This document shows, in pieces, positions 1-64,000 of a DNA stretch of 64,000 nt. The notes beneath the pieces were generated by a model. That model did not search any database. It saw only the letters and a program-made list of their open reading frames with translations, and was not told the DNA's origin. Origin of the DNA: Octopus vulgaris (lineage: Eukaryota); NCBI GenBank assembly GCA_951406725.2, contig OX597842.1, positions 19,468,001-19,532,000 of the forward strand, read 5' to 3'. The position numbers and the translations under genes are program-made. Position 1 is the first letter of the stretch. Each line of letters begins with the position of its first letter.

Positions 1-282
1 ATAAATTTTATTGGTAAAATATTTTTCTAGAAATGAATTACAATTTATAACATTGCTTCTATGGAAAATTATTGCTTTGCTTTATGAGTTTTCCCTTTAG
101 GAGCAATCTCCAGTAAGAAATTAACTCATATATCAAGGCATTATTGTATCTGACATTATTTTAGCACAAGGCCAGCAATTTCAGGGGAAGGAGTAAGTTG
201 AATAACCACATGGATCAGCATGTGTGCTTTTTACATGAACTAGCACAAATGCTTCTTACAGGGAGTGGCATTGCACGATATA

Positions 283-682
283 TCTATATATATAAAGCTG
301 AAGTTGTCTGTGTGTGTGGCTGGTTTGGTAGCCCTCAACTAACACTATCTCCTCCGAGACTCTGCGGTGCAAGTTGACCAAAATTGAGAGGATGATTGTT
401 GAAGGATTGCTCTTCCTTCCACAGAAGAAAAAAATTCAAATCGCACCATGTCAACAACAAAAATTATTTAGATCAGAAAGGTGCTTTTTTTTCTATGAAA
501 ATCCCAAATTTTTACGATTCTTTGACTGCTGTGACGCCATTTTTCAGTGTATTTCAACCAGAAAACTGTTCACTTTAAGAGAATAACAAGCTACATAATG
601 CAAGATTTTTACTTTTCAAAAATTCCAATTCTAAAGGGTCAAAAAGAAAACAAATGCGAGCAACACTGGGCGATTCTTGTAG
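283..682 (+). mobile_element. Non-autonomous Helitron-like element (unit 3' flank)
   Basis: Starts A|TCTATATATATAAAGCTGAAG. Ends in a degenerate hairpin (GCGAGCAACACTGGG) plus TGTAG; paralogous copies end CCCGAGCAACGCCGGG..CTAG|T, the canonical Helitron 3' end. Confidence 0.65.
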
Positions 683-754
683 GATATATATATTTATATA
701 TATTTATATGAAGTTATTATGTTACTTCTCATATATATTTGAAGGCGCATGGCT

Positions 755-809
755 CTCTAATTCCTAATTATCTTGTATGTTTTACACTGTTGTTTCTCTT
801 TCGTTTCAG
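755..809 (+). promoter_or_regulatory. Putative 3' splice site of the ZNF coding exon
   Basis: CTAAT branch-like motifs, pyrimidine tract and TTTCGTTTCAG|A. The same acceptor recurs with AG ending at 11152, 25316, 28518, 37336, 44130, 56921 and 60195. Confidence 0.6.
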
Positions 810-1040
810 ATTATCAGATGACATCTGCTTCACAGAATTTTTACATAAGCAAAGTCATTAGAATGGAAAGGCTTTTGAAGACTGAGCAAAGATGTTATAC
901 AAAACACGTATAACCCTGTTTCTATAAATATTTACTGAATTACTGCAAAATATATCTTCTGAACTCTGACATATATGTAGCAAAATTTCTCTTCTTTATT
1001 GTCTGGAATACACAGAAAATTATATTTGCATATTAATTAA

Positions 1041-1400
1041 TCATTTAGCATTTAAACTAGCACAAATATTCTGACCCTGCCGTGTCAGTTTAAACATAAA
1101 CAATCAAATCACTGAAGTCTCAAAGCTATGAGATAATCCATGATTAATTCAAAACAATATGAATAAATAAGCATTACATTTCACAAAGGAATCTCAATGC
1201 TAAACGGTTAAACTGGCCATATTTTTGTGTGTTTTATATTCATACTAGCTAGATCCCACCCCTCACACCCACCCTACAAGGTCATTCTAAAAGTAAACAA
1301 TCACAACATTGAAATCTGAACATGATAACATAATGAATGATTAATTCAGAAGAATTTCAATAAACATTATATTTGACTGATTAATCTGAATGTTAATGAG
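1041..1400. mobile_element. Two adjacent/nested TTAA-flanked (piggyBac-type) MITEs in the ZNF 5' UTR
   Basis: TTAA|TCATTTAGCATT...AATGCTAAACGG|TTAA (1041-1207), followed by a diverged homolog ending AATGTTAATGAG|TTAA (1212-1400). Present in all copies except copy 3. Confidence 0.6.
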
Positions 1401-1547
1401 TTAAAGCAATTAAGAAGGCAGTTTGCAGCATCTTCAGATATTAACAAAGATCACTTTTGATGAGATATATCAGTAGAAATATTTGTTCAGAGCAATATAC
1501 GAGAAGAAGGAAAACCTTTGTGAACTGTGACAAGAGAAAGGAACATT

Positions 1548-2152
<605 letters not shown>

Positions 2153-2315
2153 TAGCAATGTCATATCTGTGGTAAATTATTTTATGAAAATAGAATCTTA
2201 ACTAATCAGATACATATTCACACAGATGAGAAGTCATATCATTGCGGTGTCTGTGGTAAGTCATTCTCTGATGGACCCAGCTTAACTGTTCGCAAATACG
2301 TTCATTCAAGTGTGA

Positions 2316-2507
<192 letters not shown>

Positions 2508-3197
2508 TAAATCTTTCTCTCGAAACGATCACTTAACCAAGCACAAGCATGTTCATACAGACAGAGAACACATTTCATGAGGAATAGATTCATTTCCCAA
2601 GTTACAGACATTGTTTATGAGTTTTATTTTTCAAGCACAACATCCAAATTTTGAAAGTTTCTACTACCATAACAAATGCATCTGTGTCTTACCAAGAAGT
2701 TTATAAAAAGCAAAGGAATGCTTCTCAGTAAACAACTCTAGACTTGTTTCTTGTGAATCAGTGGTCACGTCTACAAATGATGGTGTCCCTGAGTCTTTTC
2801 AAAGTGATTCAGAAAACAATTATAATGATCATATTTTATCTATTCTAAATGATCTTGACATTGTTTTTGACTTTACATAAAATATTCTTTACATTCTACT
2901 GTTGTTTTATTGTCATTTATTTACAACTATTATTAATTTTATTGGTAAAATAATTTTCTAGGAATGAATTACAATTTATAACATTGCTTCTATGGGAAAT
3001 TATTGCTTTGCTTTATGAGTTTTCACTTTAGGAGCAATCTCCAGAAGAAATTAACTCACATATCAAGGCATTATTTTGGCGCAAGGCCAGCAATTTCAGG
3101 GGAAGGAGTAAGTTGAATAACCACATGGATCAGCATGTGTGCTTTTTACATGAACTAGCACAAATGCTTCTTACAGGGAGTGGCATTGCATGATATA

Positions 3198-3597
3198 TCT
3201 GTATAAAATAAAGCTGAAGTTGTCTGTGTGTGTGTGTGTGGCAGGTTTTGTAGCCTTCAACTAACACCATCTCCTAAGAGACCCTGCTGTGCAAGTTGAT
3301 CAAGTTTGAGAGTATCATAGATAAAGGCTTGCTCTTCCTTACGTAGAAGAAAAAATTCAAATCGGCCCATGTTAACCCCAAAAATTATTTACATCGAAAA
3401 GGTGCTTTTTTACTATGAAAATCCCTATTTTTTTACGAATTTTTGACTTCTGTGCTGCCACTTTTCTGTGTATTTCAACCAGAAGAATCTTCACTTAAAG
3501 AGAATAACAAGCTACATAATGCAAAATTATTACTTTTCAAACATTCCAATTCTAAAGGGTCGAAACAAACTCAAGCAACGCCGGGCGATATTGCTAG
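3198..3597 (+). mobile_element. Non-autonomous Helitron-like element
   Basis: A|TC start; CAAGCAACGCCGGG hairpin then CTAG|T end. Confidence 0.75.
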
Positions 3598-3600
3598 TAA

Positions 3601-4073
3601 TCTCTCTATATATAAAATTGAGATCTTTCCGGTTTGAACGGCAGTTTTTAAAAATAATTTCCACCTAACTAAACACTTTCAAACTTCGTATACTGGTAGA
3701 ATATGTTTATAAAATGTCTTTTTCTCTTGGCTTTATTGAGAAAATTCTATGGTTTGTAAAATATTTGTTGTTTTTTTTCTGCAATTTCAACCAATCAATG
3801 ACGTCTATTGGGGTAAAAAAAAACACATTCTGTGCCGTATGAATATGTCCCTCGTTTAAGAAACAGATTGGGTTTATTTACATTTCTGAAGAAAAAAAGA
3901 TACCCTAACCCTAAAACAGATTGAAATGCAATAGATCGATACAAGGGTCATAATTATGGGTGACTTTTTCATATAACACCGCCAGAAAAACTGCCGTTCA
4001 AACCGAAAAGATCCCACAATTCTAATTCTAAATGATCGAAACAAACCCGAGCAACGCCGGGCGATACTGCTAG
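3601..4073 (+). mobile_element. Second, internally deleted Helitron carrying a MITE
   Basis: TCTCTCTATATATAAAA start; CCCGAGCAACGCCGGG hairpin and CTAG|T at 4070-4074. Confidence 0.65.
3620..4015. mobile_element. MITE with ~30-bp terminal inverted repeats
   Basis: GAGATCTTTCCGGTTTGAACGGCAGTTTTT (3620-3649) versus AAAAACTGCCGTTCAAACCGAAAAGATCCC (3986-4015). Confidence 0.8.
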
Positions 4074-4203
4074 TAAGCATATAAAGCTATAAAAAAATCG
4101 AAAGGGTTTTTATTTTTACTGGACTTCGGTTTATGTACTTGCTTATCTCCCTTTACTCGTCTAATTAGCCTATTGTTTTCCCACTGTTGTAATAAGCAAC
4201 ACG

Positions 4204-4742
4204 TACTTCTGTCCGATCTAATTACTTCTTCTCATTAATGTTGTAATTATTGTGGTAACAACGTTCCTTCGTATATCACATACTTTTGTCCGATCTAATT
4301 ACTTCTTTTAATTAATGTTGTAATTATTGTGGTAACAACGTTCCTTCGTATATCACATACTTCTGTCCGATCTAATTACTTCTTCTCATTAATGTTGTAA
4401 TTATTGTGGTAACAACGTTCCTTCGTATATCACATACTTTTATCCGATCTAATTACTTCTCATTAATGTTGTAATTATTGTGGTAACAACGTTCCTTCGT
4501 ATATCACATACTTTTGTCCGATCTAATTACTTCTGTTAATTAATGTTATAATTATTGTGGTAACAACGTTCCTTCGTATATCACATACTTCTGTCCGATC
4601 TAATTACTTCTTCTCATTAATGTTGTAATTATTGTGGTAACAACGTTCCTTCGTATATCACATACTTTTGTCCGATCTAATTACTTCTGTTAATTAATGT
4701 TATAATTATTGTAGTAACAACGTTCCTTCGTATATCACATAC
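4204..4742. repeat. 77-bp minisatellite, ~7 copies
   Basis: GTCCGATCTAATTAC (or a 1-nt variant) recurs at 4211, 4288, 4365, 4442, 4516, 4593 and 4670. Confidence 0.95.
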
Positions 4743-5116
4743 ATCTGATGGCTGATACCCCTTACGTTGTCGAGCGGTTACTGTTTATATCTCGTTCAGA
4801 GATTTATTATTGTTTTCAGACAGTTTTTCTACATCAGTGACAGTGGTTACTGTGAAAAACATTATATATTACTTGCGAGGGGACTCCTTCATCGAAGACC
4901 AGTGCTTACCATGCGTTGACGAGAGGCAATTACCTTGAAACTATAGTCCGTATGTAGTACTCGGGTCTTCGAGGGAGGATGACCTCCCTTTGCAAGTAAC
5001 ACAAGGACACTGATATAGTGTCTAAAGTCCTTTTGGTGACGTTGATCGCCTGGGGCTAAAATCATCAGTAACACCCCACCCCAGTGGCTAGCCACGTTCA
5101 GATGGCTGATACCCCT

Positions 5117-5225
5117 TACTTTCAATATAGTAACCCTCACAACAAATCACAGCACATAGCCAAGGCACACAGAGCTGCGCTCGGTAGTGAAGTGAAAGCA
5201 CGCTATAAAAACAAAACTACTGAAT

Positions 5226-5263
<38 letters not shown>
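5117..5263 (+). mobile_element. Probable non-LTR retroelement 3' end with (TAA)n tail
   Basis: Unique segment ending AAAACTACTGAA followed by a (TAA)n run. Family assignment not verified. Confidence 0.35.
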
Positions 5264-5768
<505 letters not shown>

Positions 5769-5821
5769 AAAAAGAAAAAGAGAAAAAAACGCAAAGTAAA
5801 TAAATTTTTAAACTAAGTAAT

Positions 5822-5994
5822 CTTTTACTTGTTTCGGTCATTTGACTGCGGCCATGCTGGAGCACCGCCTTTAATCGAGCAACTCGACCCCGGGACTTAT
5901 TCTTTGTAAGCTCAGTACTTATTCTATCGGTCGCTATTTCCGAACCGCTAAGTGATGGGGACATAAACACACCAGCATCGGTTGTCAAGCAATG
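5822..5994 (-). mobile_element. SINE 3' half, inverted relative to the adjacent copy
   Basis: Reverse complement of ~5598-5765. Confidence 0.85.
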
Positions 5995-7183
5995 TAATTT
6001 AATTGTTCATTTTGAATTGATAAAATGTGTTTTTTTTCTAATTTTTTAGATATATATATATTATATTGTGAAATTTGATTTAGTATTTCTAAATTGAATT
6101 TTTTTCCTTGTGAGTTTGGATTTATATTCCCTCAAATAATTATTATATGTATGTATATATATATATCATGGTGATCTATGTAAAGGGCATCTATACTGCT
6201 TTGCATAAAAAACACCCATACATGTACCCTGTGAGAAGATCTCAACACATTCTCTAAATTTGGATGATTGTAATCGTCGTAAGCAACGGTGTATCAGTTT
6301 TTTATGTGTGTATGTGCGTATATAAAGATATAATTAAAACAAAACGTATACACCCACATATACATATATATATGTACATAAATATATATACTAATTATAT
6401 ACGTTTTTATTATTACTTTTTTGACTTTTTATTGTTATTTTAATTTTAATATTTCTATTATATGTAATTTTCTAGATGGTGTAATTTCATTGTTCATTTT
6501 GAATTAATAAAAGGTGGTGTTTTTTTCTGTATATTTATTATATTGTGTGAAATTTGATTTAGTAATTCTAAATTGAATTTTTTTCCTTGTAAGTTTTCTC
6601 TACAAAACTACTTTAAAACGTTTTCCAATGGCTGAATGACGAAACGTATTAATCTGGTTTCTGCCCTAAATATTCTGGTAAAGTAAGGATGCATCTTGTA
6701 CACCAGCAAATACTCAGTGAAGTGCAAGTAAATCAGTTGACCAAAAGATTGACTCCTCGTTGTGAAACGACGGAGATCCACCACCGTTATAAGCCTATGA
6801 AGCCATCTAAAGATCGAATGCTTCTTTTTCCCGTAATTAGGCTCATGCCCTTGCTTATCTCCCTTTACTCACTAATTTTCCTTATCGTCTTTCAATGAAT
6901 TAATACCAACACAAATTTCTCTCACATCTAATCCCTTCCTGTAATCAATGCTGGAATTTTTTTAGTAACAATCTTCCTCTGAATGTTATATGGAGCTGTA
7001 TTCTTTTCATTTTCGTTTTCTACGCACTTTTTATAGGTACTACTAGCGAACAGTGGTCCCGGTGCGCTCACACGCACATGGGTCTTTTTAGCAAGCACAG
7101 CAAACGTTCGCATCTTCTAAAGGTGACATATTACTAATTGGTCATTCATTCGTGGAAGTTGCTTTTGATATAATAGTTTCTTA

Positions 7184-7570
7184 AGGCGGTGAGCTGGCAG
7201 AATCGTTAGCACGCCGGGCGAAATTCTTGGCCGTATTTCGTCTGTTTTTTATGTTCTGAGTTCAAATTCCGCCCAGTTCCATTTTGCCTTTTATCCTTGC
7301 GGGATCGAGTAAATAACCACTGCTTCGATATAATCGACTTAATCCGTTTGTCTGTCCTTGTTTGTTCCCTCTGTGTTTAGCCCATTCTGGGCAATAAAGA
7401 AATAGGTATTTCGTCTGTCTTAACGTTCTGAGTTCAAATTCCACCGAGCTAGACTTTGCCTTTCATCCTTTCGGGGTCGATAAATTAAGTACCAGTTGCG
7501 TACTGTGGTCGATCTAATCGACTGCCCCTCTCACCCTAAATTTCTTGCCTTGTGCCTAGAGTAGAAAAGG
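7184..7570 (+). mobile_element. Second SINE family (GGCGGTGAGCTGGCAGAATCGTTAGC head) with internal duplication
   Basis: tRNA-like head and GAGTTCAAATTCC B-box twice. Homologs at ~21221 (+), ~53170 (+), ~20450-20632 (-), ~32650-33052 (-) and ~42430-42832 (-). Confidence 0.75.
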
Positions 7571-7884
7571 ATACAATTGTTACCTCAGTTACCTGCTAGA
7601 AGCAAAGTTGTTATTAATAGACTTAATATTGGGGGTGTGGGGGAGATTAGTATCAACCTCTCTTTTCGATGGATCTTTATTTTGATTCCGAAGCAATGAA
7701 AGGTAAAATTGACATCGGCGGGATTTGAGATCAGAACATAAAAAACCACAAGAAATACTGCATGGTGTAAATAGTTGCTGTTAAATTTGGTACCACGCTA
7801 CGAATTCGTTTCGGTATTTCAAGCAAACCATTACATGTTTTATATATTCCCCGTTTACGCAATTTTTGTAACGGTTCTTTTTAG

Positions 7885-8000
7885 GGTCAGATATTCTTTG
7901 ATCTCGTCTAAAATTATCGACTTTTCTCGATGAATTTCTACTTTTGTATCAAAACTGCTGGGGGAAAGACTCTACGGAGGATAAAAAGTGATATTAAATG
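7885..8000 (+). other. Putative non-coding 5' UTR exon of ZNF copy 2
   Basis: TTCTTTTTAG| acceptor and ATG|GTGAGT donor. The segment and its GTGAGT donor are kept in five otherwise diverged paralogous regions. Confidence 0.55.
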
Positions 8001-8344
8001 GTGAGTAAAGTAATAATTTCATTTTGTTTTTATATTAAACTGATGAAATGAGTTCCAGGCCTAAAAAACAAATAAGTTCTGGGGTCGATCCAGTCTCACT
8101 ACAGATTCTTCAAGGCGATGCCCCAGCATGATGGCAGTCTAATGACAGAAATAAGTAAAAGATAGTAATAATAAGAAGCAGAATTATAATTATATATATA
8201 TATATATATACACACACACAGTTGCAAAATGCCCCTCCTCCCCGTCCAAGGACGGTGATGAGTTGTCAAACATTTAAACCAAATTTTCTCAAGGCAACTT
8301 CTCCGACCGCTCCATAGGCCTCCCCTTTGAGAAACACTGATTTA

Positions 8345-8974
8345 ACCTAAATTAGGGAAACCAGCAAAAGAAGAAATAAAGATAGACTTTTTTTCTATTC
8401 CAAAGAAAAACGATTTTATTCACAAAAATATGCAACCGAAGAGTTTAAAGTACCAGTAATCATAAGGCTGTTGACTGGGAGAACACAAACATGGTTTAAA
8501 CAGTTCTTTTCATTAAAAAATAATTAAGCATGCCTATATTTCAATAAAACTTTTGGTTTTGTTAAACAAAGTTAAGGCAAAGAAGAAAAAACTTCTTGAG
8601 AAACGAAATAGTCTTTCCTTCCTTCATGCCAAGTTTGAAGAAAATATCTCTTTTGCATCTTACTTTTTTGGTCTCTTAGATATACTGCATTTTGTGGCAT
8701 TATTTCATGCCAGCCAGCACAAACTGCATGTGCATTTTTCTTGCGTACGTGTAGTATCGATCACAACAGCTGATGTACTTGCGCATACAAAAGCACGTTC
8801 CCATGGCTTTATCGATCGTATTCTCACCTGGAATCGATTTTTGTAATATTTTCAAGACTTATACACGTCCTGATACCTTCGGCATCTACATATCGAATTT
8901 GGCTGCAATCAGATTGAGGATGCCCGAGATCCTAGAGGACACACAGACAGACAGAACAGATTTTATATTATAAA
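8345..8974 (-). mobile_element. Helitron-like element 5' portion
   Basis: Minus strand starts TATAATATAAAATCTGTTCTGTCTGTCTGTGTG, the same architecture as the other Helitron 5' ends. Duplicated at ~54120-54742. Confidence 0.4.
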
Positions 8975-8995
8975 TATATATATATATATATATAT

Positions 8996-9273
8996 TAGAA
9001 AAAACACCAGTTTTTATCAATTCAAAATGAACAATTAAATTACACCATCTAGAAAATTACATATAATAGAAATATTTAAATTAAAATAACAATAAAATAT
9101 CAATGACGTGTCGTTATTCTGCCAATTATATAAGTTTTTATTTTTTTTGCAATTTACTTAATGATGGATATTTTATTGTTATTTTAATTTTAATAATTCT
9201 ATTATATGTAATTTTCTAGATGGTGTAATTTAATTGTTCCTTTTGAATTGATAAAAGGTAGTTTTTTTCCTAA
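8996..9273. repeat. Long inverted repeat (~105-bp arms, ~65-bp spacer)
   Basis: 8996-9101 is the near reverse complement of 9166-9273. Duplicated at ~54767-55045. Confidence 0.9.
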
Positions 9274-9484
9274 TATATATATATATATATATGTATAGGT
9301 GTTATTTTCTTGAAATTTATTATATATATGATTGATTGATTGATTCTAGTTTCAGCTTATGAGCTGTGGCCACGCTGGGGCACCGCCATTATATATTATA
9401 TTGTGAAATTTGATTCAGTATTTCTAAATTGAATTTTTTTCGTCGTGAGTTTGGATTTATATTCCCTCAAATAATTATTATATG

Positions 9485-9521
<37 letters not shown>

Positions 9522-10339
9522 TGGTGATCTATGTAAAGGGCATCTATACTGCTTTGCATAAAAAACCCCCATACATGTACCATATGAGAAGATCTCGATA
9601 CAGGCTCTAAAGTGGTTGGCGTTAAGAAGAGTGTCCAGCTGTAGAAAACAATCTAAATCAGGCAGGAACTGGGGGCAGCACCCCTGTTTGCCAGCACAGG
9701 TCAAACCAACCAACCCAGGGAAGCATGGTAAATGGACATTAAATGTAAAAAGCTGTGCCAAAACTGACCTTGCCTGTGATCTTGCCACTTAAAATGTACT
9801 CAATACACTCTGTAGTATGGTTGGTGTTAGGAAGAGCATCTAGCTGTAGAAGCTGAGCCAAAACAGACACACAAGTGTGGGGCAGTCTTCTGACTGACCA
9901 CCTCCTACCAAACCATCCAACAGATACTGGTATTGAAGGTGGACATTATATGACGGGGATCAGGAAACGAGAGTCCTGGCAGTTTGCTGTGTTTGAAAAG
10001 ACACAGCAAGCTAAGTAAAAGCATGGGTGCCCTTGCATACAAGCTTGTCCCTTGCGACCCCCTCCAGCTGAGCATCCCTAATCCTGCAGGCTCATGGGTG
10101 CTGATACCATGTAAAAAGTACCCAGTGGTACTGCGTAATATCACCCAGTACATTCTGTAAAGGATTTGTGTTAGAAAGGGCATCCAGCAATAGAAATTAT
10201 TTTAAGATAGAGATGGGGCCTGAACAGCCCTTCAGCTGGTTAGCTCCTTTCAAACCATTCAACCCATGCCAGCTTGTAAAATGGAATTTAAATGATGATG
10301 AAGTAATAATTTTAAATTTATATATACACCTTATAGTAT

Positions 10340-10609
10340 ATCATTGCCTTTCTGAGCGAACGATTTGCCACAGATATCACAGTGATATGACTTCTCACCT
10401 GTATGGACGCGTCTGTGCCTAGACAAGCCTTGATTTTCAGAGAATGATCTACCACAGGTATCACAATGATATGGCTTCTCTCCTGTATGAATACGTCGGT
10501 GAGTGAGTAAGTTAGTTTTCCGAGAGAATAATTTACCACAGGTATCACAATCATATGATGTCTTGCCCTCTTTATCTCTACATCATCAGATAAATCAATT
10601 ATTTTAGAT
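10340..10609 (-). pseudogene. Inverted ZNF fragment (leader plus ~2.5 fingers) upstream of copy 2
   Basis: Minus strand encodes IDLSDDV...[33 protein letters not shown] with a 1-bp deletion. Absent at the homologous site near 24120. Confidence 0.85.
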
Positions 10610-11904
10610 AGCCTTCTCACTGTATTTGGCTATCTGATGTCATCTACAGTATGGATATAAATGACCCTGGATTTTTTTGAGGAATTCCTTCATGTCAGTA
10701 GAGTTTAAAAAATGAGAGAAAGAGAAAGAAAATAGAATTTCCAAGACTAGTATTCACTATGATTGTTTCAACCCATCGTGCATCTGTGCCTCGCAGGTGA
10801 GATTCTGTACGAACAGTTGTGGGGCATCCTTTGATGCAGACATGTCCCATCAGGTGACTTATCAAATGGTTCCTCGTATTTAAATTTCTGTTTTGCTTAT
10901 TTCGATTAGAATTCATTTTGGTATTTGGGACATGTCAAGCTTCTTTCAGTTTCCAGAAACATGTCTTTGGTTGGCCACTCTGGGACTGAACCCAGGACCA
11001 TGTGGTTGGGAAGCCAACTTCTTACCACACAACCATCCCTGCACTTCTACAGCCATGTCTATATAAAAATGTAGTAAAACTTTCACTGCTTTAATCTCTC
11101 TAATTCCTAATTATCTTGTATGTTTTACACTGTTGTTTCTCTTTCGTTTCAGATTATCAGATGACATCTGCTTCACAGGATTTTTACATAAGCAACGTCA
11201 TTAGAATGGAAAGTCTTTTGAAGACTGAGCAAAGATGTTATACAAAACACGTATAACCCTGTTTCTATGAATATTTACTGAATTACTGCAAAATATATCT
11301 GGGGAACTCTGACATATATGTAGCAAAATTTCTCTTCTTTATTGTCTGGAATACACAGAAAATTATATTTGCATATTAATTAATCATTTAGCATTTAAAC
11401 TAGCACAAATATTCTGACCTCTCACACTCACCCTGCAGTGTCAATTTAAACATAAACAATCAAATCACTGAAGTCTCAGAGCTATGAGATAATCCATGAT
11501 TAATTCAAAACAATATGAATAAATAAGCATTACATTTCACAAAGGAATCTCAATGCTAAACGGTTAAACTGGCCATATTTTTGTGTGTTTTATATTCATA
11601 CTAGCCAGATCCCACCCCTCACACCCACCCTACAAGGTCATTCTAAAAATAAACAATCACAACATTGAAATCTGAACATGATAACATAATGAATGATTAA
11701 TTCAGAAGAATTTCAATAAACATTCTATTTGACAGAGTAATCTCAATGTTAATGAGTTAAAGCAATTAAGAAGGCAGTTTGCAGCATCTTCAGATATTAA
11801 CAAAGATCACTTTTGATGGAGATATATCAGTAGAAATATTTGTTAAGAGCAATATACGAGAAGAAGGAAAACCTTTGTGTACTGTGACGAGAGAAAGGAA
11901 AATT

Positions 11905-13416
11905 ATGGAAAATGAATTACGTAGGAGTGAAGTTGAATGTAAAAAAGAGTCTGAAAAAATTGATTTTTCTGATGAGGAAAAGAATGAAAAGGGCAAAACA
12001 TCATTTGATTGTGATATCTGTGGCAAGTCGTTCTCTCAGAAAGCTAAGTTAGTCATTCACGAACGTACTCATACAGGAGAAAAACCATATCACTGTGAAA
12101 TCTGTGACAAATCTTTCTCTCGAAACGATCACTTAACTAGGCACAAGCATGTTCATACAGGAGAAAAGCCATATCAGTGTGATATCTGTGATAAATCCTT
12201 CTCTCAAACCGATCACTTAACCAAGCACATACGCATCCATACAGGTGAGAAGCCATACCACTGTGATATCTGTGGTATATCATTCTCTACATGCAGTGTA
12301 TTAGCTACTCACAGGCATTTTCATACTGGAGGGATACCGTATAGCTGTGAATTCTGTGGTAAATCCTTTTCTCGAAACGGTCACTTAACTAGGCACAAAA
12401 GTAGTGTTCACACTGGAGAAGCACCATATCACTGTGAAATCTGTGACAAATCTTTCTCTCGAAACGATAACTTAACCATGCACAGGCGTGTTCATACTGG
12501 AGAAAAACCATATCACTGTGAAATCTGTGGTAAATCTTTCTCTCGAAACGAATGCTTAACCAAGCACAAGCAGGTTCATACAGGAGAAAAACCATATCAC
12601 TGTGAAATCTGTGGTAAATCTTTCTCTCGAAACGAATGCTTAACCAAGCACAAGAGTGGTGTTCACACAGGAGAAAAACCATATCACTGTGAAATCTGTG
12701 GTAAATCTTTCTCTCGAAACGAATGCTTAACCAAGCACAAGCAGGTTCATACAGGAGAAAAACCATATCACTGTGAAATCTGTGGGAAATCCTTTTCTCA
12801 AAACGATTCCTTAATCATGCACAAGCGTGTTCATACAGGAGAAAAGCCATATCACTGTGATATCTGTGATAAATCCTTTTCTCAAAACGATTCCTTAATC
12901 AAGCACAAGCATGTTCATACAGGAGAAAAACCATATCACTGTGAAATCTGTGGTAAATCTTTCTCTCGAAACGATTCCTTAACAAAGCACAAGCGTGTTC
13001 ATACAGGAGAAGTACCATATCACTGTGAAATCTGTGGTAAATCTTTCTCTCTAAATCATTCCTTAACCAAGCACAGGCGTGTTCATACAGGAGAGAAACC
13101 ATATCACTGTGATATCTGTGATAAATCCTTCTCTCGAAGTTATAGCTTGACTACGCACATACGCATCCATACAGGTGAGAAGCCATACCATTGTGATATC
13201 TGTGGTAAATCCTTTTCTCAAAACGAACACATAACTAGGCACAAGATTAGTGTTCATACAGGAGAAGTACCATATCACTGTGAAATCTGTGGTAAATCTT
13301 TCTCTCGAAATGATACCTTAACCCAGCATAAGCGTGTTCATACAGGAGAAAAACCATATCATTGTGATATCTCTGGTAAATCATTTTCTCAAAATAGTCA
13401 GCTGCTTAATCACTGA
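11905..13416 (+). CDS. C2H2 zinc-finger protein, copy 2 (503 aa, 16 fingers)
   Basis: First ATG of the ORF is 11905; the track starts at an upstream TTG. Uninterrupted CxxC-x12-HxxxH repeats with TGEKPY linkers. Confidence 0.9.
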
Positions 13417-13955
<539 letters not shown>

Positions 13956-14708
13956 GGAATAGATTCATTTCCCAAGTTACAGACATTGTTTATGAGTTTT
14001 ATATTTCAAGCGCAACATCCAAATTTTGAAAGTTTCTACTACCATAACAAATGCATCTGTGTCTTACCAAGAAGTTTATAAAAAGCAAAGAAATGCTTCT
14101 CAGTAAACAACTCTAGACTTGTTTCTTGTGAATCAGTGGTCACGTCTACAAATGTTGGTGTACCTGAGTCTTTTCAAAGTGATTCAGAAAACAATTATAA
14201 TAATAATATTTTGTCTATTCTAAATGATCTTGACATTGTTTTTGACTTTACATAAAATATTTTTTACATTCTACTGTTGTTTCATTGTCATTAATTTACA
14301 AGTATTATAAATTTTATTGGTAAAATATTTTTCTAGGAATGAATTACAATGGGAAATTATTGCTTTGCTTTATGAGTTTTCCCTTTAGGAGCAATCTCCA
14401 GTAAGAAATTAACTCATATATCAAAGCATTATTGTATTTGACATTATTTTGACACAAGGCCAGCAATTTCAGGGGAAGGAGTAAGTTGAATAACCACATG
14501 GATCAGCATGTGTGCTTTTTACATGAACTAGCACAAATGCTTCTTTCAGGGAGTGGCATTGCACGATATATCTATAGGCAGTTTGCAGCATCTTCAGATA
14601 TTAACAAAGAACACTTTTGATGGAGATATATCAGTAGAAATATTTGTTCAGAGCAATATACGAGAAGAAGGAAAACATTTCTGTACTGTGATGAGAGAAA
14701 GGAAAATT

Positions 14709-15700
14709 ATGGAAAATGAATTATATAGAAGTGATGTTGAATGTAAAAGAGAGTCTGAAGAAATTGATTTTTCTGATGAGGAAAAGAATGAAAAGGGCAA
14801 AACATTATATGATTGTGATATCTGTGGCAAGTCGTTCTCTCAGAAAGCTAAGTTAGTCATTCACGAACGTACTCATACAGGAGAAAAACCATATCACTGT
14901 GATATCTGTGGTAAATCGTTCGCTCAGAATGGTAACTTGACTGCTCACCAACGTTTTCATACAGGAGAGAAGCCATATCGCTCTGATGTCTGTGGTAAAC
15001 TATTGTCAAATCGTAGTATGTTAACAAGACACAAACAGATTCACACAAAAGGAAAATATTTATAGTGTGATGTCTGTGGTAAATCATTTTTTGATACTCA
15101 TCATTTAACCACTCACAAACGCATTCATACAAGCAAAAAACCATATCGCTGTGATATCTGTGGTAAATCATTCTATGAAAATAGCTACTTAACTAGACAC
15201 ATACGTGTTCACACAGGAGAAAAGCCATATCATTGCGATATCTGTGGTAAATCCTTCTCTGAAACTGGTAACTTAACTAAGCACAAGCGTTTTCATATAG
15301 AAGAGAAGCCATATTTTTGTGATATCTGTGGAAAATCCCTCAGCGGAACTGCTAGTGTAAGAACTCACAAGCGTATTCATACTGGGGAGAAGCCGTATCA
15401 CTGTGATATTTGTGGTAAATCATTTTCTGATAAAAGTTCTTTAATTAGTCACAGACGTATTCATACAGGAGAGAAGCCATATCATTGTGATATCTGTGGT
15501 AAATCATTTTCTCAAAGTTGTAACTTAACTAGGCACAGACGCATTCATTCAAGAGAAGTCATATCACTGTAATGCCTGTAAGAATCGGTTTCCAAAAATA
15601 GCTCTTTAATTAGTCACGAACCTTTTCATACAGGAGAGAAGCTATATTATCATTGTGACATATGGCAAATCATTTGCTTATAGAAGCAGCTAAACTGCTT
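14709..15700 (+). pseudogene. C2H2 ZNF copy 3 (divergent finger set)
   Basis: ATG 14709; third finger has C->S; TAG at 15063-15065; six more in-frame fingers to ~15550, then frameshifted remnants. Confidence 0.8.
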
Positions 15701-16149
15701 CCTTAAACCTTCATGAGAGACAAACCACACTAGTGGTCTGTCATCGTTGTTTTCCTTTCCATTTTTGCCATTCCCTCATGGGTCAGATGGAATTTATTGA
15801 GGTGAATTTTCACTGTCCAGATGCCCTTCCTGTTGCCAACCTTCACCTGTTTCAAACAAAGATGTTTCCCTGTGACCAGACATGTTTTTGTGGAAGATTG
15901 GAGATGAACATTGCTTGTATGGCAGTGACACTCGTTTACAGCCATCACACAGTTTCAAGTCAAGGTGATAGTAACACACACAAATGCACATTCATAAGCA
16001 ATGTTTCTGCAGCTGGATGCCCTTCCTAGTGCTGACCACTCCAAGAATGTAGTGGGTGCTTTTTATGTCACTCAGGCCTAGCATCGATCACATTTGCATA
16101 GTGCTTTTACATGCCACCGGCACAGGGTACTGTCTTTGACCACATTCTA

Positions 16150-16630
16150 CAGATTACCTAAAATCCATGAGATCCAGGTAATTAACGAAGCCTGCAAACA
16201 ATCACCTGACATATACATTAATGTCCAAACACCACATGATTGAAAACTTGTAGCTGGACCAGCAAGTGAAACCCTTAAGCAATTTTATCAACATCCTACT
16301 GAAACCCCTTTTAAAATGTAAATGCTTCATTACAGATTACCTTGATATGCTAAACCACCTACCAGAAACAATCGATGAAGGGGCAGTCATGGCTTCCTTC
16401 AATGTTATAAACCTGGACACTAATATCCCATATAAATATGGAATACAAGCAATTAAATTCTGGCTGGAAAACTGTCCAGAAGAACTTCCAGAGTGTGTGA
16501 ATCAGGAGTTTGTTATGGAAGCTTTAAAATTTATCCTTCAGAGCAGTTAGTTTTTATTTGGTACCACTTCCTACTGACAAAGATGTGGAATTGTGATGGG
16601 AATAAAACCAGCCCCAGTTCTTGTGAAGCT
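16150..16630 (+). mobile_element. Penelope-like reverse transcriptase fragment
   Basis: LSNFINILLKPLL..DYLDMLNHL..SFNVINLDTNIP..G.VMG..PAP matches the PLE RT motifs SFDVxxLYTNIP and GxAMGxxxAP; contains frameshifts. Confidence 0.75.
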
Positions 16631-16635
16631 TTTAA

Positions 16636-16855
16636 CCCTTTTGATACCAACCTGGCTGAAACCACCTCTGGTTCTGAGTACAAATGCCTTGTTTTCATAA
16701 GTTCTGAATCAAAATCTTCCACCAAACATTAGTCACAATTTATGTTCCTAACACTAGCTGAATGATAACTAAGTTATTTTACTAAATTCTTTGTTATATT
16801 TAAAGTTATTGAAAGAAACACAGAGCATCTCAACAGAAATATGGTAACAAAAGGG
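16636..16855. mobile_element. piggyBac-type MITE
   Basis: TTAA|CCCTTTTGATACCA...TGGTAACAAAAGGG|TTAA. Confidence 0.85.
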
Positions 16856-16904
16856 TTAAAATATATAATAGAGAAACAATTCTTAGTCACCATGATATTT
16901 TTAA

Positions 16905-17129
16905 CCCTTTTGTTACCAACCTGGCTGAAACCAGCTCTGGCTCTGTAGTAACAAATGTCTTGTTTCCAAAAGTTTTGAATTTAAATCTTTCACCAAACCT
17001 TAGTCACAATTTATGTTCGTTCCTAACACTAGGTGAATGATAACTAAGTTATTTTAGTAAATTCTTTGTTATATCTAAAGTAATTGAAAGAAACACAGAG
17101 CATCTCAACAGAAATACAGTAATGAAAGG
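16905..17129. mobile_element. piggyBac-type MITE (second copy)
   Basis: TTAA|CCCTTTTGTTACC...GTAATGAAAGG|TTAA; homologous to 16636-16855. Confidence 0.8.
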
Positions 17130-17457
17130 TTAATTTGATAATTCAGAAGTGCAAAAGTTTCTACTACGATTAACAAATGCTTCTCCATGTTACTGAGAAA
17201 TTTATAGAGGACAAAAAAAAAAGCTTCTTCTAAGCAAACAACTTAAAAGTCCATCTATGAGTGCTTGTGAATTGGTTATTGCTTCTACAAATGATGTTGT
17301 GAGTCTAGCATGAATGAAAGTGATTCAGAAAACAATTATAATAATAATATTTTGTCTATTCTAAATGATCTGACATTGTTTTTGACTTTACATAAAATAT
17401 TCTTTACATTCTACTGTTGTTTTATTGTCATTTATTTACAAGTATTATAAATTTTAT

Positions 17458-17832
17458 ACTCTTTACTCTTTGACTTGTTTTAGTCATTTGACTGTGGCCA
17501 TGCTAGAGCACTGCCTTTAGTCGACCCTAGGACTTATTGTATCAGTCTCCTTTGCCGAATTGCTAAGTTACAGGGACGTAAACACACCAGCATCGGTTGT
17601 CAAGCAATGTTGGGTGGACAAACACAGACACACAAACATACACACACATACATATACATATATACGACGGGCTTCTTTCAGTTTCCGTCTACCAAATCCA
17701 CTCACAAGGCTTTGGTCAGCCCGAGGCAATAGTAGAAGACACTTGCCCAAGGTGCCACGCAGTGGGACTGAACCTGGAACCATGTGGTTGGTTGATAAAC
17801 AAGCTACTTACCACACAGCCACTCCTATGCCT
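17458..17832 (-). mobile_element. tRNA-derived SINE in the copy 3 downstream region
   Basis: Reverse complement of the 5264 family; interrupts AATTTTAT|(T)GGTAAAATAT, which is contiguous in paralogs. Confidence 0.85.
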
Positions 17833-18339
17833 ATAGGTAAAATATTTTTCTAGGAATGGATTACAATTTATAACATTGCTTCTATGGGAAATTATTGCTT
17901 TGCTTTATGAGTTTTCACTTTAGGAGCAGTCTCCAGGGAGAAATTAGCTCAAATATCAAGGCATTATTGTAGCTGCCATACATGGCTCAGTGGTTAGAGC
18001 GTTAAGCCCACAATCGTGAGTTCAGTTTCTGAACCTCACTGGTTCAGCATGGCTTAGCAGATGGGTGCAGGTTTATAATTTTACCGAAGAGTAGGTTAGT
18101 CGATTCCATTGAATGCCATTGTTCAACTGGTATTTATTTCGTTGGCACCCAAAAGGATGAAAGGCAATCTCAACCTTGGCAGAATATGATCTCAGAATAT
18201 AAAAACAGATGAAGTTCCACTATTTGATGTGATATCTGATCTCTGTGAATTTTCCAAGATTTTTTCTTCCCCCGCTTCATTTTTTTCTACCTCATTGTTT
18301 TGAAAATCTTTAATTCTGATGCGAGATGAATATCTGTTT

Positions 18340-19205
18340 TAAGTTGATGAGTAGTGAATCAGAATTTGTTGCTCGAAGACATAGAAAAAGAATCACTACA
18401 TTCAGCAAAAGCAAAATCAACATAGTGTTTGTGCCAAGGAATTGCATATTTCTGTTTCTGAAAGTGAAAGTGATTCACACAATAACTCTAATGGTGACAA
18501 GATAAATTTTTATCCTACTGGAACAAAAGCTTGTATACTGTTTTTCTGAAGAGACTGGACCCAGTCAGAGTCTTTTCCAGAATATAAGCAATTCTATAGA
18601 AATAACTGTTATTGGCCTCCCACATGCTCAGATGAAATCCAAGCATTTTCTGCTATAAATATATTAATGAGAATAAGCAAGTTACCCAGAATAGCAAACG
18701 ATTGGAGCAGCGAAGAAGCTTTTGGAGACCTGCATGTTTCCAGTATCAAGATAGAGACAGGATTTTTAAAACTGTCACAATACCTACACTGAAGACACTA
18801 GTAGTGGGCCAGTGGGTGGAGAACCAAACTGGTCCCTTATTTAAAATAAGACCTTCATCATAATGCTTATAAATGAGTCTCTAACCAAAAGATACTTTTA
18901 TCTAGTTTCACTTTCATTTTCAAAGAGTACTCATTTGTTTTTGTTTATATGTTAATATAATAGTTTTAGCCATTATTTTCTATACTTTTTATGTGTTCTT
19001 AAGCAATACTATTACCAAAAACCATATTCTGATATTCCCTCATAAATGCCTATCCATCTATGAGGGTAGGGTGAGGTACAAAGGCAGAGTATGTTTCCCA
19101 CAGTACATGCTTGGCAAAATAGCAAATGGGGGATCAAAGTTTGCAAGATCTGTGAAGTCAATGCTGTAAACTGCTGTGGGTTCAATTTCTAAATAGGGAA
19201 AAGGG
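18340..19205 (+). mobile_element. Degenerate piggyBac (PGBD-like) transposase remnant
   Basis: EIQAFSAINILMRISKLPRIANDWS..FLKLSQYLH (from 18634), LFKIRP (~18837) and KWGIKVCKICE..FNF*IG (~19120-19200) resemble piggyBac transposase motifs. Confidence 0.65.
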
Positions 19206-19539
19206 GACACTACTGTAAGCTAAATAGCCCTTAAAACATGCACCAATTTTGTTTCTTTACTTGTATAATAATAATCATACAATTTGCAAATGAAAAAACA
19301 AATTCGCAAAACTTTTCCAGGCAATCCTGAAAATAAAGAAGATATGAGGGGTTAAAAACTACTTGAAAATGTCTTCCAATGGTTGTATGATGAAACATCT
19401 TAACCATCTGATGGTGCAGTCCTGTATTTTTCATGGTTTAGCTATTTTTAGTACATTTTATTACTTTAAATGTGTTTTAAAGCAATAATATTACCAAAAA
19501 CTGTAATCTGATATAATGTATTTATTTAACATGTAAATG

Positions 19540-20420
19540 ATGTCAAACTGGTCGCTCCTCGCAGTGATATAGATGATCTTCGTCAATGCCTCCACCAAGT
19601 TTGGAGATGGTCTAACAAATGGGACCTGTGTCTGAACGTGTCAAAGTGCTGTCATCTGCCTGTTGGCTCTTCTCCTGCAACTCAACTTGATTTCGAGCCG
19701 GGTCGTCTGCTGCTGGAGAGGACCGACCAGGTAAAGTACCTGGGTATCTTGGTGGATTCTTCCTTTTCACCTTCAGCCCAGTGCGTCCATGCTGCCAACA
19801 ATGCACGTGGAGTTCTCTTTTTGATTTGACGGTTATTCGGAATGCTCACAGCAGCCATATTCCTACCGCTCTATGTCACGCTGGTGAGACCCATATTAGA
19901 GTGCGGGATTCAAGCCTTTTCTCCTTATCTTCTCAAAGAAATACATCATTTCAAAAGAGTCCAAAAGCTGGCTACCCGCATGGTTCTTGGTCTCAAGCAT
20001 TTGTTTTATGAAGAAAGGCTGAAGACGCTCGACCTTTATTCTCTAGAAAAACGCCGCCGCCATGGTGATCTCATTCTCGCTCACATCATAAGTGGAAAGT
20101 GTAACCTCTCGAAAGAGCTGTTCTTCACTCCTGCTCCAGAGCGTCGGCTGTGGGGTCACTCCGAAAAGCTCTATCTATGACGATTTCATCACAATCGAAA
20201 GAGAGGGGCTTTCTCCGACCGGGTTGTGGATCCGTGGAATAAGCTGCCGGAAGAGATAGTGAAGATGCCCACGACCACTCTGTTCAAAGTCTCTCTTGAC
20301 CAGAAATGGCCTGAACTCTTTGCATGAACACCCTCCCTGTACATAACTCCATGTCCCCCTACATTGCCTTGCTTTTTGCTTTTTGAGCCAAAAAATTAAC
20401 TTAACCTAACTTAACTTAAC
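19540..20420 (+). mobile_element. CR1-like LINE, 5'-truncated
   Basis: DVKL..W..W.L.LNVSKC, KYLGI.VD, LYVTLVRPILE, RVQKLATRMV..L..L.YEERLK.L.L.SLEKRR; (TTAAC)n tail. Confidence 0.9.
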
Positions 20421-20645
20421 TATCTCTCTTACTAAAAATCTCTTCTAAAGGCACAACGCCTGAAATGTGGGGAGTTGGCTAGTCGATTACATCGAGTCCA
20501 GTGTTTAACTGGTAACCATTTTATCAACCCCGAAAATATAAAAAGCAAAGTCGATCTTGACAGAATTTGAACTCAGAACGTCGCGAAACATTTTGTCCAG
20601 TGCGCTAACGATTCTGCCAGTTCACTGCCTTAGAAATGTGAGTGA

Positions 20646-20760
20646 GATGCTTTCATCATGTACGCTTCCCAAGTGGTCACCCATCTAAGTACTTGGTAGG
20701 CTCGACATTGCTTAACTTCGATGATCGCACGAAAACCGGTGCATTCTACTTGATATGGCT
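20646..20760 (-). pseudogene. 5S rRNA pseudogene / 5S-derived sequence
   Basis: Minus strand GCCATATCAAGTAGAATGCACCGGTTTTCGTGCGATCATCGAAGTTAAGCAATGTCGAGCCTACCAAGTACTTAGATGGGTGACCACTTGGGAA aligns by eye to metazoan 5S (box A AGTTAAGC, box C-like GATGGG). Confidence 0.8.
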
Positions 20761-20764
20761 TTAA

Positions 20765-21162
20765 TGGCCGTTGCCAGCGCCGCCCCGAATGGCCTCCATG
20801 CCGGTGACACGTAAGAAGCACCATCCAATCGTGGCCGTTTGCCAGCCTCGCCTGGCACGTAAAAAGCACCATCCGATTGTGGCCGTTGCCAGCCTCATCT
20901 GGCCTCCGTGCCGGTGGCACATAAAAAGCACCATCTGATCATGGCCGTTTGCCCGTCTCGTCTGGCACCTGTGCCGGTGGCACGTAAAAGCACCCACTAC
21001 ACTCACAGAGTGGTTGGCGTTAGAAAGGGCATCCAGCTGTAGAAACACTGTCAGATCAGACGGGAGCCTGGCGCAGCCTTCTGGCTTCACAACCCCAATT
21101 GAATCGTCTAACCCATGCTAGCATGGAAAACGGACGTTAAACGATGATGATGATGATGATGA
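20765..21162 (+). mobile_element. SINE-like repeat with ~42-bp internal tandem units and (GAT)n tail
   Basis: Repeated GGCCGTTGCCAGC..GGCACGTAAAAAGCACC; ends CCATGCTAGCATGG..(GAT)n. Absent from paralogous sites at 33186 and 42967. Confidence 0.7.
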
Positions 21163-21772
21163 ATCATAACAGTTTTAAAACATTTTTCGTATTTTCTAAA
21201 GGTGGTATATTAGTTCGTGTCGAGCTGGCAGAAACGTTAGCACGACGGGCGAAATGCTTAGCGGTATTTCGTCTGCCGTTATGTTGTGAGTTCAAATACC
21301 GCGGAGGTCGACATTACCTTTCATCCTTTCGGGGTCGATAAATTAAGTACCAGTTACGCACTGGGGTCGATGTAATCGACTTAATACCAATGTCTGTCCT
21401 TGTTTGTCCCTTCTACGTTTAGCCCCATGTGGGTTATAAAGAAATGGGTATATTAGTTCGTGGCAGTTATTCACCTTGATATAAATGTTTCTTTAGTTAT
21501 CCGCTAGGAGCAAAATCGATCGACCTAATATTGGGGTTGTAGGGTGATTAGTAGCTGTCATCGATTTCTGTTTTTGATAGATCTTTATTTTATTGATTCT
21601 GAAGCATCTGAAGCAATGACAGGTAAAATTTGACATCGGCAGGATTTGACCTCAGAACATAAAGAAACATAAGAAACACAGCATTACCTAATTTCGTTTC
21701 GGGATTTAATGAAAACCATTACGTATTTTATAAATTCCCCGTTTACACAATTTTTGTCATGGTTCATTTTAG

Positions 21773-21888
21773 GGTCAGATATTCTTTGACCTCGTCTAAA
21801 ATTAATGATTTTTCTGGATGAATTTCTACTTTTGTATCTAAACTGCTGGGGAAAGGACTTTATGGAAGATAACGAGTGATATTAAATG
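21773..21888 (+). other. Putative non-coding 5' UTR exon of ZNF copy 4
   Basis: TTTTAG| ... ATG|GTGAGT; paralog of 7885-8000. Confidence 0.55.
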
Positions 21889-22178
21889 GTGAGTAAAGTA
21901 ATAATCTCTTCTTATTTTATATTAAATTTCGTTTTCTCTTTGTACAAACCTGTTTTAGTGGGAAATCTTAACAATATTCAAGATTTCTTTACATTTTCCG
22001 ATCATAAATGCTATTTGTAAACCTGCTGAAATTATGAAGATTAAGTTATTTACAGAAAAATACGTTTTTATGAAATTTGCTATAAATACCATTCAGAATG
22101 TGTATATTAGAATTCTATTGGAATTTAATGTGAAAATATAAATTTGTTGGGTTCGTCCTCATTCATTACTGACACATA

Positions 22179-22595
22179 GTTAAGTTAAGTTAATTTTTTG
22201 GCTCAAAAAGCAAAAAGCAAGGCCATGTAGGGGACATGGAGTTATGTACAGGGAGGGTGTTCATGCAAAGAGTTCAGGCCATTTGATGTCAAGAGAGACT
22301 TTGAACCGAGCGGTCGTCGGCATCTTCACTATCCACGGATCCGCAGCCCGGACGGAGAAAGCCCCTCCCCTTCGATTGAGATGAAATCGTCGCAGGTAGA
22401 GCTTTTCGGAGTGACCCCACAGCCTACGCTCTGGAGCAGGAGTGAAGAACAGCTCTTTCGAGAGGTTACACTTTCCGCTTATGATGTTGTGAGCAAGAAT
22501 GGGATCACCACGGTGTCGTCGTTTTTCTAGAGAATAAAGGTCGAGTGTCTTCAGCCTTTCTTCATAAGACAAATGCTTGAGACCAAGAACCACAT
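22179..22595 (-). mobile_element. CR1-like LINE 3' fragment
   Basis: Reverse-complement homolog of ~19980-20410, including the TTAAC tail. Confidence 0.9.
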
Positions 22596-23420
22596 GTATC
22601 GACAAAATAAAAGTTGGAATTTTTTAAAGCGAATTCTTAGTCTGTGTCAGAATGTATATTCGTGTGTGCAGTTTGGTCTCAGTGTTTCCACCTCTTCTAT
22701 TTCCACTTAACAAATGGAGATGGTTAATTTACATTCCCGTAACTTAGCATTTTGGCAATAAACGGAGATTGAATGAGTTTCAGACAGAAAGGGAAAAATG
22801 AATAGATGACGGCGAATGTAAAGAAGACGGATCGCACCGCCTTTCGGTTATTATTTTCGTTTTTTGTTTGGGTATTTTCTACCCACATTTTCGACTGCGG
22901 AGATACCGAATCTGCGAAAAAAAAATCGGCATTTCAGAATTTTAATTCCTCCCCCACCCCCACCTCTTTTTCACTTTTTTTGGATTTTTTTTTTTTTTTT
23001 GCGAAATACGTTGTAAAACACAGAAATTGTGATTCTGAAAAAAAAAATTTGTAAAATTTCAATTTTACAAAGAAAAATAAAAAAAATTAAGAACCCTTCC
23101 CTCCTACTAAAATAGTAAACGTATCTAAAGAGAAAACTCGACATGCTAGAAACAGCAGCTAAACAACGAATCACTAATTCAAATTTTTATTCCCCCCCCT
23201 TCTCGACATGCTAGAAACAGCAGCTAAACAACGAATCACTAATTCAAATTCCACCCCCCTCTTTTTTTCATTGCTAGAGAGGTGGGGAGAAGTCTGGTGC
23301 AGTCTTCTGACTGGCCACCCCCTGCCAAAGTATCCAGCCCATACTGGCATTGAAGACAGACATTAAATTATGAGGATCAAAAAACAAGGCTCCTGGCATT
23401 TTGCTGTGCTTGAAAAGACA

Positions 23421-23815
23421 CGGCTGTGTGGTAAGTAGCTTGCTAACCAACCACATGGTTCCGGGTTCAGACCCACTGTGTGGCATCTTGGGCAAGTGTC
23501 TTCTGCTATAGCCACGGGCCGACCAATGCCTTGTGAGTGGATTTGGTAGACGGAAACTGAAAGAAGCCTGTCGTATATATGTATACATATATGTGTGTGT
23601 GTATATGTTTGTGTGTTTGTGTTTGTCCCACTAGCTTTGCTTGACAACCGATGCTGGTGTGTTTATGTCCCTGTCACTTAGCGGTTCGGCAAAAGAGACC
23701 GATAGAATAAGTACTGGGCTTACAAAGAATAAGTCCCGGGGTCGAGTTGCTCGACTAAAGGCGGTGCTCCAGCATGGCCGCAGTCAAATGACTGAAACAA
23801 GTAAAAGAGTAAAAG
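23421..23815 (+). mobile_element. tRNA-derived SINE
   Basis: Same family as 5264; interrupts GAAAAGACAC..GCTAAGTAAAAG, contiguous at ~9995-10020. Confidence 0.85.
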
Positions 23816-24421
23816 AGAGAGTATCACGCTAAGTAAAAGTATGGTTGCCCTTGCATGCAAGCTAATCTCTTGCAACTCTTTCCCTAACCTTTAGGCTCAT
23901 GGCTGCTGGTGTGCCATGTGGAAAGCTCCAATGTAAACTGTGTAAAGTGGTCGTGTCAGGAAGGGCATACGGCCACAAAAACCAGGCTAAAATAGAGATG
24001 GAGCCTGAACAGCCCTTCAGCTGGTTAGCTCTTTTCAAATCATCCAACCCATGCCAGTGTGTAAAATGGAATTTAAATGATGATGAAGTAATAATTTTAA
24101 ATTTGCATAGACATCTTGTAGTATGCTGTTCAAAGCCTGCTCACTGTATTTGGCTATCTGATGTCATACCCTTGCATACAAGCTTGTCCCTTGCAACCTT
24201 CTCCAGCTGAGCATCCCTAATCTTCCAGGCTCATAGGGGCTGCATAAGAGCATCCAGCACACCCTGTAAAGTGGTTGCATTATGAAGGGCATCCAGCCAT
24301 AGAAACTATACCAAAACAGAAATGAACCCTGAACAGCCCTCAGCTGGTTAGCACCTTTCTAACCATCCAAGCCATGCCAGTATGTAAAATGGACTTTAAA
24401 TGATGATGAAGTAATAATTCT

Positions 24422-24803
24422 GAGTGGCTGTGTGGTAGGTAGCTTGTTTACCAACCACATGGTTCCGGTTTCAGTCCCACTGCGTGGCACCTTCAGCAAG
24501 TGTCTTCTGCTATAGCCTCGGGCCGACCAATGCCTTGCGAGTGGATTTGGTAGACGGAAACTGAAAAGAAAACCGTTGTGTATATGTATATGTATATGTG
24601 TGTGTGTGTCTGTGTTTGTCCCCCTAACATTGCTTGACAACCGTTGCTGGTGTGTTTATGTCCCCGTCACTTAGCAGTTCGGCAAAAGAGACTGATAGAA
24701 TAAGTACTGGGCTTACAAAGAATAAGTCCCGGGGTCAAGTTGCTCGATTAAAGGCGGTGCTCCAGCATGGCCACAGTCAAATGACTGAAACAAGTAAAAG
24801 AGT
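24422..24803 (+). mobile_element. tRNA-derived SINE
   Basis: Same family as 5264. Confidence 0.85.
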
Positions 24804-26068
24804 GTATAAACCTTTTGTGCTGTTTAAATCCTGCTCACTGTATTTGGCTATCTGATGTCATCAACAGTCAGGATTTAAATGACACTGGACTTACTTGAGG
24901 CATTCTTTCATCTCAGTCGAGACAAGAATATGAGAAGAAGAGAAGAGAAATAGAATTTACAATACTATCATTCAGTATGATTGCTTCAACACATCATGCA
25001 TTAGTGACTTGTCAAAAGGTACCTCATATTTAAAATTTCTGTTTTGCTTAATCCAATTAGAATTCATTTTCGTATTTGGTTTATGTCAAGCTTCTTTGAG
25101 TTTCCATCTACCAAATCCTCTCCCAAGGCTTTGATTGGCCACTCTGGGACTGAACCCAGGACCATGTGGTTGGGAAGCCAACTTCTTACCACACAACCAT
25201 CCCTGCACTTCTACAGCCATGTCTATATAAAAATGTAGTAAAACTTTCACTGTTTTAATCTCTCTAATTCCTAATTATCTTGTATGTTTTACACTGTTGT
25301 TTCTCTTTCGTTTCAGATTATCAGATGACATCTGCTTCACAGGATTTTTACATAAGCAACGTCATTAGAATGGAAAGTCTTTTGAAGACTGAGCAAAGAT
25401 GTTATACAAAACACGTATAACCCTGTTTCTATGAATATTTACTGAATTACTGCAAAATATATCTTCTGAACTCTGACATATATGTAGCAAAATTTCTCTT
25501 CTTTATTGTCTGGAATACACAGAAAATTATATTTGCATCTTAATTAATCATTTAGCATTTAAACTAGCACAAATATTCTGACCTCTCACACTCACCTTGC
25601 AGTGTCAGTTTAAACATAAACAATCAAATCACTGAAGTCTCAGAGCTATGAGATAATCCATGATTAATTCAAAACAATATGAATAAATAAGCATTACATT
25701 TCACAAAGGAATCTCAATGCTAAACGGTTAAACTGGCCATATTTTTGTGTGTTTTATATTCATACTAGCCAGATCCCACCCCTCACACCCACCCTATAAG
25801 GTCATTCTAAAAATAAACAATCACAACATTGAAATCTGAACATGATAACATATTGAATAATTAATTCAGAAGAATTTCAATAAACATTCTATTTGACAGA
25901 GTAATCTGAATGTTAATGAGTTAAAGCAATTAAGAAGGCAGTTTGCAGCATCTTCAGATATTAACAAAGATCACTTTTGATGGAGATATATCAGTAGAAA
26001 TATTTGTTCAGATCAATATACAAGAAGAAGGAAAACCTTTGTGTACTGTGACGAGAGAAAGGAAAATT

Positions 26069-27217
26069 ATGGAAAATGAATTACGTAGGAGTGAAGTTGA
26101 ATGTAAAAGAGAGTCTGAAGAACTTGATTTTTCTGATGAGGAAAAGAATGAAAAGAGCAAAACATCATTTGATTGTGATATCTGTGGCAAGTCGTTCTCT
26201 TGGAAAGCTAAGTTAGTCATTCACGAACGTACTCATACAGGAGAGAAGCCATATCACTGTGAAATCTGTGACAAATCGTTTTCTCAAAACAATTCCTTAA
26301 CCAAGCACAAGCATGTTCATACAGGAGAAAAACCATATCACTGTGAAATCTGTGGTAAGTCTTTCTCTCAAAGCGAACACTTAACTAGGCACAGGCGTGT
26401 TCATACAGGAGAAAAACCTTATCACTGTGATATCTGTGGTAAGTCTTTCTCTCGAAGCGAAAACTTCACTATGCACAAGAGTTGTGTTCATACAGGAGAG
26501 AAACCATATCACTGTGAAATCTGTGGTAAATCTTTCTCCCGAAACGAAAGCTTAACTAGGCACAAGAGTTGTGTTCATACAGGAGAGAAACCATATCACT
26601 GTGAAATCTGTGGTGAATCCTTTTCTCAAAACGATCACTTAACCAATCACAAGCGTGTTCATACGGGAGAAAAACCATATCACTGTGAAATCTGTGGTAA
26701 ATCTTTCTCTCGAAACGAAAGCTTAACGAGGCACAAGAGTGGTGTTCACACAGGAGAAGCACCATATCACTGTGAAATCTGTGACAAATCTTTTTCTCAA
26801 AACGATCACTTCACTATGCACAGGCGTGTTCATACAGGAGAAAAACCATATCACTGTGAAATCTGTGGTAAATCTTTCTCTCGAAACGAAAGCTTAACTA
26901 GGCACAGGCGTGTTCATACAGGAGAAAAACCATATCACTGTGAAATCTGTGGTAAATTTTTCTCTGAAAACGGTACCTTAACCAAGCACAAGCGTGTTCA
27001 TACAGGAGAAGAACCATATCACTGTGAAATCTGTGGTAAATCTTTCTCTCGAAACGATCACTTAACTATGCACAGGCGTGTTCATACAGGAGAAAAACCA
27101 TATCACTGTGAAATCTGTGGTAAATCTTTCTCTCGAAACGATACCTTAACCAAGCACAAGTGTGTTCATACAGGGGAGAAGCCATATTGTGATATCTCTG
27201 GTAAATCATTTTCTTAA
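26069..27217 (+). CDS. C2H2 zinc-finger protein, copy 4 (382 aa, 12 fingers)
   Basis: ATG 26069; open finger array; stop TAA where other copies have CAA. Confidence 0.88.
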   Translation: MENELRRSEVECKRESEELDFSDEEKNEKSKTSFDCDICGKSFSWKAKLVIHERTHTGEKPYHCEICDKSFSQNNSLTKHKHVHTGEKPYHCEICGKSFSQSEHLTRHRRVHTGEKPYHCDICGKSFSRSENFTMHKSCVHTGEKPYHCEICGKSFSRNESLTRHKSCVHTGEKPYHCEICGESFSQNDHLTNHKRVHTGEKPYHCEICGKSFSRNESLTRHKSGVHTGEAPYHCEICDKSFSQNDHFTMHRRVHTGEKPYHCEICGKSFSRNESLTRHRRVHTGEKPYHCEICGKFFSENGTLTKHKRVHTGEEPYHCEICGKSFSRNDHLTMHRRVHTGEKPYHCEICGKSFSRNDTLTKHKCVHTGEKPYCDISGKSFS

Positions 27218-27241
27218 AATAGTCAGCTGCTTAATCACTAA

Positions 27242-27355
<114 letters not shown>

Positions 27356-27991
27356 TGAGGAATAGATTCATTTCCCAAGTTACAGACATTGTTTATGAGT
27401 TTTATTTTTCAAGCACAACATCCAAATTTTGAAAGTTTCTACTACCATAACAAATGCATCTGTGTCTTACCAAGAAGTTTATAAAAAGTAAAGGAATGCT
27501 TCTCAGTAAACAACTCTAGACTTGTTTCTTGTGAATCAGTGGTCACGTCTACAAATGATGGTGTCCCTGAGTCTTGTGAAAGTGATTCAGAAAACAATTA
27601 TAGTAATAATATTTTATCTATTCTAAATGATCTTGACATTGTTTTTGACTTTACATAAAATATTATTTACATTTTACTGTTGTTTTATTGTCATTTATTT
27701 ACAAGTATTATAAATTTTATTGGTAAAATATTTTTCTAGAAATGAATTACAATTTATAACATTGCTTCTATGGGAAATTATTGCTTTGCTTTATGAGTTT
27801 TCACTTTAGGAGCAATCTCCAGGAAGAAATTAACTCATATATCAAGGCATTATTGTATCTGACATTATTTTGGCACAAGGCCAGCAATTTCAGGGGAAGG
27901 AGTAAGTTGAATAACCACATGGATCAGCATGTGTGCTTTTTACATGAACTAGCACAAATGCTTCTTACAGGGAGTGGCATTGCACGATATA

Positions 27992-28391
27992 TCTATATAT
28001 ATAAAGCTGAAGTTGTCTGTGTGTGTGGCTGGTTTGGTAGCCCTCAACTAACACTATCTCCTCCGAGACTCTGCGGTGCAAGTTGACCAAAATTGAGAGG
28101 ATGATTGTTGAAGGATTGCTCTTCCTTCCATAGAAGAAAAAAATTCAAATCGCACCATGTCAACACCAAAAATTATTTAGATCAGAAAGGTGCTTTTTTT
28201 TCTATGAAAATCCCTACTTTTTACGATTCTTTGACTGCTGTGTCGCCATTTTTCAGTGTATTTCAACCAGAAAACTGTTCACTTTAAGAGAATAGCAAGC
28301 TACATAATGCAAGATTTTTACTTTTCAAAAATTCCAATTCTAAAGGGTCAAAAAGAAAACAAATGCGAGCAACACTGGGCGATTCTTGTAG
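27992..28391 (+). mobile_element. Non-autonomous Helitron-like element
   Basis: Near-identical to 283-682. Confidence 0.65.
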
Positions 28392-29260
28392 GATATATAT
28401 ATTTATATATATTTATATGGAGTTATTATGTTACTTCTCATATATATTTGAAGACGCATGGCTCTCTAATTCCTAATTATCTTGTATGTTTTACACTGTT
28501 GTTTCTCTTTCGTTTCAGATTATCAGATGACATCTGCTTCACAGGATTTTTACATAAGCAACGTCATTAGAATGGAAAGTCTTTTGAAGACTGAGCAAAG
28601 ATGTTATACAAAACACGTATAACCCTGTTTCTATAAATATTTACTGAATTACTGCAAAATATATCTTCTAAACTCTGACATATTTTGCAAAATTTCTCTT
28701 CTTTATTGTCTGGAATACACAGAAAATTATATTTGCATATTAATTAATCATTTAGCATTTAAACTAGCACAAATATTCTGACCTCTCACACTGTCCCTCA
28801 GTGTCAATTTAAACATAAACAATCAAATCACTGAAGTCTCAAAGCTATGAGATAATCCATGATTAATTCAAGACAATATGAATAAATAAGCATTACATTT
28901 CACAAAGGAATCTCAATGCTAAACGGTTAAACTGGCCATATTTTTGTGTGTTTTATATTCATACTAGCCAGATCCCACCCCTCACACCCACCCTACAAGG
29001 TCATTCTAAAAATAAACAATCACAACATTGAAATCTGAACATGATAACATAATGAATTCAGAAGAATTTCAATAAACATTCTATTTGACTGATTAATCTG
29101 AATGTTAATGAGTTAAAGCAATTAAGAAGGCAGTTTGCAGCATCTTCAGATATTAACAAAGATCACTTTTGATGGAGATATATCAGTAGAAATATTTGTT
29201 AAGAGCAATATACGAGAAGAAGGAAAACCTTTGTGTAATGTGACGAGAGAAAGGAAAATT

Positions 29261-30624
<1,364 letters not shown>

Positions 30625-30787
30625 TAGCAATGTCATATCTGTGGTAAATTATTTTATGAAAATAGAATCTTAACTAATCAGATACATATTCACACAGATG
30701 AGAAGTCATATCATTGCGGTGTCTGTGGTAAGTCATTCTCTGATGGACCCAGCTTAACTGTTCGCAAATACGTTCATTCAAGTGTGA

Positions 30788-31051
<264 letters not shown>

Positions 31052-31687
31052 TGAGGAATAGATTCATTTCCCAAGTTACAGACATTGTTTATGAGTTTTA
31101 TTTTTCAAGCACAACATCCAAATTTTGAAAGTTTCTACTACCATAACAAATGCATCTGTGTCTTACCAAGAAGTTTATAAAGAGCAAAGGAATGCTTCTC
31201 AGTAAACAACTCTAGACTTGTTTCTTGTGAATCAGTGGTCACGTCTACAAATGATGGTGTCCCTGAGTCTTTTCAAAGTGATTCAGAAAACAATTATAAT
31301 GATCATATTTTATCTATTCTAAATGATCTTGACATTGTTTTTGACTTTACATAAAATATTCTTTACATTCTACTGTTGTTTTATTGTCATTTATTTACAA
31401 GTATTATAAATTTTATTTGTAAAATATTTTTCTAGCAATGAATTACAATTTATAACATTGCTTCTGTGGGAAATTATTGCTTTGCTTTATGAGTTTTCAC
31501 TTTAGGAGCAATCTCCAGGAAGAAATTAACTCATATATCAAGGCATTATTGTATCTGACATTATTTTGGCACAAAGCCAACAATTTCAGGGGAAGGAGTA
31601 AGTTGAATAACCACATGGATCAGCATGTGTGCTTTTTACATGAACTAGCAGAACTGCTTCTTACAGGGAGTGGCATTGCACGATATA

Positions 31688-32089
31688 TCTATATATATAA
31701 CGCTGAAGTTGTCTGTGTGTGTGTGGCAGGTTTTGCAGCCTTCAACTAACACTATCTCTATCGAGACACTGTGGCGCAAGTTGATCAAATTTGAGAGTAA
31801 TGATACAAGAAGGCTTGCTCTTCCTTACGTAGAATAAAAAATTCAAATCGGCCCATGTTAACACCAAAAATTATTTAGATCAGAAAGGTGCTTTTTTTTC
31901 TATGAAAATCCCTACTTTTTACGATTCTTTGACAGCTGTGTCTCCATTTTTCGGTGCATTTCAAGAAGAAAAATGTTCATTTAAAGAGAATAACAAGCTA
32001 CATAATGCAAAATTTTTACTTTTCAAAAATGCCAATTCTAAAGGGTTGAAAAGAAAACAAATCCGAGCAACACTGGGCGATTCTTCTAG
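31688..32089 (+). mobile_element. Non-autonomous Helitron-like element
   Basis: A|TC start; hairpin plus CTAG end. Confidence 0.7.
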
Positions 32090-32727
32090 GATATATATAT
32101 ATATGAAGTTATTATGTTACTTCTCATATATATTTGAAGGCGCATGGCTCATTCGTGAGTTCAATTCATGTCATCTTCATCAGATTGAACAGTGTTAAAG
32201 GTTAAAGGGTCAAAGCGAAATGCAGCCACATTTTCTCTACAAAACTACTTTAAGACGTTTTCCAATGGCTGAATGACGACACGTATTAATCTGGTTTCTT
32301 CTCTAAATATTCTGGTAAAGTAAGGATGCATCTTGTACACCAGCAAATACTCAGTGAAGTGCAAGTTAATTCATAATTAGTCAACGCCGTTGCCAAACAT
32401 TGAAGAATCTTGTTTAATAATTTGACTAATTTAGTGAAATTCAAAAGTTACTCCAATACTGATTCGGTGTAAGGAATGGAAACCTACTTATTTCCCTTTA
32501 ATTTCTATTTACTTTCTTAAATCTCCCATACTGAAGGATTATGCTTATTAGAGCCATGCTATCCATGCCAACCATGTACAATTACTAACATTTTCTCACA
32601 CTAAACCATCCCACTTACTAAAAATATCCTTCTTCTAGAGGATGGGGTTTAGTCAACTGGTACTTAATTTATCGACCCCGAAACGATGAAAGGCACAATC
32701 GATCATGGTGGAATTTGAACTAAGAAC

Positions 32728-32980
32728 TGTGGGATGACGTCAGCGGCTAGGAAGCTGACCGGAAGAGGAAGGGCGCGCACAGGGTTGGGGCGGTTGCGCC
32801 CTTTTCGATCGGGGAAGTTATGAGTGCAGGACGTGTCAGTGCTTCAACCAGTTGAGGAATAGCAGCTGCTATTTTTAGCGTTTCGGGACGGGCCACGTGG
32901 AAGGGTACATTACCTTCAGACAGATATGGGTCAACGAAGAAAAGGTACGTGTCTTACTTCTAATCTCCCGTATTCACTAC
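32728..32980 (+). promoter_or_regulatory. 253-bp GC-rich insertion (solo-LTR-like) with promoter motifs and splice donor
   Basis: Flanked by GAAC on both sides inside a minus-strand SINE. TGACGTCA at 32735, ACCGGAAG at 32758, GGGGCGG, CACGTG, and AAG|GTACGT at 32945. Confidence 0.55.
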
Positions 32981-33065
32981 GAACGTAGCGACGGTCGAAA
33001 TAGCGGTTAGCATTTCGTCCGGCGTGCTAACGATCCTGCCTGCTCGCCGCCCTGCAAAATACGTT

Positions 33066-33186
33066 AGATGCTTTGGGCAGATAGGTTGTCCAAGCGGTCA
33101 CCCGTCTAAGTACCCTGCAGGCTGGACATTGCTTCACTTCGGTGATCAGGCGAGACAAGGTGCAATCAGCATTATATGGCTGTAAT
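33066..33186 (-). pseudogene. 5S rRNA pseudogene / 5S-derived sequence
   Basis: Minus strand ATTACAGCCATA..TCTCGCCTGATCACCGAAGTGAAGC..GTACTTAGACGGGTGACCGCTTGG; ~120 nt, with TTTT shortly downstream. Confidence 0.75.
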
Positions 33187-33522
33187 AACAATATTAACAG
33201 TTTCAAAACATTCGCATTTTCTGAAGGTGGTAAAGTAGAGTTTGGTCAGTCGCTCGTACAAGTTATGCTCCTTATAATTATTTATTCAGTTATCTGCTAG
33301 GAGCAAAGTTTTTATTAAAAGGCCTACTGATGGTGGTTTGGGGGAGTTAGTAACTACCATCGACCTCCTGTTTTGAATGGGTCTTTATTTTATTCATCCC
33401 AAAGCAATGAAAGGTAATATTGACATCGGTGGGATTTCGTTTCGGTAATTAAAGCAAACCAATGTATGTTTTATACATTCCCCTTTTTTATAAGTTTTTG
33501 TCAGTGATATTTCTGGTGTCAG

Positions 33523-33632
33523 ATATTCTTTGATCTCGTCTGAAATTAATGATTTTTCTGGATGAATTTCTACTTTTGTATCAAAAGTGAAGGGGAAAGG
33601 ACTATTTCGAAGATAACGAGTGAGATTAAATT
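33523..33632 (+). other. Putative non-coding 5' UTR exon of ZNF copy 6
   Basis: TCAG|ATATTC ... ATT|GTGAGT; paralog of 7885-8000. Confidence 0.5.
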
Positions 33633-34912
33633 GTGAGTGAAGTAATAATTTCTTCTTATTTTATATGAAATTTCGTTTTCTCTTTCTACAAACCTGTTTT
33701 AGTGGGAAATCTTAACAATATTCAAGATTTCTTTACATTTTCCCGATCATAAATGCTATTTGTAAACCTGCTGAAATTATGAAGATTAAGTTATTTATAG
33801 AAAAATATGTTTTTATGAAATTTGCTATAAATACCATTCAGAATGTGTGTATTAGAATTCTATCGGAATTTAATATGAAAATATAAATTTGGTGGGCTCG
33901 TACACATGAAAGTTAAAATTTTTAACGAAATTCTGGATTTGTCTCAGTATGTATGTGTATTTGTGTGTCTTTGTGTTAGTGTTTCTTCCCCTCCCATTCC
34001 CGCTTAACAAACGGTGTTGGTATATTTACATCCCTGGAACTTTCGGCAGCAGACTGATAAAATGAGTGCCAGGCATAAAAAACAAATACATATATGTAGT
34101 GGATGCGTGGATGTATTAATAAATACATAAGTGCTTTGTAATAAATTAAAGATTTATTATCACTACATCAATTTGTAAGCAATGTTACACATCGCTTGTA
34201 CAAAATGCATATTAAATAGTGGTTGCAAATAATACATATTAAAGGAATGCATAATACAGGATACACATTAAAGCAGAATATGTTTGATGGTGTGTGTGTG
34301 TGTAAATCATGCAGTACAGAGTCACCTTTCTGAATATTCTTTCGTCGTCCTCATAAATGCGTGACGTTCTCTTAAACGTTGGTTCGGCTTCTCTCTAGAT
34401 ACCTATTTCTCCGTTCTATTTATAACATCTCAAATAGCCAGAAAAATAGATATACCGCAAGAGTGTTATTGCGTACAGTAGGTCGCTGGTCGTCCTGTTA
34501 AACTTCGCCTGACCTGCTCGGGTCAGAGGTCGAAGGGAGACGATCCATCATTTTTTTGTTATAACAAAGAGATTCTGATTTCGCGCCTTTTTGTGCATTG
34601 GTATTTTACGACCAATGATTCTTGGGTCTGATTTCGAATCCAAGCTTTGAGAAGGAAGTGCTAATTCTTACATATATATATATATATATCATGGTGTTCT
34701 ATGTAAAGGGCATCTATACTGCTCTGCATAAAAAACACCCATACAAGGACCATGTGAGAAGATCTCAATACAATCTCTAAAGTGGTGGGCATTAAGAAGA
34801 GTGTCCAGCTGTAGAAAGCAATCTAAATCAGGCAGGAACTGGGGGCAGCACTCCTGTTTGCCAGCACAGGTCAAACCAACCAACCCAGCGAAGCATAGTA
34901 AATGGACATTAA

Positions 34913-35943
34913 CCCTTTCCTTACTATATTTCTGACTAAAATACACCCCTCATGAGTTTCAATTAAATTCTAAAATAATCATTAATCTAGGCTTGTTTCA
35001 TTAAATAACTGTAACTTTTTTACTTATCAACATCTTAATGTGATATTTGGAACATAATTAAAGAATGGGTTCTTAATCAATTCTACTGCATAACTTTTGT
35101 CTCAAATTGACTTTAATTACAGGTAAATTGAGCAAAAGGTAAAAATATTAAAATTTTGTTTAAACATCACCATAGAAAATGAATCATGAGCTAATATTCA
35201 AATGGGTATGCAACAAAATTTTGATAAAGAAGAATTGTGCACATCACTATATCATCAGTTGAATTTAATGCACAACAGGTGTACCATAAAGGTGGAATAA
35301 ACTGAAATATTGGAATCCACCGTATGTTTGACCGAACTAAAGAAATCGGTCAAAAAATAATATACGGCCCTGGTTTTGGTAAGGAAGTGATAAATTCCAG
35401 ACCACATCGTTCCCTAGGCCATGCTGACTAACATTATTTTCCCTGTATAAAAACTAAATCCACGCAGTACCCAGTATTTGCTTCACAAATTTTCCGGAAT
35501 TTAAACCCTTATTTTGGCTTTGTTTACATTCTGCGAAATTTTTGTTTCCGCATTGATCGCTTCAAACAATAACTTCCAGACCACATCATACCTTAAGTCA
35601 TGCTGACTAACATTAGTTTCCTTGTATAAAAACTAAATCCACAACAGTACCCAGTATTTGTTTCACAAATTTTCCAATTCGGAATCAATGCTTGATAACG
35701 TGAAACTCCTATCTATTTTCAAAGTTGAAGAAAAATCGATGCCGAAAAAAATGTGGAAAAAAATCTCCCAAAATTCAGGGAATTAAAATTACACATCGAT
35801 CATTGTACAAAACTGTAGATGAACAGTTTAGGAAGTATAATCACGTGTTTTCACGAATGTACTAAAGAGATTTGCTCTGATATTCTCATTTAAAAATGAA
35901 TAGGTAAATTCGGGCGGCTTTGGTCGGTTTGGTAACGAAAGGG
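34913..35943. mobile_element. Non-autonomous piggyBac element (1031 bp)
   Basis: TTAA target-site duplication (34909-34912, 35944-35947); TIRs CCCTTTC(C/G)TTAC. Empty site GGACATTAAATGTAAAA at ~9734 and ~55502. Internal ~100-bp direct repeat at ~35395 and ~35575. Confidence 0.92.
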
Positions 35944-36521
35944 TTAAATGTAAAAAGCTGTGCCAAAACTGACCTTGCCTGTGATCTTTCCACTTGAAAT
36001 GTACTCAATACCCTCTGTAGTATGGTTGATGTTAGGAAGAGCATCCAGCTGTAAAAGCTGAGCCAAAACAGACACACAAGTCTGGGGCAGTCTTCTGACT
36101 GACCACCTCCTACCAAACCATCCAACAGATACTGGTATTGAAGGTGGACATTAAATGAAGGGGATCAGGAAACGAGAATCCTGGCAGTTTGCTGTGTTTG
36201 AAAAGACACATCAAGCTAAGTAAAAGCATGGTTGCCCTTGCATACAAGCTTGTCCCTTGCAACCCCCTCCAGCTGAGCATCCCTAATCCTGCAGGCTCAT
36301 GGGTGCTGATACCACGTAAAAAGCACCCAGTACATTGTGTAAAGGGTTTGTGTTAGAAAGGGCATCCAGCAATAGAAACTATTTTAAGATAGAGATGGGG
36401 CCTGATCAGCCCTTCAGCTGGTTAGCTCCTTTCAAATCATCCAACCCATGCCAGTGTCTAAAATGGAATTTAAATGATGATGAAGTAATAATTTTAAATT
36501 TATATATACACCTTATAGTAT

Positions 36522-36792
36522 ATCATTGCCTTTCTGAGCGAACGATTTGCCACAGATATCACAGTGATATGGCTTCTCACCTGTATGGACGCGTCTGTGC
36601 CTTGACAAGCCTTGATTTCGAGAGAATGATCTACCACAGGTATCACAATGATATGGCTTCTCTCCTATATGAATACGTCGGTGAGTGAGTAGGTTAGTTT
36701 TCCGAGAGAATAATTTACCACAGGTATCACAATCATATGATGTTTTGCCCTCTTCATTCTCTACATCATCAGATAAATCAATTATTTTAGAT
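36522..36792 (-). pseudogene. Inverted ZNF fragment upstream of copy 6
   Basis: Minus ORF 36513-36803: leader plus 2.5 fingers, no ATG start. Confidence 0.85.
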
Positions 36793-38088
36793 AGCCTTCT
36801 CACTGTATTTGGCTATCTGATGTCATCTACAGTATGGATATAAATGACACTGGATTTATTTGAGGAATTCCTTCATGTCAGTAGAGTTTAAAACATGGGA
36901 GAAAGAGAAAGAAAATAGAATTTCCAAGTCTAGTATTCACTACAATTGTTTCAACCCATCGTGCATCTGTGCCTCGCAGGTGAGATTCTGTACGAACAGT
37001 TGTGGGGCATCCTTTGATGCAGACATGTCTCATCAGGTGACTTATCAAATGGTCCCTCGTATTTAAATTTCTGTTTTGCTTATTTCGATTAGAATTCATT
37101 TTGGTATTTGGGACATGTCAAGCTTCTTTCAGTTTCCATCAAACATGTCTTTGATTGGCCACTCTGGGACTGAACCCAGGACCATGTGGTTGGGAAGCCA
37201 ACTTCTTACCACACAACCATCCCTGCACTTCTACAGCCATGTCTATATAAAAATGTAGTAAAACTTTCACTGCTTTAATCTCTCTAATTCCGAATTATCT
37301 TGTATGTTTTACACTGTTGTTTCTCTTTCGTTTCAGATTATCAGATGACATCTGCTTCACAGGATTTTTATATAAGCAACGTCATTAGAATGGAAAGTCT
37401 TTTGAAGACTGAGCAAAGATGTTATACAAGACACGTATAACCCTGTTTCTATGAATATTTACTGAATTACTGCAAAATATATCTTCTGAACTCTGACATA
37501 TATGTAGCAAAATTTCTCTTCTTTATTGTCTGGAATACACGGAAAATTATATTTGCATATTAATTAATCATTTAGCATTTAAACTGGCACAAATATTCTG
37601 ACCTCTCACACTCACCTTGCAGTGTCAATTTAAACATAAACAATCAAATCACTGAAGTCTCAAAGCTATGAGATAATCCATGATTAATTCAAAACAATAT
37701 GAATAAATAAGCATTACATTTCACAAAGGAATCTCAATGCTAAACGGTTAAACTGGCCATATTTTTGTGTGTTTTATATTCATACTAGCCAGATCCCACC
37801 CCTCACACCCACCCTACAAGGCCATTCTAAAAATAAACAATCACAACATTGAAATCTGAACATGATAACATAATGAATAATTAATTCAGAAGAATTTCAA
37901 TAAACATTCTATTTGACAGAGTAATCTCAATGTTAATGAGTTAAAGCAATTAAGAAGGCAGTTTGCAGCATCTTCAGATATTAACAAAGAACACTTTTGA
38001 TGGAGATATATCAGTAGAAATATTTGTTCAGAGCAATATACGAGAAGAAGGAAAACCTTTGTGTACTGTGACGAGAGAAAGGAAAATT

Positions 38089-40275
38089 ATGGAAAATGAA
38101 TTATATTGGAGTGAAGTTGAATGTAAAAGAGAGTCTGAAGAAATTGATTTTTCTGATGAGGAAAAGAATGAAAAGGGCAAAACATCATTTGATTGTGATA
38201 TCTGTGGCAAGTCGTTCTCTCGGAAAGCTAAGTTAGTCATTCACGAACGTACTCATACAGGAGAAAAACCATATCACTGTGAAATCTGTGGTAAATCTTT
38301 CTCTCGAAACGAAAACTTAACTAGGCACAAGAATGGTGTTCACACTGGAGAAGCACCATATCACTGTGATATCTGTGACAAATCGTTTTCTCAAAACGAT
38401 CATTTAACTATGCACAGGCGTGTTCATACAGGAGAAAAACCATATCACTGTGAAATCTGTGGTAAATCTTTCTCTCGAAACGATACCTTAACCAAGCACA
38501 AGCGTGTTCATACAGGAGAAAAACCATATCACTGTGATATCTGTGGTAAAATATTATCTCAGAAGGGTAGCTTAGTCACTCACCGACGTATTCATACAGG
38601 AGAGAAGTCATATCACTGTGACGTTTGTGGTAAATCATTTCTTGATATTCATCATTTAACTACCCACAAACGCATTCATACAGGAGAGAAGCCATATCAC
38701 TGTGATATCTGTGGTAAATCCTTTTCTGAAATTAGTAAAGTAACTATTCACAAGCGTGTTCATACAGGAGAAAAACCATGTCACTGTGATATCTGTGGTA
38801 AATCATTCTTTGATAAAAGTTACTTAACTAGACACATGTGTATTCACACAGGTGAAAAGCCATATCAGTGTGATATCTGTGGTAAATCTTTCTCTGAAAC
38901 TAGTACCTTAACAATGCACAAGCGTACTGTTCACACAGGAGAGAAACCATATCACTGTGATATCTGTGGTATATCATTCTCTCAAAACGATCACTTGACT
39001 ATTCATAAATGCATTCACACAGGAGAGAAACCATATCACTGTGAAGTCTGTGGTAAATCCTTTTCTCGAAACGATCACTTAACCATGCACCGGCGTGTTC
39101 ATATGGGAGAAAAACCATATCACTGTGAAATCTGTGACAAATCATTCTCCCGAAACGATCACTTGACCATGCACAAGCATGTTCATACTGGAGAAAAACC
39201 ATATCACTGTGAAATCTGTGGTAAATCTTTCTCTCAAAACGGTACCTTAACCAAGCACAAGCATGTTCATACAGGAGAAAAACCATATCACTGTGAAATC
39301 TGTGGTAAATCTTTCTCTCGAAACGAAAACTTAACTAGGCACAAGAGTGGTGTTCACACAGGAGAAGGACCATATCACTGTGAAATCTGTGACAAATCTT
39401 TCTCTCGAAACGATCACTTAACTATGCACAGGCGTGTTCATACAGGAGAAAAGCCATATCACTGTGAAATCTGTGGTAAATCTTTCTCTCGAAACGATAA
39501 CTTAACCAAGCACAGGCGTGTTCATACAGGAGAAAAACCATATCACTGTGAAATCTGTGGTAAATCTTTCTCTCGATACAAATGCTTAACCAAGCACAAG
39601 CGTGTTCATACAGGAGAAAAACCATATCACTGTGAAATTTGTGGTAAATCCTTTTCTCAAAACGAAAACTTAACCATACACAGGCATGTTCATACAGGAG
39701 AAAAACCATATCACTGTGAAATCTGTGGTAAATCTTTCTCTCAAAACAAAACCTTAACCAAGCACAAGGGTGTTCATACAGGTGAAAAACCATATCACTG
39801 TGAAATCTGTGGTAAATCCTTTTCTCAAAACGATAACTTAACCATGCACAAGCGTGTTCATACAGGAGAAAAACCATATCACTGTGAAATCTGTGGTAAA
39901 TCTTTCTCTCGAAACGATTGCTTAACCAAGCACAGGCGTGTTCATACAGGAGAAAACCCATATCACTGTGATATCTGTGGTAAATCTTTCTCTCTAAATG
40001 ATACCTTAACCAAGCACAGGCGTGTTCATACTGGAGAAAACCCATATCACTGTGATATCTGTGATAAATCCTTCTCTCGAAGTGATAGCTTGACTAAGCA
40101 CATACGCATCCATACAGGTGAGAAGCCATACTACTGTGATATCTGTGGTAAATCCTTTTCTCAAAGCGATACCTTAAGTAGGCACAAGATTAGTGTTCAT
40201 ACAGGAGAAATACCATATCATTGTGATATCTCTGGTAAATCATTTTCTCAAAATAGTCAGCTGCTTAATCACTGA
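38089..40275 (+). CDS. C2H2 zinc-finger protein, copy 6 (728 aa, 24 fingers)
   Basis: ATG 38089; longest uninterrupted finger array in the window. Confidence 0.92.
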
Positions 40276-40549
40276 TACATTCATACAGGGTAAAAAAAAC
40301 CATATCACTGCGAAATCTGTGGTAAATCATTCTTTCAAAATAAAGGCGTGACTAATCACAGAAGCATTCATATAGGAGAGAAGCTGTAGCAACGTCATAT
40401 CTTTGGTAAAATATTTTAGGAAAATAGAATCTTAACTAATCAGATACATATTCACACAGATGAGAAGTCATATCATTGCGGTGTCTGTGGTAAGTCATTC
40501 TCTGATGGACCCAGGTTAATTATTCGCAAATACATTCATTCAAGTGTGA

Positions 40550-40654
<105 letters not shown>

Positions 40655-40657
40655 TGA

Positions 40658-40813
<156 letters not shown>

Positions 40814-41438
40814 TGAGGAATAGATTCATTTCCCAAGTCACAGACATTGTTTATGAGTTTTATTTTTCAAGCACAACATCCAAATTTTGAAAGTTTCTAC
40901 TACCATAACAAATGCATCTGTGTCTTACCAAGAAGTTTATAAAGAGCAAAGGAATGCTTCTCAGTAAATAATTCTAGACATGTTTCTTTGCTTGTGAATC
41001 AGTGGTCAAGTCTACAAATGATGGTGTCCCTGAGTCTTTTCAAAGTGATTCAGAAAACAGTTATAATAATAATATTTTATCTATTCTAAATGATCTTGAC
41101 ATTGTTTTTGACTTTACATAAAATATTCTTTACATTCTACTGTTGTTTTATTGTCATTTATTTACAAGTATTATTAATTTTATTGGTAAAATATTTTTCT
41201 AGGAATGAATTACAATTTATTACATTGCTTCTATGGGAAATTATTGCTTTGCTTTATGAGTTTTCACTTTAGGAGTAATCTCCAGAAGAGATTAACTCAC
41301 ATATCAAGGCATTATTTTGGCGCAAGGCCAGCGATTTCAGGGGAAGGAGTAAGTTGAATAACCACATGGATCAGCATGTGTGCTTTTTACATGAACTAGC
41401 ACAAATGCTTCTTACAGGGAGTGGCATTGCATGATATA

Positions 41439-41840
41439 TCTATATAAAATAAAGCTGAAGTTGTCTGTGTGTGTGTGGCAGGTTTTGCAGCCTTCAACTA
41501 ACACTATCTCTACCGAGACACTGTGGCGTATGTTGACCAAAATTGAGAGGATTATAGATGAAGGCTTGCTCTTCCTTCCGTAGGAGAAAAAATTCAAATC
41601 GCACCATGTCAACACCAAAAATTATTTAGATCAGAGAGGTGTTTTTTTTTCTATGAAAATCCCTATTTTTTACGATTCTTTGACTGCTGTGTCACCGTTT
41701 TTCGGTGTATTTCAACCAGAAAAATGTTCACTTAAATAGAATAACAAGCTACATGATGCAAAATTTATACTTTTCAAAAATTCCAATTCTAAAGGGTCGA
41801 AAAGAAAACAAACCCGAGCAACGCTGGACTATACTTCTAG
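41439..41840 (+). mobile_element. Non-autonomous Helitron-like element
   Basis: A|TC ... CCCGAGCAACGCTGG..CTAG|T. Confidence 0.75.
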
Positions 41841-41844
41841 TATA

Positions 41845-41887
<43 letters not shown>

Positions 41888-42508
41888 GAAGCTATGTAAC
41901 TTCTCATATATATTTGAAGGCGCATGGCTCAATCGTGAGTTCAATTCCCGTCATCTTCATTACATTGAACATTGTTAAAGGTTAAAGGGTCAAAGCGAAA
42001 TGCAGCCACATTTTCTCTACAAGACTACTTTAAAACGTTTTCCAATGGCTGAATGACGAAACGTATTAATCTGGTTTCTGCCCTAAATATTCTGCTAAAG
42101 TAAGGATGCATCTTGTACACCAGCAAATACTCAGTGAAGTGCAAGTTAATTCATAATTAGTCAACGCCGTTCCCAAACACTGAAGAATCTTGTTTAATAA
42201 TTTGGCTAATTTAGTGAAATTCAAAAGTTACTCCAATACTGATTCGGTGTAAGGAATGGAAACCTACTTATTTCCCCTTTAATTTCTATTTACTTTCTTA
42301 AATCTCCCATACTGAAGGATTATGCTTATTAGAGCCATGCTATCCATGCCAACCGTGTACAATTACTAACATTTTCTCACACTAAACCATCCCTCTTACT
42401 AAAAATATCCTTCTTCTAGAGGATGGGGTTTAGTCAACGGGTACTTATTTTATCGACACCTAAACGATGAAAGACCCAATCGACCATGGTGGGATTTGAA
42501 CTGGGAAC

Positions 42509-42761
42509 TGTGGGATGACGTCAGCGGTTAGGAAGCTGACCGGAAGAGGAAGGGCGCGCATAGGGTAGGGGCGATTGCGCCTTTTTCGATCGGGGAAGTT
42601 GTGAGTGCATGACGTGTCAGTGGTTCGACCAGGTGAGGGATAGCATCTGCTATTTTTAGCGTTTCGGGACGGGCCACGTGGAAGGGTACATTACTATCGG
42701 ACAGATAAGGGTCAACGAAGAGAAGGTGAGTGTCTTACTTCTAATCTCCCGCATTCACTAC
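42509..42761 (+). promoter_or_regulatory. 253-bp GC-rich insertion (second copy)
   Basis: GAAC flanks; TGACGTCA at 42516, ACCGGAAG, GGGGCG, CACGTG; consensus donor AAG|GTGAGT at 42726. Confidence 0.55.
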
Positions 42762-42846
42762 GAACGTAGCGACGGTCGAAATAGCGGTTCGCATTTCGTC
42801 CGGCGTGCTAACGATCCTGCCAGCTCGCCGCCCTGGAAAATACGTT

Positions 42847-42967
42847 AGATGCTTTGGGCACATAGGTTGTCCAAGCGGTCACCCATCTGAGTACCCTGCA
42901 GGCTCGACATTGCTTCACTTCGGTGATCAGGCGAGACAAGGTGCAATCAGCATTATATGGCTGTAAT
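42847..42967 (-). pseudogene. 5S rRNA pseudogene / 5S-derived sequence
   Basis: Near-identical to 33066-33186. Confidence 0.75.
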
Positions 42968-43306
42968 AACAATATTAACAGTTTCAAAACATTCGCATTT
43001 TCTGAAGGTGGTAAAGTAGAGTTTGGTCAGTCGCTCGTACAAGTTATTCTCCTTGATATAATTATTTCTTCAGTTATCTGCTAGGAGCAAAGTTTTTATT
43101 AAAAGGCCTACTGATGGTGGTTTGGGGGAGTTAGTAACTACCATCGACCTCCTGTTTTGAATGGGTCTTTATTTTATTCATCCCAAATCAATGAAAGGTA
43201 AAATTGACATCGGTGGGATTTCGTTTCGGTAATTAAAGCAAACCAACGTATGTTTTATACATTCCCCTTTTCTATAAGTTTTTGTCAGTGATATTTCTGG
43301 TGTCAG

Positions 43307-43416
43307 ATATTCTTTGATCTCGTCTGAAATTAATGATTTTTCTGGATGAATTTCTACTTTTGTATCAAAACTGAAGGGGAAAGGACTATTTCGAAGATAA
43401 CGAGTGAGATTAAATT
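43307..43416 (+). other. Putative non-coding 5' UTR exon of ZNF copy 7
   Basis: TCAG| ... ATT|GTGAGT. Confidence 0.5.
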
Positions 43417-44882
43417 GTGAGTGAAGTAATAATTTCTTCTTATTTTATATTAAATTTCGTTTTCTCTTTCTACAAACCTGTTTTAGTGGGAAATCTTAAC
43501 AATATTCAAGATTTCTTTACATTTTCCCGATCATAAATGCTATTTGTAAACCTGCTGAAATTATGAAAATTAAGTTATTTATAGAAAAATACGTTTTTAT
43601 GAAATTTGCTATAAATACCATTCAGAATGTGTATATTAGAATTCTATCGGAATTTAATATGAAAATATAAATTTGGTGGGCCCGTACACATGAAAGTTAA
43701 AATTTTTGAAGAAATTCTGGATTTGTCTCAGTATGTATGTGTATTTGTGTTTCTTCCCCTCCCATTCCCGCTTAACAAACGGTGTTGGTATATTTACATC
43801 CCTGGAACTTTCGGCAGTAGACTGATAGAATGAGTTCTAGGCATAAAAGAACAAACAAGTTCTCGAGTCGATCCAATCTCACTACAGATTCTTCAAGGAG
43901 ATTCCCCAGCGTGGTGGCAGTCTAATGACAGAAACAAGTAAAAGATAATAATAATAATAATTAATTCGTTTATTAGCCACAAGGGCTAACAAAAATCAAT
44001 TATAACAAGCTACTTACCACACAGCCACTACTGCGCCTATAAAAAGATGTAGTAAAACTTTCACTGCTTTAATCTCTCTAATTCCTAATTATCTTGTATG
44101 TTTTACACTGTTGTTTCTCTTTCGTTTCAGATTATCAGATGACATCTGCTTCACAGGATTTTTACATAAGCAACGTCATTAGAATGGAAAGTCTTTTGAA
44201 GACTGAGCAAAGATGTTATACAAAACACGTATAACCCTGTTTCTATAAATATTTACTGAATTACTGCAAAATATATCTTCTGAACTCTGACATATATGTA
44301 ACAAAATTTCTCTTCTTTATTGTCTGGAATACACAGAAAATTATATTTGCATATTAATTAATCATTTAGCATTTAAACTAGCACAAATATTCTGACCTCT
44401 CACACTCACCCTGCAGTGTCAATTTAAACATAAACAATCAAATCACTGAAGTCTCAAAGCTATGAGATAATCCATGATTAATTCAAAACAATATGAATAA
44501 ATAAGCATTACATTTCACAAAGGAATCTCAATGCTAAACGGTTAAACTGGCCATATTTTTGTGTGTTTTATATTCATACTAGCCAGATCCCACCCCTCAC
44601 ACCCACCCTACAAGGTCATTCTAAAAATAAACAATCACTACATTGAAATCTGAACATGATAACATAATGAATGATTAATTCAGAAGAATTTCAATAAACA
44701 TTATATTTGACAGAGTAATCTGAATGTTAATGAGTTAAAGCAATTAAGAAGGCAGTTTGCAGCATCTTCAGATATTAACAAAGATCACTTTTGATGGAGA
44801 TATATCAGTAGAAATATTTGTTAAGAGCAATATACGAGAAGAAGGAAAACCTTTGTGTACTGTGACAAGAGAAAGGAACATT

Positions 44883-46246
<1,364 letters not shown>

Positions 46247-46409
46247 TAGCAATGTCATATCTGTGGTAAATTATTTTATGAAAATAGAATCTTTACTAAT
46301 CAGGTACATATTCACACAGGAGAGATGTCATATCATTGCGGTGTCTGTGGTAAGTCATTCTCTGATGGACCCAGGTTAACTGTTAGCAAATACATTCATT
46401 CAAGTGTGA

Positions 46410-46514
<105 letters not shown>

Positions 46515-46517
46515 TGA

Positions 46518-46673
<156 letters not shown>

Positions 46674-47314
46674 TGAGGAATAGATTCATTTCCCAAGTTA
46701 CAGACATTGTTTATGAGTTTTATTTTTGAAGCATAACATCCAAATTTTGAAAGTTTCTACTACCATAACAAATGCATCTGTGTCTTACCAAAAAGTTTAT
46801 AAAGAGCAAAGGAATGCTTCTCAGTAAACAACTCTAGACTTGTTTCTTTGCTTGTGAATCAGTGGTCAAGTCTACAAATGATGGTGTCCCTGAGTCTTGT
46901 GAAAGTGATTCAGAAAACAATTATAATAATAATATTTTATCTATTCTAAATGATCTGGACATTGCTTTTGACTTTACATAAAATATTCTTTACATTTTAC
47001 TGTTGTTTTATTGTCATTTATTTACAAGTATTATAAATTTTATTGGTAAAATATTTTTCTGGGAACGAATTACAATTTATAACATTGCTTCTATGGGAAA
47101 TTATTGCTTTGCTTTATGAGTTTTCACTTTAGGAGCAATCTCCAGTAAGAAATTAACTCATATATCAAGGCATTATTGTATCTGACATTATTTTGGCACA
47201 AGGCCAGCAATTTCAGGCGAAGGAGTAAGTTGAATAACCACATGGATCAGCATGTGTGCTTTTTACATGAACTAGGACAAATGCTTCTTACAGGGAGTGG
47301 CATTACATGATATA

Positions 47315-47689
47315 TCTATATATATAAAGCTGAAGTTGTCTCTGTGTGTGTGTGGCAGGTTTTGCAGCCTTCAACTAACACTATCTCCTCCGAGACCCTG
47401 TGGTGCAAGTTGAACAAAACTGAGAGTATGATAAAAGAAGGCTTGCTCTTCCGTACTTAGAAGAAAAAATTCAAATAGGACTAAGTTAACACCAAAATTT
47501 ACTTCCATCAAAAAGGTGCTTTTTTCTTCTATGAAAATCCCTATATATTATGATTCTTTGACTGCTGTGTTGCCATTTTTTTTTGGTGTATTTCAACCAG
47601 AAAACTGTTCACTTTCCCAGATAATGCAAAATTTTCAAAACTTCCAATTCTAAAGGGTCAGAAAAAAAAAACACCCGAGCAATGCCGGG

Positions 47690-47692
<3 letters not shown>
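47315..47692 (+). mobile_element. Helitron-like element, 3' end lost into (TA)n
   Basis: A|TC start; CCCGAGCAATGCCGGG hairpin followed directly by a TA tract. Confidence 0.65.
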
Positions 47693-47734
<42 letters not shown>

Positions 47735-47859
47735 TATACATATATATATATATACATATATATTTATATATACATATATGTATATATATATATACACATA
47801 CATAAATCTATATATATATATATATATACATATATATTTATATATGCTCTCTATGTATA

Positions 47860-50290
47860 AATGAAATTTTTTTCATTATTAAAGCGGGTAGGCATATTAT
47901 TAACAACATAAATGAAAAAAACTTGTTTTGCATTCATAAACTACCGTTCACCTTCTCTAGATTCAGATAGAACTTAGCTTTTCTACTAATAATTTTTTAA
48001 CTCCCTTCTGTAACTAACTATACTAGTGGTCTTCTATAATTCTAAAGCATGCAACTTATAAATGTATAATTTTATATAATTTTGTAGCTACACATGTATA
48101 ATAATAGATGTGTCCAGTATTAATTGTTTTTTGTTTTTTGTATGTGGGTTTTTGTCTTGTTTTTAAGGGAAATACACTATGACAAGTAATAACACATTCA
48201 TTTTGGTATTTGCCTTGTAATATGTGATTCCCGAAGTTTTCTAATATTGCATAGTGTATATGAATATCAAGGTTAGTTACCTAGCTCTTGATAATGTAAT
48301 ACTATTGTGCAATATATGAGAGTCTTTTTGGGAGTTTGTTTTGTTTAGGTTGAGAATCTAGGTTTTTTGTATGTTTATTTGGCAGGTTTATATTGTATAT
48401 TTGGTCTTTCTTTGTACTCACCTTAATTTGTATCTTATGCTATTTACTAATAAACCTTTCCATTTACAAGCATTAGGCTTTATAAATATTACCAGCCTTA
48501 TATATTTAGTCTATATTTATAGTCTTCTGGATCTGTACATTAAATTATCCATCTATCCAATTTTTTACTCACTATCTACAGGTATAAACTTTCATAGTAT
48601 TAGCCTGTATACTAAGTTTATATTAGTACTTTCTTCAATATATATCTTCACTTTATTTATGTTATTGATTTACATTTATACTCTTTTATGTATATGTGGA
48701 TATATGCATATTAGCATTACTATATATTAGGTGTACCTGTACCTATGCATTTATCTGAATTGGTTCTCTATGGTATCTATCTTTGCATTTAGTCATCTAA
48801 TTATTTATTTATTTATTTACTTATATAAGTGTAGATTTATACATACATATCAATAATTTATTTCTTAATAATATATGAATACATATATACTGGTTTGTAC
48901 TTATATTATGTGTGTAATCGTAATTATTTCTTCTTATTTATTTTATCACATTTTAACTTAAGTATTTACAATCTTTTAATTTCTGTGATTTTCTTATATA
49001 TGATTGCATTAGTGAGTCCCCCAGTTGTTATTATTTAATGCCTAATCTTGTTTATAATATAAAAATTAATCTATACTTTATAACTTAGTGTACATGGAAT
49101 CATAACTAATTACGGTAAATCTAGTAACCGTTATGTTGACTATGATAAAAACCGGCGTTAAATACGGAGGGTACCTAGTGAAATAGCATCCAACATCGTG
49201 ATATATTGATATATAAATATATATCTTTGAAATAAATATTTTATGGAAATATATGAGTGGATCTTTTTGTTATTTGAGGCATAGTTATAATTTTGATAGA
49301 CTAGATGACAGTATAGTTGCTCCCCTATTTATTTATCTTTATGCTAGAGGTTGCTTGTGGATGTGTATGTGTATAAGTGTATGTGTGTGTGTATACATAT
49401 AATTATGTATGTATGTGCGATTGATCTGTCGATGTGCGTGTGCGTATTTGCGTTTCTTGATTAACTAACCGTAAAATTTCTTTTCTGATTCAAATTTCAA
49501 ACTACAAGCCAATCGAATTAATCTAGAATAATCAATATCAAGCGGACAGAATAACTGAACTCATAGTTATTTCGATTTTGAATGGATGGACTTGGTGCAA
49601 ACTTAACTGTATCTATTATTATTATTATTATATTTATTAATAGTAATTTTTATTGACTTTTATAGGTTTATAATTTTATGAACTGAACTATGGTTTTTTA
49701 TTATTTTTCAGGTATAGGTATGATTTTAATTTAAATAGTAGTGCGCATACATCTCCCTATGTGTTAGTTTTTAGAACTATTAGCCAAATATGTAAAATAA
49801 CTGTGCTTATTAATATTAATATATACACTGATATATATTTTGTTTTATTTTGTTTTGTTTACCTTGCATTATTGTATCAATGAGTATTATATACGTGTAG
49901 CATTATGGAGTTTATGCACAAGTTTTTATATTTTACATTTTCATATTTTTATATTTATATGTATATGGAAAAATAATTTTTTCACAATTATAACAAATTA
50001 AATTCTCTGAAGAGGCCGTGGGGCATCCTTGTTAATGCCTCATTTATACCTGCCTTTATGGCTTATAGGTTAAATGAGGTATGACTGCCCTTACTGCCGA
50101 AACAGCTGTCAGATATGATATAATTATATATTATATTTTATATTTCTATTTCCTTGTCTATTTATATTTACTATATATTTTGTATAATGCCTTTACTGAT
50201 ATGTAATGGTGTAATAAAGTATTGATTGGGTATCATCTGATAGTTGATGTTTTATTGATTTAAGTATGTTTCTCCATTTTCTAATTTTGT
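47860..50290. mobile_element. Decayed AT-rich Penelope-like element
   Basis: Bounded by (TA)n tracts and carries a hammerhead motif at 50004. The minus strand at ~47870-48230 has only a weak by-eye resemblance to a GIY-YIG C-terminus. Confidence 0.4.
50004..50113 (+). ncRNA. Type I hammerhead ribozyme motif
   Basis: TCT-CTGAAGA-GGC[long stem II]GCC-GAAA-CAGCTG-TC-AGA: intact core, GUC site, palindromic minimal stem III. Confidence 0.75.
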
Positions 50291-50293
50291 AGT

Positions 50294-50695
<402 letters not shown>

Positions 50696-50698
50696 TTC

Positions 50699-51084
50699 AA
50701 TAAAAATGGTAAATAATTTTCCTGTGAGTTATCATGTAACCAACAATTATTTACCGGTAAATTTCGGTATGTAAATACGACAAATTAATTGTCAGGACCT
50801 TTGTAAGGTTCAGTATATAGTAAGGAAAAAATAAGATGGTTAAGAGCAGGCTGTTTCACCTCATACCGAAGGAATTAGAAATGGCAGTCAAAGACCGTTT
50901 TTCCAATTTCTATAAGTGGAGAATCCAAACAGCCTGCTGTTAACCTTCTTATTTTTTCCTTACTATATACTGAACCTTACAAAGGTCCTGACAATTAATT
51001 TGTCGTATTTACATACCGAAATTTACCGGTAAATAATTGTTGGTTACATGATAAACCACAGGAAAATTATTTACCATTTTTATT
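50699..51084. repeat. Near-perfect inverted repeat (~158-bp arms, 70-bp spacer)
   Basis: 50699-50856 is the reverse complement of 50927-51084 with only a few differences. Confidence 0.92.
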
Positions 51085-51263
51085 TACCATGTGGATTCCT
51101 CATTCCATTACGATTACCCAGAAAGCGCGCATGGCAGAATTTTGGAGGGAAAATTTACGTTCCCAGTCGCCACTTAGTTTTAACATCTGCTCTCTTCCCC
51201 CCACTATCTGATGTCGCTGGGTCAGAAGTGAGGGCTAGTGGCATTTAGTAAAGCTATCGAATA

Positions 51264-51326
51264 TAGCGCCGATGACGGAATTCAAACTGATTTCTACGTT
51301 TGCGATCCAGAAACATATGTTCGCTA
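51264..51326 (+). ncRNA. Degenerate type I hammerhead motif
   Basis: TAGCG-CCGATGA-CGGA..TCCA-GAAA-CATATG-TT-CGCTA; U4->C in the core and a mismatched stem II closing pair. Confidence 0.5.
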
Positions 51327-51349
51327 CTAACGGTAAGTGACTGAATTCG

Positions 51350-51938
<589 letters not shown>

Positions 51939-52706
51939 AAGTTAATCCAAACAAGAAAACACAACGCGAGGACGTGGAATAAATATAGTATTACTTGACG
52001 GAAGCTATTATGTAACTTCTCATATATATTTGAAGGTGCATGGCTCCGTCGTGAGTTCAATTCCCGTCATCTTCATCACATTGAACAATGTTAAAGGTTA
52101 AAGGGTCAAAGCGAAATGCAGCCACATTTTCTCTACAAAACTACTTTAAAACGTTTTCCAATGGCTGAATGACGAAACGTATTAATCTGGTTTCTGTCCT
52201 AAATATTCTGGTAAAGTAAGGATGCATCTTGTACACCAGCAAATACTCAGTGAAGTGCAAGTAAATCAGTTGACCATAAGATTGACTCCTCGTTGTGAAA
52301 CGACGGAGATCCACCACCGTTATAAGCCTATGAAGCCATCTAAAGATCGAATGCTTCTTTTTCCCGTAATTAGGCTCATGCCCTTGCTTATCTCCCTTTA
52401 CTCACTAATTTTCCTTATCGTCTTTCAATGAATTAATACCAACACAAATTTCTCTCAGATCTAATCCCTTCCTCTAATCAATGCTGGAATTATTTTTGGT
52501 AACAATCTTCCTCTGAATGTTATATGGAGCTGTATTCTTTTCATTTCGTTTTCTACGCACTTTTTTAGGTACTACTAGCGAACAGTGGTCCCGGTGCGCT
52601 CACACGCACATGGGTCTTTTTAGCAAGCACAGCAAACGTTCGCATTTTCTAAAGGTGACATATTACTAATTGGTCATTCATTTATGGAAGTTGTTCTTGA
52701 TATAAT

Positions 52707-53126
52707 CTGTCCAGAGACGTGCAACCAAACGCATACCCTCCATCAGACACCTACCATATTCTGAGCGCCTTGTTTCCCTGGGCATGGATTCACTGAAGCT
52801 CCGGCGTTTGGCGACGGACTTGGTAAACACCCACAAAGTTATCAACCACCTCACCAACAACAACACTGAACACCTTTTTGATCTCCATGTGTCTAACACA
52901 CGTGGACATGCCTACAAAGTCAGAAAACAATACAGCTCCCATGACTTTCGGAAACATTTTTTCACGCTCAGAATTGCTGAAGCATGGAATAAACTGCCTG
53001 CGTCAGTTGTTGACTGCCATGACACTGCATCTTTTAAGGCCCTCATGCTTTCCGAAATCCGCCGAAACTACACCTGATTATATATACACTTTAGATGAGT
53101 TGTAGTGCACCTGAGCACTGTACACA

Positions 53127-53156
<30 letters not shown>
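52707..53156 (+). mobile_element. CR1-like LINE 3' fragment with (TTA)n tail
   Basis: VQRRATKRIP..L.YSERLVSLGMDSLKLRRL..TRGH..K..RKHFF..R..WNKLP. Empty site GATATAATAGTTTC at ~7168. Confidence 0.9.
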
Positions 53157-53159
<3 letters not shown>

Positions 53160-53663
53160 AGTTTCTTAAGGCGGTGAGCTGGCAAAATACCTAGCCGTAT
53201 TTCGTCTGTCTTAACGTTCTGAGTTCAAATTCCACCGAGATAGATTTTGCCTTTTATCCTTTCGAGGTCGATAAATTAAGTACCAGTTGCGTACTGTGAT
53301 CGATCTAATCGACTGCCCCTCTCACCCCAAATTTCTGGCCTTGTGCCTAGAGTAGAAAAGAATATAATTGTTACCTGCTAGAAGTAAAGTTGTTATTAAT
53401 AGACTTAATATTGGGGGTGTGGGGGAGATTAGTATCAACCTCTGTTTTCGATGGATCTTTATTTTGATTCCGAAGCAATGAAAGGTAAAATTGACATCGG
53501 CAGGATTTGAACTCACAACATAAAAACCCACAAGAAATACTGCCTGGCGTAAATAGTTGTTAATTTTGGTACAACCCTAAGATTTCGTTTCGGTATTTCA
53601 AGCAAACCATTACATGTTTTATTTATTCCCCGTTTACACAATTTTTGTCATGGTTCTTTTTAG

Positions 53664-53779
53664 CGTCGATATTCTTTGATCTCGTCTAAAATTATCGACT
53701 TTTCTCGATGAATTTCTACTTTTGTATCAAAACTGCTGTGGGGAAAGACTCTACGGAGGATAACGAGTGATATTAAATG
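53664..53779 (+). other. Putative non-coding 5' UTR exon of ZNF copy 8
   Basis: TTCTTTTTAG| ... ATG|GTGAGT. Confidence 0.55.
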
Positions 53780-54734
53780 GTGAGTAAAGTAATAATTTCA
53801 TTTTGTTTTTATATTAGACTGATGAAATGAGTTCCAGGCATAAAAAACAAATAAGTTCTGGGGTCGATCCAGTCTCACTACAGATTCTTCAAGGCGATGC
53901 CCCAGCATGATGGCAGTCTAATGACAGAAATAAGTAAAAGATAGTAATAATAAGAAGCAGAATTATAATTATATATATATATATACACACACACAGTTGC
54001 AAAGTGCCCCTCCTCCCCGTCCAAGGACGGTGATGAGTTGTCAAACATTTAAACCAAATTTTCTCAAGACAACTTGTCCGACCGCTCCATATGCCTCTCC
54101 TTTGAGAAACACTGATTTAACCTAAATTAGGGACACCAGCAAAAGAAGAAATAAAGATAGACTTTTTTTCTATTCCAAAGAAAAACGATTTTATTTACAA
54201 AAATATGCAACCGAAGAGTTTAAAGTACCAGTAATTATAAGGCTGTTGACTGGGAGAACACAAACATGGTTTAAACAGTTCTTTTCATTAAAAAATAATT
54301 AAGCATGCCTATATTTCAATAAAACTTTTGGTTTTGTTAAACAAAGTTAATGCAAAGAAGAAAAAACTTCTTGAGAAACGAAATAGTCTTTCCTTCCTTC
54401 ATGCCAAGTTTGAAGAAAATATCTCTTTTGCATCTTACTTTTTTGGTCTCTTAGATATACTGCATTTTGTGGAATTATTTCATGCCAGCCGGCACAAACT
54501 GCATGTGCATTTTTCTTGCGTACGTGTAGTATCGATCACAACAGCTGATGTACTTGCGCATACAAAAGCACGTTCCCATGGCTTTATCGATCGTATTCTC
54601 ACTTGGAATCGATTTTTGTAAAATTTTCAAGACTTATACACGTCCTGATACCTTCGGCATCTACATATCAAATTTGGCTGCAATCAGATTGAGGATGCCC
54701 GAGATCCGAGAAGACACACAGACAGAACAGATTT

Positions 54735-54773
<39 letters not shown>

Positions 54774-55040
54774 AACACCAGTTTTTATCAATTCAAAATG
54801 AACAATTAAATTACACCATCTAGAAAATTACATATAATAGAAATATTTAAATTAAAATAACAATAAAATATCAATGACGTGTCGTTATTCTACCAATTAT
54901 ATACGTTTTTATTTTTTTTGCAATTTACTTAATGATGGATATTTTATTGTTATTTTAATTTTAATAATTCTATTATATGTAATTTTCTAGATGGTGTAAT
55001 TTAATTGTTCCTTTTGAATTGATAAAAGGTAGTTTTTTTC

Positions 55041-55075
<35 letters not shown>

Positions 55076-56107
55076 AGGTGTTATTTTCTTGAAATTTATT
55101 ATATATATGATTGATTGATTGATTCTAGTTTCAGCTTATGAGCTGTGGCCACGCTGGGGCACCGCCATTATATATTATATTGTGAAATTTGATTCAGTAT
55201 TTCTAAATTGAATTTTTTGTCGTGAGTTTGGATTTATATTCCCTCAAATAATTATTATATGTATGTATATATATATATATATATATATCATGGTGATCTA
55301 TGTAAAGGGCATCTATACTGCTTTGCATAAAAACCCCCATACATGTACCATATGAGAAGATCTCGATACAGGCTCTAAAGTGGTTGGCGTTAAGAAGAGT
55401 GTCCAGCTGTAGAAAACAATCTAAATCAGGCAGGAACTGGGGGCAGCACCCCTGTTTGCCAGCACAGGTCAAACCAACCAACCCAGGGAAGCATGGTAAA
55501 TGGACATTAAATGTAAAAAGCTGTGCCAAAACTGACCTTGCCTGTGATCTTGCCACTTAAAATGTACTCAATACACTCTGTAGTATGGTTGGTGTTAGGA
55601 AGAGCATCTAGCTGTAGAAGCTGAGCCAAAACAGACACACAAGTGTGGGGCAGTCTTCTGACTGACCACCTCCTACCAAACCATCCAACAGATACTGGTA
55701 TTGAAGGTGGACATTATATGACGGGGATCAGGAAACGAGAGTCCTGGCAGTTTGCTGTGTTTGAAAAGACACAGCAAGCTAAGTAAAAGCATGGGTGCCC
55801 TTGCATACAAGCTTGTCCCTTGCGACCCCCTCCAGCTGAGCATCCCTAATCCTGCAGGCTCATGGGTGCTGATAACACGTAAAAAGCACCCAGTGGTACT
55901 GCGTAATATCACCCAGTACATTCTGTAAAGGGTTTGTGTTAGAAAGGGCATCCAGACATAGAAACTATTTTAAGATAGAGATGGGGCCTGATCAGCCCTT
56001 CAGCTGGTTAGCTCCTTTCAAATCATCCAACCCATGCCAGTGTGTAAAATGGAATTTAAATGATGATGAAGTAATAATTTTAAATTTATATATACACCTT
56101 ATAGTAT

Positions 56108-56378
56108 ATCATTGCCTTTCTGAGCGAACGATTTGCCACAGATATCACAGTGATATGGCTTCTCACCTGTATGGACGCATCTGTGCCTAGACAAGCCTTG
56201 ATTTTCAGAGAATGATCTACCACAGGTATCACAATGATATGGCTTCTCTCCTGTATGAATACGTCGGTGAGTGAGTAAGTTAGTTTTCCGAGAGAATAAT
56301 TTACCACAGGTATCACAATCATATGATGTTTTGCCCTCTTCATTCTCTACATCATCAGATAAATCAATTATTTTAGAT
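56108..56378 (-). pseudogene. Inverted ZNF fragment upstream of copy 8
   Basis: Minus ORF 56099-56389; same breakpoints as the 10340 and 36522 fragments. Confidence 0.85.
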
Positions 56379-57673
56379 AGCCTTCTCACTATATTTGGCT
56401 ATCTGATGTCATCTACAGTATGGATATAAATGACACTGGATTTATTTGAGGAATTCCTTCATGTCAGTAGAGTTTAAAAAATGAGAGAAAGAGAAAGAAA
56501 ATAGAATTTCCAAGACTAGTATTCACTATGATTGTTTCAACCCATCGTGCATCTGTGCCTCGCAGGTGAGATTCTGTACGAACAGTTGTGGGGCATCCTT
56601 TGATGCAGATATGTCCCATCAGGTGACTTATCAAATGGTTCCTCGTATTTAAATTTCTGTTTTGCTTATTTCGATTAGAATTCATTTTGGTATTTGGGAC
56701 ATGTCAAGCTTCTTTCAGTTTCCATCAACATGTCTTTTATTGGCCACTCTGGGACTGAACCCAGGACCATGTGGTTGGGAAGCCAACTTCTTACCACACA
56801 ACCATCCCTGCACTTCTACAGCCATGTCTATATAAAAATGTAGTAAAACTTTCACTGCTTTAATCTCTCTAATTCCTAATTATCTTGTATGTTTTACACT
56901 GTTGTTTCTCTTTCGTTTCAGATTATCAGATGACATCTGCTTCACAGGATTTTTACATAAGCAACGTCATTAGAATGGAAAGTCTTTTGAAGACTGAGCA
57001 AAGATGTTATACAAAACACGTATAACCCTGTTTCTATGAATATTTACTGAATTACTGCAAAATATATCTTCTGAACTCTGACATATATGTCGCAAAATTT
57101 CTCTTCTTTATTGTCTGGAATACACAGAAAATTATATTTGCATATTAATTAATCATTTAGCATTTAAACTAGCACAAATATTCTGACCTCTCACACTCAC
57201 CCTGCCGTGTCAGTTTAAACATAAACAATCAAATCACTGAAGTCTCAAAGCTATGAGATAATCCATGATTAATTCAAAACAATATGAATAAATAAGCATT
57301 ACATTTCACAAAGGAATCTCAATGCTAAACGGTTAAACTGGCCATATTTTTGTGTGTTTTATATTCATACTAGCCAGATCCCACCCCTCACACCCACCCT
57401 ACAAGGTCATTCTAAAAATAAACAATCACAACATTGAAATCTGAACATGATAACATAATGAATGATTAATTCAGAAGAATTTCAATAAACATTCTATTTG
57501 ACTGATTAATCTGAATGTTAATGAGTTAAAGCAATTAAGAAGGCAGTTTGCAGCATCTTCAGATATTAACAAAGATCACTTTTGATGGAGATATATCAGT
57601 AGAAATATTTGTTCAGAGCAATATACGAGAAGAAGGAAAACCTTTGTGAACTGTGACAAGAGAAAGGAAAATT

Positions 57674-58740
57674 ATGGAAAATGAATTACGTAGGAGTGAA
57701 GTTGAATGTAAAAGAGAGTCTGAAGAAATTGATTTTTCTGATGAGGAAAAGAATGAAAAGGGCAAAACATCATTTGATTGTGATATCTGTGGCAAGTCGT
57801 TCTCTTGGAAAGCTAAGTTAGTCATTCACGAACGTACTCATACAGGAGAAAAACCATATCACTGTGAAATCTGTGACAAATCGTTTTCTCAAAACAATTC
57901 CTTAACCAAGCACAAGCATGTTCATACAGGAGAAAAACCATATCACTGTGAAATCTGTGGTAAGTCTTTCTCTCAAAGCGAACACTTAACTAGGCACAAG
58001 AGTTGTGTTCATACAGGAGGAAAACCATATCACTGTGATATCTGTGGTAAGTCTTTCTCTCGAAGCGAAAACTTAACTAGGCACAAGAGTTGTGTTCATA
58101 CAGGAGAGAAACCATATCACTGTGAAATCTGTGGTGAATCCTTTTCTCAAAACGATCACTTAACCAATCACAAGCGTGTTCATACGGGAGAAAAACCATA
58201 TCACTGTGAAATCTGTGGTAAATCTTTCTCTCGAAACGAAAGCTTAACGAGGCACAAGAGTGGTGTTCACACAGGAGAGGCACCATATCACTGTGAAATC
58301 TGTGACAAATCTTTTCTCAAAACGATCACTTCACTATGCACAGGCGTGTTCATACAGGAGAAAAACCATATCACTGTGAAATCTGTGGTAAATCTTTCTC
58401 TCGAAACGAAAGCTTAACTAGGCACAGGCGTGTTCATACAGGAGAAAAACCATATCACTGTGAAATCTGTGGTAAATTTTTCTCTGAAAACGGTACCTTG
58501 ACCAAGCACAAGCGTGTTCATACAGGAGAAGAACCATATCACTGTGAAATCTGTGGTAAATCTTTCTCTCGAAACGATCACTTAACCATGCACAGGCGTG
58601 TTCATACAGGAGAAAAACCATATCACTGTGAAATCTGTGGTAAATCTTTCTCTCGAAACGATACCTTAACCAAGCACAAGTGTGTTCATACAGGGGAGAA
58701 GCCATATCATTGTGATATCTCTGGTAAATCATTTTCTTAA
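57674..58740 (+). pseudogene. C2H2 ZNF copy 8 (11 fingers; one frameshift, possibly a sequencing error)
   Basis: TCTTTTCTCAA at ~58310 versus TCTTTTTCTCAA in copy 4; same TAA stop as copy 4. Confidence 0.75.
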
Positions 58741-58764
58741 AATAGTCAGCTGCTTAATCACTGA

Positions 58765-59049
<285 letters not shown>

Positions 59050-59669
59050 TGAGGAATAGATTCATTTCCCAAGTTACAGACATTGTTTATGAGTTTTATT
59101 TTTCAAGCACAACATCCAAATTTTGAAAGTTTCTACTACCATAACAAATGCATCTGTGTCTTACCAAGAAGTTTATAAAACGCAAAAGAATTCTTTTCAG
59201 TAAACAGCTCTAGACTTGTTTCTTGTGAATCAGTGGTCACGTCTACAAATGATGGTGTCCCTGAGTCTTGTGAAAGTGATTCAGAAAACAATTATAATAA
59301 TAATATTTTATCTATTCTAAATGATCTTGACATTGTTTTTGACTTTACATAAAATATTCTTTACATTTTACTGTTGTTTTATTGTCATTTATTTACAAGT
59401 ATTATTAATTTTATTGGTAAAATAATTTTCTGGGAACGAATTACAATTTATAACATTGGTTCTGTGGGAAATTATTGCTTTGCTTTATGAGTTTTCACTT
59501 TAGGAGCAATCTCCAGAAGAAATTAACTCACATATCAAGGCATTATTTTGGCGCAAGGCCAGCAATTTCAGGGGAAGGAGTAAGTTGAATAACCACATGG
59601 ATCAGCATGTGTGCTTTTTACATGAACTAGCACAAATGCTTCTTACAGGGAGTGGCATTGCACGATATA

Positions 59670-60068
59670 TCTATATATATAAAGCTGAAGTTGTCTGTGT
59701 GTGTGGCTGGTTTGGTAGCCCTCAACTAACACTATCTCCTCCGAGACTCTGCGGTGCAAGTTGACCAAAATTGAGAGGATGATTGTTGAAGGATTGCTCT
59801 TCCTTCCATAGAAGAAAAAATTCAAATCGCACCATGTCAACAACAAAAATTATTTAGATCAGAAAGGTGCTTTTTTTTCTATGAAAATCCCAAATTTTTA
59901 CGATTCTTTGACTGCTGTGTCGCCATTTTTCAGTGTATTTCAACCAGAAAACTGTTTACTTTAAGAGAATAACAAGCTACATAATGCAAGATTTTTACTT
60001 TTCAAAAATTCCAATTCTAAAGGGTCAAAAAGAAAACAAATGCGAGCAACACTGGGTGATTCTTGTAG
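59670..60068 (+). mobile_element. Non-autonomous Helitron-like element
   Basis: Near-identical to 283-682. Confidence 0.65.
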
Positions 60069-60943
60069 GATATATATATTTATATATATTTATATGAAGT
60101 TATTATGTTACTTCTCATATATATTTGAAGGCGCATGACTCTCTAATTCCTAATTATCTTGTATGTTTTACACTGTTGTTTCTCTTTCGTTTCAGATTAT
60201 CAGATGACATCTGCTTCACAGGATTTTTACATAAGAAACGTCATTAGAATGGAAAGTCTTTTGAAGACTGAGCAAAGATGTTATACAAAACACGTATAAC
60301 CCTGTTTCTATAAATATTTACTGAATTACTGCAAAATATATCTTCTGAACTCTGACATATATTTTGCAAAATTTCTCTTCTTTATTGTCTGGAATACACA
60401 GAAAATTATATTTGCATATTAATTAATCATTTAGCATTTAAACTAGCACAAATATTCTGACCTCTCACACTGTCCCTGCAGTGTCAATTTAAACGTAAAC
60501 AATCAAATCACTGAAGTCTCAAAGCTATGAGATAATCCATGATTAATTCAAAACAATATGAATAAATAAGCATTACATTTCACAAAGGAATCTCAATGCT
60601 AAACGGTTAAACTGGCCATATTTTTGGGTGTTTTATATTCATACTAGCCAGATCCCACGCCTCACACCCACCCTACAAGGTCATTCTGAAAATAAACAAT
60701 CACAACATTGAAATCTGAACATGATAACATAATGAATGATTAATTCAGAAGAATTTCAACATTCTATTTGACTGATTAATCTGAATGTTAATGAGTTAAA
60801 GCAATTAAGAAGGCAGTTTGCAGCATCTTCAGATATTAACAAAGATCACTTTTGATGGAGATATATCAGTAGAAATATTTGTTAAGAGCAATATACGAGA
60901 AGAAGGAAAACCTTTGTGTACTGTGACAAGAGAAAGGAAAATT

Positions 60944-62222
<1,279 letters not shown>

Positions 62223-62355
62223 TAGCAATGTCATATCTGTGGTAAATTATTTTATGAAAATAGAATCTTAACTAATCAGATACATATTCACACAGATGAG
62301 AAGTCATATCATTGCGGTGTCTGTGGTAAGTCATTCTCTGATGGACCCAGCTTAA

Positions 62356-62577
<222 letters not shown>

Positions 62578-63267
62578 TAAATCTTTCTCTCAAAACGATC
62601 ACTTAACCAAGCACAAGCATGTTCATACAGACAGAGAACACATTTCATGAGGAATAGATTCATTTCCCAAGTTACAGACATTGTTTATGAGTTTTATTTT
62701 CCAAGCACAACATCCAAATTTTGAAAGTTTCTACTACCATAACAAATGCATCTGTGTCTTACCAAGAAGTTTATAAAGAGCAAAGGAATGCTTCTCAGTA
62801 AACAACTCTAGACTTGTTTCTTGTGAATCAGTGGTCACGTCTACAAATGATGGTGTCCCTGAGTCTTTTCAAAGTGATTCAGAAAACAATTAGAATGATC
62901 ATATTTTATCTATTCTAAATGATCTTGACATTGTTTTTGACTTTACATAAAATATTCTTTACATTCTACTGTTGTTTTATTGTCATTTATTTACAAGTAT
63001 TATAAATTTTATTGGTAAAATAATTTTCTAGGAATGAATTACAATTTATAACATTGCTTCTATGGGAAATTATTGCTTTGCTTTATGAGTTTTCACTTTA
63101 GGAGCAATCTCCAGAAGAAATTAACTCACATATCAAGGCATTATTTTGGCGCAAGGCCAGCAATTTCAGGGGAAGGAGTAAGTTGAATAACCACATGGAT
63201 CAGCATGTGTGCTTTTTACATGAACTAGCACAAATGCTTCTTACAGGGAGTGGCATTGCATGATATA

Positions 63268-64000
63268 TCTGTATAAAATAAAGCTGAAGTTGTCTGTGTG
63301 TGTGTGTGTGGCAGGTTTTGTAGCCTTCAACTAACACCATCTCCTAAGAGACCCTGCTGTGCAAGTTGATCAAGTTTGAGAGTATCATAGATAAAGGCTT
63401 GCTCTTCCTTACGTAGAAGAAAAAATTCAAATCGGCCCATGTTAACCCCAAAAATTATTTACATCGAAAAGGTGCTTTTTTACTATGAAAATCCCTATTT
63501 TTTTACGAATTTTTGACTTCTGTGCTGCCACTTTTCTGTGTATTTCAACCAGAAGAATCTTCACTTAAAGAGAATAACAAGCTACATAATGCAAAATTAT
63601 TACTTTTCAAACATTCCAATTCTAAAGGGTCGAAACAAACTCAAGCAACGCCGGGCGATATTGCTAGTAATCTCTCTATATATAAAATTGAGATCTTTCC
63701 GGTTTGAACGGCAGTTTTTAAAAGTAATTTCCACCTAACTAAACACTTTCAAACTTCGTATACTGGTAGAATATGTTTATAAAATGTCTTTTTCTCTTGG
63801 CTTTATTGAGAAAATTCTATGGTTTGTAAAATATTTGTTGTTTTTTTTCTTCAATTTCTGCAATTTCAACCAATCAATGACGTCTATTGAGGTAAAAAAA
63901 AAACATTCTGTGCCGTATGAATATGTCCCTCGTTTAAGAAACAGATTGGGTTTATTTACATTTCTGAAGAAAAAAGATACCCTAACCCTAAAAATGATTG
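63268..64000 (+). mobile_element. Helitron plus second Helitron/MITE (runs off window)
   Basis: Near-identical to 3198-3920 (offset 60070); CTAG|T at 63667 and MITE TIR at 63690. Confidence 0.75.

What the first reader, a model, noticed from the sequence alone, without database searches (positions are those of the whole stretch)
36522..38340. Intronic inverted ZNF fragment positioned to fold back on the coding exon (candidate editing-complementary element)
Seen: copies 2, 6 and 8 carry a 270-bp antisense piece of a paralogous ZNF (10340-10609, 36522-36792, 56108-56378) ~1.3 kb before their ATG, between the putative 5' exon and the acceptor. It matches the leader and first 2.5 fingers at roughly 75-80% by eye. 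Copy 4 shows the empty site (~24122-24140, no target-site duplication). Several differences are sense-A versus fragment-G (AAG/GAG, AAA/AGA), which would be A-C mismatches in the duplex. Known: ADAR recoding often uses intronic complementary sequences and favours A-C mismatches, and coleoid cephalopods recode extensively. Inference: a gene-derived fold-back could recode or regulate these ZNFs, could pair weakly with any finger of the array, or could yield siRNAs against the cluster.
Basis: partly seen in the sequence, partly recalled or inferred. Interest (0 to 1): 0.72.

Follow-up and report, generated by a model that had tools for sequence, protein, structure and literature searches.

The report
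Inverted zinc-finger piece in an intron
A 260-base backwards copy of a zinc-finger gene's start sits in the first intron of 21 duplicated zinc-finger gene units and is predicted to fold back on their coding sequence, where it would likely attract some incidental RNA editing, but it mutates like neutral intron and shows no sign of being kept for that job.

Summary
A ~260-nt antisense piece of a C2H2 zinc-finger coding start lies ~1.3 kb before the ATG in copies 2, 6 and 8, 78-80% identical to leader plus 2.5 fingers. The genome holds 21 such units, all at the same spot and strand; 9 related units show the empty site, and a flank tree gives one gain. Spliced contigs from presumed RNA runs put the spot inside intron 1. 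Folding predicts a 215-pair duplex with the coding start. The functional reading is not supported so far: the piece diverges like its flanks, 6 of 21 copies are broken, it pairs no better with its own host than with hosts lacking it, and A-C mismatches are not enriched (14.2% of sense A versus 13.7% G-U of sense G; 8 of 12 testable ones were inherited from the donor subfamily). Editing itself could not be measured. Best reading: one accidental templated insertion, spread by duplication, likely giving incidental editing of unspliced RNA. Paralog-derived editing partners are known in human; capture in an upstream intron across a gene cluster is a variant. Its value is as a natural plus/minus experiment.

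The parts
36528..36791 (-). Inverted C2H2-ZNF coding fragment (acidic leader from about codon 16, plus 2.5 fingers) in intron 1 of copy 6
   Evidence: boundaries from filled versus empty alignment
38134..38396 (+). Coding stretch predicted to pair with the fragment (leader and fingers 1-3 of copy 6)
38089..40275 (+). Copy 6 ORF, 728 aa, 24 C2H2 fingers by pattern
32720..32944 (+). GC/CpG-rich first exon, donor at 32945; 5' end approximate
   Evidence: homologous joint L058 4738-7368 in runs X1 and X6; mapped; CpG profile
33386..33632 (+).
   Evidence: joint L058 4738-6802 in run X5
37310..37337 (+). Intron 1 acceptor (AG 37335-37336); exon 2 starts at 37337
   Evidence: joints; sequence
36210..36500 (+). 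Interspersed repeat (SINE-like, label by recall) just left of the insertion, present in filled and empty units
10340..10609 (-). Fragment in copy 2 (1-nt frameshift); pairs with 11950-12206
56108..56378 (-). Fragment in copy 8; pairs with 57719-57975
24110..24140 (.). Empty site in copy 4, no target-site duplication

Best explanation
An inverted 260-nt piece of a zinc-finger paralog's coding start sits in intron 1 of 21 duplicated units, likely from one accidental templated insertion, and is predicted to fold onto the first fingers in unspliced RNA, where it would likely cause incidental, unselected A-to-I editing. Shown: position, strand, intronic location in spliced homologous transcripts, one gain on the flank tree, neutral-like decay. 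Inferred: origin by break repair or template switching (no poly-A, no target duplication, ~3-4 nt microhomology at the left end, ~2 nt lost); spread by whole-unit duplication; duplex forming before intron 1 is removed; ADAR acting on it. The duplex cannot exist in mature mRNA, so any edits must be made before splicing.
For: 21 copies, same site and strand; filled units are one side of a 99/99 branch, empties fall in three deep lineages (27 rows, 3 left out). Joints spanning the site and unspliced contigs bridging the fragment's edge in presumed RNA runs X1 and X5. 215 fragment-CDS pairs, 201 at p>0.9, helices to 21 bp versus 22 long-range pairs in empty copy 4. Neutrality: p-distance 0.033 versus 0.026-0.042 in intron flanks; pN/pS 0.72, p=0.38; 6 of 21 frames broken, two separate one-finger deletions; pair-breaking changes 22 versus 22.4 expected; own host no better than others, p=0.37. 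Precedent for editing on paralog duplexes: PMC8897444 section 10.
Against: No editing was observed: the one fully itemised contig over the fragment (X1, L058 5089-5407) has 4 differences, none of the editing type, although contigs drop rare variants. The target begins ~800 nt past the acceptor, so splicing may come first. A weak trend towards the host base exists (8 gains versus 4.6 expected, p=0.07; 27 losses versus 31.6, p=0.06). Young copies (2-5% apart) give low power for selection tests. RNA status of the runs is a guess; joints cannot be assigned to fragment-bearing copies (12 of 16 exon-1 homologues precede one). Organism is inferred to be an octopus, not named by any search.
Confidence: 0.55

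Rival explanations
1. Fully inert passenger: intron 1 is spliced before the target is made, or these copies are barely transcribed, so no duplex and no editing arise.
For: Target lies 800-1060 nt beyond the acceptor; no editing-type difference in the X1 contig; no A>G excess in the change tallies; 9 of 21 units, including copies 2 and 8, lack the main first exon; all neutrality results above fit.
Against: Unspliced contigs bridge the fragment edge in X1 and X5; removal of a last intron often waits for 3'-end definition (recalled); the predicted duplex is very stable.
Confidence: 0.23
2. Selected editing-complementary sequence that recodes the leader and first fingers (for example K29E, K69R, N76D/S in the finger-2 recognition helix) to diversify DNA binding.
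For: Geometry and duplex; 5 A-C single mismatches in the predicted fold, 3 non-synonymous; the filled type is the largest class (21 units); weak trend to keep pairing; found also in organism D (contig bridging the edge).
Against: No A-C enrichment; 6 of 13 A-C sites are synonymous and 8 of 12 testable were already G in coding relatives; 5 of the 8 pairing gains erase a G opposite a host A; no conservation above flanks; no tracking of host; hosts include truncated ORFs (0-24 fingers, median 9.5, versus 12.5 in empty units, p=0.07).
Confidence: 0.12
3. Dampening element: the duplex feeds Dicer (siRNAs against the whole cluster) or causes hyper-editing, nuclear retention or slower splicing.
For: The fragment pairs with every window of the array (-214 to -309) and with all paralogs tested; gene-derived hairpins make siRNAs in flies, mouse oocytes and plants (recalled).
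Against: 80% identity, longest helix 21 bp; arms 1.35 kb apart across a splice site; spliced contigs exist; no sign of selection; no small-RNA data seen.
Confidence: 0.07

Closest known systems
Paralog-derived editing-complementary sequences in human (CLDN9/CLDN6, TOR1B/TOR1A; PMC8897444 section 10)
   Same: A reverse-oriented paralogous coding sequence in the same RNA pairs with the CDS and could drive clustered recoding.
   Different: There the partner is an intact neighbouring gene reached by a long 3' UTR and editing is measured; here it is a captured fragment in an upstream intron, duplicated with the gene 21 times, active only before splicing, and editing is unshown.
Intronic ECS of recoding sites such as GluA2 Q/R (recalled)
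   Same: Intron-exon duplex that must form before splicing; A-C mismatches present.
   Different: Those are short, deeply conserved and usually downstream of the exon; this one is long, upstream, young and neutral-like.
Inverted Alu pairs as ADAR substrates and editing inducers (PMC4053975 passages)
   Same: About 260-300 nt imperfect duplex arising by insertion accident; can cause editing without selection.
   Different: One arm here is the coding sequence itself, and the insert is not a transposon.
Gene- or pseudogene-derived hairpin endo-siRNA loci (fly hpRNAs, mouse oocyte; recalled; PMC2708354 seen as listing only)
   Same: Inverted gene-derived sequence with family-wide complementarity.
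   Different: Lower identity, arms split by a splice site, no small-RNA evidence.

Membership tests
Editing-complementary sequence (ECS) | In the same primary transcript as the target | tested here: met
   GT..AG joints from upstream exons to the acceptor skip the fragment; unspliced contigs bridge its edge. Family-level, not copy-level; RNA status is a guess.
Editing-complementary sequence (ECS) | Forms a stable duplex with the exon | tested here: met
   Prediction only: 215 pairs, 201 at p>0.9; -309 versus -98 for shuffles.
Editing-complementary sequence (ECS) | A-to-I editing of the paired exon that depends on the element | not testable with these tools
   Only contigs were offered; they drop rare variants and merge paralogs. 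No editing-type change in the one itemised contig.
Selected recoding ECS | Conserved above flanks, compensatory change with host | tested here: not met
   low power because copies are 2-5% apart; one weak trend at p=0.06-0.07.
Selected recoding ECS | A-C mismatches placed on target adenosines beyond chance | tested here: not met
   13 A-C versus 6 G-U in copy 6, p=0.17; 14.2% versus 13.7% per base; 8 of 12 inherited.
Retrocopy or 3' transduction | Poly-A tail, target-site duplication, travels with the element | tested here: not met
   No tail or duplication; neighbouring repeat is present in empty units too.
Hairpin endo-siRNA locus | 21-22-nt small RNAs from both arms | not testable with these tools
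   No small-RNA run listed; no Rfam match in 32500-41500.
C2H2 zinc-finger coding sequence | PF00096 / PF13465 domains | tested here: met
   Fragment frame and copy 6 ORF both pass the curated cut-offs.

The most novel reading that the evidence does not exclude
A captured, inverted piece of a paralog acts as a portable upstream-intron editing guide that was duplicated with 21 zinc-finger genes and lets ADAR recode their first fingers, including a base-contact residue, so that the cluster gains RNA-level DNA-binding variants; sister genes without it are built-in controls for how coleoid recoding sites are born.
Probability: 0.12. Interest if true: 0.75.

Novelty: new variant of a known kind. 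Interest (0 to 1): 0.4.

Why it matters
Which structures create coleoid recoding sites, and whether new sites start as accidents, is open; PMC8891338 notes that introns are largely ignored in such studies (passage). Here 21 units with and at least 9 without a long intron-exon duplex have near-identical target exons, so one long-read experiment can test whether an accidental upstream-intron duplex is enough to create recoding. If no editing follows, it is an ordinary neutral insertion useful only as a marker of the cluster's duplication history.

Tried and rejected
Donor search: no intact donor among scored candidates (40 of 1839, 40 of 121, 150 of 11640; best non-copy 69% aa over most of the query, 76% over 68 aa). 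Nearest DNA relatives are internal fingers of the gene at C29:21939028 (88% over 200 nt) and an orphan stub at C19:51885200 (88% over 107 nt, but equally 87% to copy 6, so not a special donor). Two C28 genes sharing a 24-mer were only 76-78% alike. One search was crowded by long vertebrate ZNFs; two searches gave no name or taxon. Retro-copy of an edited RNA: rejected, A>G is 2 of 15 and 4 of 24 differences from the two relatives. Antisense protein: rejected, pN/pS 0.72 and 6 of 21 broken. Remnant of an old minus-strand gene deleted in copy 4: rejected by empty sites in three lineages. Assembly artefact: rejected, copies differ by 2-5% and independent runs bridge the edge. No RNA holder is on record as RNA. 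Contig depths (higher on exon 2 than on the intron) were not used, as the tool says they cannot rank parts of a gene. 'Opposite strand' joints are cross-mapping of other ZNFs. No joint into the fragment among the 15 of 26 joints shown. Host A>G variation in the paired region: 6 of 37 variant alleles in 20 filled hosts, 3 of 8 in 8 empty hosts, uninformative. Earlier-findings look-ups returned nothing. One paper (PMC5499236) was not held.

Full report
Setting. The window is G000:C29:19468001-19532000 of a 2.8-Gb genome and holds nine starts of tandem C2H2 zinc-finger genes on the plus strand. The ADAR argument leans on that inference.

Observation. The minus strand reads as an open frame of leader plus 2.5 fingers. 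Genome searches gave 19 full copies at 93-100% (40 of 1839 candidates scored) and 21 copies of the right end at 94-100% (40 of 121 scored); two carry separate internal deletions of about one finger. In ~460 kb fetched around them, all 21 lie antisense, after the same repeat and before the same acceptor, 1286-1297 nt from the ATG in 19 of 21. Counts are lower bounds.

Origin. Eight C29 units and one C27 unit show the empty site. The insert is ~36528-36791, has no poly-A or target duplication, shares 3-4 nt with the target at its left end and replaces ~2 nt at the right. A tree of the right flank (27 rows; F22053, E19539 and E22097 left out for failed extraction) puts the 20 filled rows on one side of a 99/99 branch, with empties in three deep lineages: one gain, if the root lies among the empties. 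A templated insertion during break repair or template switching is inferred. No intact donor was found; the nearest relatives are 88% alike.

Is it in the transcript? Both skip the fragment, so it lies in intron 1. Unspliced contigs bridge its right edge in X1 and X5, and in organism D (X18). Limits: RNA status is a guess, contigs have no strand, and joints cannot be tied to a copy; 12 of 16 full homologues of the GC-rich exon precede a filled unit, but 9 of 21 filled units, including copies 2 and 8, lack it.

Duplex. Folding 36500-38420 gives -596 kcal/mol with 215 fragment-CDS pairs, 201 at probability above 0.9, helices of 21, 18, 18 and 15 bp; the same length of empty copy 4 gives -458.5 and 22 long-range pairs. 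Fragment with host start: -309, shuffles -98 +/- 7 (n=50), perfect antisense -492; later windows of the array -214 to -258. This is a prediction that follows from homology and says nothing on function. The target lies 800-1060 nt past the acceptor, so the duplex needs intron 1 to persist; last-intron removal often waits for 3'-end definition (recalled).

A-C mismatches. Copy 6 has 13 A-C among 51 mismatches, against 6 G-U from sense G (p=0.17); per base this is 14.2% of sense A and 13.7% of sense G over the 19 non-independent units. Six of 13 are synonymous; of 12 covered by a relative, 8 are already G in the coding relative, so they are subfamily codon differences. Five fall in single mismatches of the predicted fold, three non-synonymous (K29E, K69R, D97G). 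N76, at a base-contact position of finger 2 (numbering recalled), faces two more but varies among hosts.

Selection. Among 19 full copies the fragment's p-distance is 0.033 against 0.042, 0.028 and 0.026 in adjacent intron and 0.022-0.030 in the 5' UTR; segregating sites 14.5% against 13.0-19.3% in intron. pN/pS 0.72, p=0.38; 6 of 21 frames broken. Own fragment pairs no better with its host than other fragments (p=0.37, n=19), and hosts of empty units pair as well (-301, n=8) as those of filled units (-298, n=20). Pair-breaking changes 22 of 41 against 22.4 expected; against my reading, changes towards the host base number 8 against 4.6 (p=0.07) and away from it 27 against 31.6 (p=0.06), which could be weak selection, conversion between arms or mis-polarised sites. 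Power is low.

Editing. Not measurable. The X1 contig over L058 5089-5407 has four differences, all listed, none of the editing type; 5283-5416 holds 38 gene-strand adenosines. Change tallies show no A>G excess on the gene strand. This argues only against majority editing in that sample.

Comparison. Reverse-oriented paralogs act as editing partners in human (PMC8897444, passages and section 10 read); inverted Alus induce editing (PMC4053975, passages). In squid, low-level recoding is described as a possible by-product (PMC9068888, passages); in octopus most editing is in introns and 3' UTRs (PMC9699675, passages); introns are a stated blind spot (PMC8891338, passages). Nine keyword searches of the open library listed no paper whose title or abstract start describes this element; most listed papers were seen as listings only and subscription journals are not held.

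Verdict. Real, correctly described, intronic and able to fold back; most likely an accidental neutral passenger with incidental editing (0.55), possibly inert (0.23), less likely a selected guide (0.12) or silencer (0.07). It works like a paralog-derived ECS in geometry but is not filed as one, since editing is untested and constraint was not found. Interest 0.4, mainly as a natural plus/minus test.

Noticed in passing
window 34096-34671: Solo-LTR-like insert (TG..CA ends) in intron 1 of copy 6 only among the fetched blocks; empty site visible in L058; covered by contigs of presumed RNA runs.
   Followed up: partly
window 34910-35947: 1.04-kb element with terminal inverted repeats in intron 1; full length in copy 6 and 4 other units, partial in 3 places.
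   Followed up: partly
window 753, 28462, 60139: Copies 1, 5 and 9 begin ~57 nt before the acceptor, with no intron 1 or first exon of their own: duplicates that could be spliced from an upstream copy's first exon.
   Followed up: no
window 43214-44194; C29:22017689-22018683; C29:22107851-22108847: Units with the same first exons as copy 6 but a short intron lacking the whole repeat-fragment block; loss or recombination with an older intron not resolved. Best controls for editing tests.
   Followed up: partly
C29:21890820-21892663 (L046): Unit whose coding fingers are themselves inverted behind the acceptor, beside a deleted fragment copy; inversions recur in this cluster.
   Followed up: no
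C27:23483034-23488964 (L069): Head-to-head pair of family members on another chromosome; one has the empty site with a flank close to the filled type.
   Followed up: partly
C19:51885000-51885310 (L071): Orphan stub of the family: 5' UTR 96% like copy 6, cut off in finger 1.
   Followed up: partly
C29:22015001-22040000 and 22105001-22130000: Near-identical ~90-kb-spaced repeat of several units: a recent segmental duplication or an assembly duplicate.
   Followed up: no
window 40276-40810: Decayed fingers continue after the stop of copy 6; most copies end by frameshift or stop at different fingers.
   Followed up: no
window 19842-20180: 112-aa frame resembling the end of a LINE reverse-transcriptase ORF (label by recall).
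   Followed up: no
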